Notes: generated from the letters alone by a model not told the origin. Positions 1-64,000 are shown, counted from the stretch's first letter. The stretch: 64,000 nt of DNA from Candidatus Binatia bacterium (GCA_963664015.2 CAXXLF010000001.1:576001-640000), one strand, 5' to 3'. A program made the numbers and translations.

Positions 1-668
1 CAATCGGGCGCCAAGGATAGTCCGAAGCGATAGAGATACGGTAGCTGGAGGACCAGCTGCAACACCCCACCCAGCAGAACCCCAAAAGCAAGTCCCAAGG
101 CGGGCTGATCAAGATAAGGGGAAATGAACACGGCACACAGGATAATGGACAGATTGAGCAAGACCGGGGAGAGAGCCGGAGCCATGAAATGTCGAAACGA
201 ATTCAGAAACCCCATGGCCAGAGCCACCAGGCTGACAAAATAGACATAAGGAAACATCCATCGAATCAGGAGAATCGTGAGGTTGAACTTTTCTGAAAAC
301 TCTAGATAACGCGGCGCAAAGAGATAGGCCAGGACAGGAGCGAAATAAACTCCCAAGACCGTGAGGACCCCGAGAACAACGGCGGCGAAGGTGAACACGA
401 TGCGGGCTAGCTGCATAGCCTCTTCTTTGGTGCTCCGGGTCAAATAATCGGTGAAGACCGGCACAAAGCCAGCTGTGAGGGCGCCCTCAGCAGTCAGTCG
501 GCGCAGTAGGTTAGGGACCCGAAAGGCGACAAAAAAGGCGTCCGCAGCTCCGTGGGCACCGAGGAGATAGCCGAACAGCATATCCCGCAACAACCCGGTG
601 ACCCGGCTGAGCAGGGTCAGGCTACCCACAACCCCTGCCGCCCGAGTTATCCTACCCACTTCATCCAT
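1..668 (-). CDS. murJ: Lipid II flippase MurJ (N-terminal part; runs off the window)
   Basis: Manual translation from ATG 668: MDEVGRITRAAGVVGSLTLLSRVTGLLRD...ADAFFVAFRVPNLLRRLTAEGA, the MurJ N-terminal signature. Confidence 0.93.
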   Translation of the reverse strand, partial: MDEVGRITRAAGVVGSLTLLSRVTGLLRDMLFGYLLGAHGAADAFFVAFRVPNLLRRLTAEGALTAGFVPVFTDYLTRSTKEEAMQLARIVFTFAAVVLGVLTVLGVYFAPVLAYLFAPRYLEFSEKFNLTILLIRWMFPYVYFVSLVALAMGFLNSFRHFMAPALSPVLLNLSIILCAVFISPYLDQPALGLAFGVLLGGVLQLVLQLPYLYRFGLSLAPD

Positions 669-672
669 TACG

Positions 673-702
673 TTGACACTCGTGCCGCTTAATGGTAGAA
701 AT
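673..702 (+). promoter_or_regulatory. Putative sigma70 promoter of rpsT
   Basis: TTGACA (673-678), 17-nt spacer, TAGAAA; SD AGGAGG before TTG 725. Confidence 0.5.
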
Positions 703-724
703 TTTATCCTTTAGGAGGAAGATC

Positions 725-997
725 TTGGCAGTACACAAATCAGTCATCAAACGCCACCGCCAGAGCTTAAAACGGAGAGCAAGAAATCAGGATGTCCGGT
801 CCAGGATCAAGACCCTGGTCAAAAAGATCCGCCAATCCATTGAGAAAAAGGACTCCACCGCCGCCCAGACCCAACTCCGGGATGTCAACAAGGCACTTGG
901 CAAGGCCGTCAGCAGCGGCGTTTTGAAATCCAACACCGCTTCCCGAAGATTATCCCGACTTGCCCGCGCTATCCATGTTGCCTCACAGGCAAGCTGA
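725..997 (+). CDS. rpsT: 30S ribosomal protein S20
   Basis: HKSVIKRHRQSLKRRARN...SRIKTLVKK...NTASRRLSRL; TTG start after AGGAGG. Confidence 0.95.
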   Translation: MAVHKSVIKRHRQSLKRRARNQDVRSRIKTLVKKIRQSIEKKDSTAAQTQLRDVNKALGKAVSSGVLKSNTASRRLSRLARAIHVASQAS

Positions 998-1073
998 TTC
1001 GCGTCAATGAGACCCCTGACAGCCCGTATACGCCCCACCCATAGATAGGCCCGACGCAGGCGCATCCCGTGAT

Positions 1074-1703
1074 TTAAAACAAATCCACGATCCGTTGATG
1101 GATGTCATGCGCCGAGCGAGTGATCAGCCGGTTTCTGGCCTGTCGGCCATAGGTTTCGGTCAGCTGTACGTCGGTGAAGGGAAAGATATCGCTCTGATTG
1201 AGGGGCTCCATTTGAAATTCGGTGGATGTGGCCACGACTGCGCCTCGGGATCCGCTATAGCGCTCCTCCCACCGGCTACCCTGCCCACGCCACAGGACCT
1301 CGTCCGGGGAGCGTCGCCGTAAATTCATATCCATAACCATGATGGTTTCGAACTCAATGGCTTCGCTATTGTCATTGACTGCGAGCACCCTTGTCTCCAT
1401 CCTCCGGACGACCCCGCTTAGTATGGCATCGGCATCCTCAGACTTTTCGACCACAACGACGGTACCCCCGCGTCGGAACACCCCTTTCAAGGCCGTACTT
1501 ATCTCCTTGGCCAGCCCCACGTCCAGCGACTTGTTGACAAAAGGAGCCACGTAGACTGAATGGACGTCCTTAGGGAATTGCCCCCCGCTGGAGAAGTGAT
1601 AGCCACACCCACTAGCCAGAAGCACGGCCGCCAGTGCTATGACACCCGAACCGAAGCGATTCCAGAGTTCCCCGTGTCCGATCCTAGTTCGCTGCATATC
1701 CAA
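1074..1703 (-). CDS. lptE: LPS assembly lipoprotein LptE
   Basis: Lipobox LASGCGYHF; follows leuS; VYVAPFVNKS and ADAILSG motifs. Confidence 0.8.
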   Translation of the reverse strand: MDMQRTRIGHGELWNRFGSGVIALAAVLLASGCGYHFSSGGQFPKDVHSVYVAPFVNKSLDVGLAKEISTALKGVFRRGGTVVVVEKSEDADAILSGVVRRMETRVLAVNDNSEAIEFETIMVMDMNLRRRSPDEVLWRGQGSRWEERYSGSRGAVVATSTEFQMEPLNQSDIFPFTDVQLTETYGRQARNRLITRSAHDIHQRIVDLF

Positions 1704-1705
1704 CT

Positions 1706-4195
1706 CTACCTCGATAAAACAATATTAACCAAACGGCGCGGGACTTGCACTACCCGATCGATCTTTTTTCCCTCGATGAACGACCGTACTTTGGGTTCTG
1801 CCAGGGCCTCTTTCTCAATGAACTCTTCGATGGCGTCCACCGCCACGGAAATTCGACCGCGTAACTTCCCGTTTACCTGAACAACGATGATCGTCGTTTC
1901 CTCTTCTAAGGCTCCAACGTCGTATTCGGGCCAGCTCAATTTGTCCAGAGCTTCCTTGTGGCCCAGATCCTCCCAAAGCTGAGAGGCAACGTGAGGGACA
2001 AAAGGATAGAGCAGAATGACTATCCTTTCCACCCCGTATTTAGTCCATCCGGCCACTTCCTCCTTGGCCATGGCCTTCTCATCCAGGGCGCTCAGGACGT
2101 TGAAGAGCTCCATAATAGCGGCAATGCCCGTATTGAAGTGGAACCGGACCTCCATATCCTCGGTCACCTTTTTAATGGTTCGATGAATCTGGCGCCGCAT
2201 GTCCTTTAACTCGGCGCTGGGCTCTTGGGTCGCTACCGATGGGGCTTGCATCAAGCGGTCTCGATTTTGATAGACGAAACGCCATAGACGGCTTAAGAAT
2301 CGATGGGATCCTTGAACTCCCTGGTCGTTCCATTCCAGGTCCTTTTCCGGGGGGGCGGCAAAAAGCGCAAAGAGACGGGCCGTATCGGCCCCAAAACGAT
2401 CGATCAGAAATTGGGGATCGACCACGTTACCCTTGGATTTAGACATCTTGGCCCCGTCCTTGATTACCATGCCCTGGGTCAACAGGTTGACGAAAGGCTC
2501 GTCGACGGAAAGCCATCCCATGTCCCTCAATACCTTGGTGAAAAAGCGAGCGTACAAAAGGTGAAGGACTGCATGTTCGACACCGCCAATGTACTGATCC
2601 ACGGGAAGCCAATAGTCAACCCGCTTCTTGTCCAACGGGGCCCGGTTTTCATCAGGGGATGCGTAGCGGGCAAAATACCATGAGGACTCCACGAAGGTGT
2701 CCATGGTATCGGTCTCCCGTGTTGCAGGCCCCCCGCACTGGGGACAGGTCACCTGCACAAACTCCTCGAGCTGAGTAAGAAGCGAGCCCCCTTCGCCGGT
2801 AAAAGCAATGTGTTTGGGCAAGACCACGGGGAGTTGGTCTTCGGGAACGGGAACCATCTCACACTTTTCACAATAAATGATCGGAATCGGGGCACCCCAG
2901 TAACGCTGACGCGAGATACCCCAGTCCCTCAAACGATAGCGGATATCTTTCTTGCCCCATCCTTGTTCCTCAAGGTGTTCTGCAATTTCTTTTTTACCCT
3001 CTTCGCTGGAAAGGCCGGTAAAGGTTCCGCTGGAGATCATGGTCCCTTCATCTATATAGGCTTCCATGATCTTGTGAGCTTCCAAAAGCCGGTCTGGCGC
3101 TTCGATCACGATTTGTATAGGGAGGCCGTATATTTGCGCGAACTCGAAGTCCCTCTGGTCGTGAGCGGGTACGCCCATGACTGCACCCGTACCGTATTCC
3201 GAAAGGACAAAGTTTGCGATGTAAATGGGTATCGGCTCTTCGGTGAACGGGTTGAGACAATAGGCCCCCGTAAAGGCTCCCTCTTTTTCAAAGTCGTGGG
3301 TCTCTTTGTGGGAGTGCTTGACCTTTCGCACCTGGTTGAGGAATTGACGGACCTCCTTTTCCTGGTCCGTACCGCGTGAGAGTTCGAGAGCCAGCGGATG
3401 CTCCGGGGCAATGGAGAGAAAGGTGGCCCCGAAAACCGTATCCTGCCGAGTGGTGAAAACCGTGATCGCCTCTTCCGGTTCCTCGACAAGGGGAAAACGG
3501 ATGGTCGCACCCAGGGATTTTCCAATCCAGTTGCGCTGCATAGTCAAGACCTTTTCGGGCCAACCGGTCAGTTTATCGCAATCCCGCAGCAGTTCATCCG
3601 CATAATCCGTGATTCGGAAAAACCATTGCTCCAACTTTTTTTCCCGGACCTCCTGATCGCAGCGCCAGCAGAGCTCTTCAATCACCTGTTCATTAGCCAA
3701 GACCGTATCGCAACTATCGCACCAGTTCACGGTGGATAGTTTTTTGTAAGCCAACCCGCGCTTGAACATTTCAATAAAGAAAAGCTGTTCCCAACGGTAG
3801 TAGTTCTCATCGCACGTGGCTAATTCACGTCCCCAGTCGTAGCTGAAACCCATTTTTTTCAGCTGCTGGCGCATATATGAGATGTTTTCTAGGGTCCACT
3901 TGGCCGGATGGTCTCCCCGTTCAATGGCAGCATTTTCAGCTGGAAGTCCAAAGGCATCCCATCCCATGGGGTGCAGGACGTTGAACCCTCGCATTCTCTT
4001 GTAACGAGCAATCACATCGCCGATAGAATAGTTGCGCACGTGGCCCATGTGAATCTGGCCCGAGGGATAGGGAAACATTTCCAACAGGTAGTACTTGGGG
4101 CGAGGGTCATCCTCAGTGGCCCGGAAGCTCTGCTTGTTCTCCCAGATCTCCTGCCACTTGCTCTCTATTTCTTGAGGATTATAACGGTCCTGCAT
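1706..4195 (-). CDS. leuS: Leucine--tRNA ligase
   Basis: [12 protein letters not shown] (HIGH), KMSKS motifs; 829 aa. Confidence 0.98.
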
Positions 4196-4254
4196 AGTCT
4201 AGATTCTCTCTCTTTTCGACCTTAAAAGCCAAGGACCGCTTTGGGTCTAGCCCA

Positions 4255-4668
4255 CTATTCCTTGACCCAGCACGCGGACGCCACGTGATCCAGGACCCCA
4301 TTGATGAAGGTCGCTGAATCCTCCGAACCGAAGCGTTTACTCACCTCGATGGCCTCATCGATACTGACGTTGTGGGGAATATCAGGACAGAACAATAACT
4401 CAAAGGTTGCCAGACGAAGGATATTCAAATCGACCCGCGGCATCCGGGTCAGTTTCCAGTGGTCCGTGGCCTTTTCGATCAGGTGGTCAATATCTTTTTT
4501 TTGCAGCAGTACACCGCCAACTAGCCGGCGGGCAAAATCTCTAGCCTTAATGTTCGCCTCGAAATGGCTCCATAAAAGCTCCAGTGTGGCCGCTGCCGAA
4601 TCACCGGTCATGTCGATTTGATAGAGAGCCTGTAGGGCCAGTTCCCTACCTCTACGTCGTATACCCAT
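4255..4668 (-). CDS. nusB: Transcription antitermination factor NusB
   Basis: RRRGRELALQALYQ, IDEAIEVSKRFG, FINGVLD. Confidence 0.96.
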   Translation of the reverse strand: MGIRRRGRELALQALYQIDMTGDSAAATLELLWSHFEANIKARDFARRLVGGVLLQKKDIDHLIEKATDHWKLTRMPRVDLNILRLATFELLFCPDIPHNVSIDEAIEVSKRFGSEDSATFINGVLDHVASACWVKE

Positions 4669-4746
4669 AAGCCATTCAAAGATCCGCAGATTAAAAAGGT
4701 TTACCGGTCAACCCCAATACACCAACGGGAGCCCGACCTTACGCCC

Positions 4747-4964
4747 CAGCGGTGAGTTACAATCTTCTCGTTTTACCTATTTGCCATTCACCACTTACGT
4801 AAAGTGCTCCAGGGCGCGTCGCACCCTGGAGCAATCGAGCAGTGGTCATTGGAACAATCGACAACGCCAATATGGCGGTCCATTGCCCTATTTTCCACTC
4901 CTCCGATGTTCCAAAAATTTGCCTAGCAAATATTTCTGCGCGCTCCGCGTCTCAGCGGTGAGTT
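4747..4964. repeat. Composite periodic-repeat and hairpin element between nusB and ribH
   Basis: 12-bp direct repeat CAGCGGTGAGTT (4747, 4953); ~7-nt periodic tract 4766-4800; palindrome TGCTCCAGGG..CCCTGGAGCA 4805-4833; ~8-nt periodic inverted arms 4828-4860 and 4880-4912; 8-9-nt units 4934-4959. Confidence 0.7.
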
Positions 4965-5473
4965 CTACGATGCGAAGCCGCTTTGCGCACGCCCTTGGCA
5001 CTCGACCGGCGGGGCAGCTTCTTGACCAAACACGCCATCTCAATAGCCGTCATGGCCGCCTCAAATCCCTTGTTGTCTTTGTCCGTGCCCGCCCGTTGCA
5101 TAGCCTGCTCCGGGTTCTTGGTGGTCAGAACACCGAAGGCAATAGGGATCTGGTGATCCAGAATAGCGCGGCCGATCCCCCGCGTGACCTCCCCCGCAAT
5201 AAAGTCAAAATGGGGAGTCCCGCCTCGAATCACCGCCCCTAGACAAACGAGGGCGTCGTATTTTCCGGTGGAAGCCATCTTGTAGGCAAGCAGCGGAATC
5301 TCAAACGCACCGGGAACCCGGACCACGTCCAGGTTTTTCACCTCACCTCCGTACTGCTTGAAGGCTTCCAGGGCCCCTTCCAACAGCTTCTCGGTCACAA
5401 AGTTATTGAAGCGGCTTACTATGATTCCGAACTTCCCGCCCCGTGCATCCAGCTCTACCTCAATGCCCTTCAT
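4952..5473 (-). CDS. ribH: 6,7-dimethyl-8-ribityllumazine synthase
   Basis: IVSRFNNF, VPGAFEIP, LGAVIRGGTPHFD, NKGFEAA; basic C-terminal tail. Confidence 0.96.
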   Translation of the reverse strand: MKGIEVELDARGGKFGIIVSRFNNFVTEKLLEGALEAFKQYGGEVKNLDVVRVPGAFEIPLLAYKMASTGKYDALVCLGAVIRGGTPHFDFIAGEVTRGIGRAILDHQIPIAFGVLTTKNPEQAMQRAGTDKDNKGFEAAMTAIEMACLVKKLPRRSSAKGVRKAASHRRTHR

Positions 5474-5510
5474 GACGGTCCCTTCCCTCGCCAGGATAAG
5501 TTTGATGAGT

Positions 5511-6716
5511 CTATAGTTTGGAGAACAGATGGCCCAATTTTTCCTGCTTGGTCCGCAGGTATTCGATATTGTCTTCCCGCGGGGTGATTTCCAGAGGGAC
5601 GCGTTCAACGACTGACAACCCGTACCCCTCCAGCCCTACAATTTTGCGCGGGTTGTTGGTTAGTAAACGAAGCTTCTGGGCCCCGATATCGCGAATGATT
5701 TGCGCCCCAATACCGTAATCTCGGAGGTCTTCCTTAAAGCCCAACTCAAGGTTGGCTTCGACTGTGTCCAAGCCATGATCTTGGAGGGCGTAAGCCTTGA
5801 TCTTGTTAGTCAGCCCAATCCCTCGGCCTTCTTGACGCATGTAGACAAGGACACCCTTTCCGGCCTGGTTGATCAGCTTGAGGGACTGGAGGATCTGCTC
5901 CCCGCAATCACACCGCTCGGATTCAAAAACGTCTCCGGTCAAGCATTCGGAGTGCATGCGAACCAAGACTTTATCCCTGGGCTTAATTTCACCTTTGACC
6001 AAAGCCATGTGCTCCCTGGTGTCCACGTTGTTTTTATAGATGATCGCCCTGAACATCCCTCCCACAACGGTCGGGAAGTCCGCTTCTCGCGCACGACTGA
6101 CCAGGCATTCACTTCGCAATCGGTAGGCGATCAGATCCGACACGGCGGCAATTTTCAATTTGTGTTTGCGGGCTAATTTCTGAAGATCCGGCAGGTAGGC
6201 CACCGATCCATCGGCCTTCAGGATCCGCGAGATGACCCCTGCCGACTGCAAACCGCACAGCCGGGCTAAATCAACCGAGGCCTCGGTGTGACCGGACCGG
6301 ACCAAGACTCCGCCTTTAACGATCTGGGCGGGAAAGACATTGCCCGGCATGGCTAGGTCCCCGGGTTTGGCATCTGCCTTGAGCATCGTCTTGATGGTTT
6401 GTGCCCTGCCCTGGGCGGATACCCCCGAACCGAGCACGGATTTCGCATCGATAGGGATCCCAACAGGGGCACTCACCGCCGACACGCTCGGCTGCACCAC
6501 CAAGTTCCCCAACTGCTTGATTCTTTCCTCGGTCAGGGCCAGGTAAATGATACCGCTACGGCCCTCGGTCAGGAGGAAGTTAATCGCTTCCGGGGTAACC
6601 TTGTCACCGGCTATACAGAAGGTACCGTCGCTCCCAGGTGAATCATCGTCGACCAGGATAATGACTTGTCCCGCCTGCAGCGCTTTAAGGGCATCTTTGA
6701 TCATTGAAATAGGCAT
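5511..6716 (-). CDS. ribBA: RibBA: GTP cyclohydrolase II with a degenerate DHBP synthase domain
   Basis: C-terminal half has [28 protein letters not shown]; N-terminal half aligns to RibB but lacks RENEGD. Confidence 0.93.
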
Positions 6717-6768
6717 GGAATGCGACCCCGGATTGCAGTGGAATTAGAAGTTGAAAAAACCTATCGAT

Positions 6769-7368
6769 TTACCGTGAACCGCCGGATTTCAAAAGATTCT
6801 GAACGTATTTTCCTATCAAATCAGTCTCGATATTGACTTTATCACCAACCCTACGGCTCTGCAAATTAGTATGTTTCATCGAAAACGGGATAATGGCCAC
6901 GGAAAAGAGCCCTCTGGCACAATCGTTAACTGTCAAACTGATACCGTCAATGGCGATGGATCCCTTAACAACTATCAGCCTCATCAGGGACACAGGAACC
7001 CGGACCTGAAAAAAGGTAAACTCACCCCGACGCGTAATCTCTTTGATCGTTCCAACCCCGTCCACATGCCCCGTAACCAGGTGTCCCCCGAGACGATCCG
7101 AAAAGCGGAGCGGCCGCTCCAGGTTTACCGGATGCCCTTTGTCGACATCCTGAAAATTCGTCCGCGCAAGCGTTTCGGGCGACACATCCACGGTCAAACG
7201 AGCTTGAGATTTCGAAATAACCGTGAGGCAGGTTCCGTTGACCGCAATACTGGCACCCAGCGGCATGGCCCTTGGGGACAGGCGGGTACTGAAAGTCAGC
7301 CTTCCAGCCTTTGCTTTACTCTGCCAGCGGACGACCTTGCCGATATCTTCGATGAGACCTGTGAACAT
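6769..7368 (-). CDS. ribE: Riboflavin synthase (alpha chain)
   Basis: MFTGLI start, SIAVNGTCLTV, RLGGHLVTGHVD. Confidence 0.96.
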   Translation of the reverse strand: MFTGLIEDIGKVVRWQSKAKAGRLTFSTRLSPRAMPLGASIAVNGTCLTVISKSQARLTVDVSPETLARTNFQDVDKGHPVNLERPLRFSDRLGGHLVTGHVDGVGTIKEITRRGEFTFFQVRVPVSLMRLIVVKGSIAIDGISLTVNDCARGLFSVAIIPFSMKHTNLQSRRVGDKVNIETDLIGKYVQNLLKSGGSR

Positions 7369-7375
7369 ATCAATT

Positions 7376-7578
7376 GGTTAATGGTTATTAGTTATTGGTC
7401 AATGGCAATTCATCGAACGATTCTGAAGCTCAGCCATGATGACGGTAGCTTGTAGCCCCAATGACCAGGAACCACACGGAACCCGTTGACTCATCCTCAC
7501 GATTGACCATTTTCTATTTGCTATTAACTATTCACCCTTTGCCATTCGACTTTTTACTTTTACCTTTTTACTTTTGCC
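7376..7578. repeat. Heptamer-periodic imperfect inverted repeat
   Basis: Left arm has 5 heptamers (7376-7410); right arm has 11 in-phase heptamers (7502-7578); the arms are partly complementary. Confidence 0.85.
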
Positions 7579-8684
7579 TTTCCTAAGATCCGTCCCGTAA
7601 CCATCAGATCCTGGCCAAAGCGCTTGGTTTCTAGATCGACAATGGCCTTCGTGCGGCTCATTGACGTGATCCCGAGTTCCTCGATCATAGATCGCCCGTC
7701 ACCACCAATGACCTTGGGCGCAAAGAAGAATACAACCCGATCCACGACCCCGTCGTTCAAGGCACGCGCCGCTGTCGAAGCTCCCCCCTCGATCATAACG
7801 CTCAAGAATCCCATGCCGAACAGTTTCTTTAACAGGGACGGGAAGCTAATCCATCTTCCCTTGTTCCCCTTGACCGGCAAACGCAATACCCGAGCCCCGG
7901 CACTTTCGATTGCCTTAACCCGGTTGACGGGAGATCGCTCGCCCGTGACCACGATGGTTTTTTCGACTCCTCGTCCCCGTAGCACCTGGGCCGAATTCGG
8001 GATACGTAGACGGGTATCGAGAACGATCCTCCAGGGGTCCCTTCCCCCGGGAATACGGCTGGTCAGCCTTGGATTATCCTTTATGACGGTATCGGCACCA
8101 ACAACCACAGCGTCGACCTGACTCCTCAACTGATGCACGAAATTCCGCGCCCTATCCCCGGTAATCCATTTAGATTCCCCCGTCGAAGTTGCGATTCTCC
8201 CATCCAGCGACGCGGCCAACTTGAGTATGACGAACGGTAAACCGGATGTGGTAGCCTTGATGAACGCTTCGTTTAGTCTTCGGCATTCCTCTTGTAGGAT
8301 ACCCACGCGGACCTTGATTCCTGCCCTGCGCAGCCGACGAATCCCCCGGCCGGAAACCAGCGGATTAGGATCAATCATACCGACAACAATTTCCTTGATG
8401 CCGAAAGCTATCAGGGAGGTGGTACAGGGCGGGGTTTTCCCCTCATGATTGCAGGGTTCCAGATTAAGATACAGGGTGCCGCCGCGGGCTCGCAAGCCCG
8501 CTTGCTTCAGGGCAACTATCTCACCGTGATCGCTACCAGCGCGCCGATGGTAGCCCTTGCCCACAACCCTGCCGCTTCGGACCACAACCGCCCCGACCAT
8601 AGGATTGGGGCTCGTCCTGCCGGTCCCCTTACGAGCCAGCCGAAGCGCCATGCGCATGTACCTTTCATCAAGCGCCTCTGCCAT
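7560..8684 (-). CDS. ribD: Bifunctional riboflavin deaminase/reductase RibD
   Basis: PNPMVGAV, HGE, LEPCNH..TPPC, KLAASLDG, SKWITG, MIEGG. Confidence 0.96.
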   Translation of the reverse strand: MAEALDERYMRMALRLARKGTGRTSPNPMVGAVVVRSGRVVGKGYHRRAGSDHGEIVALKQAGLRARGGTLYLNLEPCNHEGKTPPCTTSLIAFGIKEIVVGMIDPNPLVSGRGIRRLRRAGIKVRVGILQEECRRLNEAFIKATTSGLPFVILKLAASLDGRIATSTGESKWITGDRARNFVHQLRSQVDAVVVGADTVIKDNPRLTSRIPGGRDPWRIVLDTRLRIPNSAQVLRGRGVEKTIVVTGERSPVNRVKAIESAGARVLRLPVKGNKGRWISFPSLLKKLFGMGFLSVMIEGGASTAARALNDGVVDRVVFFFAPKVIGGDGRSMIEELGITSMSRTKAIVDLETKRFGQDLMVTGRILGKAKVKR

Positions 8685-9205
8685 CAGGACAGCCGATTGT
8701 CCTTGTCTTTCTTCTGTGACACAACGGCTGGTTTACCGATCCCCACACCCTTGCGCTCCTTGAGCAGATCTTCGAGTTCCACCATGAACTCGTTGATGTC
8801 TTTGAAGGAACGGTAGACTGACGCAAAACGGACGTAGGCCACTTGATCGATTTCATGAAGCTCCCCCATGGCAGCCTCGCCTATGATTGGGCTCTGGATC
8901 TCTTTTTCCCCTCGTTCTTGAAGCGAACGTTCGATTCGGTCGGCAACGGCCTCGATGGTATCGATGCTCACAGGACGTTTTTCACACGCGCGTTTAAGGC
9001 CGTTTACCACCTTCAATCGGTCATAGGACTCACGCCTGCCGTCTTTTTTCACGACCAGGGGCATGGTCTCCTCGACCCGTTCGTACGTCGTAAACCGCCG
9101 CGTACACAGCAGACATTCACGCCGGCGCCGGACCATATCGCCGTCCTTGCTCAACCGGGAATCGATAACCCTATTGTCCATCTCGTGGCAGAATGCGCAT
9201 TTCAT
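8684..9205 (-). CDS. nrdR: Transcriptional repressor NrdR
   Basis: [34 protein letters not shown]. Confidence 0.97.
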
Positions 9206-9225
9206 CGTTCGACCCTCAGTTCTTA

Positions 9226-9253
9226 CAGCATTTAGCCTTCAGCTGTCAGCAAT
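9226..9253. repeat. Heptamer tandem repeat (4 units)
   Basis: CAGCATT TAGCCTT CAGCTGT CAGCAAT in the glyA-nrdR spacer. Confidence 0.65.
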
Positions 9254-9291
9254 CCGATGAAACCTCAACGAGCTTACGCCCATCGTATTCA

Positions 9292-10539
9292 TCATTTCAA
9301 CCGGTTAGGATAAAGGGGGAACTTCCTGCAGAACTCACGAACATCATCGCCAATGGAGGCAAGAGCACGGTCGTCTCCCACCTGGTTCAACGCCTTCGAA
9401 ATAAACTCTGCAATGGTCTCCATCTCTTTTTCCTTCATTCCCCTGGTGGTCACGGCGGGTGTCCCGATCCGAATCCCACTGGTCACAAAGGGAGAACGAG
9501 TCTCAAAGGGTACTGTATTCTTGTTGACCGTGATACGTGCGTTATCCAGAGTTTCCTGGGCAACCCTGCCCGTGAGTTCCGACTTGCGCAGATCGACAAG
9601 CATCAAATGGTTGTCGGTCCCGCCGGAGGTGAGACGGAAGTTTTTGCTCATCAATGCTGCAGCCAGAGCTTTTGCGTTCTTGACAATCTGCTCCTGGTAT
9701 CGCTTGAATTCAGGGGTCAAGGCTTCCTTGAAGGCAACCGCCTTGGCCGCGATGACGTGCATCAGAGGCCCCCCCTGTATTCCGGGAAAGACCTTGCTGT
9801 TGATATCCTTGGCCCATTTCTCCCGGCAGAGGATCATGCCTCCACGAGGTCCCCTCAAGGTCTTATGCGTCGTTGAGGTCACGAAGTCGGCATACGGCAC
9901 GGGACTGGGATGAACACCAGCGGCCACCAGGCCTGCAATGTGGGCCATATCCACCATGAGACAGGCGCCAACCTCATCGGCTATCTGACGGATTCGCTGG
10001 AAGTCAATGACCCGGGGATAGGCACTGGCGCCCGCGATGATCAGCTTGGGCCGATGCTCGCGCGCCAGTTTGGCGATATTGTCATAGTCCAGGGTCTCGC
10101 TCTCCTCAACCACACCGTAGGGAACAACCCGATAGATCATGCCCGAGAAATTGACCGGGCTACCCATGGAAAGATGGCCCCCATGGGCCAGGTTCATACC
10201 CAAATAGGTATCTCCCGGTTTGAGGACAGCTAGATAAATCGCCATATTGGCCTGGGAACCCGAATGGGGCTGCACATTGGCATGGTCGGCACCAAAGACC
10301 TCTTTAGCCCGCGCGATGGCCAGGTTCTCAACCACGTCGTGATACTCACACCCCCCGTAATACCTACGTCCAGGATAACCTTCCGCATACTTGTTGGTCA
10401 TCACCGAACCCTGGGCCTCGAGAACCGCTTCACTCACCGCGTTTTCGGAAGCAATGAGTTCGAGATTGGATTCCAACCGATCTGTTTCACTGCGGATCGC
10501 CGCGTAGACTTCCGGATCCGCCTGGCTGAGGAAAGACAT
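9292..10539 (-). CDS. glyA: Serine hydroxymethyltransferase
   Basis: [29 protein letters not shown]. Confidence 0.98.
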
Positions 10540-10614
10540 GTCTTAAATCACTCCCTTTAATTTAGATTGGTTTGCAAAGAGCCGAGACCATTACGAACAA
10601 TCCGTTCCCCAGGT

Positions 10615-11085
10615 TCAGCTCCTCCTTGTCTCACTGACGTGCGATCCCAGCTCCTGTTCCACCCGCGTAATCTTATCCAAACGTCTTTTATGCCGACCTC
10701 CCGCGAACTGGGTTTCGAGCCAGGACTGAAGGATTCCTTCCGCAACTTGCGGTTCGGTTTTCTTCCCGCCCAGGACCAGCACGTTCGAGTTGTTGTGTTC
10801 GCGGCTCATTTGGGCATCCTCACGGTCGTGAACCAGTGCCGCTCTGACCCTGGGAAACTTATTGGCCAGAATGGACATACCAATACCGCTCGTGCAGATC
10901 AGGATACCTCGCTCCGCGTCGCCGCGGGACACCTCCAGCGACACCAGCCGCCCAAAGTCGGGGTAGTCCACGGACTTGCTCCCTTGAGTACCTACGTCCA
11001 TCACCTCTAGCCCTTTGGTCCGCAGAACACCGACCAGAAACTTCTTGAGTTCCAGTCCTCCGTGATCGCTCCCTATAACAATCAT
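10615..11085 (-). CDS. rpiB: Ribose-5-phosphate isomerase B
   Basis: GSDHGG, SVDYPD, ICTSGIGMSI, REHNNSNVL, GGRH. Confidence 0.95.
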   Translation of the reverse strand: MIVIGSDHGGLELKKFLVGVLRTKGLEVMDVGTQGSKSVDYPDFGRLVSLEVSRGDAERGILICTSGIGMSILANKFPRVRAALVHDREDAQMSREHNNSNVLVLGGKKTEPQVAEGILQSWLETQFAGGRHKRRLDKITRVEQELGSHVSETRRS

Positions 11086-11117
11086 GCAGTGTCTCCGTTA
11101 GGACCCCTTACAATAAT

Positions 11118-11157
11118 AAAAAAATCGCAGAAGCATGGACCCTGCCACCTCCTGCGA
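11118..11157 (-). terminator. Putative intrinsic terminator downstream of acpP
   Basis: Minus strand stem TCGCAGGAG...CTTCTGCGA followed by T7. Confidence 0.6.
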
Positions 11158-11250
11158 CTTGGATCTGAACCGGCAAGGCAATGATTCCCATGGAATTATA
11201 CCTGCCCTTACCGAACTGACGGCAACCACTCCCCTTTGGATTCAAGGGGA

Positions 11251-11487
11251 TTACTTGTGACCCTCGATATAGGTGACAACGTCGTGTACGGTTTTGATCT
11301 TTTCCGCATCCTCGTCGGAGATCTCCATCTCGTACTCCTCTTCCAGGGCCATAACAAGCTCAACAATGTCTAACGAGTCTGCACCCAGATCGTCAATGAA
11401 CGAGGCCTGCGGGGTCGCCTCTTCTTCACTCACACCCAGCTGCTCGCAGACAATCTCCTTCACCCTTGCATCTATGCTTGCTGCCAT
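11251..11487 (-). CDS. acpP: Acyl carrier protein
   Basis: [19 protein letters not shown]. Confidence 0.97.
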
Positions 11488-11514
11488 GATTGATCCTCCT
11501 ATCCCACTTTTTTC

Positions 11515-12264
11515 CTACACATACAGTCCACCATTCACATTGATTACTTGTCCGGTTATATAATTCGCACCGGTTCCCACCAGAAAGGCGATGGTTTCCG
11601 CTACATCCTCGCCGGTTCCAAACCGAGCCAGGGGTATGGAACGCAGGAACTCCTCGCGAAGCTCTGCACTCAAAGCAGCTGTCATTTCTGTATCTATAAA
11701 ACCGGGGGCCACGGCATTAACGGTAATCCCCCGCGAAGCCAATTCACGGGCCATGGCCTTTGTGAAGCCAATAATCCCGGCCTTCGAGGATGCGTATACG
11801 GACTGCCCAGCGTTGCCCATCTGCCCCACCACGGAAGTCAGGTTGACTATACGGCCGTAGCGTGCCCGAACCATCCTTCTACAAACAGATTTGGTGCAGT
11901 TAAACGTTCCCTTAAGATTGACGCCGATTACCCGGTCCCATTCCTCAGCGCTGACACGGATCAGTAGATTATCCGACGTAAGGCCCGCGTTGTTGATAAG
12001 AATATCAATTTTTTTATGCTGGTCAACGATTTTCTTTACCGCGGCCTCGACCTGGTCCTCTTGAGCGATATCGAAAGGTACCAATTGACCTTCGCCGCCC
12101 TCGCCGGTGAGAGCCGCCAGGGTTGCCTCAGCCGCCTCTCGGTTCTCCCGGTAGTTGATCATGACCCTGGCACCGCGACGCCCCAGAGTCAGGGCAATGG
12201 CCTTGCCGATTCCACGGCTCGCCCCGGTTACCAGCGCGACCTGTCCTTTCAGAGTCAATTCCAT
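11515..12264 (-). CDS. fabG: 3-oxoacyl-ACP reductase
   Basis: TGASRGIG, NNAG, YASSK; fab operon context. Confidence 0.95.
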   Translation of the reverse strand: MELTLKGQVALVTGASRGIGKAIALTLGRRGARVMINYRENREAAEATLAALTGEGGEGQLVPFDIAQEDQVEAAVKKIVDQHKKIDILINNAGLTSDNLLIRVSAEEWDRVIGVNLKGTFNCTKSVCRRMVRARYGRIVNLTSVVGQMGNAGQSVYASSKAGIIGFTKAMARELASRGITVNAVAPGFIDTEMTAALSAELREEFLRSIPLARFGTGEDVAETIAFLVGTGANYITGQVINVNGGLYV

Positions 12265-13208
12265 TGGGGCCCCGCCTCTTTCAGAGCAGCCAGACTCTTG
12301 GGACCATCCATATTTTTCACTGCCAGGCTCGGGTCTATCCTACGAACCAATCCGGAGAGGACCTTGCCCGGACCGATCTCCAAGACCTGCTGGCAGCCCA
12401 ACTCCTTGAGACGTCGAACGGAATCTTCCCAAAGGACGGGGCGAACGATCTGCTCAACCAGAAGCGACTTGACCCGGCCAGGATCCAAATTCAATTCGGC
12501 CTCGACGTTGTTCACCACACCGACGGAAAACGGATGCACCTGAATTTCGTCCAATTTCGCCTTCAAACCCTCTGCCGCGGAAGACATCATGGGGCAGTGA
12601 AACGGAGCGCTTACGGGAAGTTCCATCACCCTTTTGGCCCCGCGCTCCGAGGCAAGCTTCATGGTCCGGAGCACCGCCTCCCGTTTCCCGGCAATGACGA
12701 CCTGCCCTCCCCCGTTGAGATTGGCTAGCCCCACCACTTCCCCCTCAGCAGCCTCATCACAGACCGACTGAAGCTCGGTGGTTTCCATCCCCATGACCAC
12801 GGCCATCAGTCCCTCACCCTGCGGTACGGCCTTCTGCATCAGACGCCCCCGCTCGCAAACGGTTGCCACGGCGTCCCGGAAAGTCAAGGCGCCTGCGCTG
12901 ACCAGGGCGCTGTACTCTCCCAGGCTGTGGCCGGCAACGCAGAACGGCTGCAAAGAAGATTCGGTCTCGAGGGCCCTAAGGGCCGCTATGGAGACGGTGA
13001 GTATCGCCGGTTGCGTGTTTTCCGTGCGCAGCAGCTCCTCGTTGGGTCCCGAAAAGCAGAGCTGCCTCAACGGAAACCCAAGGACGTCCTCCGCCTCCAT
13101 AAATGTCTGCTTGGCAATGTCGAACTGCTCGCAGAGTTCCTTGCCCATACCCACCGACTGGGAGCCCTGTCCGGGGAAGACAAACGCAATCTTATTCTTT
13201 ACTGCCAC
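12255..13208 (-). CDS. fabD: Malonyl-CoA:ACP transacylase
   Basis: FPGQGSQ, GHSLGEY, SAPFHC. Confidence 0.96.
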   Translation of the reverse strand: MAVKNKIAFVFPGQGSQSVGMGKELCEQFDIAKQTFMEAEDVLGFPLRQLCFSGPNEELLRTENTQPAILTVSIAALRALETESSLQPFCVAGHSLGEYSALVSAGALTFRDAVATVCERGRLMQKAVPQGEGLMAVVMGMETTELQSVCDEAAEGEVVGLANLNGGGQVVIAGKREAVLRTMKLASERGAKRVMELPVSAPFHCPMMSSAAEGLKAKLDEIQVHPFSVGVVNNVEAELNLDPGRVKSLLVEQIVRPVLWEDSVRRLKELGCQQVLEIGPGKVLSGLVRRIDPSLAVKNMDGPKSLAALKEAGPQWN

Positions 13209-14316
13209 CGTCGATTTCTTTTCCTTCCTGTTCCGTCACCGGCTTTTCCCCCAGGGTATCAATCTTCGAAGGAATCTGCTTCCACCTACGGCGTGAGAAT
13301 GGATCCCTTCCGTCTCGAATATTCTCCAATCCACCTAGGACTTCGATAATGTGTCGGTTGACGTCGTGAGAAACCGTCTCATCGGCCACGCGTACAGCAC
13401 TCTTGATGGCCTTGGGAGAAGAGCCTCCATGAGCGATGATAGCCACGCCATCGAGACCCAACAGGGGTGCTCCACCGATTTCCGCATAATCCATTCGGAT
13501 GGCGGCCTGCCGCAACGATCTTTTGCTTAATAGGAGCCCGATACGGCCCAGAGTGGAACTCATAAAGGCGCCTTTGAATTCCTTCACGACCCAGCTGGCA
13601 ACTCCCTCCATCGTCTTGAGAACCACATTGCCTGTAAATCCGTCGCAGACGACCACATCGACCTCACCCCTGGTAATATCACGACCCTCCACATAACCGA
13701 TGCAATTGAGCGGCGTGGACTGTAGCAGTTCGCTGGCGGACCGGGTCAGGTCATTCCCTTTGCCCTCCTCCGCCCCATTGCTCAGTACCCCCACACGGGG
13801 TCGATCGATTTGCAGTATATTCTCCGCGTAGATTGAACCCATCACTGCGAACTGGGCCAGGTGGCGCGGCTTGCACTCGGTGTTGGCGCCACCGTCGATG
13901 AGCAGGGGGCCCTTGCCGGGACCCGTAGGCAGCACCACCAAAATGGCAGGCCTTTCCACATAGGGAAGGTTCCCCATGATGAACATCCCCGCGGCCATCA
14001 TGGCCCCCGAGTTGCCCGCACTGATCACCGCGTCGGCCTCGCCGCGCTTCATCATCTGGAAGGCAACCTTAATGGAGGTGTCCCTCATTTTCACCGAACT
14101 GCTCGGAGACTCATCCATAGCCACCGCACGCGAGGCATGTACGACCCGAATGGGCGAGTTCTGAACCGAGTGTTTCTCCAATTCCCGATTGACCGCATCG
14201 CTGCGGCCCACAAGGATGATCTCGACGTTCAGTTCCCTTGCGGCAAGAACCGCGCCTTCAACTACCGAGCTGGGAGCGAGGTCGCCACCCATGGCATCAA
14301 CGGCAATTCGGTTCAT
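13192..14316 (-). CDS. plsX: Phosphate acyltransferase PlsX
   Basis: IAVDAMGGD, SAGNSGA, CDGFTGNVVLK, GGAPLLG. Confidence 0.96.
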   Translation of the reverse strand: MNRIAVDAMGGDLAPSSVVEGAVLAARELNVEIILVGRSDAVNRELEKHSVQNSPIRVVHASRAVAMDESPSSSVKMRDTSIKVAFQMMKRGEADAVISAGNSGAMMAAGMFIMGNLPYVERPAILVVLPTGPGKGPLLIDGGANTECKPRHLAQFAVMGSIYAENILQIDRPRVGVLSNGAEEGKGNDLTRSASELLQSTPLNCIGYVEGRDITRGEVDVVVCDGFTGNVVLKTMEGVASWVVKEFKGAFMSSTLGRIGLLLSKRSLRQAAIRMDYAEIGGAPLLGLDGVAIIAHGGSSPKAIKSAVRVADETVSHDVNRHIIEVLGGLENIRDGRDPFSRRRWKQIPSKIDTLGEKPVTEQEGKEIDGGSKE

Positions 14317-14333
14317 GGATCTAAATGGAATGC

Positions 14334-14516
14334 TCAGGCCTCTTCGGTAGGCACCACCGCCCTACCCCGGTAATGCCCGCAACTAGGGCATGCCCGGTGC
14401 CGCGCTGTGGTTTCACCGCACTTGGGGCATACGCTCCATTGGGGAGCTACCAGGCCATCGTGGGATCGGCGTTTGTTCCTTTTGCTCTTGGAGGTTCTTC
14501 TCTTGGGTACCGGCAT
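14334..14516 (-). CDS. rpmF: 50S ribosomal protein L32
   Basis: MPVPKRRTSKSKRNKRRSH, CPKC..HRACPSCG. Confidence 0.96.
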   Translation of the reverse strand: MPVPKRRTSKSKRNKRRSHDGLVAPQWSVCPKCGETTARHRACPSCGHYRGRAVVPTEEA

Positions 14517-14576
14517 CTCAGTTCAGGTTCCTTCCTAATTTACGGCAGCGATACAATCGGGGAGACGCGAGGAAGG

Positions 14577-15107
14577 CTATCGCTCCAGCCTTAGACCGCG
14601 AAGAACCGCCAGTCGCGGATCATCTGACTTGAAGGTGCAGCGACAGGACTCCATGTTGAGGTCCACTCCACACCCCGAACAAAGCCCACGGCATTCGCTG
14701 TCGCAGAGGGGCCGCATGGCGAGTATCAAAATAGCCTCTTCCCGGATGTAAGGGGAAAGATCGATTTCGTCAGACGAATAAAAGCCCAATCCCAGCTCAC
14801 CCCGGTTTAACCCTCTACTCTTAGCGGGCGGGAGTTCCGGGGTCAAGACGAAGTCAAACCTTTTTTCAATGGAGGAAGGATAGCTCTTGAGACAACGACT
14901 GCAGCATCCTTCGACTGTTCCGGTCAGGACACCATGAAAAAAGATGTCCCGGCCCGACCGATAGTAGCTCAGTTCGACCTCAATCGGCGCGAGGAAGCGA
15001 AAATCCGAACGGGGATCAGTCGCACAGGTCCGATTGAGCTCATCTACTCCCTCTTGAAAACGGATGTCCCTAGGGGACTCCGTAACCTGATTGACTGCTA
15101 GTTTCAC
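14577..15107 (-). CDS. yceD: YceD/DUF177 family protein
   Basis: CSRCL, PLCDSECRGLCSGCG, DPRLAVL; upstream of rpmF. Confidence 0.9.
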   Translation of the reverse strand: MKLAVNQVTESPRDIRFQEGVDELNRTCATDPRSDFRFLAPIEVELSYYRSGRDIFFHGVLTGTVEGCCSRCLKSYPSSIEKRFDFVLTPELPPAKSRGLNRGELGLGFYSSDEIDLSPYIREEAILILAMRPLCDSECRGLCSGCGVDLNMESCRCTFKSDDPRLAVLRGLRLER

Positions 15108-15127
15108 CGATCGGCTCCAGAAAATTT

Positions 15128-15155
15128 AGTATATGGATTTTACGTTTAATGTCAA
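15128..15155 (-). promoter_or_regulatory. Putative sigma70 promoter of the yceD-rpmF-plsX-fab operon
   Basis: Minus strand TTGACA-N16-TATACT. Confidence 0.6.
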
Positions 15156-15506
15156 GGTGATTTCCCGGAAAGGATCTGGTTTATTGATAAGTTCCACGCC
15201 TTTAGTTAGAACGAGGTTTCAGGATTTCATTGAATTCCGGATTAATTCTACTATTGTTTACAGCGGGCATCGTCCCACAGTCAAAATCCTCTAAGATCTA
15301 AGAGATGATAGCTCCAAGCTCCCGGCAAGCAAAGCACTCGAATGTCACGCAATAAACTTCGTGGCAGTGGGTTTTTATCCACAGCGCAAAAACCAAATGA
15401 CCAAGGCCCTCGTTCCTTCTCCAATTGAAGAATTGATCGCCCAGGCCGAAACGCCTCTAACCTTGGGGAGGAGCTCTTGTCCGGCTTCAAGTTGAATTAA
15501 GGTTCA

Positions 15507-16250
15507 ATGATAGAAGTATCGCACGTTTCAAAATTCTACGGGGAGTACCCTGCTGTACAAGATATCTCCTTTAGCGCGTAGAGGGGCGAAATCCTCGGAT
15601 TTCTCGGTCCCAATGGTGCCGGCAAAAGCACCACCATGCGCATTATCGCCGGCTTCATTCCGGCTTCCCATGGCAACGTCCTCGTAGAGGGATTCGATAT
15701 ATACAAGGAATCCCACGAGGTGCGCCGACGGCTAGGATACCTACCGGATAACCCGCCCCTCTACAACGACATGACCGTCGGTTCTTATCTAAAGTTTGTC
15801 GCCACCATCAAGGGAGTCGCTAATGACCCCATCTCGGCGCCCCTGGCGGCAACGCTAGAGAGGTGTTCCCTGGAAGGGGTCGCCGACCGGCTCATCCGCC
15901 ACTTGTCCAAGGGGTACTGTCAACGGGTGGGGCTGGCCCAGGCCTTGATCCACGATCCGCCGGTTTTGATCCTGGACGAACCCACCCTGGGGCTCGACCC
16001 GAAACAGACCCTGGAAATGCGCCGGCTAATCAAGGATCTTGCGGGAGACCGGACCGTTATTCTTTCGACTCACATCCTGCCCGAGGTCTCCCAGATCTGC
16101 AACAAACTGGTCATCATCAACCGCGGCAAGCTCATCATCGAGGACAGCATCAAAGAGATCACCCGGGGGACCACCCTGGAGGACATCTTTATCCGCTATC
16201 TATCCGAAGGCGCCGAAGGCGAATCCAATGGGGATCACCGCGAGCCATGA
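15507..16250 (+). pseudogene. ABC transporter ATP-binding protein (GldA-like) with an in-frame stop
   Basis: ATG 15507 MIEVSHVSKFYG...SFSA*RGEILGFLGPNGAGKST; TAG 15579-15581 precedes Walker A; LSKG and ILDEP downstream. Confidence 0.88.
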
Positions 16251-17021
16251 GAAACATCATCACACTAGGGAAAAAAGAAATCCGTTCGCTTTTCGTCTCT
16301 CCCATCGCCTACGTGCTTCTGACGGGCTATCTCCTGCTGGGCGGGTGGCTTTTTTTCAACCTGCTGTTCCAATTCGACACCCTGGTCACCCTATAGGGCA
16401 ACTCTCAAAACGCGCAGAGTCTACAGATGTTAAACCTGAACGAGCGCATCATCGCCCCGCTCCTCCATGATCTGATCATCCTGCTCGTCATCATGGTCCC
16501 CTTTATCACCATGCGAAGTTTTGCCGAGGAAAAACGCAACAGGACCTACTAAATGCTCCTGACCTCACCGCTCACGGTGCTGGAGCTGGTGCTGGGCAAG
16601 TACCTGGGCTGTCTCTTCTTCCTTGGCCTCATGATCCTGGCGGCCTTTATCTATCCCTGCATCCTTCTCATCTTTGGGGACCCCGAGATCGGCCCTCTCG
16701 TGGCGGGGTACTTGGGCCTGTTTTTCATCGGCGCCGTATTCGTAGCCGTTGGGATCTTTACCTCTTCCCTCACCGAGAACCAGATCATCGCTGCGGTAAC
16801 TTGTTTTGTCATCCTGTTGCTCCTGTACGTATTATCCTGGCCCGCAGTTGCTTCCATCACTATCGCGGGGCAAAATCTTAAAATACCTGTCAATAGTGGA
16901 GCACTTCAGCGTGATGGGACACGGACTCATCGACACACGGAATCTCTTTTACTTTTTGACCTTAATAGTGCTGTGCCTCTTTCTGACGCAGCGCTCGGTG
17001 GAATCGTCCCGCTAGAGATAA
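16247..17021 (+). pseudogene. ABC-2 permease (GldF-like), disrupted several times
   Basis: KKEIRSLFVSPIAY, ITMRSFAEEK, LLTSP motifs; TAG 16394, TAA 16550, frameshift ~16860, TAG 17013 in ESSR*R*. Confidence 0.85.
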
Positions 17022-17030
17022 CCTCGGCCT

Positions 17031-18561
17031 ATGAGATCGGCAAAGCTGCTACAGTTATCCGGCATGACCGGTTCCGTCCTGTTCCTGTTCGGTGTAGTCG
17101 CCTACTTTCCCCCGCCACGGAACATGGACCTCTTCGTCCAGTTCCATCTGGGACTTGGCCTACTGCTCTTTCTCACCTTCATATCGACCCAGGGGATGAC
17201 AGTGATCCGTTCACTACGTCGCCGCTCCACCCGCTATGGTCTCCACACGATCATCTACTCTTTGATCTTCGTCGGGATCCTGGTCCTGCTCAACTTTCTC
17301 AACGCCCGTTACTTTCTCCGCTGGGACCTGACCGAGGCCAAAATCTTTACCCTGTCCCCGCAATCGATCCGGGTCGTGCGCGGCCTGCAGCAAGACCTGG
17401 AAATCTATGGATTCTTCGACGGGGAGGAAAACCATCAGATCGCCGACCTGATCGAGAGCTACCGTTATCATTCCCCCAAGATCAAGTTCGAAGTGGTCGA
17501 CCCCAGCCGCTACCCGGACATGGCCAAACGTTTAAACGTGCAACAGACCGACACCCTTCACCTGCGCTACGGCAACGCCTCGGCCAGCGTACAGAACCCA
17601 ACCGAAGGCGCCATCACCAATGCAATTATGAAGTTTATGGGCAGGGGGGGAAAGAAAATTTTATTACTTAACCGGCCATGGAGAGCCAAGCCTCACCGAA
17701 ACAGAACGTGACCAGGGCCACGCCGTCGTTAAGCAAACTCTTGAAAACAACATTTATGAAGTCGAGGAGGTGCTTCTTTCAAGTACTCGGCGGGTCCCTA
17801 AAGATGCCTCCCTGGTCCTCATCGCAGGCCCGGTAAAGCCTCTCCTGGATCCCGAATTCGAGGCCATCGACGAGTATCTGAAGACCGGCGGTAAGGTCAT
17901 GTTACTGCTTCCGCCGCCGGACAATAATACCTTGAACAGCTATCTTAAGAAGTGGGGTAGGAACGTGGGGAGTAACGTCGTGGTGAATCAGGTGATCCGG
18001 CTCTTCTCCGGGCCATCGCTGGGGATCCAGCCTATCGTCGAGACCTACAGCCAGGATCATCCGGTGACTCAGGGCTTCAAAGAGCGAACTATCTTCCCTA
18101 TGGTGCGGTCCGTCGAGCCCACCACGAAGACCTGGAAGGGATTGGAGACAACCTCCCTGATTGAAACCAGTGCGACCAGCTGGGCCGAATCCGACGTGGA
18201 TACCATCTTCGGTCAAGGCAAGGCCTCCATGGATAAGGACGATGTGCAAGGCCCCATCTCCATCGCCGTAGGACTCACGGCCAAGTTAAGAGACGGCAAC
18301 GCCAAGATGATCGTTGTGGGCGGTTCGTCATTCGCCAACAACAAGTTCATCAAGGAATTTTTCAACCGCGCCCTCTTCCTGAACATGACCAACTGGCTGA
18401 TTGGGAACTAACGGCTCCTTTCCGTCCGTCCCCGTACCAGGCAGTCGTCGCGTATCCAGTTGACGGAGAATCAAGGCAGCACGGTTTTCTATCTCTCATT
18501 TCTCATCCTGCCCGAGATTCTGCTCGTTGCCAGGCTCGGCGTGTGGTGGAACAGGAGATAG
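17031..18561 (+). pseudogene. GldG-family ABC auxiliary component, disrupted
   Basis: WDLTEAKIFTLS; frameshift at ~17660 restores YYLTGHGE; TAA 18409; C-terminal TM ending GVWWNRR*. Confidence 0.85.
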
Positions 18562-18564
18562 GTG

Positions 18565-19479
18565 ATGGGCACACACAGGACGCTTGTCTCCCTGACCGTA
18601 CTTATTGTCCTGGGCCTCTACGTCTTCCTGTTCGAGCTCAGGGACAAGACTCAGGACCTCCATGAGTATTCCCGCCGCGACGTGAACCGACTGGTCCTGA
18701 CCTACCGGGATCAAAGGATCGAGGTGAGCCGGGAGCCGTCAGGTGACTGGCGGTTGATCCACCCGCTGCAGGTCTCCGCCGACGCGTCAACAATCGAAGC
18801 GATCCTTTCTACCCTGCGGCAAAGTAAGATAAAGAGCGTGCTGGAAGAAGATCCAAGCGAGGGTTACCTGAAGAGCTTCGGCTTGCGCCAGCCGTGGGCC
18901 AGTCTGGCCATGATCACGAGCAGCGGGGAACCGCTTCCTCCCATCCTGGTTGGGGAAATGTCACCGTTAGGCGACCAGGCCTATGTCCGGCGGGGAGATT
19001 ACTCCGCTGTCTTGCTGACCGGCGCGGGTCTCAAGACAACGCTGGAGAAAACCGTAGCCGATTTCAGGGACAAGAGGATCCTTCGGTTCAACCGATGAAA
19101 AGTGGCAAGGCTGGAGATCAAGAAAAACGACGAACGCGTGGTCCTGGTCCGCGACAAAAGGGGCAACTGGAACATGGGAGCGCCTCGCGAAGGCAAGGTC
19201 AACCGAAAGGCTGTCAACGATTACCTGGCCACCCTGCTCCAGCTTCGGGCGGAGGAATTTTCCTACCAAGAGACCCCTGATCTGAAAAAATACCGATTGC
19301 AGGATCCAGTTCTGGTCATTTCATTCGAGGGAGACTCCTCGCGTAAGATTGAGACCCTCCTGGTCAGTGAAAACGAAAACTTTTTCCTCATGCGGGATGA
19401 CCATCCCACGTTTTACACCATCGATCCGATTTCCTACATCGCTATCCACAAAACCGCCTCAGATTTTCTCGCCAGCTAA
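18565..19479 (+). pseudogene. DUF4340-domain protein with an in-frame stop
   Basis: N-terminal TM, WRLIHP, FGLRQP, DFRDKRI; TGA 19096 separates two same-frame ORFs. Confidence 0.75.
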
Positions 19480-19552
19480 TCCAATTCCGCAGAAACTCCC
19501 TTGTGGATGGGTAGGCTTTCTGTTAACCATTTTTAATGGAAGGTGCACAGTT

Positions 19553-20455
19553 ATGAACGGACGCCTTGGATTGATTCATTCGGCCTTGCCCAGCAGTGTG
19601 GATCTGCGCGTGGAGATTCCCGAGCGCCATCCATCGAGCCGCACTCTCGGCTCGGAACGGATGGGGTCCGGCACCCTCGTCGACCCGCAGGGTTACATCA
19701 TCACGGTGAACTACGTCGTCATGGGGGCGCGCACCATTACGGTCACCCTCATGGGCGAGAAGCAGTACGCCGGTGAATTGATTGCACAGGACTTCGAGTC
19801 GGGTTTGGCCCTCATCAAAATCCCGGCACAGGACCTTCCCTATTTACGCCCCGCCCCGGGGGATGAAGTCCAAACGGGCCAGGCGACCTTTATCGTCGCC
19901 AGCACCGGCAACACGGGGCGCCGGGTAAGTGGCGGGTATGTGACTTCGTTGGAAGCCTATGATGCCCAATGGGAGTTTCTCCTGGAAAAGTCCATTCGCA
20001 CTACCGCTTTCAATCCCGGCTTCGGGGGCGGCGCCCTCGTCGACTTCCAGGGACGGCTCATGGGGGTCGTGGCTTTCAACCTGAACGAGATGGCGAAGTT
20101 TTCCCTGGCCATTCCCATCGAGTACTACTTTCAATACGAGCAGGAGCTGAAACAGCACGGCATGGTCCGTAGCCGCCCGCAGCGCTCGTGGCTCGGTTTT
20201 TATCCCCAGCTCTTTGCCGGGCACCTGGTAGTCGCCAGCGTCGTCCAAGGCGGGCCCGCGGAACAGAACGGCATGAAAGAAGGAGACATCATCCTTCGAG
20301 TGGAAGATCAGAAGATCCAGTCGCGCACCGAGCTTTACCGCGAGATCTGGAAGAAACAACCCGGTGAGAAGATTTCTTTCCGCTTACTCAGAGACGAGGA
20401 ATCGATCAACCTGGCGGTCGTCAGCGGCAACCGCAGCGAATTCTACAAGAACTGA
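19553..20455 (+). CDS. S1C (HtrA-like) trypsin-fold plus PDZ protein with a degenerate catalytic triad
   Basis: GSG, ITVNYVV, SGLALI, NPGFGGGAL, WLG..GPA..GDII PDZ. Confidence 0.85.
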   Translation: MNGRLGLIHSALPSSVDLRVEIPERHPSSRTLGSERMGSGTLVDPQGYIITVNYVVMGARTITVTLMGEKQYAGELIAQDFESGLALIKIPAQDLPYLRPAPGDEVQTGQATFIVASTGNTGRRVSGGYVTSLEAYDAQWEFLLEKSIRTTAFNPGFGGGALVDFQGRLMGVVAFNLNEMAKFSLAIPIEYYFQYEQELKQHGMVRSRPQRSWLGFYPQLFAGHLVVASVVQGGPAEQNGMKEGDIILRVEDQKIQSRTELYREIWKKQPGEKISFRLLRDEESINLAVVSGNRSEFYKN

Positions 20456-20518
20456 GAGGATCCGGCCGCTCAGCACCTCCCAGGTCGGCTACTCACACTT
20501 AGTATCCGTTCGACTCCC

Positions 20519-21007
20519 ATGGGCAAGATCAAGGCCATCACCCGAAGCCGCATTACCTACCGGGTCATTTACGGTGACACCGATCAAATGGGCGTCACCT
20601 ATTACGCCAATTACTTGAAGTGGTTCGAGATGGGCCGGAACGACTTCATGCGGAAGATCGGCACACCATACACTTCGGTTGAAAAGACTGGGCTCTACTT
20701 TCCCGTCGTCGAGGTCTCCTGCCGCTACCACAGCCCGGCCCATTACGACGATGTGATCGTCATCGAGACCTCCCTCACGGAGCTGGGTCCGGTGACCCTC
20801 ACCTTTTCCTACGAGCTGTCCGGACAGAGGGACAAGCAACTACTCTCCACCGGTTGGACCAAGCACGCCTGCCTGGACCATGAAGGCCAGATCACCAAGA
20901 TGCTGCCGAACATGCAAGCGTCACTGAAGGCGGGACTCTCCTCCATTCCCTCCCACCGCCAAGCACGGACAAGACCGAGAAAAAAGAGGTCAAGCAAACC
21001 GGCTTAA
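20519..21007 (+). CDS. Acyl-CoA thioesterase, YbgC/4HBT family
   Basis: RVIYGDTDQMGVTYYANYLKWFEMGR. Confidence 0.9.
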   Translation: MGKIKAITRSRITYRVIYGDTDQMGVTYYANYLKWFEMGRNDFMRKIGTPYTSVEKTGLYFPVVEVSCRYHSPAHYDDVIVIETSLTELGPVTLTFSYELSGQRDKQLLSTGWTKHACLDHEGQITKMLPNMQASLKAGLSSIPSHRQARTRPRKKRSSKPA

Positions 21008-22171
21008 CGCGTCCTGGATTTCCTCTCTCACCTCTTCTACAGTCTCAATTCCTAATCGTTCTTCAAGCACAGAACGCGTATCATCACTTGCTATTTCCCC
21101 CAACGCCCAGGCCGCATGCTGCCGGACCAGGGGCTCATGATCACCCAGTGCCTTGGATAAGGCAGGAATACTCTCTTTATTTTTCAGATTCCCCAATGCA
21201 ACGGCCACATTACGCAAGAAACCGCGCCGCTTAGCACGAAGTACGGGCGAGCCGCGGAAGCGGTATTTAAATTCCTCATCGCTCAGAGACAGCAAGGGAA
21301 TAAGCTCAGGCGTGAGCAACCCGTCCCGTGGCATGTAAACACTTTCGTCAGTCGGCTTCGCCTTAACATTATAAGGACAGACCTCCTGGCAGATATCGCA
21401 GCCAAAAACGTGGTTTCCCATAAGGGGCCGGAGGTGTTTGGGGATGGCGGTCTTTAATTCGATAGTGAGATAAGAGATGCAGCGCCGCGCGTCCAGGACA
21501 TACGGCCCCACAAAGGCCCCCGTGGGACAGGCCTTGAGACAGAGATCACAGCTCCCGCACCGATCCTTTATAGGATGGTCATACGCTAATTCTATGTTGA
21601 GGAACAGCTCGCCAAGAAAGAACCACGACCCCTTCTGCGGCGAGATCAGCATCGTGTTCTTCCCTATCCACCCGATCCCCGAGGCCGCGGCCAACTCACG
21701 CTCCAACACCGGTCCTGAGTCAGTGAACACCTTGCCTTCTACAGGCTCAGGACTGCCTTCGACAAGCGTAGGATAGGCCACCTTTATATTGGCAAGCAGC
21801 TTATTGAGTCTTGCCTTGATAATTTCGTGATAATCATCGCCCCACGCATAACGCGAGATCCATCCTTGTACGCCTTTAACGCCTACCTCTTCCGTCCTTT
21901 TATAGGACGTCTGATAGTTCATCCCCACGGAGATCACGGACTTGGCTCCCGGCACCAGCTTGCCCGGGTCCCGCCTCACCTCCTCCGTCCTCGGCATATA
22001 GGCCATCTCCCCCGCAAACCCCTTCCTCAACCATTCGGCAAACGACTCCTCATGCCTCGGCGCCTGCACCGGCGACACCCCCACCAGATCAAACCCCAGC
22101 CCCTGCGCGGCCCCCTTTATATAGGAAGTTAATTCTGTAACGTCTTTATCTTTCTCAGTCGCCATAACCAA
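20990..22171 (-). CDS. queG: tRNA epoxyqueuosine(34) reductase with HEAT-repeat C-terminus
   Basis: SRYAWGDDYH, GWIGKN, GSWFFLG, CGSCDLCLKACP, CISYLTIE, GCDICQEVCP. Confidence 0.95.
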   Translation of the reverse strand: MVMATEKDKDVTELTSYIKGAAQGLGFDLVGVSPVQAPRHEESFAEWLRKGFAGEMAYMPRTEEVRRDPGKLVPGAKSVISVGMNYQTSYKRTEEVGVKGVQGWISRYAWGDDYHEIIKARLNKLLANIKVAYPTLVEGSPEPVEGKVFTDSGPVLERELAAASGIGWIGKNTMLISPQKGSWFFLGELFLNIELAYDHPIKDRCGSCDLCLKACPTGAFVGPYVLDARRCISYLTIELKTAIPKHLRPLMGNHVFGCDICQEVCPYNVKAKPTDESVYMPRDGLLTPELIPLLSLSDEEFKYRFRGSPVLRAKRRGFLRNVAVALGNLKNKESIPALSKALGDHEPLVRQHAAWALGEIASDDTRSVLEERLGIETVEEVREEIQDALSRFA

Positions 22172-22431
22172 GGTCTATTCTATCGCCTTTTTCGCCAAAT
22201 AGAACCAGAGGACGCCCTCCTATGCACTTCTACCTATTGATTTAATGACAGACGCATACGAAAGGTCAAGAAAAGACAGACAAGACGAGGATTGAGATAC
22301 ATACGACTATATCGTGAGGGTGCCAATGAGTCTCATTTCTGAGAAATACGACCTAAACATGCGCTGACAAAAAGCCCTCGTTTTCAAAATAACTGATGTT
22401 GCAACAAGCCCGATAGCCATATCCGTTTTTC

Positions 22432-24046
22432 TTAGTTCATTGTCTCCCAGACATCTTTTTTACAATTTTCCAACTCACATTGTATAAAACATGCAGCTTT
22501 GATAGCAGACTTAACCGCCCCCTTCATAAGACTGCTGTCGTGCCGGTCGCTAAAATAACTCCCTCCAAAATAGAGACCGCCCACAGGCCCCAACTTAAAT
22601 TCGATCCCTTCACTGTATTTCACCGCAGGTTGGGCGCCTGAATACGCCTTGCCCCGATAGGACATTTCGATCGGGCAATCGTTATTTCCGTTTCTGATTC
22701 TACATTCTGATCTTACTCGTTGATAGCTTTTCTGAGCACCCGACCAGAGGGACTCGAAACGGTCAAGTACTCCATTTGCAAAGGCTTCCCGTTGACTCGG
22801 CTTATCCGATGCCAATTCACGAGCCTGTCGACCGGTAACATAGACAACTTGAGTTGCGATTGTCGGTATTCCTTTCCGCCCGCTGCTAGCACTCCAAGTG
22901 GTATAACCCTCATGGTGATAAGTACTTCCGAAATGCCGATTGTCCCTCCAGGCGGGTCTATAAAAACAGAGAAAGACTTTGGGCGCGGATGTAAACTGAG
23001 CGCTCTTAACGAGTTCCTTTTAGCTGAGCCAAAGGAAACTTTGGCATGTTATCGAATTCTATTTCGCCAATAACATGAACGGGAAGTGTAAGAATAACAT
23101 AATCGATTTTTTAAACTTTAACCCCTTGGGGAGCACTAAACCTCAGCTGGTACTTGCCCCCTCCACTAATACCTTAGAACCGACGATTCGTATTGATTAT
23201 ATTTGGATCAAGTTGTTTGGTTAATCTGCTTACCAGCTGAATTGGCCCACCTTTAAGCCGGGACTTCCCGTCATGAGACGCAAACGTTTTAATCCAATGG
23301 TATCCATCCTTACGGATTGATTTAAACAATATATCAATGGACTCTAAGAGCTTGAGTGAGATCGATTCCTCAAGTGGTTTTCCCTGAGTAGAGAGAATCT
23401 TGAGTTTAATATATTCATAAAACAATTTACTTGGTGGCTGCTCCCATTCAAAATTCGTTAAGAAACTCTTGATTGACACCTTCTCCAACCGATCAACGAT
23501 CTTTCGGTCAGCTTCATCTCCTTTTTTAGCAAAATGTCAGTAAACTGAATCACGGACCTTATCGAGTTGGAACAACATTTTAATCTCTTTTGCACAAAAT
23601 AGTTTAATCATCTCCTTCTGTAATATAGAGATAATTCGGCCGTTTCTGTTCTTAAAGAAAAGAGTCCCATCATTCCATTTGTCGTTTTCCTCCCAACTAT
23701 AGAGCTCGAGCTTAGCCGAATGGCCTTTATTGAGATCATGAATTAATTGGAGAGTTCCCTTTTGGTTTGAATCAATAAGCTCAGCGCCTACACTCAAGGC
23801 ACCCTCCGAATAGACACTTTTGCCTGTCATGATTCTTCCATTGAGACGATTTGTCTTTTCAAACAACCTAACTTCGAGACAGTTGAGCTTGTTCAAATAG
23901 TATTCAGTTAAAACCCCTGCCAATTCTCCACCAATAACAGTAACTTTCTTGGGTACACATTGTTTCGCGCTCACTCCTTCTATAAGCCATATGAGAGTGA
24001 GACCAATTATTGAAAATGAAAATACGAGTTTTATATTTCTCCGTAT
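22432..24046 (-). pseudogene. Flavin-containing amine oxidase remnant (AT-rich)
   Basis: Ordered fragments: signal peptide, VIGGELAG, RLNGRI, GAELID, LKGG, DYVILTLP, AYS, LYFGGS..MKGAVKSAIKAA; TGA 23537, frameshifts, ATA start. Confidence 0.72.
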
Positions 24047-24326
24047 GTCACACCTTATTTTTCAGCAAGAATTGCTAAACCAGGCGGTTCCAATCGGATT
24101 TTTAACATAGCGTGAATTTATCCCGCAAGGACCACATCCTGGAACCGAGATTGAAAAACCGACTGGAATGTTAGGGAGGAACAATGGAACCCCCTACTTG
24201 CCGTATTTGCCGAGGGGATAAAACTCGGGTACGTCTGACAGAACAACTTTAAATCGAAGACATTACACCTAAATAAATAATCATTGCATTAGGTGGTACC
24301 TGCATGATTCTACGAAAGGAGCTAAA

Positions 24327-25154
24327 ATGAATGCGCCCCGGCCACAGGAACCCCGCCGCCTGCGCCCGAAGCCGCGCCAGACTGAAGTCGTCCTGGTAGA
24401 GCGCCTTACCCCACATATGATCCGTGTAGTCCTCGCCGGAGAGGAATTGGAGGGCATTGTGACGCGCGGCCCAGCGGAGCACTTGAAGATATTTCTCCCA
24501 TCTACCGGTGAATCAAATTTAGTATTTCCTGAGTGGGGGCCGGACGGTCCGGTCCTCAAGGAGGGTCAGCCGCGACCTTTGAATCGCACCTACACTCCGC
24601 GACGATGGGATGGAGACGCGCGGGAACTAACGGTAGATTTTCTGCTCCACGGTGAAGGGCCCGGGTCCACCTGGGCAGAGCAGGCCGAGCCGGGCCAGGT
24701 CATAGCTGTGTCGGGGAAACTAGGGGGAGCCTACACTGTGGATACCGAGGCCAACTGGTACCTCATAGGCGCCGACGATTCGGCACTGCCTGCAGTGGGA
24801 ACTCTTCTCGAGGCGCTACCGAAAACCTGCTTTGCCCATGTATTCATCGAAGTAGGTGACGCGGGCGAGGAGCTGAAGTTGGAGTCCCCTGCCCAATTTC
24901 AAGTTACGTGGTTGCACCACGGCTGGGCAGTCGAACAGGTAGGACGGAAACTGGAAAAGTCCGTACGAAAATTCACGTTGCCGGAGGGTAACGGCAGGGC
25001 CTGGATCGGCTGCGAAGCAGCCGTTATGCGGAATATCCGTCGCCACTTATTGAACGACCGGGGCATGGATCGAAACCATGCCCACACTCAAGGCTACTGG
25101 AAGTACGGCGCCGTGAACCACCCCGATAACGACCGGGGGCAAGAAGTGGAATAA
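24327..25154 (+). CDS. Siderophore-interacting protein (FAD-dependent ferric reductase, ViuB/YqjH family)
   Basis: LTPHMIRV, HLKIF, RTYTPR, DFLLHG, ADDSALPA, GYW. Confidence 0.9.
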   Translation: MNAPRPQEPRRLRPKPRQTEVVLVERLTPHMIRVVLAGEELEGIVTRGPAEHLKIFLPSTGESNLVFPEWGPDGPVLKEGQPRPLNRTYTPRRWDGDARELTVDFLLHGEGPGSTWAEQAEPGQVIAVSGKLGGAYTVDTEANWYLIGADDSALPAVGTLLEALPKTCFAHVFIEVGDAGEELKLESPAQFQVTWLHHGWAVEQVGRKLEKSVRKFTLPEGNGRAWIGCEAAVMRNIRRHLLNDRGMDRNHAHTQGYWKYGAVNHPDNDRGQEVE

Positions 25155-25324
25155 AACGGCAGAGGCACCTGTAAAAAGACCCCACACAAGTAGAGATCTC
25201 CTTACAGGAAATCGGGTGAGGCTTACCATTTTGCTATTTTCGATTTCTGCCCTCACCGGCTCGCCAGTGTCACGTTTTGAATCCTTACTAGACAAACGGT
25301 AAGAGGATTAGAAGGAGATTATAG

Positions 25325-25639
25325 ATTATACATATTGCGTTACATTTTATCCTTCCAGCAATTGTAGTGGGGTTGTTCTTTCGGCGGGATTGGAAATTAG
25401 TTTATTGGGTCATGGTATCTACGATGCTGGTGGACATCGACCATCTTATGGCCAGTCCGGTGTATGATCCGGGTCGCTGTAGTATCGGTTTCCATCCTTT
25501 ACATGGGGTTTTACCTATAGTGCTATATGTGACAGCTTGTTTTGTCCCAAAGTTACATTATGTTGGCATTGGGTTAGTAATTCACATGGCCTTGGATTCA
25601 TTTGATTGTAATTTAACTAACGGCGTCTGGTTTGTTTAG
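25325..25639 (+). CDS. DUF6122-like membrane protein; start appears to be ATT (possible pseudogene)
   Basis: IIHIALHF..., VDIDHL...YDPGRCSIGFHPLH; AGGAG 7 nt before ATT. Confidence 0.65.
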   Translation: MIHIALHFILPAIVVGLFFRRDWKLVYWVMVSTMLVDIDHLMASPVYDPGRCSIGFHPLHGVLPIVLYVTACFVPKLHYVGIGLVIHMALDSFDCNLTNGVWFV

Positions 25640-25680
25640 CCAGTTTTGTAAAATTAGGATATTGCTTAACCCGTGCTTTC

Positions 25681-25774
25681 GGGGTCAGGTCTAGGATCAA
25701 AGTTTTGCAACGGTGAAACACTGTCGAAAAACGCCCCGCCTACCCATTCACCCCCACCCCCAATAGGCTGACCC
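25681..25774. repeat. REP-like element bounded by GGGTCAG...CTGACCC
   Basis: GGGGTCAGGTCT at 25681; related intergenic copies at 31593-31606 (inverted) and 34578-34588. Confidence 0.45.
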
Positions 25775-25925
25775 TATACCCAGGGAATATCGGTCAGGGT
25801 TTCTTGTTAATCAAGCAAAAAGACCTTACAATGCGGCCCATAAGCGTTGCTGGTTGGGGAGAAAACCTGACCAGTTTTTTAATTACTCACAATCGGCACT
25901 TGGGTTAGCGGAAAGGTGGTTTACA

Positions 25926-26474
25926 ATGGTAACGACTGAAGCCTTACAGGACGCGTTTACAAGGGTACACGATTCCCTGCACCACACCTTGCCAGATCTG
26001 ACAGCGGAAGAACTCATCCGGGAGCCCCACCCACCGATCGGTTGGCTTGCATGGCGCCTTACTCGAGTCATGGACAGCAATGTGGCACGGCTCTCCGGCG
26101 GGGAGCAGCTATGGATCGGAGATGGCTGGGCGGATCGTTTTGGTATGCCGCCGGAACCCACGGACTTTGGGCGGTCGCTCACCCACACCCGTGAGCAAGT
26201 GAGCGTTTTTCGGGCCTCGGCAAAACTGCTACTGGAGTACCACGATGCAACGTATGAGCGAATGATCACTTACTTCAAAACGCTAAACGCTGACGACCTG
26301 GCCCGCCAGCTCGACGAGCCCCACTACCAACCACTCCCGACCGTATCCGTACGGCTCGTCAGCGTGTTAGAGAACGCGATGACCAACCAGGGGCAGATTG
26401 CTTACCTGAAGGCCTACCACCGCCTCGGCGGCTGGTTCCCCGACGAGGCCAAGAACATCGCCGACTTCCGCTAG
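25926..26474 (+). CDS. DinB-superfamily protein
   Basis: IGWLAWRLTRVMD, QLWIGDGWADRFG, VRLVSV..GQIAYL. Confidence 0.75.
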   Translation: MVTTEALQDAFTRVHDSLHHTLPDLTAEELIREPHPPIGWLAWRLTRVMDSNVARLSGGEQLWIGDGWADRFGMPPEPTDFGRSLTHTREQVSVFRASAKLLLEYHDATYERMITYFKTLNADDLARQLDEPHYQPLPTVSVRLVSVLENAMTNQGQIAYLKAYHRLGGWFPDEAKNIADFR

Positions 26475-26619
26475 AAATTGGGACCGCCAGAACGCAACTC
26501 AAGAGCTAAGGATTTGCGTCCTCTAGGTTGTTGGAGAGAAAGACAGCGGCTCGATGTGGATCGCCGCTTCTCCCCTTTCACAAAGCTCAAGGCGTAATAC
26601 TAAGCTTGCATTACCGCGA

Positions 26620-27295
26620 TCAGTCAGCTGCAAAACAATAGAGCAGTCCTGCGCCGCCCGAACGCTTCAGATTCGCAGCACTACAGCCGCGCGAGGTATG
26701 CGCCGAGTTCCATGATTTCGAGGGAGCATCGTCGCGAAGGCCCATGCGGTCGTGATGGCCAACCTTGGCGCGACCCTCTCCGTTCTTTGTCCAGTTGCCA
26801 CAAGGCATGTCCTCGCCCAATGGATAGGCGCGGCCGTCTGCAGTCGAGCCCGTCAGTATGTCATGCTGGTTGACGACGAATCGACGTCCGGGAATACGCC
26901 GGCCGTTCTCGGAGCGGCCGATCTCGACATTGATCTTGCTTTTGTCGGAATGCAGCTCGTTTACATTAGCAGCAACCTGCACACCCTCTGTGTTCACCCA
27001 AGGCCCCTTACCAATGCGATCGCGCGCATTGATTGCCGGTTTTCCACCCGCCGCTTGGGTGCTGAGATAGGCGCGCCACGTCTTGTTGCCTGCGCCCGCC
27101 TTTGTGGCCAGTGCCTTGAAATATTTGTCAGCCCCTTCAATACCGCCGGAATTGGCGCCATCAGGACCACTCTTGCTTGTGATAAAAAACGTCATGTTCG
27201 GGAATTGGGGTGGTTTCCCCTGCGCCTGCGCTGCTCCAAAGGACCGGTGTGACTATTGTGGCTAACAGAAATAAGTGGATTTTCTTGGAGATTAT
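26620..27295 (-). pseudogene. Secreted lectin-like protein with the signal peptide out of frame
   Basis: FFITS..GGIEGAD, TWRAYLS, NARDRIGKGPW, HDILTGS, GLLYCFA; the signal-like segment lies in another frame without an ATG. Confidence 0.65.
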
Positions 27296-27592
27296 TTGTC
27301 CCCTTTTGATTGAATTCCGACCATCGGACGGACCGGCGAGCACTCCGAGGGCTCGGATAGTGATAAGTAAACACTTAGGAGGGAGATTCTATTCCACCTC
27401 GAGATGCGATTAAACGATATTTTAATTGTATTCTGAGTCAATTAAATGTGCTTCTGAGATAAAATTGGCGGTCCGATATGGACCGCTGTAGGGAATGAGC
27501 CTGAGCCAGAATCCAGGATGGAAAGGGATCTTATTTTGAAATGAAGGGTCTCTTCCCGGGCTCTCCTTGGTAAATCGGGATTTGGCCTGATT

Positions 27593-28801
27593 CTACCGCC
27601 AACGGACTGGATTGTAGCCGCCGAGGAAGTAGCGGCGAAAGGCTTGGGTGATGATCTGGCGTCCCCAGTTGAAGCGGCCGTATTGGCGGAGAAATTTGAG
27701 GATCTCCAACGTCATCCTCGCCTGGTCGCGGAACTTTAGCTCCCCCAGCGCCAAACGGAAGTCCGCCTCGTGCGGCCGGGCGAAGGCGATTTTGAATGGG
27801 TTCCACTGGTCGGAGCAGCGCTGGACCTCGGAGACGATCATCTTGCGGTACACCTGTTGAACGGGACGGTTCCGCAGCATTGACTCCACCACCGCCTCGC
27901 CCGCGATCGCACCTGAGTGCAGCGAACAACTCATGCCCTCAGCCATCATGTTGAGGAACCCTGCGGCCTGACCGGCGACAAGCACATTGCCTTTCCCAAA
28001 CACGTAACGGTTAATAAGCGACAGTCCGAAATTCTCGACACATCCTTCGCGATCTTCGGGAGGACCGAGCCGGACTCCGTGCTTATCCTCTAGGTAGCGT
28101 TGAAGTCGGCCGTGAACGTCGTCGAAGTTCTGGCCCGGGACCCATCCCACACCGAGAATCTGACGGTTATCCCGCGCGTGGCTCCAGGTATAGTATCCGA
28201 GTTCGGGATGGAACCAGAAGTGGAAGTACTCATCGTCCAGCGGGCAATCGGAAATCTCGTGGAACTTCTGTCCGACCATGAACCACGGGATATGCTGGGG
28301 ATAATCGTGATAGACCTTCCGGATCACCCCTGAATTCGGCCCGTCGGTCCCGATGACGTAGCGAGCACGGTACTCGACGGGCTTCCCGTACTTGCGGGCT
28401 TCGACCTGGACGTGATCGCCTTCGTCCTTGAGCGAAATGAAACTTGTCTCATCATGCACTTCCACGCCGCTACGCTCGATCGCCCAGTGGTCGGAGTACT
28501 TGCGATGAAGATGGGGCGTCGGCCCGCCGTCAAAGTCCATCGAGAGCGACAGCATGCTCGGGAAGTGGAAGGTCACACCGCGACAGGAAGTGGGCTCATG
28601 GAGGATCTTCCTGGGCAGGGGCCCGAAATTCTCCAGCAAAAACCGGTGACCGCGGGGCGACAAGATTCCGCTGCAGATCTTGTGGCGGGGTAGCTTCTTC
28701 TTTTCGAGAACAACGGTCTCGTATCCCGCATCCACCAACCGCTTGGCGCATGCCGCGCCGGAGAGACTGGCACCGACCATGAGCACGTCGATTGTCCTCA
28801 C
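27593..28801 (-). CDS. Geranylgeranyl-reductase-family FAD oxidoreductase
   Basis: DVLMVGASLSG, LPRHKICSG, GTDG, VAGQAAGF, EGMSCSLHSG. Confidence 0.75.
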   Translation of the reverse strand: MRTIDVLMVGASLSGAACAKRLVDAGYETVVLEKKKLPRHKICSGILSPRGHRFLLENFGPLPRKILHEPTSCRGVTFHFPSMLSLSMDFDGGPTPHLHRKYSDHWAIERSGVEVHDETSFISLKDEGDHVQVEARKYGKPVEYRARYVIGTDGPNSGVIRKVYHDYPQHIPWFMVGQKFHEISDCPLDDEYFHFWFHPELGYYTWSHARDNRQILGVGWVPGQNFDDVHGRLQRYLEDKHGVRLGPPEDREGCVENFGLSLINRYVFGKGNVLVAGQAAGFLNMMAEGMSCSLHSGAIAGEAVVESMLRNRPVQQVYRKMIVSEVQRCSDQWNPFKIAFARPHEADFRLALGELKFRDQARMTLEILKFLRQYGRFNWGRQIITQAFRRYFLGGYNPVRWR

Positions 28802-29670
28802 GGCGTCACCTCCGCGAGGTGCACGACCGGGATTTCGGCTAGCTCCTCGAACGGCTCAATGTCGTCCACGCATTCCACGACGATCCGTTCCACGGTGCGG
28901 CCTTCCAAGATCCACCGCGCCTGTTCGACCGTGTTGAGGCAGTCCATCCCTGTTCGACTCTGCAAGCTCGCCGCTCCCGTTGCGATCGCAGCACGTTGTA
29001 AGTCCAGGTTCATCTCGCAGCCCAGCCGCTTTCGAAGCTCATCGTAGAACTGCACGAGTCTCCGAAAATCGGAATGGTAGCCGCGGGTTTCGATAACGTA
29101 AAGGTCAGTGGGTCGCAGGGCTGAGCGCGTGCGGAGGAGGGCTTCTCCCAACCCGACCACCTTGTACCCCAACGATCTCAGCGGTCGGTGTAGAATGCCG
29201 TCGACCACGATCAGTTCCGTCCCCACCAGAGAATCAAGGAACTGCTTCTGACGTTCCGGAGAAACCGGCCGCCCGGCCTCGATCGCGGCCGCGATATCAG
29301 AGGCATCGACGGGCGAAACACCGAGTCGCTGCAGCACAACCTCGTAGAGCCTGTGTCTGCGAAGCGAGTCCCCGGGAAGAAAAGAGCCCCATTGTCCATT
29401 GACAGGGTCCAGTTCCGGAAGATCCAGCGGATTCGACTTTCGAAGGTCGAGCGTCATTCCAACCGTGTCGATCTCCTCCGGGCACACTGGCTCGCAGGCG
29501 CCACACGTCACGCAAGCATTCAAGGAATCCTGCAGATCCTCGGCCGAGGCGCCGCCCTGGAGGGCAAGAGCGCGACCCGCGAGGGTGAGGGAAAAATCCC
29601 CCGTCTCCCGCCAGACAGGACAGGGCAGGATGCATATTTTGCACCCGGTACATGCACGGTAGTCGTTCAT
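28798..29670 (-). CDS. 2x[4Fe-4S] dicluster protein
   Basis: CTGCKICILPCP and CVTCGACEPVCP; start and stop overlap both neighbours. Confidence 0.75.
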   Translation of the reverse strand: MNDYRACTGCKICILPCPVWRETGDFSLTLAGRALALQGGASAEDLQDSLNACVTCGACEPVCPEEIDTVGMTLDLRKSNPLDLPELDPVNGQWGSFLPGDSLRRHRLYEVVLQRLGVSPVDASDIAAAIEAGRPVSPERQKQFLDSLVGTELIVVDGILHRPLRSLGYKVVGLGEALLRTRSALRPTDLYVIETRGYHSDFRRLVQFYDELRKRLGCEMNLDLQRAAIATGAASLQSRTGMDCLNTVEQARWILEGRTVERIVVECVDDIEPFEELAEIPVVHLAEVTP

Positions 29671-31208
29671 CAGAAGATCACGTCCGCGTTCAGGATCATG
29701 GCCGGATCGGCTTTTTTCTTCATGGCGAAATGCTTGTCCACGAGGGTGTCGCCGAACGCACCGCGGATATAGCCCTTCATCATCCCGCCAAAGCGGTAAT
29801 AGGATGTATTCATCTCCAGGCCGATATCGTAGATCGCATTCTTGAAGGACTGAAGGTGGTCGCGGCTGTATGTGCCGCCCTTGATCATCGGCTCGAACTC
29901 GCATCCCCAAGCGAAGCCCTCGGCGTCGGGCGGGATGCAGGACAGTTCGTACCGGGGCAGGCGGCCGCGCAGCTTGATTCCGACGCAGTAGAGCGTGTAG
30001 TGGGAAAAGTACTTACGGCATAACGCGTTGCCTCGCTCTACCGCTTCCACAAACTTTTCCTCGTTTGTAGAGAGATCGGGGATCACCATCTGCTGACCTC
30101 CCCAGAACTTCCACACCGCGCGAGAAAAAACCACCGTACGGTCCACGATCTTCCCCTTCCGGAGGTGGTATGAGGGTCCGAACTCCGGCATCAGCGCCTT
30201 TTTCCGCCCATAAAGATACAGTGCTTCCTTTATCTTCCATGGGTGGAGGGCATAGTAAACGGCCATCCTTGCCGCGAAACCGAACTCGCCATAACCCCGG
30301 AGACGCGGTTGCCAGCGGGCGAAGAAATCCCGTTCCCGCTCGTCCGAATCAAACGCCACGAGCAAATTCACCGCGCGGTCCAGCATCGTGAGAATGCCGC
30401 AGTAGTCCGCGACTCCCTCTTTCGACAGCATCTGCAAATCCTCTATCGCGGTGCGGAGCGAACTTTAATAGAAATAGTGCATCGAGCAGGGTGTATAAGG
30501 GCGGATCTTCATCGTCGCCTCCGTGATCACACCGAACTGGCCATAGCCCAGCAGCACCTGCTCGAATAGCTCAGGATTCTCCTTTTCCGAGCACTCCTGG
30601 ATCTGTCCGGTGGGGGTCACGACCTGGAGCGCCACCGCCTGATCGGCGCTGCACCCGTATTTGGGGGAATTCACGTCGACGCCCCCGACTCCCAGCGTCC
30701 CGCCGACGGAAGATGTTAAATTTAAGGGGGCGGAAAGATAATCGAGTCCCTTCCGGCGGAGCGCCTCGGCCAGCGCGTGCCAGTATATGCCGGCTTCGGT
30801 GCGAACAGTCAGATTCTTTTCATCGATCGACAGCACCCGGCTCATCCCGTTCATTGCGACGAGCAGGCCGCCGAAAGCGACGGACTCGCCCTCGGTGGTG
30901 AGGCCACCGCCGCGCGTCTTCACGGGGACTCGGTGTTCCTGCGCGGCCCTGAGGATAGCGGCGATTTGCTTCGCGGAGCGCGCGATCACGAGTCCATGGG
31001 GCATGCCCTGCGCCACACCGCCACCGTCGGTGCGATAGAGCGACCGATGGTTGCGGTTCTCCCCAACGTGGATCCCCTGTTTCTTCAGGTCGGCGACAAA
31101 GGCGTTCCAAGTCTTTCCGTTCCAGAGGCCCGAGTTGGTCTGCTGGCGAGGAATTCCCTGGAGGGAATCAGAAGCCACGGGGCAGGCATTGATAGGTTCG
31201 CTCTGCAT
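29670..31208 (-). pseudogene. FAD-binding (VAO/PCMH-type) oxidoreductase with an in-frame TAA
   Basis: RGGG, SVGGTL, LGYGQFGVITEA, KKKADPAMILN; TAA 30465-30467 splits two same-frame ORFs. Confidence 0.82.
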
Positions 31209-31756
31209 TCTACCAGTTTTACCGAGTATGATCGGAGTCTACTTTTGAAACGCGGTTACCGAGAATTGAAGAATTTTCAAAAATACCGGCGGTCGGCCCG
31301 ATGGCAAGGGCCCTAAGGGGATGCGGGATGGGCAAATGGGCAGCCCTCCTTCGTTATAGATGGACAATATCCGATAACGGCCTATTATGTCAACCTGGGG
31401 ATAACCTTTCAGGTAGACCGCCACATCTGGAGGATACTTTGACGGTGGAGCTAGACAAATCGGCACGCTGCACCCTTTCAAGCAGAACCCGCTATTTCCA
31501 AATCAATACTTTAATTAAGTCCGACGCGGATTGTAATTCATAACCTATTTAAATACGTACTGTAGAATCAGATTGAAGGAGAGTTCGGTTCAATCCTAGA
31601 CCTGACTATTGATCAACAAATGACTTGATCCGTCCTCTGCTTGTCCTACGCAGTATCGTGTTAAAATCGACCGGCTGGTGATCGTATTCTCACGGACCGA
31701 CCGCATCTGAAGCGACCGTAACAGGTGTCGAGTTCATATGAAGGAGTATCATCATC

Positions 31757-32644
31757 ATGGCTTTCCCCGATTTCGTGGAGGCGTACCAATGGAATTATCG
31801 GCCCCAGCATCCCAGGCGACCTGACTGGTTTAGCGAGTGGCCGGGCGGCAACAGGATGGCGGTGATCCTGATCCTGCTGCACGAATGGCAGTCCATACCC
31901 ACAGACAAGCCGATGACCAGATACGCACACCACACATTCGACTACCTGGCACTGGGCACCCGTGAATATGGCGCCAGGTTTGGCATCTGCCGCCTCCTCG
32001 ACCTATTGGACCAGCACAATGTAAAAGCGACAGTCCTCACAAGCGGATTGGTCGCTGAGCTATTCCCGGAGAGCGTGCGAGAGGTCAGAGCGCGAGGGCA
32101 CGAGCTAGCCACCCACGGGTGGGACCAAGCCATGCATCCTCCCGTTTTCAAGACAAAGGATGATGAACGAAACTCGGTCATTAAATCCATTACCGCCCTC
32201 GAACAGGCCACCAAAGGGCGAATCGTCGGTTACATGTCGGAGGGGCCGCGGCCGACGCCGAACACGCTGGAGATATGCGCAGAGTTAGGGTTTACCTGGA
32301 CCGCCGACTATTCCGACTCGGACGTCCCGTACGTCATCGACGTAAATGGGAAAAAGATCGTGTCGGTAGACTATGTCATGCCGAATTATACTGGCAACAA
32401 TCTCGGCCCACTCGGTCTGGATGCTGGCCTCAAGCAATTGAAGGAAGCGTTCGACGCTAGTTACTAGGAGTCCCAGAGGCATCCCCTGAAGTTCTGCTAC
32501 GCCTGCCACGTGCACGTCAGCGGGAGACCCGGGATGAGCAAACTGCTGGATCATTTCATCGACTACGCCCTTGGGCACGATGGTGTGCGGTTTTACCCGT
32601 GCATCGAAATTGCAAACTTCTGGCTCGAGCACAAAGATCCGTGA
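31757..32644 (+). pseudogene. Polysaccharide deacetylase (PuuE-like) with an in-frame TAG
   Basis: WPGGNRMAV, EYGARFG, HELATHG; after TAG 32465 it continues ..HVHVSGRPG..IANFW. Confidence 0.82.
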
Positions 32645-32763
32645 TAGGCCAAAGCGGCGACTTGAGATGGACTCCCCCCTTTTTTTCACCTATGCAGAGT
32701 ACTCTCCAGATCCGGATTCGTAATGCATCTAGGTGAATACACCCCGATTGTCCGCGAAGGACC

Positions 32764-33984
32764 CTATTTCATCCGAATCTCCCGGTAAAGCTTCTCTGCG
32801 TTTTTCAGGGCCCAGATCAGCTTTTTCTGGGCCACTGGTCATGCGCGAATGTCTGGTATTCAATTCTGGGTTTGCGTATCTCTATTTCATTAACCTTGCC
32901 CTTCTCCGTAACGTCCACACGGAATGTCTGGTCAGGAACTCGGGCGCTTTTAGAGTACATGATGGTCTGGCCTTCCCTGGAGAGAAACCAGTTGACAAAA
33001 AGCTTAGTGGCGTTCGGGTGCAGACGCCGATTAATTACCATGAGGTTATTGCCCGACCCGCTCCCCTGGAGGAGGGGCCGCTCCTTTATTAGCCCTCCGA
33101 TAATCCGTCCAAAGTTCTCCACGGGCAGACCCCGCTGGCCGAGCCTGTCAATGTCCCGGGTCGGCCGCGCCCGAGAAGATCGCCATGGTATACTTCCCCT
33201 GGGCTACGCCATCAGCAATCTGTCGAAAATCCACAGTGAACCTAACGCCCAGCTCCGGGCTAAATAGGCGCCGCAGGTACTTCTCCCCCAGATCCGGGTG
33301 AACCTGGACGGTGAAGTAGCTCCCAGCAGCACCGCCCGTCGTCGGCGGGAGGGCGATAATCTTGCCTGCAAACCGCTTATCCAAGAACGTCCATACGGAG
33401 TCGATCTTCATGGCCTCCTTATTTGACAATTTCTTGGTGTTGAAGCGCATGCCGATAGGCGAAAATTCGGCGTTGCCAGAGATGGCAAAAAGATACTTCT
33501 CCTCCGGATCGCTGTAGTGCTGCTTGCCGTTGTACCAAAGGGATTTGTCCACGACTTCCGGAAGGAACAAGAGCGGTTTGATAGGGTCAGCCGCGCCGTT
33601 GGCGATGATCCGTCGATTCCCGGTGGTGAATCCGACCATGAAGATGTCGACCTTGTACTTGCCGGCCCCACGCTCCGCAAGAAGCCGATCCGTCTGCCTG
33701 GTCCCGCCACCGGTGGAGACCACCGTTCGAATGCCGAACTTGTCTTCGAAGAACTTGAAGACCGGCCGGTAGTTGCGAGACGCCGAACCACCCAGTGCAG
33801 CCACCAGCTCGCCTTCCTTTTTTGCTTTGGTTATAGTTTCGTCCCACGTATCGGCTGGAGACCAACCTGTCATCGTCAGCATGAACAGAGGCGTCAACAG
33901 AAAGGCCAACAGGCCTACGAGTTTCAACTTGCCCCTTAGTTGCGTTGTTCTTACGGTGCGATTTTTTCTAAGCATCGTGCGCAT
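32764..33984 (-). pseudogene. ABC extracellular solute-binding protein, frameshifted
   Basis: Signal peptide, WDETITKAKKEGEL, HPNATKLFVNWFLSREGQ; frameshifts at ~33150 and ~32835. Confidence 0.78.
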
Positions 33985-34271
33985 CCTCCTCGATCACTAG
34001 AAAAACTCGCCTAAAATTACTTCTGTAACAATGAATATGGCTAAAAACACGGGGTCGAGGTGTCAAGCGCGCCCTATTCCATAACAAAATGCCATCGAAC
34101 TGCCCTTTGCTCATTAGGTCGTACTGATCTGGGCAACGAGCTAACTATTCATCCCAAAAGGCGCACTAAAGCTGGGCATAGTCTTTCAAATATTGACAAC
34201 CTTTGATGGGCGGTGTTATCCATCCACTCAAACTTAGGTGCTATTGGAATTATTATCAGCGAGGAGGACCT

Positions 34272-34556
34272 ATGGCTATTCGACTCATTGTAACAGTCAA
34301 CGCGACGCCGGGGAAAGGCTCCGAATTGGCAAAGGTATATCCGGATCGTTGTGCAGATACTGAGAAGGAGCCTGGCTGTGAACACTTCGAAGCCTTCCAG
34401 AGCCTCGTGAACCCCGATAAGATCGTGCTGCTGGAACGCTGGGCCGATCAGGCAGCTTTGGACACTCATGAAAAATTGAACCGCCCTCGGGCACGGCCTG
34501 ACCTGCGGGCGGGTGGCGGTGAGGTCGAAAGGTACGAGTATTACCGAACCCGCTAG
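34272..34556 (+). CDS. Putative quinol monooxygenase (ABM domain)
   Basis: PGKG, EPGC, VLLERWADQAALDTH; SD GAGGAGG. Confidence 0.85.
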   Translation: MAIRLIVTVNATPGKGSELAKVYPDRCADTEKEPGCEHFEAFQSLVNPDKIVLLERWADQAALDTHEKLNRPRARPDLRAGGGEVERYEYYRTR

Positions 34557-34637
34557 CCCATGAAAAATAAAGTCTAAGGGTCAGGTCTGGCGGCTCGACT
34601 ACAAAAAGAAATTTCAGATAATTTGAATGGAGGAACC

Positions 34638-35777
34638 ATGGACTATACGCGTTTTGCGCACGTGAGGCTCACGCCTTTTGAGCAGTGGGTCCAATCCGAA
34701 GGGCTGCAGGTCATCACTACACACACGGTTCCCGACGTCCTGACCGTAGAGCTGGAACCCTGGAAGCGGACCGGCTGCCTGGGGGCCCTGATGGATATGA
34801 CCCACGACCCCTCGGACAACGTCATGATCAATAGCCAGGGGACCACCCGCTATCTCGTAGAGATACCGCCGGGGGGCACCTTCAAACCCGAAAGACACAT
34901 GTACGAGGAGATCTTTTACGTCGTAAAAGGAAGTGGCGCCACCGTCGTCTGGAACGAGGGCACGCCCAAACTGACCTTTGAATGGGAGCAGGACGCCGTC
35001 TTTGCCATACCCCTGAACGCGTGGCACGAGATCCACAACGGGAGCGGCACCGAGTCCGTCCGGCTCTACGCGGCCACCAACATGCCGACCCCGTTCAACC
35101 TCTACGGCAACCCCGAGTTTGTCTTCAACTGCGCAAATACCTTCAACGACCGATTCGATCCCAACGACGAGACATACTTCAGCCACAAGGCCACGAGGGT
35201 GGAGGACCGGCTTTTGCAATCGAACTTTATCCCCAGCGTGACAAAGATGGCCCTCGATGCCTGGGAGTATCGCGGGCCTGGGACCAACATGCACACCCTG
35301 ATGGCCGGCGGCCGCTTCGTATGCCATGTATCCGAGTTCCCTCCAGCATCCTACAAAAAGGGGCACGGCTTCGTGGGCGGGCAGTCCACAGGCGGTCGCA
35401 GCAGGACGGGGCTAACATCGGAAAACAGCTACCTCTTTCTCAGCGGTTACGGGTACGACCTCCAGTGGGAACCGGGAGCGAAGCCGGGCCCCGGAGTCGA
35501 GTTTAAGCGGTTCAACTTCAAAAGGGGCTCGCTGATGACAAACGGCCAGGCCGGGCATCAGCATTTTAACCCCAGCGACGAACCCGCGCGATACGTGGTC
35601 CTCCGCTACGGCAACGATCGATTCGGCCTTCGGGAAGGGCAATTGCCCCAGGGCAAGAATCCGGAGCGGTGGCGCAGGCCTCAGATCGAGTACAACGAAG
35701 AGCAGCCGGAAATCCGAGCGCTGTTCGATGAGGAGTGCCGAAAGCGCGGTGTGAAACCAAAAATGCCACCGGTATAA
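34638..35777 (+). CDS. Bicupin-domain protein
   Basis: ERHMYEEIFYVVKGSG, PLNAWHEIHN, HQHFNP. Confidence 0.8.
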   Translation: MDYTRFAHVRLTPFEQWVQSEGLQVITTHTVPDVLTVELEPWKRTGCLGALMDMTHDPSDNVMINSQGTTRYLVEIPPGGTFKPERHMYEEIFYVVKGSGATVVWNEGTPKLTFEWEQDAVFAIPLNAWHEIHNGSGTESVRLYAATNMPTPFNLYGNPEFVFNCANTFNDRFDPNDETYFSHKATRVEDRLLQSNFIPSVTKMALDAWEYRGPGTNMHTLMAGGRFVCHVSEFPPASYKKGHGFVGGQSTGGRSRTGLTSENSYLFLSGYGYDLQWEPGAKPGPGVEFKRFNFKRGSLMTNGQAGHQHFNPSDEPARYVVLRYGNDRFGLREGQLPQGKNPERWRRPQIEYNEEQPEIRALFDEECRKRGVKPKMPPV

Positions 35778-35831
35778 CCGCTAGGACCAATCGAGGAACC
35801 CCCTCTAATCAGCAGAAACCCAGGCGGGCCC

Positions 35832-36030
35832 CTACCCGTCCAGTTCGCGATGGAGGAACTCGAAGCTCCGCGTATAGGACAGATTGGTCGCCGTCTTCTG
35901 AGCGGCCGGCACCTCGGCATCCGGGGTGATTTGGGTAAAGCTGTGCCCCATTCCTTACATAGCAGTGCAATTCGTAGGACTTGCCAAAACGGTTGAGTGC
36001 CTTGGTGAACGCCTCTACTTCCATGCGGGC
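35832..36030 (-). pseudogene. Dienelactone-hydrolase-like C-terminal remnant
   Basis: FTKALNRFGKSYELHCY, frameshift, then GMGHSF...YTRSFEFLHREL*. Confidence 0.55.
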
Positions 36031-36035
36031 GTCGA

Positions 36036-36431
36036 GTGGTCTTCCGTACCGTATTGGCATTGAAGCTTGCAGTTGATTGTCTGCAGCTCACGCACATGCG
36101 GGAAAAGGCTATGATGGTAGATGACGCCGGCTTGGAAGGCGTCGGTGCAGCCGGCGTGCCCTTCTATGGTGGGGCACTGGCCGTTGAGGATGTACCAAAT
36201 ATCAAGGCCGCTCTTGAATTGAATTTTGCAGAGAACGATAAACGGGTAAACGCCAAGTGGCCGGCTTACGAAGCCGCCCTCAAGGCAAACGGCACCAAAC
36301 ACGAGGCCCACGTATATCCCGGGACCCGTCACGGTTTCCATCACGATACCACCACTCGTTACGACGAGTCTGCCGCCAAACTCCCCTGGCAACGGACTCT
36401 CTACGACTTCAACAAAACGTTGAAGTCGTAG
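36036..36431 (+). pseudogene. Dienelactone hydrolase C-terminal remnant
   Basis: AGVPFYG, YPGTRHGFHHDTT.RYD..AAKL.WQRT; nucleophile-bearing N-half absent. Confidence 0.75.
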
Positions 36432-36915
36432 AATCCAGCCGGAGGAAGGGATTGGCCGAATCAGCTCGAGGCCTCAAAAACGCGGAAACTGAAACTTGGA
36501 AGAAAATCAGCACAGCCGTTGTTAAAATCTGCCACAGAGGCTATGAATCGGGTCAGGAAAAAACCTGATGAAAACGGAAAATCTCAAAATCAATCTCTCG
36601 TGGCCAGATTCCAGCATATTACTGCACAAACATCCCAAATGGGTGAAGGACGACATCAATGCCGGCCTAATCTTGTTTACCGAAAGCTCAGTGACCGTTC
36701 ACATTCCGTATAAAGCAATCGGTAGAACACCCGATACACTCCTTCACTAGCTTCTGAATTTCTTCCACCTCAGCGGTCCCTGAAATTCTTTAGGGACGGG
36801 CTCGCCCCACTCCCTCCAAAACAATGGGGCCCCTTCCTTTTGCCTGATGTCGAAGGCAAAATGCTGTATACTAGCTTCAAGAGGTTATGCGCTACTTCAA
36901 ACCTGGAGGAAAGGA

Positions 36916-37281
36916 ATGGTTGAAATTAATTTGAGCTGAGAAGTCTCAGTCTTGCATGTCCGTCCCACGGGGCCGCTCCGAAAGCAATATTTCGATGATA
37001 TCGCTCATCTCGTCGACCCATTTATTGAAGAGACCGGTGGTCTTGCCGGTCTGGTTCTGGAAGTCGTACCCTTCCCGGGCTGGGAAAACCCGGGCGCCAC
37101 AGCCCGTCATTTCTGCTTCGTCCGAGATCATCACAAATTGATCAAGAAGGTAGCCCTTCTCACAGACTTGCCCATCGGTGCAGCTGCGGAGCACATCGTA
37201 TTCCACTTCGTGGCTGCCGAGATCAAGCAGTTCCCTTCAGACGGTCTCGAAGCGGCAATGGCATGGATTGGTTCTAATTGA
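36916..37281 (+). pseudogene. STAS/SEC14 (SpoIIAA-like) protein with an in-frame TGA
   Basis: ATG 36916 MVEINLS*EVSVLHVRPTGPL..FPGWEN..HFCFVRDHH; TGA 36937. Confidence 0.7.
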
Positions 37282-37618
37282 CAACCCTGCAGGCCATTCG
37301 GTCACTAAAACCCCAGCAGGAACCACAGAGATGACCGCCCCAATCCGGTGGTGGGAGAATTGTTGCCTCAAAAGTAAGGACCACTATCGTCTAACAATTC
37401 GCGGGCTCCTGGGAGCCAACCAGGGATGCCCCCGTTCGCGCCCGCTGCCCAAGATGCGGCTTTAATCTTAACGTCTCCGTTAGTCCCGTAAAGAAAGCCA
37501 GGAAGTAAACGACTCACAGCGCCCGGGTCTTGAACCCTGGTATTGGCCAAACATATAGCCGTCAGTACTCCCCGCAGATTGACAGTGCAAGCCGAATTCG
37601 GATATTAATACTCACCTT

Positions 37619-38077
37619 ATGGAATTTGAAGGCAAAATCGATCTAGAGGTTCGCATCGAAACCGCATGGGATTTCCTGATCGATATCAACAAATTTTCAG
37701 CTTGCTTACCCGGGATCGAAGAGGTCAGGCAGATCGACGATACCACTTTCGAAGGTACGCTGGCGGCGGCCGTAGGACCTATTTCGGGAAAGTTCAACTT
37801 CCGTTCCACAATTCTTGATAGTCAACCGCCGGAGAAAATGGTGGTTCGGACCGAAGGAACCGATTCGGTCACAAAGAGCACGGTCACCGCCGATATGACG
37901 GTGGATTTGTGCAAGATCTCAGAAAAGAAGACCCAATTGAATTACAAAGCCGATGTCAAGATCAATGGCCGGCTTGCCATTCTCGGCGATATGATACTGC
38001 GGGCCACGGCGACCTTGGTTCTTCAGGAGTTCGCCAGACGTTTGAATGAAGGGCTAGCCGATCCAACCGCAGCATGA
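37619..38077 (+). CDS. CoxG/SRPBCC family protein
   Basis: AWDFL, CLPG, VGPISGKF, GRLAILG. Confidence 0.85.
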   Translation: MEFEGKIDLEVRIETAWDFLIDINKFSACLPGIEEVRQIDDTTFEGTLAAAVGPISGKFNFRSTILDSQPPEKMVVRTEGTDSVTKSTVTADMTVDLCKISEKKTQLNYKADVKINGRLAILGDMILRATATLVLQEFARRLNEGLADPTAA

Positions 38078-38099
38078 ACACAATGAAGGGAAAGGGACC

Positions 38100-39611
38100 A
38101 TGGCGGACTCATATGATGTGATTATTGTAGGGGGCGGTTCGGCAGGCTGCGTGGCAGCGGCTCGTCTGTCGGAAGATCCCAAAAGAAAGGTTTTGTTACT
38201 CGAAGCCGGCTCGGACCCCTGGCCCTTGCCCGAGATCGTGGCCGATGCGGACAAGCAGACACGCCTGTTGCTGGAGTCGGATTTCTTACGAATGTATCCC
38301 AGCGAACGACACCTGGATAGCAGCACCTACTACGCCTTATCAGGAAAAATTATCGGCGGCGGGTCCTCGGTCAATATGATGTCCGTTCCACGCCCAATGA
38401 AGGCCGACCTGGACAATTGGGTGAAGCTAGGCAATCCGGATTGGTCCTATGAACGATGTTTGCCGGTTATGAAGCGGATCGAATCCGACCAGGACTTTCC
38501 CAACAGTCCAATCCATGGCAACAGTGGACCGCTCTACGTTAAGCGCAATTATAAATTGGCCGCCCCAACAACACCGCCAGTAGAAGCCTATCTCGCCAGC
38601 GCTTACGCCATGGGTTTACCGAAATGTCCGGACCTGAACGGTCCCGACCCTTACGGCGTATGTGAGTCCCCCTACAATATCAAAGATGGGAAACGTCAGT
38701 CGACGGTCGTAGCCTACCTCACTAGCGCACGCAGCCGGCCGAATCTGACAATCATTGCCGAGGCCCCCGCCCAATCATTGGTCTTGTCTGGGAAAAACGC
38801 AGAAGGTGTTCGCTATAAGAGAAACGGTCAGCTGCACACCGTCACCGGTGGACAGATTTTGATGACCGCTGGAGTCTATCATACTCCGCAAATTCTCATG
38901 CTCTCTGGGATAGGCCCTCAGTCAGAGCTGACAAAGCATAGCATCCCCCTCGTTCATGAAATGCCGGGCATTGGGGAGAATTACCATGATCACCCAGGGG
39001 TAGTCATGACCTTCGAGGGACCGAATCCCTTGAATACGGATTGGGTGATCCCACGCTTCCGTCTCATCATCAAAAAACACCCACTTTACGACTGTGGGAA
39101 TTTCCACATAATCATGCGCCCTTCTACGGAAATCCCAGGCCTCAAGCGCATGATGCCCGTTTCTGCATACTTACTCGAGCAACGCAATCGAGGTCGTGTT
39201 TATCTCAAGAGCAAGGACCCCGATGAATTACCCGGCGTGGACTCACAAATGCTGGAACATCCGGAGGATCTCAAGGCAATGGTCGAAGCGATGCATTTTA
39301 TTGACGATATGGTCCATATTGGCCCAGCTAAGGAATTTTACGGACCGCTCATTCAGCCCGGGCCGAGCGACGACTGGGGCAAATTCGCGCGCTCCACATA
39401 TGACAGCTATCACCATGGCGTCGGAACCTGCATGATGGGTCCGGCGTCGAACTCCATGGCGGTGGTCGACGAGAAGCTCCGGGTTCACGGAATGCAAAAC
39501 CTTTGGGTAGGGGACGCGTCGATCATGCCAGTTGTAAGCCACGCGAATACCAACCTGACTTCGATCATGATCGGTGAGCGGTTGTCGGACTTTGTCAAAG
39601 AGGAAGCTTGA
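38100..39611 (+). CDS. GMC-family oxidoreductase
   Basis: GGGSAG, GGGSSVN, TPQILMLSGIG, YHHGVGTC, DASIMP..ANTN. Confidence 0.92.
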   Translation: MADSYDVIIVGGGSAGCVAAARLSEDPKRKVLLLEAGSDPWPLPEIVADADKQTRLLLESDFLRMYPSERHLDSSTYYALSGKIIGGGSSVNMMSVPRPMKADLDNWVKLGNPDWSYERCLPVMKRIESDQDFPNSPIHGNSGPLYVKRNYKLAAPTTPPVEAYLASAYAMGLPKCPDLNGPDPYGVCESPYNIKDGKRQSTVVAYLTSARSRPNLTIIAEAPAQSLVLSGKNAEGVRYKRNGQLHTVTGGQILMTAGVYHTPQILMLSGIGPQSELTKHSIPLVHEMPGIGENYHDHPGVVMTFEGPNPLNTDWVIPRFRLIIKKHPLYDCGNFHIIMRPSTEIPGLKRMMPVSAYLLEQRNRGRVYLKSKDPDELPGVDSQMLEHPEDLKAMVEAMHFIDDMVHIGPAKEFYGPLIQPGPSDDWGKFARSTYDSYHHGVGTCMMGPASNSMAVVDEKLRVHGMQNLWVGDASIMPVVSHANTNLTSIMIGERLSDFVKEEA

Positions 39612-39638
39612 CCGGTCACGGGAGGATGTTGAATCTGA

Positions 39639-40882
39639 ATGATCATGGACCAAGCCCACGAACAATCAACCAACCTCCCCAGACGGCCCAACGCGACTCT
39701 ACTGGCAAGTATCGCCTTCGGCCATTCAGTCGTGCATTGGTTTACACAAGCCTTTCCCGTGCTCCTAGCCGAGATCGTCACCAGTACGGGCCTCAGCCCC
39801 CTGGCGGCGGACACGATCATGGGGGCGCGAAATATCTCCGGTGCGATTGCAAACATCCCGGTGGGGATGGCGGCGGATCGATATGCCACCCACCGGACGT
39901 ATTTCATGACCGCCAGTCTCGTGTGGCTGGGAGGAGGATTCTTCCTTATCGGCATAGCACCGAACCAAACGTGGATCATGGTTTTCGCCGTAGTCCTCGG
40001 AGTCGGAAGCGCCCTGTGGCACCCACCGGCGGTTGGGCTTCTCTCAACACGATTTCCCGCTCGGCGTGCGTCGGTCATGGCCATTCACGGGGTCGGTGCC
40101 AGCGTGGGCGACATTACCGGGCCTCTGAGTGTAGGCACCCTGTTACTTGTGGTTTCTTGGGAAAGCATCTTTCAGGCCAGTATTCTGCCTGCTCTGGTCC
40201 TCGCTGGCGCGTTCTTTGTGACCATGCGAGGCGTCAACACCGGGAATACCCGTGGACAGACCTCTTGGGCCGACTACTTCAACGCCCTGCGGCAGGCAGC
40301 GCGACACCGCCCCTAGCTGCTGTCCATATTGGCCTGTGGCACGCGAACCGCAGGACAGATCATCCTGGTGACGTTTGTCCCTATTTACGCGAGGGATCAC
40401 CTGGCTCTGGGACCGGGCTTCGCCGGCCTGTTACTCGCCCTGTTAATGGGCCTCAGCCTGATTTCGCAGCCCATACTCGGGTATATCTCCGACCGCACAA
40501 GCCGCAAAGCCACCGTCCTGCCGGCACCATAGTGCTTGTGTTACTCACCCCGCTGCTCGGATTTGCCGACAGTTTGGGGTGGCTGCTTGCCGTCGTGGGA
40601 GCTATCGGCCCTTTCTTGTTTAGCTCGGCTTTGCTTTTAAATGCCCTCGGCCTCGACATTGCCCCTCCGGAGCTTCACAGCTCAGTGACCGCAGCACAGT
40701 TCCTCACGGGCATGGGGCTTGCAAGCGCGGCACCAGTTATAGCGGGTGCGGCAGCCGCCGCAGCAGGCACCCCCACTGCGTTTTATGTAGCAACGGTGTT
40801 CTTCGCCGTGCCCCTCGCACTGGTTTTGCTCCTACCGGCAACAAAGGGCGATACGCCGACACCTCGATTTGCAGCACGGTAG
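39639..40882 (+). pseudogene. MFS transporter with an in-frame TAG and a frameshift
   Basis: GMAADRY, WHPPA; TAG 40314; GYISDRTSRK; frameshift ~40525. Confidence 0.8.
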
Positions 40883-41109
40883 AGTGCGGCGTTCACCGTA
40901 ATCCTTTTAATGCCGCCGAATTCCGTGCGACCGGGATGGATACTAGACTTTTTTGCTAGATTCTAGTTTTTCTAGATCGGTGAACGGGAAACGACCGGCT
41001 GAGTAATTTTTTGCGGTATGTTAACCGTAGAATTACAATAACTGGATCTGCTCGATTCTCTCAAAAACCCCTCAAAACAGAAAGATACTAAAAACAGGTG
41101 GTTAGAGTC

Positions 41110-41125
41110 TGGGACTCCTATTGCT
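41110..41125 (+). promoter_or_regulatory. Putative sigma54 (-24/-12) promoter
   Basis: TGGGAC-TCCTA-TTGCT with GG-N10-GC spacing, upstream of a receiver gene. Confidence 0.55.
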
Positions 41126-41156
41126 TTATCATCTGACCATAAAGGACAGGTTCAAA

Positions 41157-41578
41157 ATGAGAAACAAAAAATCCTCATAGTAGACGACGAGCAGGATCTC
41201 TGCGACATCCTGCAGACGTATTTCAAGAATCTGGGCTACGATTGCATTTTAGCTGGAGACGGTCAAAAGGGTGTCGAATTAGCCATCTCCCAACCACCGG
41301 ATCTCATCGTGATGGACATCATGTTGCCCAGGATGAACGGTCTACAAGCGACCCGATTCATCCGCCAGCATCCCAAAACCCGCTTCACGCCAGTCCTAGC
41401 CATGACCGCAAAGGTCACCCAGCAAGACAAGAGAGATTGTTTTCAAAGTGGCTGTAACAATCATATCGGTAAGCCATTCAAGGCTAGGCAGTTGATCGCC
41501 TGTGTCGAGGAGCTTTTGGACCAGGCCAGTGAGGGCCACATGGACCACGAAGAAGATAGGGCTGCGGCTGTTGGCTGA
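41157..41578 (+). pseudogene. Single-domain response regulator; ATG out of frame with the gene body
   Basis: KILIVDDE..PDLIVMDIMLPRMNG..AMTA..KPF; ATG 41157 is shifted by one base. Confidence 0.7.
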
Positions 41579-41654
41579 GTATCGCTGCCCGCCTCGACCG
41601 TATCCTCTCCTCAGTGAAGCCCGGTCCTGGAATCAGGATCTTAGGACTCTAGCC

Positions 41655-42596
41655 TCAAACCTCGCCAACCTTTAATTTCATCATTAAAAGTGCAGCGCGG
41701 CCGCCCGGGCCGAACGGATTACCCATGGTCTCCTGCATCTCGAAGTGGTTGAACCCCTCCCCGACCATGAATTCGACCGGTTTGCCCGCCGCCTTCAATA
41801 CGGCAGCGAAGTCTCGCGATTGACGCTGGAACTCGGGCGACTCGAGTGTGCCGTGGGCAATGACCAGTGGCATATTGATCCTGGCGATGTGGCGCTGGGC
41901 GCTCAGAGCCTCCTCGGTCACGTCGTCGAAATTGACGTATTTGCTTCGCTTCGAGAGCCGCACCGGCTTTAGGTCGTACATACCGCTGACTAGCAAGGCG
42001 CCCTTGATCACGTCGGCCGGCAGGCCGAAGTCCTTCTGCCAGTCGGTGATCACAACCACGCCACCAAGGTGGCCGCCTGAGGAGTGCCCCGAAAGATAGA
42101 GGCGTTTGGGATCGGCGCCGAAACTCGAGGCGCTCTTGTAAACCCAGGCTACCGCCCGGCGCACCTGATCGGCCATCGCCATGAGACTGCCGCTCGCATC
42201 CTGAACCGACACGAAATCCGGTATGACGAGATGGGCGCCGGCGGCGAGATACATTTCTGCCATATAAGCGGAGTCCTTGGCATAGCCGCCGCGCCAGCCC
42301 CCACCGTGTATGAAGATATGGATCGGAGCGTTAGGGCGATTGGATTGGTAGAGGTCAAGTTTCTCGCACTCAGACGGCCCGTAGCGGATTCGCCGGGGCT
42401 GTCCAATGCGAGTTAGCGTCCGCTCGCTTGCGAGGCGGCGGCGCTTGCTAACGTGCTCGCGATTTGGTGCCCAGCAGGCCTGATCGTAAGCGTCGTCGAG
42501 CTCCTTCTGGTCCATGTCCAGCCAGACACGAGGCCCCTTCCCCGCGGGTGGGTCCAGCCTTGCCGGTATTGCCGGTGAAGGTTCGATCTTACTCAT
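41655..42596 (-). CDS. Alpha/beta hydrolase, arylformamidase-like
   Basis: FIHGGGW, GHSSGG, SGMYDL, ESPEF, NHF. Confidence 0.85.
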   Translation of the reverse strand: MSKIEPSPAIPARLDPPAGKGPRVWLDMDQKELDDAYDQACWAPNREHVSKRRRLASERTLTRIGQPRRIRYGPSECEKLDLYQSNRPNAPIHIFIHGGGWRGGYAKDSAYMAEMYLAAGAHLVIPDFVSVQDASGSLMAMADQVRRAVAWVYKSASSFGADPKRLYLSGHSSGGHLGGVVVITDWQKDFGLPADVIKGALLVSGMYDLKPVRLSKRSKYVNFDDVTEEALSAQRHIARINMPLVIAHGTLESPEFQRQSRDFAAVLKAAGKPVEFMVGEGFNHFEMQETMGNPFGPGGRAALLMMKLKVGEV

Positions 42597-42668
42597 GGGC
42601 TTTTCTCCCCATAGTCGTCCAAAACCTGATTCAGGGCCCTTTGTAAAGAGTCATTCCATTTTTGTCAA

Positions 42669-42722
42669 TCATTGGTTACTCAGAGCCGGGTCGTCTTCAA
42701 CCACGAGAATTGTCTTCAGCAT
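42669..42722 (-). pseudogene. Receiver-domain N-terminal stub
   Basis: MLKTILVVEDDPALSNQ*. Confidence 0.5.
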
Positions 42723-42737
42723 TACGGGGCTGATTTA

Positions 42738-42753
42738 AGCAAAACCGGTGCCA
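42738..42753 (-). promoter_or_regulatory. Sigma54 promoter
   Basis: Minus strand TGGCAC-CGGTT-TTGCT, a consensus match. Confidence 0.7.
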
Positions 42754-42983
42754 AGACACAAGCGCCTATTTTTTAGGAGCTTACACGGATCCAAACGCGT
42801 ACCAAGGTGCCAGTTTAGGCCAGGTCTCCAGCAAAATTGTTCGTTCTTGTGACAATTATCGGCAGTAGAAGACCACGAAAAGGTTGGTCAATCGTAATAC
42901 AGCACGTTATCCTGGGATAAGCTTATTTCCCAAGATTTTACTGTAGCGGACGGATCCAAATTACAGGAGGTGACAAGCCCTTG

Positions 42984-43637
42984 ATGATCCGAAAAGTTGC
43001 TGTGCTCTCTTTTATCGTATAGGTGGCTCTCATTGGATCGACAACAGCCCCGCGTTTAGCCGCTCAGGTCACATCTGCCCTGCTTATCAACGTGGACAGC
43101 ACCCTCATCGTCAATGGTGAGGCAATCGGTAAGCTCGATGCGCAGGAAAGCCGTAAGATAACTGTTATTCCGGGTGACCATCTTGTGGAAGTGATTGCCA
43201 CAGCAGATCCGACCGTTCGCGTTAAAAAGGTTGTTACCCTTGAGGCTGGCAGGCAATCGTTTGTGATGCTGAAGCTGGAAGGAATCTTGAACGAGCGCCA
43301 GAAGATTAAGAAATTGAGGGATAAGCTGCTGAGTTACCTAGGCGCAGGGAGTACGGATGTGATCAATCAGTTTCCGGGAGCGATCGAACTGCACTATAAA
43401 GTGCAACGCTTTATTACGCTCGAATCAAATCCCAATGACAGGAACCGTGTATTTGGGATTTACCGCTGGGAGCCGTGGCCCGCAGAGCACGATCAAAGGA
43501 CCGATTCGGAAAGGCCAAAGTGCATTAAAACCCACCTGCTTCATCTGGACGTGAAGAATGAAAAACAGATCAAAATCAAGGCAATAGCCGGAAAGTGGAA
43601 AAGGAAAGACAACGAGGCCCGATGCTTCTTTTTTTGA
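42984..43637 (+). pseudogene. Hypothetical exported protein (PEGA-like N-domain) with TAG in the signal peptide
   Basis: MIRKVAVLSFIV*VALIG; LIVNGEAIG..PGDHLVEV; possible frameshift at the terminal poly-T. Confidence 0.5.
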
Positions 43638-43945
43638 TACTCAAGACTATCTAGGTGATTTTGAATACCTGCTCACCGATTGGCCCAATGGATTCCGCCT
43701 CGGGGAGAACCAATCGCACATCTATCACCGCTAATTCAGGCGGACACCTCGGTTGACTGCCTACCAGCGATGTAAGCCATTGAGACACCCAGGAGTTGGG
43801 TTCTCCCGAATAAGGAAGAGCAGGTCGAGTCATATGCCTTGTTTACCGACCGGGGAGATTATAAAATAATATATCTTTTGAAAGAGACAAAAAATGGGGT
43901 CAAGCCGCCTTACAGCCCCCATGGCTCTCATAATCAGAATCTGTA

Positions 43946-44326
43946 ATGAATTCCTACCGAGAACACCGTGACCGCATGAAGCGGCAGAAACGCAAAACGA
44001 CGACGCGCAAGGTGGTGCTCGTGGCTGTTGGGGGGCTCCTCCTCTTTGGAAGTCTTTTCTTATTATTCATGCCTAGCTACCTTGACGGGCAGCGCGGGAC
44101 TGTTGTCGGCTATCAGGACGACACCTCTGCAACGTCTTCCCGCCGTTATCTGGTAATTCGACTAGATGGTGGGAGTACCGTTCAAGCGAGAATCAAAAAA
44201 CACATACCCTATAAACTCGAGAATCGTGTCATGGTCAAAGAAATTACCAATCGGGTCTTTGGATATAAATGGTATGTATTCAGACAATACCTCGACGAAT
44301 CTCAAAGCCCAGCCAACACCCAGTAA
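43946..44326 (+). CDS. Hypothetical membrane-anchored protein
   Basis: Basic N-terminus, one TM segment, beta-rich C-terminus. Confidence 0.55.
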   Translation: MNSYREHRDRMKRQKRKTTTRKVVLVAVGGLLLFGSLFLLFMPSYLDGQRGTVVGYQDDTSATSSRRYLVIRLDGGSTVQARIKKHIPYKLENRVMVKEITNRVFGYKWYVFRQYLDESQSPANTQ

Positions 44327-44352
44327 AAGCGCCCTCCTCCCTCGCGGGTACC

Positions 44353-44694
44353 ATGAAACAGGTCATTGTTGTAAATAACGAACTAAAACTTCCCAAGGGA
44401 AAGCTCGCCTCTCAAGTGGCTCACGCAGCTGTAGCCGCGTTTCTGGAAGCGGATCAACATACCCAGAAGACCTGGGTCGCTAGCGGAATGCCTAAGGTAG
44501 TCCTTAGGGTTCATTGCGCGGAAGATTTGATGAGGCTCGTAACCCTAGCTCGAGCGCGGAAGATACCCTTTTCCTTGATCCAAGATGCGGGAAAAACAGT
44601 GGTCCCGGAGGGAACCGTGACCTGTCTGGGGCTGGGACCCGCCCACGAGCACGACTTGGACCCATTAACGGGGGATCTCAAGCTCTTGAGATGA
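44353..44694 (+). CDS. pth2: Peptidyl-tRNA hydrolase, Pth2 type
   Basis: KQVIVV..KGKLASQVAHA, KVVL, IQDAGKT, TCLGLGP, TGDLKLL. Confidence 0.9.
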   Translation: MKQVIVVNNELKLPKGKLASQVAHAAVAAFLEADQHTQKTWVASGMPKVVLRVHCAEDLMRLVTLARARKIPFSLIQDAGKTVVPEGTVTCLGLGPAHEHDLDPLTGDLKLLR

Positions 44695-44850
44695 GCCCTT
44701 CGCAGACCATGCCTCGGGCCGGAAACGCACATTTTTACCTCTGCAGTGACCTTGTCAACAGGTTTTCGAGGCGGTAGGATCCCGGTTCGGACCTATACAC
44801 AAATAGCCAATCCGGCCCCGTACGAAAAATCGCCAAGCAGAGGGAACTCC

Positions 44851-45273
44851 ATGAGCGAAGACAAGATACGAATCCGACATACCATGCTCCCCGTTCGCGA
44901 CCTTGACCGAACCATAGACTTCTATACCCAGCTACTCGAGATGGACGTCATGCGCTTACGTCAACAGGACGAGAACACAAGGGTGGGCTATCTGGGCTAC
45001 GGCAGCGAAGATGACGGCCCTGCCCTAGAGTTGATCGAGATCGGCGAAGGCGGAGAAATCCCTCCCTGGGCAGGCCATGTCGCGATACTGGTTCCCGACC
45101 TTTTGGGACTATGCGACCGATTAAAGGCCGGTGGAGTCCAATTCACCCAGGAGCCCAAACCATCACGGCCTGGGAGCCCGGATCTTATGGCGCACATTGT
45201 CGACCCCGACGGCTACGCCATCGAGCTCAACGAGCGGCATACTCGCACCGGTCCACCACTCAAAAAGTCATAG
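44851..45273 (+). CDS. gloA: Lactoylglutathione lyase (VOC family)
   Basis: HTMLPV.DLDRTIDFY, LGYGSE, LEL, GHVAI, DPDGYAIEL. Confidence 0.8.
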   Translation: MSEDKIRIRHTMLPVRDLDRTIDFYTQLLEMDVMRLRQQDENTRVGYLGYGSEDDGPALELIEIGEGGEIPPWAGHVAILVPDLLGLCDRLKAGGVQFTQEPKPSRPGSPDLMAHIVDPDGYAIELNERHTRTGPPLKKS

Positions 45274-45396
45274 ACCAGGAGACCGTCCAAGCGTTAAGAG
45301 CAAAGACCGGGCTTATCCTTAGATGAAAAGATTCAAACGACCCGCCGGTTACGGAGATTCCTTAGGGATATCTCTACCCACACTCCTTTTGCTAAT

Positions 45397-45849
45397 ATGA
45401 TCCTTCTTTTGATCGTTCTGTGGCTGATCTTTGCCGCCGGGATCTTTTTTGCAGAAAGGGGTGTGGTAGGATCCAGCATAACGTCCTATGGAGCAGTCTT
45501 ATACTGGGGCGTCGCCGCCTTCTCCACGGCGGGCATCGCCGACACACCTCGTTCCAACCTGTCCCAGTTGGTCGGTGGCATTTGGATTGTCATTGGCTCC
45601 CTCCTATTTTTCGGGACCATCGTCAGAACGGTTACCACTTACTTTATGCGCCCCATGCAACGCCCCGCCCAGAGGATCATTGATACGATCGAGTACAATC
45701 TCGAGCAGCTCGACGACCTCACTATCGATGAGCTGGATTTGCTCAAAGACACCGTGGACACCCTGATCGTTCATGTAGAGAGATTGAAGAAAGGTCATTC
45801 GAGGGGAAAAGCCTCCACTGTTTTATGCCCAGGGTATCGTTTTACTTGA
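45397..45849 (+). CDS. Two-TM potassium-channel-family protein
   Basis: TM-pore helix-TM layout; YWGVAAFSTAGIAD.P. Confidence 0.7.
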   Translation: MILLLIVLWLIFAAGIFFAERGVVGSSITSYGAVLYWGVAAFSTAGIADTPRSNLSQLVGGIWIVIGSLLFFGTIVRTVTTYFMRPMQRPAQRIIDTIEYNLEQLDDLTIDELDLLKDTVDTLIVHVERLKKGHSRGKASTVLCPGYRFT

Positions 45850-47158
45850 TATGACGGGTGGCCGGCATGGCGAAATAGATCCCGATGATGCACAGGGATC
45901 CAATCGTGCTCATGGAAGCCAGTGCCCATTGGGCGCCCCACAGCGAAGCTAGCGTTCCAATGAGCATGCTACCGACGGTCATGAGAAAATGATTCTGCTG
46001 AAAGACGGCCATCGTACGGCCGCGGAATTCGGATGGCGAGTGGGCTTGAACCACGGTTTGCACTAGAGCGTGGGAAGTGACATGAAAAAGCCCGACGAAC
46101 AGCATCAGGGCAACGGATAGTTTGAACCATGGGGACGTGGCAAAGGCGATGACACTGACACCATACAGAGTCACCCCTACCAGCATAACCATACCCCTGG
46201 GTAACCGGTCTCCAACCGTAGCAATGAGCACCGCACTGCACAGTGCACCCACTCCCATACCCGTAAGCAACAGTCCCTGCCCCGTTGATCCAACCCTCAG
46301 GATGTCTCGCGCAAAGACGGGCAAAAGAGTAATGAAGGGGGTAATGAACAGTGACGCAGCCATCAAAATTAGCAGACCCGCGCGAACATTTCGGTTTTGC
46401 CAGCTGAATTTCCAGCCCTCCATGATGCTCCGTCCAAAGGCCTCCCTTCCCGAGTGGGATTCCGAGCTTACTGCAGGGCTCTGTCCGATACGAAGCAGCC
46501 CGGTTACCAATGTCGCCATCAGGTACAGTGCGGTTTGAACGGCGAAAGCACTCCCCGTACCGAATCGGGCGATCAGCACCCCTGCCAATGCGGGCGCCGT
46601 ACTCCGGCTGACATTGAAGGCAATGGAGTTCAGGCCGATAGCGTTGGTCAAATGCTCCGGCGGTACGGCATCGGCAATCATGGCCGCCCGCGACGGGTGA
46701 TGGAACGTCTGGACGATGGCCGAACCCAGCGCCGTCACGTATACGTGCCAGGGTTGGATTAGTCCGGTGAAGATGAGAAGCGCCAAAGCGCCATACATTA
46801 GCCCGTCCAGTGAGAGGGCGACCATCATTTGCATCTTGCGACCGTAGCGGTCGGCCATCGTCCCCGCTACGGGAGACAACACAAGGATGGGTAAGGCCTG
46901 AATTCCCCGCACGAGACCTAGCTGAACCGGCGAGTTGGTCAGTTCATAGATGAGCCAGCCACGGGCCACTTGATCCATCCAGAGACCCATGGCAAGACAT
47001 ACGAACCCGGTCCAGAGCAATCGATACTCACGGAAGCGCAGCCCCTGAAAGGTTGACAAACCCAGGAATGCGGTGACCGGATTCCAGGACCGTTGACGGG
47101 CAATGGACCCGGCCGCATCGCCCTCTGGAGATTCATTTTCATCATTCGACGAACCCAG
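45842..47158 (-). CDS. MFS transporter, paralog 1 (probable CTG start)
   Basis: WMDQVARGWLIY, ADRYGRK, FRGR; GGGGAGG precedes an in-frame CTG at 47158. Confidence 0.88.
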   Translation of the reverse strand: MGSSNDENESPEGDAAGSIARQRSWNPVTAFLGLSTFQGLRFREYRLLWTGFVCLAMGLWMDQVARGWLIYELTNSPVQLGLVRGIQALPILVLSPVAGTMADRYGRKMQMMVALSLDGLMYGALALLIFTGLIQPWHVYVTALGSAIVQTFHHPSRAAMIADAVPPEHLTNAIGLNSIAFNVSRSTAPALAGVLIARFGTGSAFAVQTALYLMATLVTGLLRIGQSPAVSSESHSGREAFGRSIMEGWKFSWQNRNVRAGLLILMAASLFITPFITLLPVFARDILRVGSTGQGLLLTGMGVGALCSAVLIATVGDRLPRGMVMLVGVTLYGVSVIAFATSPWFKLSVALMLFVGLFHVTSHALVQTVVQAHSPSEFRGRTMAVFQQNHFLMTVGSMLIGTLASLWGAQWALASMSTIGSLCIIGIYFAMPATRHIK

Positions 47159-47342
47159 ATCAGCCTCCCCGACTGTGCATTTGAATCGTAATTCTCAAAG
47201 TGACCCAGCCCCCGTTTTAATTAATCCTCTCCGCTATAACCCGGCCAAGCGCCGCCTTCTAGCATACATCTTATTTCGCGTTTACGCGAAACGTGATGTT
47301 AAAAAGGTTTCGGATCAACAGATCGACATCCGAGGAAACATG

Positions 47343-48680
47343 CTAGCGAATGTGCCGAGCGCGGGGGAGCGTCAGCAGGATAATTAGCATCGCCAATGCG
47401 CCGCAGGCCCCCGTCAAAGTGAGGGCAACGGGGGCGCCCACGAGTGATGCGACGACACCAAGGAGCATCCCACCCACGGTGTGCAGGAAGTGGGCCTGCT
47501 GAAAGATAGCCATGGTCCGCCCGCGGAATTCAGAGGGGGCATAGGTTTGGATGACAGTCTGCACCAGCGCGTGTGAGCTAACGTGAAAAATTCCAACCAT
47601 CATCATGAGAACGACAGAGAGTTTAAACCAAGGGGAGGCCGAGAAGGCAACCACGCTCAGGCCATACATGGCAACGCCTCCCAGCATCACCATGCCCCGC
47701 GGTAATCGGTCACCGACGGAAGCAATAAGGACCGCACTGCACAGGGCTCCCACTCCCATCGCCGTCAAAAGTAACCCCTGCCCTGTGGCTCCGACTTTGA
47801 GAATATCTCGTGCGAAAATGGGCAGAAGCGTCGTGAAGGGAATGATAAAGAAGGAAGCCGACATGGTGATCAGAATCCCCGCATGGACAGTCTCATTTCT
47901 CCAGCTGAACTTCCAGCCCTCGAGAACGCTTCGGCCAAAGGCTTCCTTCTTTCCATGCCCGTGAGAGCCCCCAGGCGAATGCTCTCCAATACGAACAGGC
48001 AACGTCAAAAATGCGCCCAGAAAGAAGAGGAGCGCTTGGGCAGTATAGGAGCCGGCGGTACCGAACACGGCGATCAGCAGTCCTGCCAGTGCCGGCCCCG
48101 TGCTTCGGGAAACGTTAAAGGCGATCGAGTTGAGACCTATCGCATTGGTCAGATGACCCGCCGGTACGGTATCGGCAACCATGGCAGCACGTACCGGCGC
48201 ATGGAACGTTGTCACAACGGCATTCAATACGGCTGTCACGTACACATGCCACGGTCGAATCAAGCCGGTGATGATCAACACAGCCACAGCGGCATACAGC
48301 GTTCCATCCATTACCATGGCGACCATCAACTGCTTCTTACGGCTGTAACGATCAGCCAAGCTCCCGGCCAATGGAGACAACAAGAGAACCGGGATTGCCT
48401 GAACGCCCCGAACCAGGCCAAGTTGGACAGCAGAATTAGTCAGTTGATAGATGAGCCAACCACGGGCCACCTGATCCATCCAGATTCCCATGGCCGTTGA
48501 CGACCACCCGAACCAGAGCAGGCGGAACTGCACGAAGTGGAGCGCTTAAAAGGTTGGAAGTTGTGCAAATTTCCTTAAGGTATGCCAGTGCCGCCGAACC
48601 GGCATGGCCCCTTCGGCTTGGTTCCTCTGCGGTCTAGGGGCTTCTTTGTCAGATTGTGGTGAACCCAGTTCCGTCTCCAC
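47343..48680 (-). pseudogene. MFS transporter, paralog 2, with an in-frame TAA near the N-terminus
   Basis: PTF*ALHFVQFRLLW vs RMFEALGFREFRLLW in paralog 3; TAA 48546; could reinitiate at GTG 48533. Confidence 0.72.
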
Positions 48681-49000
48681 ATGCCAGCGGTCCCAGTGAT
48701 CTCTTTTTATACATGGATATGGTGGGGCGGGCTCGAATAAGATCACTTTCGTATAACACGGACGGGAGGGGAGCTGCCAGCAGGGACCGGATTGGCCCCT
48801 TTTCAGTCCCTATTGATTTTTCAGGTAAAATCGAGTGGAATGAAACCTAATTGCCGAGATACAACTCACACCAAAATGTTTAAGAAAGAATCGTCTTGAT
48901 GGTCCCGATGCACCTTGTCCGATCCTGCTCGTCTTTCCCAGGCTTTTTTTGCTGCCTGTATCCTAGCCTTAATTTTACCAAAAGGAATTAACAGATTGAG

Positions 49001-49762
49001 ATGCTTGTCCAATTAACCGATTTCTTTGCCACCCGGCAGGAGCTGCTCTGGCTTACGACCGTAGCTATTGATCTGGGCTCCGCTCTGCTCATGTACCGCT
49101 TTTTCGGCAAGATGGGACTCTACGCCTCGGTGACGCTTTCCATCCTACTGGCCAACCTGCAAGGTCCGAAGCTCATTATCATTATGGGCATGCAAACGAG
49201 CATGGGCGTGATTATCTATTCGGGGATCTATTTTGCCACCGACATGCTGAGTGAAAAATACGGCAAGCGAGAGGCCAACCGCGCCGTCATGATCGGCTTC
49301 GCCATCAGCTGTATCATCCTGGTCATGATCTCCATCAGTCTCATGTTCCAACCCTCAACGAATCCGGAAACCGAAGTCTTCTCACGCAACGTGCATGAGG
49401 CCTTCGCCACCCTGTTCAACTTCACTCCACGCTTCGTCCTGGGTTCCCTCACCGCCTACTACATCAGCCAGCACCTGGACGTATACATATTCCACGCTAT
49501 CCGCGACCGAACTGGCACACGCCACCTGTGGCTCAGGAACAATGGCTCGACCATGGTGTCGCAGGCCGTCGACACGATGATTTATTCGCTAGTGGTCTGG
49601 TGGGGCCTTGTGGAGCTACCGACAGCGATTGAACTGGGGATTTCCAAATACGTGATCAAACTGATCATCGCCCTGTTGGACACTCCCTTTATCTACTGGG
49701 GACGTCGCTGGGACACACGCGCGATCGATTGGAACAGTGAGGCAGAAGAAGACCACCCATAA
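49001..49762 (+). CDS. yhhQ: Queuosine precursor transporter (QPTR/YhhQ)
   Basis: LANL..K, ATDMLSEKYG, SLTAYYISQHLDV, HLWLRNNGSTMVSQAVDT, ALLDTPF. Confidence 0.9.
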   Translation: MLVQLTDFFATRQELLWLTTVAIDLGSALLMYRFFGKMGLYASVTLSILLANLQGPKLIIIMGMQTSMGVIIYSGIYFATDMLSEKYGKREANRAVMIGFAISCIILVMISISLMFQPSTNPETEVFSRNVHEAFATLFNFTPRFVLGSLTAYYISQHLDVYIFHAIRDRTGTRHLWLRNNGSTMVSQAVDTMIYSLVVWWGLVELPTAIELGISKYVIKLIIALLDTPFIYWGRRWDTRAIDWNSEAEEDHP

Positions 49763-51351
49763 ACCAAGGGACCTGGACTCGGCCGGCCAGGGGGCTACCG
49801 GATAGAACGCGTCTGCGGCATCGTCACAAAAATCAAAAACATGCTGAGCGTGCCCAAGACGGCCATGGACGCCATCGCCTCCTGGGCGCCCCACAGGGAA
49901 GCCAGGACCCCGATAAGCACGCTTCCCATGGTATGAATGAAGTGGCTCTGGTGATAGACGGACATGGTGCGGCCGCGGAATTCGGAAGGCGAGTAGCTTT
50001 GGATAACGGTTTGGACCAGGGCGTGGGAGCTCACGTGGAACAGGCCCACGAACATCATCAATACCATGGAGAGCTTGAACCAGGGCGAGGCCGAAAAGAC
50101 GACGACACTGAGTCCGTACATGGCCACCCCTCCTAACATGACAATGCCCCGGGGCAGTTTGTCGCCGACGGAAGCGATGAGAACCGCGCTGCAAAGGGCT
50201 CCGATGCCCATCGCCGTCAGGAGAAGCCCCTGGCCAGTGGCGCCCACATTGAGGATATCCCGGGCGAAGACCGGCAGGAGAGTCGAAAAGGGAATGATGA
50301 ACAACGAGGCAAAGCCAGTGATGACGAGACCGAGGCGGACGTTTTCGTTTCTCCAGCTGAACTTCCAACCCTCGACGATGCTCCTGCCGAAGGACCCTTT
50401 GCCGGAGGCAGGGCCGCGCCTCCCCTCGGAGGAGCGCTGCGTGGGACGGAGTTGTAAGGTAAACACGGTCGCCAGCAGGAAAAAGACGGCCTGGACGGCG
50501 TAGGAACCGCCCGTCCCAAACGTCGCGATAAGCAGGCCAGCCAGCGCCGGTCCAGTGCTCCGGCTCACGTTGAAGACGATGGAGTTAAGACCGATGGCGT
50601 TGGTCAGGTGGCTCGCCGGCACGGCATCGGCGACCATGGCGGCACGGGACGGCTGCTGGAAGGTCTGGACGATGGACTGTGTGAAGGCGGTCACGTAGAC
50701 ATGCCAGGGGAGAATTTTGCCGGTAAAGATGAACAGCGCAACGGCGGCGTACATCAACCCGTCCAGCACCTGCGCCACCAGAATCTGGGTCTTACGGTCA
50801 AAGCGGTCAGCGGTGCTTCCCGCGATAGGGGACAGCAAGAGGATGGGAATGGCCTGGACCCCGCGTACGAGGCCCAGTTGGACCTTGGAGTTGGTCAGTT
50901 CATAGATAAGCCACCCGCGGGCCACCTGATCCATCCAGGTGCCCATGGCTGTAAACATCTGCCCCAACCACAGAAGACGAAACTCACGAAAGCCGAGGGC
51001 CTCGAACATGCGAAGTCTGAGAAAGGCTTCGAAGACCCCCCAGGTCCGCAGCGGAGTTTTCTCCCCATGGGTTTCGGCCAGCGGTGGGGGGTCAGTGCGC
51101 TTTTCGAGAGTCGGTAATTCCAACGAGGCCTCTATTTCAGTCGAGAGACGTTCCGGTCCGGCCTATTAAAACCACGCCACCGGACTACGATTGCTTCCCC
51201 TTATAAACACGAAGCGACGGCCATTGAACTGGGGATTTCCAAATACCTGATCGAACTGATCATCGCCCTTTTGGATATTCCCTTTATCTACTGGGGACGC
51301 TGCCTGGGACACACGCGCGCTCGATTTGAACAGTGAGGCGAAGAACACCAC
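49620..51351 (+). repeat. ~137-bp imperfect direct repeat (yhhQ 3' end) flanking MFS paralog 3
   Basis: 49620-49756 vs 51215-51351; roughly 90% identical by eye with two small indels. Confidence 0.92.
49795..51123 (-). CDS. MFS transporter, paralog 3
   Basis: Same motifs as paralogs 1 and 2; intact 442 aa. Confidence 0.9.
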   Translation of the reverse strand: MELPTLEKRTDPPPLAETHGEKTPLRTWGVFEAFLRLRMFEALGFREFRLLWLGQMFTAMGTWMDQVARGWLIYELTNSKVQLGLVRGVQAIPILLLSPIAGSTADRFDRKTQILVAQVLDGLMYAAVALFIFTGKILPWHVYVTAFTQSIVQTFQQPSRAAMVADAVPASHLTNAIGLNSIVFNVSRSTGPALAGLLIATFGTGGSYAVQAVFFLLATVFTLQLRPTQRSSEGRRGPASGKGSFGRSIVEGWKFSWRNENVRLGLVITGFASLFIIPFSTLLPVFARDILNVGATGQGLLLTAMGIGALCSAVLIASVGDKLPRGIVMLGGVAMYGLSVVVFSASPWFKLSMVLMMFVGLFHVSSHALVQTVIQSYSPSEFRGRTMSVYHQSHFIHTMGSVLIGVLASLWGAQEAMASMAVLGTLSMFLIFVTMPQTRSIR

Positions 51352-51359
51352 GACTGATT

Positions 51360-51892
51360 TCAAACAGAGGGCGGTTTTTCTTCGCCCTTCCAGTCCGGGG
51401 CATTTTCGACCTGCTCGAACATGTTTCCTAAAACTTTGGAAAAAGGGCTGTAGCGAAAAGCCATCCACTTGGCCGCCTTTCCCTTTTCATTGAAGTGTTG
51501 ATGCTCACAGCCCGGTGGGCTTCACCGGCAAAACAATGAGGTCCCACTTCTCCCAATTGACCTTCTCCCCGTCCACAACCGTGTACCCCTCGCCCTCCAG
51601 GACGAACAACTGGATACCCCCCTGGTGGCGGTGTTTTCCCGACTGACGTTTGACGTCATGGATGAAACAAGTCCAGTCGGTAGCAGCCGTATCGTTCATA
51701 CCATGATAAGAGAGATAGGACTTGGAATAAGACTGCCTGCCCCTGACGCCAAGGACGCTCGCTCCCCTTGATAACGATTTTGCCGGTCCTGGCCCGCTCC
51801 CTGGCCTCCGCGTTGAGCCTCAGAGTAGCTTCATAGTGCTCGCCCTGGTCCTTATGGGCCGGTTCCTTTTCTCTGACTCTTTCCCTTTCCAT
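51360..51892 (-). pseudogene. Cupin-domain protein with two frameshifts
   Basis: SGKHRHQGG..LEGEGYT..LPVKP, then EHQHFN in another frame. Confidence 0.75.
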
Positions 51893-52052
51893 GTCAATTC
51901 CCTCCCCATATGCGACAGAAAACCGCGCTTATGAATACCATCCGCGTCCAGGGTCAGTCAAATTTCACCGATCCATATGCCCATCCGCCCATGTACAATG
52001 GGTGCCCGACCCGCTATACTTCAATCACTAAATAAGGCAGGACCGTGCAATA

Positions 52053-53135
52053 GTGAAGATCGCGATTATCGGGCTCCCCAACAGCGGAAAAACAACAGTT
52101 TTCAATGCCCTAACGCGTCAAACGATTGAGACTGCGGCTTTCAGTTCAGGACGGCTGGAGCCCAATCTAGCGGCCGTCAAGGTTCCCGACCCGCGACTCC
52201 AGGCCATGGCCCAGATCTACAAACCCCGTAAGGTCACGCCCGCGGAAGTTCAGTACGTGGATGTAAACGGGTTCAGGGGTGGAGATACTCACGAAAAGGA
52301 GCTGTCTCCTGAACTGCTGGGATCCATTGGGGCGGCCGATGCGCTGCTCCACGTGGTTCGTGCCTTCGAAGACGAGCGCGTGGCCCATCCCCTTGGTTCC
52401 GTCGACCCTGAACGGGATCGCGCTCAGATGGAGTTGGAATTGATCTTTTCAGATCTGATGATCATCGAACGGCGATTGGAGCGGTTGGACAAGGAAATAC
52501 GCAAGCTCTCAGGTCAGGAAAAAGAGCTTAGAGTAGCTGAGAAAGACCTCTTGGGACGGATCAAGGAATCTCTGGAACAGGAGAGACCCATCCGGGAACT
52601 CGACCTCACCCCTCAGGAGGAAAAGCTTCTGCGCGGCTATGCCCTACTGTCATTGAAACCGGTTTTGATCGTGCCCAATATTGGCGAAGACAAGATCTTG
52701 GAGCCCTGTCCGTTGAAAACGGATTCCGTTCGGAGTTCTGTTGTCCCTTTGAGCGCCAAAATCGAGGCCGAGATGGCACAGTTGAACGACGATGAGGCCG
52801 GTGAATTCATGGAAGCATTAGGAATCAAGGAACCGGCCAGGGACCGGGTTATCGCATCCTCCTATACCCTTCTGGGTCTCATGAGTTTTCTTACGGTGGG
52901 AGAGGATGAGGTACGGGCCTGGCCGATTCGGAGCGGCACCCAGGCCGTTGACGCCGCAGGGGTCATTCATTCGGACATCCAACGGGGATATATCCGCGCC
53001 GAGGTCGTGAGCTACCAGGATCTGGTTCAGGCCGGTCACATGGTGGCAGCCAAAAAACTGGGGAAGGTTAGGCTCGAGGGCAAAGAGTACCCCGTCAAAG
53101 ATGGCGATATCTGTCATTTTTTATTCAATGTTTGA
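52053..53135 (+). CDS. ychF: Redox-regulated ATPase YchF
   Basis: GLPNSGKTTVFNAL, HVVRAF, EVRAW, AGVIHSDI, RLEGKEY.VKDGD. Confidence 0.95.
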   Translation: MKIAIIGLPNSGKTTVFNALTRQTIETAAFSSGRLEPNLAAVKVPDPRLQAMAQIYKPRKVTPAEVQYVDVNGFRGGDTHEKELSPELLGSIGAADALLHVVRAFEDERVAHPLGSVDPERDRAQMELELIFSDLMIIERRLERLDKEIRKLSGQEKELRVAEKDLLGRIKESLEQERPIRELDLTPQEEKLLRGYALLSLKPVLIVPNIGEDKILEPCPLKTDSVRSSVVPLSAKIEAEMAQLNDDEAGEFMEALGIKEPARDRVIASSYTLLGLMSFLTVGEDEVRAWPIRSGTQAVDAAGVIHSDIQRGYIRAEVVSYQDLVQAGHMVAAKKLGKVRLEGKEYPVKDGDICHFLFNV

Positions 53136-53173
53136 GACTAGAATCGAGTTCGTTGCTTTGAGGGAACAAAAGC

Positions 53174-54277
53174 TTGGATAATTTGGACCATTCGGATCAG
53201 CCCGCCGAGAACACCCAACAACCCGGTCGCCTGAAAAGGTTCTTCGCACGTCTGAAACCGGCGCGTTCGCAGGAATCGGAACCTTCGAAGCCACGGAAAC
53301 GCTCGCGGGGGATCCTGGTCGTGATCATCCTCTTACTCCTGGCCCTTCCGGGTCTGGGTATCTACTGGAGCAGGGAACCTGACCTCTTTGACGTCCAGGA
53401 GACGATCCAAAGGAGAGCTGCGAATTCCAACCAGAACATAGTCACAGGATTCGCGACCACCGGCACGCTGATCGAGGTGGCCGAGCGATTACTGAACAAA
53501 CCGGGCGGCTATTTGAGCAACGATATTCTCCCACCGGGAGTCCTGATGGACAACCTGCCCAATTGGGAGTTTGGCATCCTAGTACAAATACGAGATCTCG
53601 CCAGGTCGCTTCGCAACGACATGAGCCGGGCCCAGACCCAATCCCAGGCTAACCCGGATCTGGCCATAGCCGAACCCCAATTCAGTGTGAACAGCTACGC
53701 CTGGTTATTCCCTGCAGCAGAGACCGAATACCAAAAGGGGATCGAAGCCCTGGAACGGTATCTTGCCGGCGTTGCAGATACCGCAAATTCCCAAGCGCAG
53801 TTTTTCGCCCGTGCCGACAACCTTCGCAACTGGTTGAGGATTGTCGCATCACGATTGGGGAGCCTGTCCCAACGCCTGAGCGCCAGCGTAGGTCAGCAAC
53901 GCATCAATACGGACCTGGCAGGCGATGCGGAGGCCACTCAATCCACTCCCCTGGCAGACCAAGTTGAAATCAAGACCCCCTGGTTAGAGGTAGACAACGT
54001 TTTTTATGAAGCGCGGGGGACTAGTTGGGCCTTGATCCACTTCCTACGCGCAGCGGAGATAGACTTCAAGGAAGTCCTGGAAAAGAAAAACGCATTGCGC
54101 AGCGTCCAGCAAATCATTCGGGAGTTGGAAGGAACCCAGCGAACCGTCTGGAGCCCGGTTGTCCTCAACGGGTCGGATTTCGGTTTTACGGCCAACTACT
54201 CTCTCGTCATGTCCTCCTACATCGCCAGAGCGAACGCCGGGATCATCGATCTGACCAATTTACTGAGCCAGGGTTAG
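53174..54277 (+). CDS. DUF2333 family protein
   Basis: YWSREP, KPGGYLSND, DNLPNWEFG, ARADNL, DNVFYEARG, ANYSLVM. Confidence 0.8.
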   Translation: MDNLDHSDQPAENTQQPGRLKRFFARLKPARSQESEPSKPRKRSRGILVVIILLLLALPGLGIYWSREPDLFDVQETIQRRAANSNQNIVTGFATTGTLIEVAERLLNKPGGYLSNDILPPGVLMDNLPNWEFGILVQIRDLARSLRNDMSRAQTQSQANPDLAIAEPQFSVNSYAWLFPAAETEYQKGIEALERYLAGVADTANSQAQFFARADNLRNWLRIVASRLGSLSQRLSASVGQQRINTDLAGDAEATQSTPLADQVEIKTPWLEVDNVFYEARGTSWALIHFLRAAEIDFKEVLEKKNALRSVQQIIRELEGTQRTVWSPVVLNGSDFGFTANYSLVMSSYIARANAGIIDLTNLLSQG

Positions 54278-54436
54278 GTAAGGCACGGCTACCTCTAAGT
54301 ACCAAGCCATTCCAGGAGATATTCAGTGCCCGATGTCTTATCTGGCTGCTTGGCCTGTTCAAGCTGATTGAGGCGTTCCATCGAATACACTTGCTACCGA
54401 TCTTGCTGCACATCTACTAATTAAACGACCGTAACC

Positions 54437-55177
54437 ATGGACGAGGGGCCGAAATCGAAGGATACCATCCGTAAGGAGGTTTGGCGGAACTTGAAGGAAA
54501 GCAAGGTGACCCGCTTCCCCGGCGTTAAAGGCAGAATTCCTAACTTTATCGGCGCCGAGAGCGCAGCACGCCGGCTCTGTGAGTCTCGTCTGTGGAAAAA
54601 GGCTAAGATCATCAAGATCAACCCAGACTCGCCCCAACGTGCCATCCGTCAGAAAGCCCTCGAGGAGGGAAAAACCCTTTATATGGCAGTGCCCCGATTG
54701 AGAGAGGAAAAGCCTTTCATTGAAGTGGATCCCAAAAAAGTAAAGGGATCCCCTCTTCAAGCCTCGTCCATCAAGGGGGCGGACCGCTACGGCCGCCTGG
54801 TTTCACTTCAAGAAGTCAAAAAGATCGATCTGATTGTCTGCGGTTCCGTCGCCGTCAACAAGGAAGGTGCACGAATAGGCAAAGGTGGAGGCTACTCGGA
54901 CATCGAGTACGCCATACTCCGGGAAGAGGGTAAAGTCGACGTTAAGACACCGATCATCACCACGGTTCACCGATTGCAAATCCTTAGCGAGCCGATACCT
55001 ATGACTGAGCACGACATCCCCTTGAACGCGGTGGCTACGGATACCGAATTTATTATCGTCAAGAACCGCCACCGAAAACCGACGGGAATTTATTGGCAGA
55101 GCCTGGAACCGGAAAAGATCGAGGCCATCCCCATTTTACAGTCACGGATGGGTTTCGGGAGCAAGACCGGTCAGTGA
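54437..55177 (+). CDS. 5-formyltetrahydrofolate cyclo-ligase paralog (MTHFSD type)
   Basis: GRIPNFIGA, KINPDSPQ, GSVAV..GARIGKGGGYSDIEY, HDIP. Confidence 0.85.
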   Translation: MDEGPKSKDTIRKEVWRNLKESKVTRFPGVKGRIPNFIGAESAARRLCESRLWKKAKIIKINPDSPQRAIRQKALEEGKTLYMAVPRLREEKPFIEVDPKKVKGSPLQASSIKGADRYGRLVSLQEVKKIDLIVCGSVAVNKEGARIGKGGGYSDIEYAILREEGKVDVKTPIITTVHRLQILSEPIPMTEHDIPLNAVATDTEFIIVKNRHRKPTGIYWQSLEPEKIEAIPILQSRMGFGSKTGQ

Positions 55178-55611
55178 AAGGAGCTCCCGTTCTTCCCTTT
55201 CTCATCGAGGAAGGGTTGCCGCCCCGTATAGCCATCCTGAATGCCATGCCAGTGGCTGATACTTTCCTCATCATAGCGCCAACACAAAAACACCGCTTCG
55301 CCTCCCATCATACAGGGAAAGTCCACCAGCCCCTCTTCGACCCCCTTGCAAACGCAGCCTATTCCGTTGATCTCTTCTACCAGCGATTCCAACTGTGCCA
55401 TGGCATCACGGACGGTCTCGTCTTTCTGGAGACGATTCAACAAGTCTGGGCTTTCGGGTTCAATACCCTCCTTACGAATGACCGTCTCGCTTTTGCTTCT
55501 CAATAGATCAAGACACTCAAAGATTCGCTTCATCAGGGGCCGCAAGGTTGGTAGCAGCCCCCTAGCCTCGGCAATCGTGAAAAGACGGGGAAAGGCCTGG
55601 TAACGACTCAT
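55171..55611 (-). CDS. DUF2203 family protein
   Basis: FTIAEA..LP, GLVDFP, VFLCWRYDE, WH....GY.GR. Confidence 0.85.
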   Translation of the reverse strand: MSRYQAFPRLFTIAEARGLLPTLRPLMKRIFECLDLLRSKSETVIRKEGIEPESPDLLNRLQKDETVRDAMAQLESLVEEINGIGCVCKGVEEGLVDFPCMMGGEAVFLCWRYDEESISHWHGIQDGYTGRQPFLDEKGKNGSSFH

Positions 55612-55635
55612 GATACAGGTACGCTCGCTGCCAGG

Positions 55636-56928
55636 TTAGAGACCCAGCCCCTTTTCTAATTCCTTGAGCAGGGAGATGTTGTCCGAATGACCAGTCATAC
55701 AGGCCGTGACCATACCCCGGATGGGTTTACCTAACAAATAAAAGTCCCCCACAATGTCGAGGATTTTATGACGGGCGAGTTCATTGGGATAACGCAGGTC
55801 TGTGTTGATGATCTTATCATCGTCAATCAAAATACAATTGGTGAGACGACCTCCATTGGCCAGGCCCATCTTCTCCAGCTGCTCGATATCTTTGACAAAA
55901 CCAAAGGTACGCGCCGCAGCAATCTCCTCGCGAAAGGACTCGGCGCCCGTATGAATGTATGTATGCTCCTGCATTCCTACCGGTGCCGGGTAATTGAGAA
56001 TATAGCGCACTCCAAAGGTATCCGCCGGCTCGATCGTAATCCACTCGCCCCCCTTGGCTTCTGCACGGTAAGTCTTGTCGACTACGATCTCCGACCAGGC
56101 CGCGTCCTGCTCCTCAATCCCCGCCTCTTCGATCAACCGGCAAAATTCCAACGCCGAGCCGTCCATGATTGGAATCTCGTCGTGCATTTTGACCAACAGG
56201 TTACTGATTCCGTAGGAATGCAAGGTGGCAAGAAAGTGTTCCACCGTTTTCACTATGATACCCTTGGATTGAAGCGATGTCGCGTATCCGGTGGAATGCA
56301 CGTAATGCAGGAGTGCTGGGACGGTGGCATCGGCTGAAATGCCGGTAAAGAGTATGCCACTGTTGGGCGGCAGCGGATGAAGGATCAGCCCCGTCTTCAC
56401 ACCCGAGTGAAGCCCCTGCCCGGCACCGACAACACCCTTTTTAAGCGTCTTCTGCTTTAACGTCTTCTTTGGAATTCTCTTGGACTTCGATGCCCGGGCA
56501 CGGGGTTGCCCCTTGGCTCGCGGGGCGATCTTCTTTTTGGCCGGGCTCTTCGGTGCGGGATAGTCCTCCAGCGCCCGATGCACCGTTTCCAACAAGCTGT
56601 CCAGGGAGAGGGGCTTTTCCAGGAAATCAAAGGCTCCCAGCTTCGCAGCCGCGACAGCCGTATGGATATTTCCATGACCGGAAATCATAATCACCCGCGT
56701 TTCCGGCTGCCGGTCCTTGATGTGCTTCAAGAGATCGATCCCGTCCATGTCCGGCATCCAGATGTCCAGCAGGACGAGATCGGGCCGCACTTTCCCGATA
56801 AGGTCCAACGCTCGAGCCCCCTGCTGAGCCTCCGCAACTTTGTATCCCTCATCGGTCAGGATTTCCCGTACGGTCTCGCGAATTCCACCCTCATCATCAA
56901 CCACTAAAATGGTTTTTTCTTTTTTCAT
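55636..56928 (-). CDS. lpxC: Receiver domain-LpxC fusion (UDP-3-O-acyl-GlcNAc deacetylase)
   Basis: aa 1-120 receiver (DD, D55 in LLDIWMP, ISGHG, KP); aa ~158-430 LpxC (QKTL, GLHSG, TVEH, PIMDGSA, ARTFGF, HKILD..GD, GH). Confidence 0.93.
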   Translation of the reverse strand: MKKEKTILVVDDEGGIRETVREILTDEGYKVAEAQQGARALDLIGKVRPDLVLLDIWMPDMDGIDLLKHIKDRQPETRVIMISGHGNIHTAVAAAKLGAFDFLEKPLSLDSLLETVHRALEDYPAPKSPAKKKIAPRAKGQPRARASKSKRIPKKTLKQKTLKKGVVGAGQGLHSGVKTGLILHPLPPNSGILFTGISADATVPALLHYVHSTGYATSLQSKGIIVKTVEHFLATLHSYGISNLLVKMHDEIPIMDGSALEFCRLIEEAGIEEQDAAWSEIVVDKTYRAEAKGGEWITIEPADTFGVRYILNYPAPVGMQEHTYIHTGAESFREEIAAARTFGFVKDIEQLEKMGLANGGRLTNCILIDDDKIINTDLRYPNELARHKILDIVGDFYLLGKPIRGMVTACMTGHSDNISLLKELEKGLGL

Positions 56929-56983
56929 CAGTCCAAGCTTTCCGTCGCTGTGATATCAGCTATCCAGATATCTTTGGCCAAAC

Positions 56984-59224
56984 TTAGATGGCCGCACCAT
57001 GCTCCCTTTTCCTCAACTCGGCAGTTCGGGCATGATGGGAAACCGGTAATTCAATCACGAAGCGTGTCCCCTGGGGCTCGTTGGGACGAACCCGGATATA
57101 GCCCCTGTGATCCGCGATGATGGTACTCACAATGGCCAGCCCCAAACCCGTACCGTCTTGCTTGGTGGAAAAATAAGGCTCAAAGATATTTTCTCTGACC
57201 TCCGGAGAGAGGCCGCTGCCATTGTCCGCCACTTCCAGGTGAACGATTCCCAAAGAAGGGTCGTAGTTGGTGGAGATCTCAACCTGGCCGTTTTTACCGA
57301 CCACCGCTACCGCATTATCGAGAAGGTTGATCATTACCCGTTTGATCTGCTCCTGGTCCAGTTCAAGCATGGGGAGCTCCCCCCTCCTATCAAATCGGAA
57401 TTGGATTCCCTTATGGCCCTCATTGAAAAGGAAAAGGGCCTCCTGGACCAGCTCGTTGAGATCATTGGGCGCAAGCTTGGCGGCGGGAAGGCGGGCAAAA
57501 TTGGAGAACTCGTTCACCAGGATTTTGAGGCCCTCGACCTGTTTGATAATCGTCGAAGTACATTTGTCCAGAACATCCCCATCGGTTTTGAGTAAAGACT
57601 CATAACGCTTTCTCAACCGCTGGGCGGAAAGCTGAATAGGGGTGAGCGGGTTTTTGATTTCGTGTGCGATGCGACGGGCCACTTCTCGCCACGCCTCCAT
57701 CCTTTGAACCTTTTGAATCTCCGTAATGTCTTCGAGAAACATCATAGCGCCGAGGGTATTTCCCTCATCGTCTCTCAGAGTAGCGGCAGAAACGACCAGG
57801 GTCAAAACCCGATCACGCCGCGACAGCTTGATCTCCCGTTCGATACCGAAGCTTCCCTGAACCTGATCGACAATCTCCCGGAGAACACCCAATGGCTCCG
57901 ACTGGAAGGACTCGGTATAATGCTTTCCCAGTACCTGCCCCGCGTCGAGCCCCAGGAGCTGCTCACCCGCCCGATTGATGGTCGTCACCCTCCCCTGTGG
58001 GTCAATGGAAACTACCCCCGCCGTCACGTTCGCCAGTAGGGTTTCCATGTATCGCCGTCGCTGCTCCAATTCCGTGTTGATCTGTTTGAGATCACGGGTC
58101 ATCTGATTGAAAGAGTCGACCAGCATTCCGATCTCGTCGTCTCCACTGGCACCGATCTGATAATCCCAATTACCGTGGGCGACTTCGTGAGTTCCTTCTG
58201 CGAGTTTTTGAATTGGAACCGTGATGCCTTTGGCCAGGTAAAGACCAAACCAGGTCGCGGAAAAGATAATCACCAAGGTGAAGAGCATCAAGGTCAACAT
58301 GTAGGTATCCTTGATGTCCTCCTGGAAGATGGCCATATTCTTGTGCTCATCGTAAGAGCGCCGAATCTGGAGTGCCCTTTTGGTTACGCTCTTGGGAACA
58401 AAGTAATCCACAACGACCACTCCAAGGATCTTGCCATCGACGCTCTTGACCGGCACGCCGCCGCGAATGATGTCCCCTTCCCCAAAGGGTTGAGTGCGGG
58501 TCACTTCCAGTCCGCGTAACGCGCGATTGAGGAATTCGGACTCGGGTTTAATCGTGATTCCCGTTGGCACCTGGTCATTGAAAGAAGCCACGAGTGCTTT
58601 TCGCTCCGGTGAGAAGATCTCAACCGTGCCCAGATTATATTCGCGCTGCTTGGACTCGATGAAATCTTTGAGCTTCACTATTTGATCACGCTCAAAGAGC
58701 CCGGCCTCGGTGATTCGCCTGCTGAGCTGTCGGGCGTAAAAGAGCGCATTATTGGCTGCGTTCTGGTAGTAAGTCTCGCCAATCTCCACCGAGCCCCTGA
58801 GTGCGTTGCCTATTTGAGCGTCGAACCACTTATCGAACGACTTGGTGACGAACGCTCCGGCAATAAAATAGAGGAGCAACGTCGGGACCAGGGAAAGTCC
58901 GATAAAAACCACGACCAGGCGGACCCGCAGGCGCGATCCCAGGATCCCCCTTCTGCGCTCGAACAGGAGCTTGACCAGGTTACGGACGACCAGGAAGACT
59001 AGAAGAACAAGCAGGATGATGTTGATGTTGACGAGGAGGAAAAAAGCGATGTTGTTGCTGAGGGAATAATCCGTGGAGATTTCCGGGAGCAGGAGCTCGA
59101 AGAAGGCAAAGAGCAGTACCATCAGGGTGGCAATGAGCATAACCCACCCCTCGCGTTTTCTCCTTTTCACCTCCTCGTTTCGGAGGCTATCTTCTAATTC
59201 AACAGACCTGTTCGGTGAAACCAT
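56984..59224 (-). CDS. ntrY: NtrY-family sensor histidine kinase (TMs, periplasmic domain, HAMP, PAS)
   Basis: AWREVARRIAHEIKNPLTPIQLSA H-box, NLLDNA, DNGSG, GTGLGL. Confidence 0.9.
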   Translation of the reverse strand: MVSPNRSVELEDSLRNEEVKRRKREGWVMLIATLMVLLFAFFELLLPEISTDYSLSNNIAFFLLVNINIILLVLLVFLVVRNLVKLLFERRRGILGSRLRVRLVVVFIGLSLVPTLLLYFIAGAFVTKSFDKWFDAQIGNALRGSVEIGETYYQNAANNALFYARQLSRRITEAGLFERDQIVKLKDFIESKQREYNLGTVEIFSPERKALVASFNDQVPTGITIKPESEFLNRALRGLEVTRTQPFGEGDIIRGGVPVKSVDGKILGVVVVDYFVPKSVTKRALQIRRSYDEHKNMAIFQEDIKDTYMLTLMLFTLVIIFSATWFGLYLAKGITVPIQKLAEGTHEVAHGNWDYQIGASGDDEIGMLVDSFNQMTRDLKQINTELEQRRRYMETLLANVTAGVVSIDPQGRVTTINRAGEQLLGLDAGQVLGKHYTESFQSEPLGVLREIVDQVQGSFGIEREIKLSRRDRVLTLVVSAATLRDDEGNTLGAMMFLEDITEIQKVQRMEAWREVARRIAHEIKNPLTPIQLSAQRLRKRYESLLKTDGDVLDKCTSTIIKQVEGLKILVNEFSNFARLPAAKLAPNDLNELVQEALFLFNEGHKGIQFRFDRRGELPMLELDQEQIKRVMINLLDNAVAVVGKNGQVEISTNYDPSLGIVHLEVADNGSGLSPEVRENIFEPYFSTKQDGTGLGLAIVSTIIADHRGYIRVRPNEPQGTRFVIELPVSHHARTAELRKREHGAAI

Positions 59225-59265
59225 AAGCAATCACACGCCAAATAACCGCGCCAGAACCTCATCCT

Positions 59266-59568
59266 CTATCGTCTGAACGAGGACAGGACATGCATTCATA
59301 GGGTGCTGATAAGCAGGCTTGTAGCCGGTAGAAAATGAAGCCTCCACGGGCTTACGCCGGTAGAATCCTTCCATTCTCCGGCGGAATCCACGGACGCACC
59401 CTCCTTTCCTACTCCGCCGAAGCAGCCGATTCGGCTGCGGAGGCGAATGACCCGAAAAGTTACCCCTTTCAATGGCCATTCCCCCGGTAGATACCCCAAC
59501 GTAAATACCACGCCCATCACGACCAATACAACGCCGATAGCGATAATGATCCGGCCGAGGAGGCTCAT
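59266..59568 (-). pseudogene. DUF2905 family protein, disrupted
   Basis: LGYLPG / AIERGNF / insert / HFLPATSLLIS..*..FRR*; frameshift, ~112-bp insert and TGA 59296. Confidence 0.7.
59341..59452. mobile_element. Palindromic REP/MITE-like insertion
   Basis: Hairpins CCGGTAGAAT..ATTCTCCGG and GCAGCCGA-T-TCGGCTGC interrupt a conserved coding motif. Confidence 0.55.
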
Positions 59569-59587
59569 TCCTTGTATAACCTTTGAA

Positions 59588-60631
59588 TTACAAAAGGTTC
59601 TGTTGCTTACCGGACTCGCCCCTTTGGTTCGCATCTTTACGGCGACCGAAATGCTTGTAGGCCAGCGCGGTTGCGACCCGTCCCCGGGGGGTACGATTCA
59701 GGTAACCGATCTGGATCAGGTAGGGCTCATAGGCGTCCTCGATGGTGTCCTTCTCTTCCCCGATAGCGGCTGCCAGAGTTTCTAAACCGACAGGCCCTCC
59801 GTCGAATTTGTCAATCAGAGTGAGCAGGATCATGGTGTCCATTTTATCCAAGCCACCGCGGTCGATCTCTAACATTGCAAGAGCGCGCTCGGTTACCTCT
59901 TGTGTAATGGTGCCATCCCCCTTGACCTGGGCGTAATCGCGAACCCTGCGCAGCAAACGATTAGCTATTCTCGGTGTGCCCCGGGAACGTCGTGCAATCT
60001 CGGCGAACCCATCAGGATTCCCCTTCGTCCCCAAGATAGCAGCCGAGCGCTGCAGGATTTGCACCAATGTCTCCGGCGCATAAAAATCGAGTCGAAAGAC
60101 AGCACCGAATCGATTGCGCAAAGCCGGAGTAAGAAGACCGGACCGGGTGGTTGCCCCTATTAATGTAAACCGCTTGAGTTCCAGCTTAATGGATCGAGCG
60201 GACGGCCCCTGGCCAATCATAATATCGACCTGATAGTCCTCCATGGCCGGATAGAGGACCTCTTCGACAATGTGGTTTAATCGATGAATTTCATCGATAA
60301 ACAGAATATCGCCTTCCTGCAGGTTGGTTAGTAGCGCAGCAAGATCTCCCGGCCGCTCCACTACCGGGCCCGAGGTCGCCTTGATGTTCACACCCATTTC
60401 TTTCGAAATAATGTAGGCCAAGGAGGTCTTACCCAGACCCGGCGGCCCATGAAAGAGGAAATGGTCTAAAACGTCCTTGCGCCCCCGGGCCGCGGCAATG
60501 GCCACCTTGAGGTTCTCCTTGACCTTTTCCTGCCCCACATATTCTTCGAAGCCACGAGGTCGGAGACCGGTCTCGAAGCTTATGTCCTCTTCCGTCGGAC
60601 GGGTAGAGATTTCGTTGGGACTCATAGTCAT
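59588..60631 (-). CDS. ruvB: Holliday junction DNA helicase RuvB
   Basis: [39 protein letters not shown]. Confidence 0.98.
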
Positions 60632-60728
60632 CAATGATACCCCCAAACCCCGCTAGGCCCCCGCCAATCCCAGCGTACCAGCCGTATCTTGCGTACCCAG
60701 TTGATCATGTTTATCATGGGTCTCTTCA

Positions 60729-61319
60729 CTACTGACTCAGTCGGCGCAAGGTCTCTTTCAACACCTCTTCCAGATTACCATTGCCGTTCCGTACCACTTC
60801 CCGCACGACCTTATCCGACTCCATACGCCGGTAACCCAGGTTAACCAGAGCGGACACGGCATCCCGCATCAGCTGGGAACTACCATTGGCAGTGTCCATG
60901 GGCTCCGCCTCAGGCATCGCGGCCAGCTTATCTTTCAGTTCTACAATCATCCTCTCGGCAAGGCGCTTCCCCACACCAGGGACGGATACCAAACGGACCT
61001 GGTCGCCATCTATCAAGGCCCGGACCAGTTCCTGGGACGGGATCCCCGAAAGAATACCAAGTGCTAGTTTTGGTCCAATTCCATTCACCCCATTCATCAT
61101 TAAGAAGGCGCGCTTTTCTTCGTGGTCCAGGAAGCCAAAGAGCTGTAGGGCATCCTCACGCAGGTGTGTGTGGACGAATAGACTGACCGGTGCACCGACC
61201 TCTGGAAGCCGGTAAAAGACGCTCAATGAGGTAAACAGATGATAGCCTACTCCGCCAACATCTACGATCGCTTCTCCAGGCGTTTTTTCGGCAAGTGTGC
61301 CGCTTAGTTTCGCTATCAT
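60729..61319 (-). CDS. ruvA: Holliday junction protein RuvA
   Basis: VGGVGY, REDALQLFGF, GIGPKLAL, PGVGKRLAER, ALVNLGY. Confidence 0.96.
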   Translation of the reverse strand: MIAKLSGTLAEKTPGEAIVDVGGVGYHLFTSLSVFYRLPEVGAPVSLFVHTHLREDALQLFGFLDHEEKRAFLMMNGVNGIGPKLALGILSGIPSQELVRALIDGDQVRLVSVPGVGKRLAERMIVELKDKLAAMPEAEPMDTANGSSQLMRDAVSALVNLGYRRMESDKVVREVVRNGNGNLEEVLKETLRRLSQ

Positions 61320-61422
61320 CGGGTTATTCGGTACCGTTTGTCATCTATGGATGTCGGTCGCTCACTCAAACCTGAACCGGCGCAATTGGATGAGCGCCGG
61401 GAACATGCACATGTCGAAAGCC

Positions 61423-61980
61423 TTACCAGTGCCTCCGTCTAGACCGCGTTAGTGAATCCGCAGCCTTTACCTGTGAATGAAAACTATCCTGATGGAGATG
61501 GCAGATGGCCGCTGCAAGGGCGTCGGCAGCGTCGGGAGCGAGGGGGCTGGAGAGATTGAGCAACGATGCAACCATCTTTTGGACCTGCAGCTTGCTGGCG
61601 TGGCCATAACCCACGACGGCTTGTTTGATGGTGACCGAATTGTACTCTTGAACCTCCATTTGGCTTTCGGTAGCGGCCAGTAAGGCCACACCGCGGGCCT
61701 GCCCCAGTTTCAACGCGCTTTGTGCGTTTCGTGCAAAGAAAACCTTTTCCACACTGATAATCCCTGGCTGATAGCGGGAGAGAACCTCGTTGAGCCCGTG
61801 ATAGATTCGGCTCAGCCGCAGCCCCTGCGTCAGACCAGGCTGCATCGTAATAGTACCATGGGCCAGATGAAATAGAGAGGTGCCATGGAGTTCTACAATT
61901 CCCCAGCCCGTATGAATGGTACCGGGGTCGACTCCCAGAACCCGTCCCCCATTATTATCTGTCACCGGCCCGGTTCCCAA
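61423..61980 (-). CDS. ruvC: Crossover junction endodeoxyribonuclease RuvC
   Basis: LGVDPG, VEKVF, LGQARG, DAADALAAAICH. Confidence 0.96.
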   Translation of the reverse strand: MGTGPVTDNNGGRVLGVDPGTIHTGWGIVELHGTSLFHLAHGTITMQPGLTQGLRLSRIYHGLNEVLSRYQPGIISVEKVFFARNAQSALKLGQARGVALLAATESQMEVQEYNSVTIKQAVVGYGHASKLQVQKMVASLLNLSSPLAPDAADALAAAICHLHQDSFHSQVKAADSLTRSRRRHW

Positions 61981-62003
61981 ATCGCGAACTCCTCGAGCCG
62001 TTT

Positions 62004-62750
62004 TTAACCGGCATTTTCTAAAAATTCATCAGGGATGTCGAAGCTCGCAGATACGGTCTGGACATCCTCTTGCTCTTCGAGTTCCTCGGCAAGCTTCAGC
62101 GCATGCTCTGCGTATTTGGCTTCCAGGAGCACCGTATTCTTGGGTATCATGGAGGTTTGTGCCGTGACCATGGGAACCTTCTCTTTTTCGAGGTGTGCCC
62201 TGAGTCTCTCAAAGTCTTCCGGTGGAACCATAACTTCAAAGTGGCCGTCTTCCTCACGCACGTCCTCGGCCCCGCCCTCAAGAGCTATGCTCATCAACCG
62301 TTCCTCTTCGATCTCATTAGTATTGACGGTGATCAACCCCTTATTGTCGAACATCCATGCCACACATCCATTCTCACCCAGACTGCCGCCGTATCTTGTG
62401 AACAGGCGGCGGATCTCCGATACAGTACGGTTTTTGTTGTCGGTAACTACATGGACCATCATGGCAGCACCACCGGGGCCGTACCCCTCGTAGCTAACCT
62501 CTTCATAGGCCGCGGAATCCAATCCGCCGGTTCCTTTTTTGATGGCCCGGTCGATGTTTTCCGCAGGCATGCTGGCCGCCTTGCCCGTGAGGACCGCGGT
62601 ACGCAGACGCGGGTTGGCATTGATATCCCCCCCACCCAAACGGGCAGCCACCGTAATTTCCTTGATGAGCTTGGTAAAAAGCTTGCCTCTTTTGACGTCC
62701 TTGGCAGCCTTTTTATGTTTGATTGAGCTCCATTTCGAATGGCCCGACAT
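62004..62750 (-). CDS. yebC: YebC/PmpR family protein
   Basis: MSGHSKWSSIKHKK, YEGYGPGG, TDNKNRT. Confidence 0.96.
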   Translation of the reverse strand: MSGHSKWSSIKHKKAAKDVKRGKLFTKLIKEITVAARLGGGDINANPRLRTAVLTGKAASMPAENIDRAIKKGTGGLDSAAYEEVSYEGYGPGGAAMMVHVVTDNKNRTVSEIRRLFTRYGGSLGENGCVAWMFDNKGLITVNTNEIEEERLMSIALEGGAEDVREEDGHFEVMVPPEDFERLRAHLEKEKVPMVTAQTSMIPKNTVLLEAKYAEHALKLAEELEEQEDVQTVSASFDIPDEFLENAG

Positions 62751-62909
62751 AAGGTCAATCCCCTCTTAATGGACTTGCCCCGAATCAGGGGGCACGCGGT
62801 ATGATACTTATGTTTCCTTACTTAACACAATCCTGTACGTGGGTAAATGCCCCATTTCACAGGATTTGTCTTCCACCTGAGGAAGCAATCCGCTATAATC
62901 TTTTCTACC

Positions 62910-63656
62910 ATGTTCCTGCACCTTTCTTTCAAACTTCCCAAAAAACCTCAGCAACTCCTACAGATCATACTACTGTGGTCGGTGGCTAGTTGCGCGCTGC
63001 CACCCACAGACGTACGGGTTTCAGTTCCTGGGCCATCCCAACGTAGCGTGAGCCAATTCGGCATCGCTTCCTGGTACGGTCCCGGGTTTCACGGTCAGCC
63101 CACAGCAAGCGGTATGATCTATGATCAATTCGACCTCACTGCGGCCCACCGCACGCTCCCCTTGGGAAGCCGAGTCATGGTTACGAACCTTGAAAATGGA
63201 AAATCCATAGAGGTCTCTGTCAATGACCGCGGCCCCTTTGTCGAAGGGAGGATCATTGATCTCTCCTATGCTGCGGCCGACGCCCTGGCCATGGTTGGAC
63301 CCGGCACAACACCGGTACGGATTGAACTGATTCACAACGACCCTGCTATAATTACCAGGATTCGTTCCCATTTGGACTATACCCTACAGATCGGTTCTTT
63401 TATCGACCTGGGCAACGCCGTGGAACTCAGAACGACCCTGCTAGAGAATTACCCCTGGGCCACTCCCATATCGGTGGTGCGCTTTCAAGGGACCGGTTCC
63501 ACTTACTATCGCGTTCAACTCGGGATCTTCGAGGATCGGGGCGAAGCCGAAAGACACGTCCTTCAGCTTGCCAAAGACGGGTTCCCCGCCATCATTATGG
63601 AGAACTGGGAACAGCACAACGGGGAGGAGGACCTGACTCTTGGTCACCCCTTTTGA
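62910..63656 (+). CDS. rlpA: Septal ring lytic transglycosylase RlpA with SPOR domain
   Basis: ASWYG, TAAHRTLPLG, VNDRGPF, IIDLS, LQIGSF..YRVQLG. Confidence 0.9.
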   Translation: MFLHLSFKLPKKPQQLLQIILLWSVASCALPPTDVRVSVPGPSQRSVSQFGIASWYGPGFHGQPTASGMIYDQFDLTAAHRTLPLGSRVMVTNLENGKSIEVSVNDRGPFVEGRIIDLSYAAADALAMVGPGTTPVRIELIHNDPAIITRIRSHLDYTLQIGSFIDLGNAVELRTTLLENYPWATPISVVRFQGTGSTYYRVQLGIFEDRGEAERHVLQLAKDGFPAIIMENWEQHNGEEDLTLGHPF

Positions 63657-64000
63657 CTCAAAAAATACTCGGCACCTTCCCCAAATACCTTTCCCTCTCC
63701 TATCAACTTGATGAGATGGGCCTCCAAGGAGCGACCGGCTACGGGAACAAGCACCGGGATAAGATCCTGGTAAATGATCTCCACCATGGAATCAATGGTA
63801 TGACGCCCGTCTTTCAAACATCCTAGGACTTGTCGTTCGCGCATCAGACGATGCTGGATATACTCTCGTATCTTTCCGTAGGGATCGTCCATATGGGGTC
63901 CATGGCCGGGAAGTAACAATTGAATTTTTAGATCCAAGAGCTTTTCAAGGGACTGCATATAGTGAGCCATGTCGCCATCTGGAGGACCGATCACCGCCGT
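63644..64000 (-). CDS. MBL-fold metallo-hydrolase (C-terminal part)
   Basis: PPDGDMAHYMQSL, LLPGHGP, HRLMRE, LEAHLIKL. Confidence 0.85.
   Translation of the reverse strand, partial: TAVIGPPDGDMAHYMQSLEKLLDLKIQLLLPGHGPHMDDPYGKIREYIQHRLMRERQVLGCLKDGRHTIDSMVEIIYQDLIPVLVPVAGRSLEAHLIKLIGEGKVFGEGAEYFLSQKG

Follow-up and report, generated by a model that had tools for sequence, protein, structure and literature searches.

LpxC commits the cell to lipid A synthesis; production of outer-membrane lipid is controlled at this enzyme, which is also an antibiotic target. A 2025 review poses explicitly the question of how it is regulated outside a few model species (PMC12444477). The systems described there (E. 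coli: FtsH/LapB/YejM; P. aeruginosa: MurA) consist of separate proteins acting by proteolysis or binding and involve neither a receiver domain nor phosphorylation; the words receiver, fused and fusion are all absent from the review's text (PMC12444477). Two-component systems have been tied to lpxC expression. Loss of ntrYX in R. sphaeroides raises lpxC mRNA 8.8-fold and increases LPS (PMC7240162), and NtrYX control of lpxC is summarised in the same review (JBC 2025, PMC12444477). In D. vulgaris, lpxC is the single mapped target of the DNA-binding regulator DVU2934, and in S. fumaroxidans lpxC lies directly upstream of an operon orthologous to DVU2931-DVU2934 (Rajeev et al. 2011, PMC3333781). 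LpxC-FabZ of Bacteroidota, Chlorobiota and others (PMC3087551; NF009667), the one other LpxC fusion known in nature, joins two pathway enzymes and carries the partner at the C-terminus of LpxC, whereas in the protein described here a signalling domain is N-terminal.

This protein is encoded in a window of 64,000 nt from a Candidatus Binatia bacterium (GCA_963664015.2, CAXXLF010000001.1:576001-640000). Its ORF (55636-56928, minus strand, ATG start, 430 aa, uninterrupted) comprises a receiver (REC) domain of aa 1-122 (56563..56928; delimited by Pfam, alignment and an AF2 model), a Lys/Arg/Pro-rich linker of aa 123-156 (56461..56562) with a net charge of about +12 and predicted to be disordered, and an LpxC domain of aa 157-430 which, with the stop codon, occupies 55636..56460 (Pfam, NCBIfam, Foldseek and alignment), all on the minus strand. 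An initial annotation, made from the sequence alone, had read this ORF as a receiver joined to a full LpxC, and the family models agree: Response_reg (PF00072, aa 7-116, 120.1 bits against a cut-off of 30.2) and LpxC (PF03331, aa 159-424, 271.9 bits against 27) are the sole Pfam domains, AAA+ and HTH domains being absent, and the lpxC equivalog TIGR00325 scores 245.4 bits against 187.25. The C-terminus lies only six residues past the Pfam LpxC match, at aa 430. A codon check likewise placed every residue named in that annotation where it had been put, namely D11, D12, D55 (codon 56764-56766, minus strand), S83 and K105 in the receiver and E230, H231, H387, K388, D391, D395 and H414 in LpxC. 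F102 of the receiver and T341 of LpxC are present too. We take the receiver residues (D11/D12, D55, S83 and K105) to be the acidic pair, the phospho-acceptor Asp and the Ser/Thr and Lys switch residues, and E230-H231, H387, D391 and H414, each of which pairs with an identical residue in P. aeruginosa LpxC chains, to be the zinc ligands and the catalytic Glu and His.

Among 35 aligned fusion sequences sharing 32-81% identity, D12, S83, K105, E230, H231, H387, K388, D391, D395 and H414 are invariant (35/35), as is W57 of the receiver; D55 is kept in 34 of the 35, the exception (P0286) having N at this position, and D11 in 32, with E in the other three. The AF2 model of the fusion contains two confident domains (mean pLDDT 84.4), of which the receiver folds into five strand-helix units (E6-10/H14-26/E30-34/H37-47/E51-55/H63-73/E78-83/H88-96/E101-104/H109-119) and the LpxC part retrieves solved LpxC structures as top Foldseek matches (TM-score by target 0.83-0.95, E down to 3.4e-33). 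Both domains look functional on this evidence. Between them, aa 123-153 are modelled with pLDDT below 50, and the linker is anywhere between 25 and 68 aa long across the alignment, with no conservation of sequence. The receiver had been called NtrX-like, an assignment to the NtrX/NtrC type that is supported by the NCBIfam response-regulator models, of which NtrX scores best (137.8 bits, model positions 3-122), although the fusion falls far short of the full NtrX equivalog (NF051870, cut-off 600). Comparison of fused with stand-alone LpxC disclosed only seven group-specific positions (G180, Y239, K247, C263, E300, P314 and L367) and no obvious docking patch on the LpxC domain; these positions probably reflect lineage and not an interface.

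The fusion is the only LpxC of its host, giving the single PF03331 match in a genome that is 97% complete and that, in line with a complete lipid A pathway, also encodes LpxB, LpxD and LpxK; a second lpxC and a separate ntrX, both of which the initial annotation had proposed to look for, were found nowhere in it. Full-length fusions occur in 39 of 40 relatives of the order, where the only two extra LpxC-region matches among those listed are a split copy in G001 and a fragment at a contig end in G018. The fusion is not always the sole LpxC, however, because one genome (G074) has both a stand-alone lpxC beside the kinase and a fusion. More widely, a sample of 120 genomes from the phylum includes 26 with the fusion and metagenomes supply thousands of such proteins, both domains are found in 120/120 best database matches and in 17/30 ESM Atlas cluster matches, and fusion-bearing MAG contigs are labelled Thermodesulfobacteriota or 'Deltaproteobacteria', Binatia, Thermodesulfovibrionia and Leptospirales, the NCBI labels being mixed. 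An artefact of assembly or gene calling is thus practically untenable as an explanation, given that 39/40 relatives and independent contigs by the thousand share the architecture, and given a 1641-nt contig from an independent seawater run, a strain variant that crosses the ORF from end to end and differs by 24 substitutions but no indel; relatives, database matches and seawater contig together already refute it. The architecture is also not rare and is abundant in the databases under the plain name LpxC. The earlier impression that no characterised example exists nevertheless holds for the literature searched, in which no paper describing a REC-LpxC fusion was found; Galperin's 2006 response-regulator census may list the architecture.

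Directly upstream, and separated from the fusion by a spacer of 55 bp between stop and start codons (56929..56983, minus strand), lies the gene of an NtrY-type sensor histidine kinase of 748 aa (56984..59230, minus strand). Gene and spacing had been recognised correctly, but the kinase had been ended at 59224, which is an in-frame ATG, whereas the ORF reaches a TTG start two codons earlier at 59230. The kinase has the domain architecture of NtrY, with all Pfam scores above their cut-offs (NtrY_N 30.0 against 23.2, HAMP 48.5, PAS 58.1, HisKA 39.7 and HATPase_c 86.0), four hydrophobic segments (aa 30-48, 64-82, 105-123 and 312-330), of which the third and fourth are separated by a loop of about 180 aa, an H-box HEIKNP with H523, and N, G1 and G2 boxes. 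Among the 25 NCBIfam families listed for it there is no NtrY model, the best being the LIC_11548 family and AtoS, far below their cut-offs. With NtrY/NtrX the locus shares this kinase architecture, the receiver that scores best on the NtrX model and the documented tie to lpxC expression and LPS level (PMC7240162, PMC12444477); it differs in that NtrX binds DNA at many targets and affects lpxC indirectly and negatively, whereas the output domain here is LpxC itself. The genome holds five kinase-like matches in all, and its two other NtrC-type regulators each adjoin a kinase of their own.

The flanks of the pair are conserved as well. A DUF2203 gene (146 aa, 55171..55611, minus strand) starts 24 bp past the fusion stop codon and recurs downstream of the fusion in 12 of 13 related loci, a neighbour conserved within the order, and ruvC-ruvA-ruvB (59588..61980, minus strand) forms a conserved context upstream of the kinase. 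The kinase is directly upstream of the fusion in 12/12 informative related loci of the order, so that the kinase-fusion synteny that had been suggested for checking proved conserved across it, and the same holds for 3/3 genomes of the same class and for MAGs labelled Binatia and Thermodesulfovibrionia. Beyond the window's class, kinase and fusion are often not neighbours: the fetched flanks of 6/9 short or mid fusion loci of the same phylum contain no kinase match, and a full-length orthologue of the kinase is encoded elsewhere in 5/5 genomes whose fusion has no adjoining kinase. A consensus scan for sigma-70 promoters and terminators found no such site in the 55-bp spacer, its 2 promoter-like (expected 2.7) and 9 terminator-like sites (expected 5.2) over 54900-59800 being overall no more than chance, and no sigma-54 -24/-12 motif precedes the kinase or the fusion within the window.

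The origin of this arrangement can be read from its relatives. In 9/9 fetched genomes with an unfused LpxC, the genes run lpxC-kinase-regulator, with ruvB ahead of them where it falls within the flank, and the regulator is a REC-AAA+-HTH protein with the GAFTGA motif (6/6 unfused neighbours). A -24/-12 motif stands 46-80 nt before the lpxC match in 7/10 unfused loci, in a scan that gave 9 matches in all over 153,420 nt, whereas 19 scattered matches in 29 fusion loci (440,578 nt) include none seen directly upstream of the fusion gene; both scans used a sigma-54 consensus. These unfused loci resemble DVU2931-DVU2934, likened by description, in pairing a two-component regulator with lpxC and in an lpxC-first gene order, the one noted for S. 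fumaroxidans, and the fusion differs from that system, in which control is transcriptional and the proteins are separate (PMC3333781). Between the two states stand long fusions of about 720-745 aa with the architecture REC-AAA+-HTH-LpxC, exemplified by a 734-aa protein (REC, Sigma54_activat, AAA_lid and LpxC) behind an NtrY-like kinase at locus L032, whose best matches combine LpxC with Sigma54_activat in 119/120 cases, 115 of those with REC too. They are the nearest non-identical architecture, with the same receiver, LpxC clade and upstream kinase, but their AAA+ module is degenerate (GAFTGA is absent from 16/16 and the Walker B glutamate replaced in 8/8 aligned), and the stretch ahead of LpxC, usually HTH-like, aligns with the Fis-type HTH of the unfused regulators; the window protein has neither module. 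The two-component link proposed initially is strengthened by the unfused relatives, which tie the kinase-regulator pair to lpxC by gene order and sigma-54 motif, and by the existence of these intermediate NtrX-like-LpxC fusions.

In the LpxC tree a single clade unites the stand-alone enzymes, and long fusions are interspersed with short ones. Forcing the short forms together is 126 log-likelihood units worse (p-AU 0.0002; LG+G4, a 45-row set from which 41 stand-alone rows and 4 fragments of the 90-row tree had been dropped, with groups named after the tree was seen). Alignments and tree demonstrate, at the level of sequence, that the fusion descends from a regulator-LpxC fusion and that AAA+ and HTH are modules lost several times (AU test, p 0.0002). 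The reductive series of separate genes, full fusion and stripped fusion is new here, and we infer from it that transcriptional control of lpxC by a two-component system gave way to direct phospho-control of the enzyme. Each of the independent losses left the receiver in place.

We consider it rather probable, while well short of certain, that kinase and fusion form a two-component system in which the cell's sole LpxC doubles as the response regulator and is placed under direct phospho-control, and lipid synthesis of the outer membrane is then probably switched by the kinase directly and not by gene regulation. In the ancestor, an NtrY-like kinase would have phosphorylated a sigma-54-dependent REC-AAA+-HTH regulator that switched on the adjoining lpxC through a -24/-12 promoter; this regulator would then have fused to LpxC, and its AAA+ and HTH modules would have lost their sigma-54 and ATPase motifs before being deleted several times independently, leaving REC, a floppy linker and LpxC. 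In the present protein, the membrane kinase may respond to a signal from the envelope or periplasm, or to a cytoplasmic one through its PAS domain, and H523 would pass phosphate to D55 of the receiver, whose phosphorylation state would set the level of LpxC activity with no transcription step. Because the linker is long, disordered and unconserved, a rigid connector is ruled out and coupling would need contact between domains or proteins, by receiver docking or dimerisation. CheB offers a likeness, as it also consists of a receiver, a flexible linker and a hydrolase, and its unphosphorylated receiver blocks the active site, although enzyme, pathway and kinase type are all unlike those of REC-LpxC.

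The direction of control is the weakest step. To our knowledge sigma-54 activators only switch genes on, and the ancestral logic would therefore have been that phosphorylation means more LpxC; the unphosphorylated receiver would restrain LpxC and phosphorylation would free it, so that phosphorylation is expected to raise LpxC output. In alphaproteobacteria NtrYX lowers lpxC expression (PMC7240162, PMC12444477), the opposite sign. Whether many Gram-negative lineages have in this way short-circuited a sigma-54 lpxC switch, welding the receiver to LpxC and discarding the transcription machinery so that phosphorylation sets lipid A flux within seconds, seems to us an evenly balanced question.

Other roles for the receiver have to be weighed against direct control of activity. 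It could govern the lifetime or partner binding of LpxC and not its catalysis, phosphorylation exposing or hiding a degradation or adaptor surface so that a protease or partner sets LpxC levels, a two-component counterpart to the control by proteolysis in E. coli. This would accord with the organisms studied, which control LpxC mainly by protein level or partner (FtsH/LapB/YejM in E. coli, MurA in P. aeruginosa; PMC12444477), with a protein that stops so soon after the LpxC domain, with a floppy, unconserved linker fit for a tethered recognition module and with the lack of a LapB-type zinc ribbon in the genome, as judged by an unspecific model that matches 10/14 control genomes, Gram-positives included. 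We think it rather unlikely nonetheless, as no protease, adaptor or degron was identified and all of the genomic evidence is common to the direct-activity reading.

It is improbable that the receiver is a mere leftover of the fusion, with LpxC constitutive and the kinase signalling elsewhere or nowhere, even though the ancestral protein's AAA+ and HTH modules decayed and were lost and the kinase no longer adjoins the fusion in several lineages: D12, S83, K105 and W57 stayed invariant, and D55 nearly so (34/35), while the modules next to the receiver degenerated across that span, every independent reduction kept the receiver, and the kinase has no other adjacent regulator in its own genome. We give equally little credence to a receiver that mainly brings LpxC to the membrane kinase, the basic linker aiding membrane contact, or that acts as a phosphate sink. 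The LapB homologue of N. meningitidis has been proposed to place LpxC at the inner membrane (PMC12444477), and the linker is basic in 15/15 sequences of the window's clade (at least 68% identity; net charge +2 to +13), but this feature is confined to that clade, 20 more distant fusions ranging from -4 to +7, and a sink would require another output regulator, none of which adjoins the kinase.

Under direct control of activity, the fusion would add LpxC to the enzyme-output response regulators and, we infer, constitute a new mode of LpxC control. If this is true, LPS homeostasis would have an unrecognised third mode in addition to those of E. coli (proteolysis) and P. aeruginosa (MurA binding), and the envelope would be indicated as what NtrY-type kinases fundamentally monitor. 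A receiver fused to the only LpxC acts as a 'Rosetta stone' that ties these kinases to lipid A synthesis, the preserved series shows how a transcriptional circuit can become direct enzyme control, and REC-LpxC offers a simple, purifiable one-protein system in which to study phospho-control of LpxC. Thousands of entries carrying the plain database name "LpxC", the only one given to the fusion proteins, are in fact response regulators, and some JGI records name the REC-AAA+-HTH-LpxC proteins 'NtrX'.

The REC-LpxC fusion, a receiver joined through a linker to LpxC, is encoded on the minus strand at window positions 55636-56928 as a single reading frame that starts with ATG and codes for 430 aa, as the initial annotation had described it, and each of the receiver and LpxC residues listed there was found in its place. 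The Pfam receiver domain spans aa 7-116 (120.1 bits) and the LpxC domain aa 159-424 (271.9 bits), and the protein passes the NCBIfam lpxC equivalog (245.4, with a cut-off of 187.25). Among solved structures, the C-terminal part aligns over its full span with LpxC of P. aeruginosa, E. coli and Aquifex (E down to 9.8e-52) and the N-terminal part with NtrC-family receivers (4.1e-27); none of the matches listed covers both parts. An AlphaFold2 model built from an alignment of 35 fusions (mean pLDDT 84.4) predicts each of the two domains confidently, the linker (aa 123-153) falling below 50, and Foldseek matched it to LpxC structures with TM-scores, by target, of 0.83-0.95. The NtrY-type membrane kinase that had been placed 55 bp upstream was borne out as a protein of 748 aa with NtrY_N, HAMP, PAS, HisKA and HATPase_c domains, four hydrophobic segments around a loop of about 180 aa, and H523 in its H-box; ruvC, ruvA and ruvB lie ahead of it on the same strand. 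A DUF2203 gene (55171-55611, minus strand) begins 24 bp past the stop codon of the fusion. Of 13 related loci in the order, 12 have the gene at this position, and among the loci fetched from elsewhere in the phylum, fused or unfused, none gave a match to it; it may be a lineage-specific partner. Elsewhere in the window, GC content falls to 0.438 at 22001-24000, compared with 0.50-0.60 across the remainder.

The fusion is real, and it is not confined to one assembly, a possibility that the initial annotation had raised. Among 40 relatives, drawn from three families of the order, 39 encode the fusion at full length and the fortieth has it split over two contigs; the only other LpxC-region match listed for these relatives is a contig-end fragment in one genome (G018). 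The whole 4.2-kb stretch is present unchanged in contigs from two studies, which are possibly the window's own source, and a 1641-nt contig from an independent seawater run covers the ORF from end to end, differing by 24 substitutions but not a single indel. Both Pfam domains were found in all of the best 120 matches in a collection of 5.8 billion proteins, the database name, where given, being LpxC only, and the same two-domain set occurs in 17 of the 30 nearest ESM Atlas clusters. Complete short fusions (REC-linker-LpxC, 412-461 aa) extend down to about 32% identity among 50%-identity representatives. Across 120 sampled genomes of the phylum (match threshold 1e-30), 26 carry a fusion, 91 a stand-alone LpxC, and three gave no match. 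The 26 comprise 15 short forms, three with a spacer of about 60 aa and eight in open frames of 690-837 aa, three long and two intermediate fusions being confirmed by tblastn and the remainder assigned by frame length. The fusion is not rare, but uncharacterised and mis-annotated.

In the window's genome, that of an uncultured marine bacterium (3.51 Mb in two contigs, 97% complete), the fusion is the single LpxC match, no second lpxC being found, and LpxB, LpxD and LpxK are also encoded; the fusion is the housekeeping LpxC of this organism. No protein of the genome reached the NtrX cut-off, so that the separate ntrX considered in the initial annotation is likewise missing at that threshold. The kinase query gave only five matches in the 3.5 Mb, which suggests a small two-component repertoire. 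Because the two NtrC-type regulators each adjoin a kinase of their own, no NtrX was detected and kinase-like matches are so few, the NtrY-like kinase is left without an adjacent partner except REC-LpxC.

The origin of this arrangement is suggested by unfused relatives. In all nine such genomes fetched, which were chosen for a similar receiver about 3 kb from lpxC, the gene order is lpxC, NtrY-like kinase and REC-AAA+-HTH regulator, with ruvB ahead of lpxC wherever the flank extends to it, and GAFTGA is intact in all six regulators translated. Seven of 10 unfused loci have a -24/-12 motif 46-80 nt ahead of the lpxC match, in a scan of 153,420 nt that gave nine matches overall to the consensus used; the window has none ahead of the kinase or fusion. 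One genome (G074; loci L124 on G074:C33 and L117 on G074:C11) has a stand-alone lpxC adjoining an NtrY-like kinase, with a perfect -24/-12 motif but nothing matching a regulator within the 4 kb past the kinase, and also encodes a separate REC-LpxC on another contig; it may capture a stage at which duplication has occurred and loss has not. The same sigma-54-like motif, one mismatch away from the consensus, was also seen about 2.5 kb upstream of the long fusion in two genomes of one family (L125, position 6216, minus strand; L126, position 1828, plus strand).

Long fusions link these regulators to the short form. At one locus (L032), an NtrY-like kinase is followed by a 734-aa protein with REC, Sigma54_activat, AAA_lid and LpxC domains, and among the best 120 matches to this protein 119 have LpxC with an AAA+ domain, 115 of them with REC too; the five matches without REC are shorter and probably partial. 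The 55-70 residues ahead of LpxC can be aligned to the Fis-type HTH that unfused regulators carry, confirmed as HTH_8 in one of them (L106), and two representative proteins (P0268 and P0281) keep REC, an HTH-like stretch and LpxC with the AAA+ module gone. The AAA+ module of long fusions has decayed: none of 16 has GAFTGA and 14 of them retain Walker A, the Walker B glutamate is substituted in all eight aligned, and the Pfam score is 130 bits in a fusion versus 253 in an unfused neighbour. At another locus (L033, 3173-5670) a long REC-AAA+-LpxC gene is broken into two frames near 4240-4270, by a frameshift or a MAG assembly error, and a 3.1-kb contig (L031) labelled Promethearchaeota archaeon, most likely mis-binned, bears a bacterial-type REC-AAA+-LpxC gene.

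In the LpxC-domain tree, 40 stand-alone enzymes fall into a single clade (support 96), and long and short fusions are interleaved, the short P0286 grouping with the long P0274 and P0293 (support 100). The well-supported branches of a second tree, of 45 rows rooted on six stand-alone rows, require at least five short/long changes. Grouping the 21 short forms of this set together was rejected (delta lnL 126, p-AU 0.0002) in a test that used a simpler model and groups named after the tree was seen, with 41 stand-alone rows and four fragments left out. That a decayed AAA+ module was lost several times is much more plausible than that it was gained, in that decayed form, several times.

Receiver residues D12, W57, S83 and K105 are invariant among the 35 aligned fusions and D55, the phospho-acceptor, is retained in 34, over the same evolutionary distance that saw the AAA+ and HTH modules decay; the receiver is therefore under selection to keep phospho-signalling. 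Linker length varies between 25 and 68 aa, the sequence is unconserved and disorder is predicted, and coupling must therefore run through contact between domains or molecules. In the window's clade (15 sequences with 68% identity or more) every linker has a net charge between +2 and +13, compared with -4 to +7 in the remaining 20 fusions, so that the linker is strongly basic only in that clade. The sequences establish the anatomy of the fusion, its conservation, its single copy in the genome, the adjacent kinase and its descent from a regulator-LpxC fusion. The proposal of a kinase-switched LpxC holds as far as the sequence carries it, and for the phospho-switch itself we infer that the kinase would phosphorylate D55 and that the state of the receiver would directly set LpxC output. 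Sigma-54 activators are able only to switch genes on, and for that reason the ancestral logic would have been that a phosphorylated regulator means more LpxC. Phosphorylation of D55 would then be expected to relieve inhibition of LpxC, although the sign is uncertain because NtrYX of alphaproteobacteria is described as lowering lpxC expression (PMC7240162, PMC12444477); an ntrYX deletion reportedly raised lpxC mRNA 8.8-fold and LPS as well, with no NtrX site at lpxC in the account given (PMC7240162). The main rival to direct control of activity is that the phosphorylation state of the receiver governs the stability of LpxC.

Full-text searches of the openly accessible literature found no paper describing a receiver-LpxC fusion, in keeping with the initial statement that no example had been characterised, and the words receiver, fused and fusion are absent from the text of a review of LpxC regulation (PMC12444477). 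An LpxC-FabZ fusion has been described (PMC3087551), the regulator DVU2934 is reported to target lpxC, and in S. fumaroxidans lpxC lies upstream of an operon orthologous to that of DVU2934 (PMC3333781). REC-LpxC is best filed among the enzyme-output response regulators, as a new form. P0286 (454 aa), the sole fusion of the 35 aligned with Asn at the D55 position, may be a phosphorylation-independent variant.
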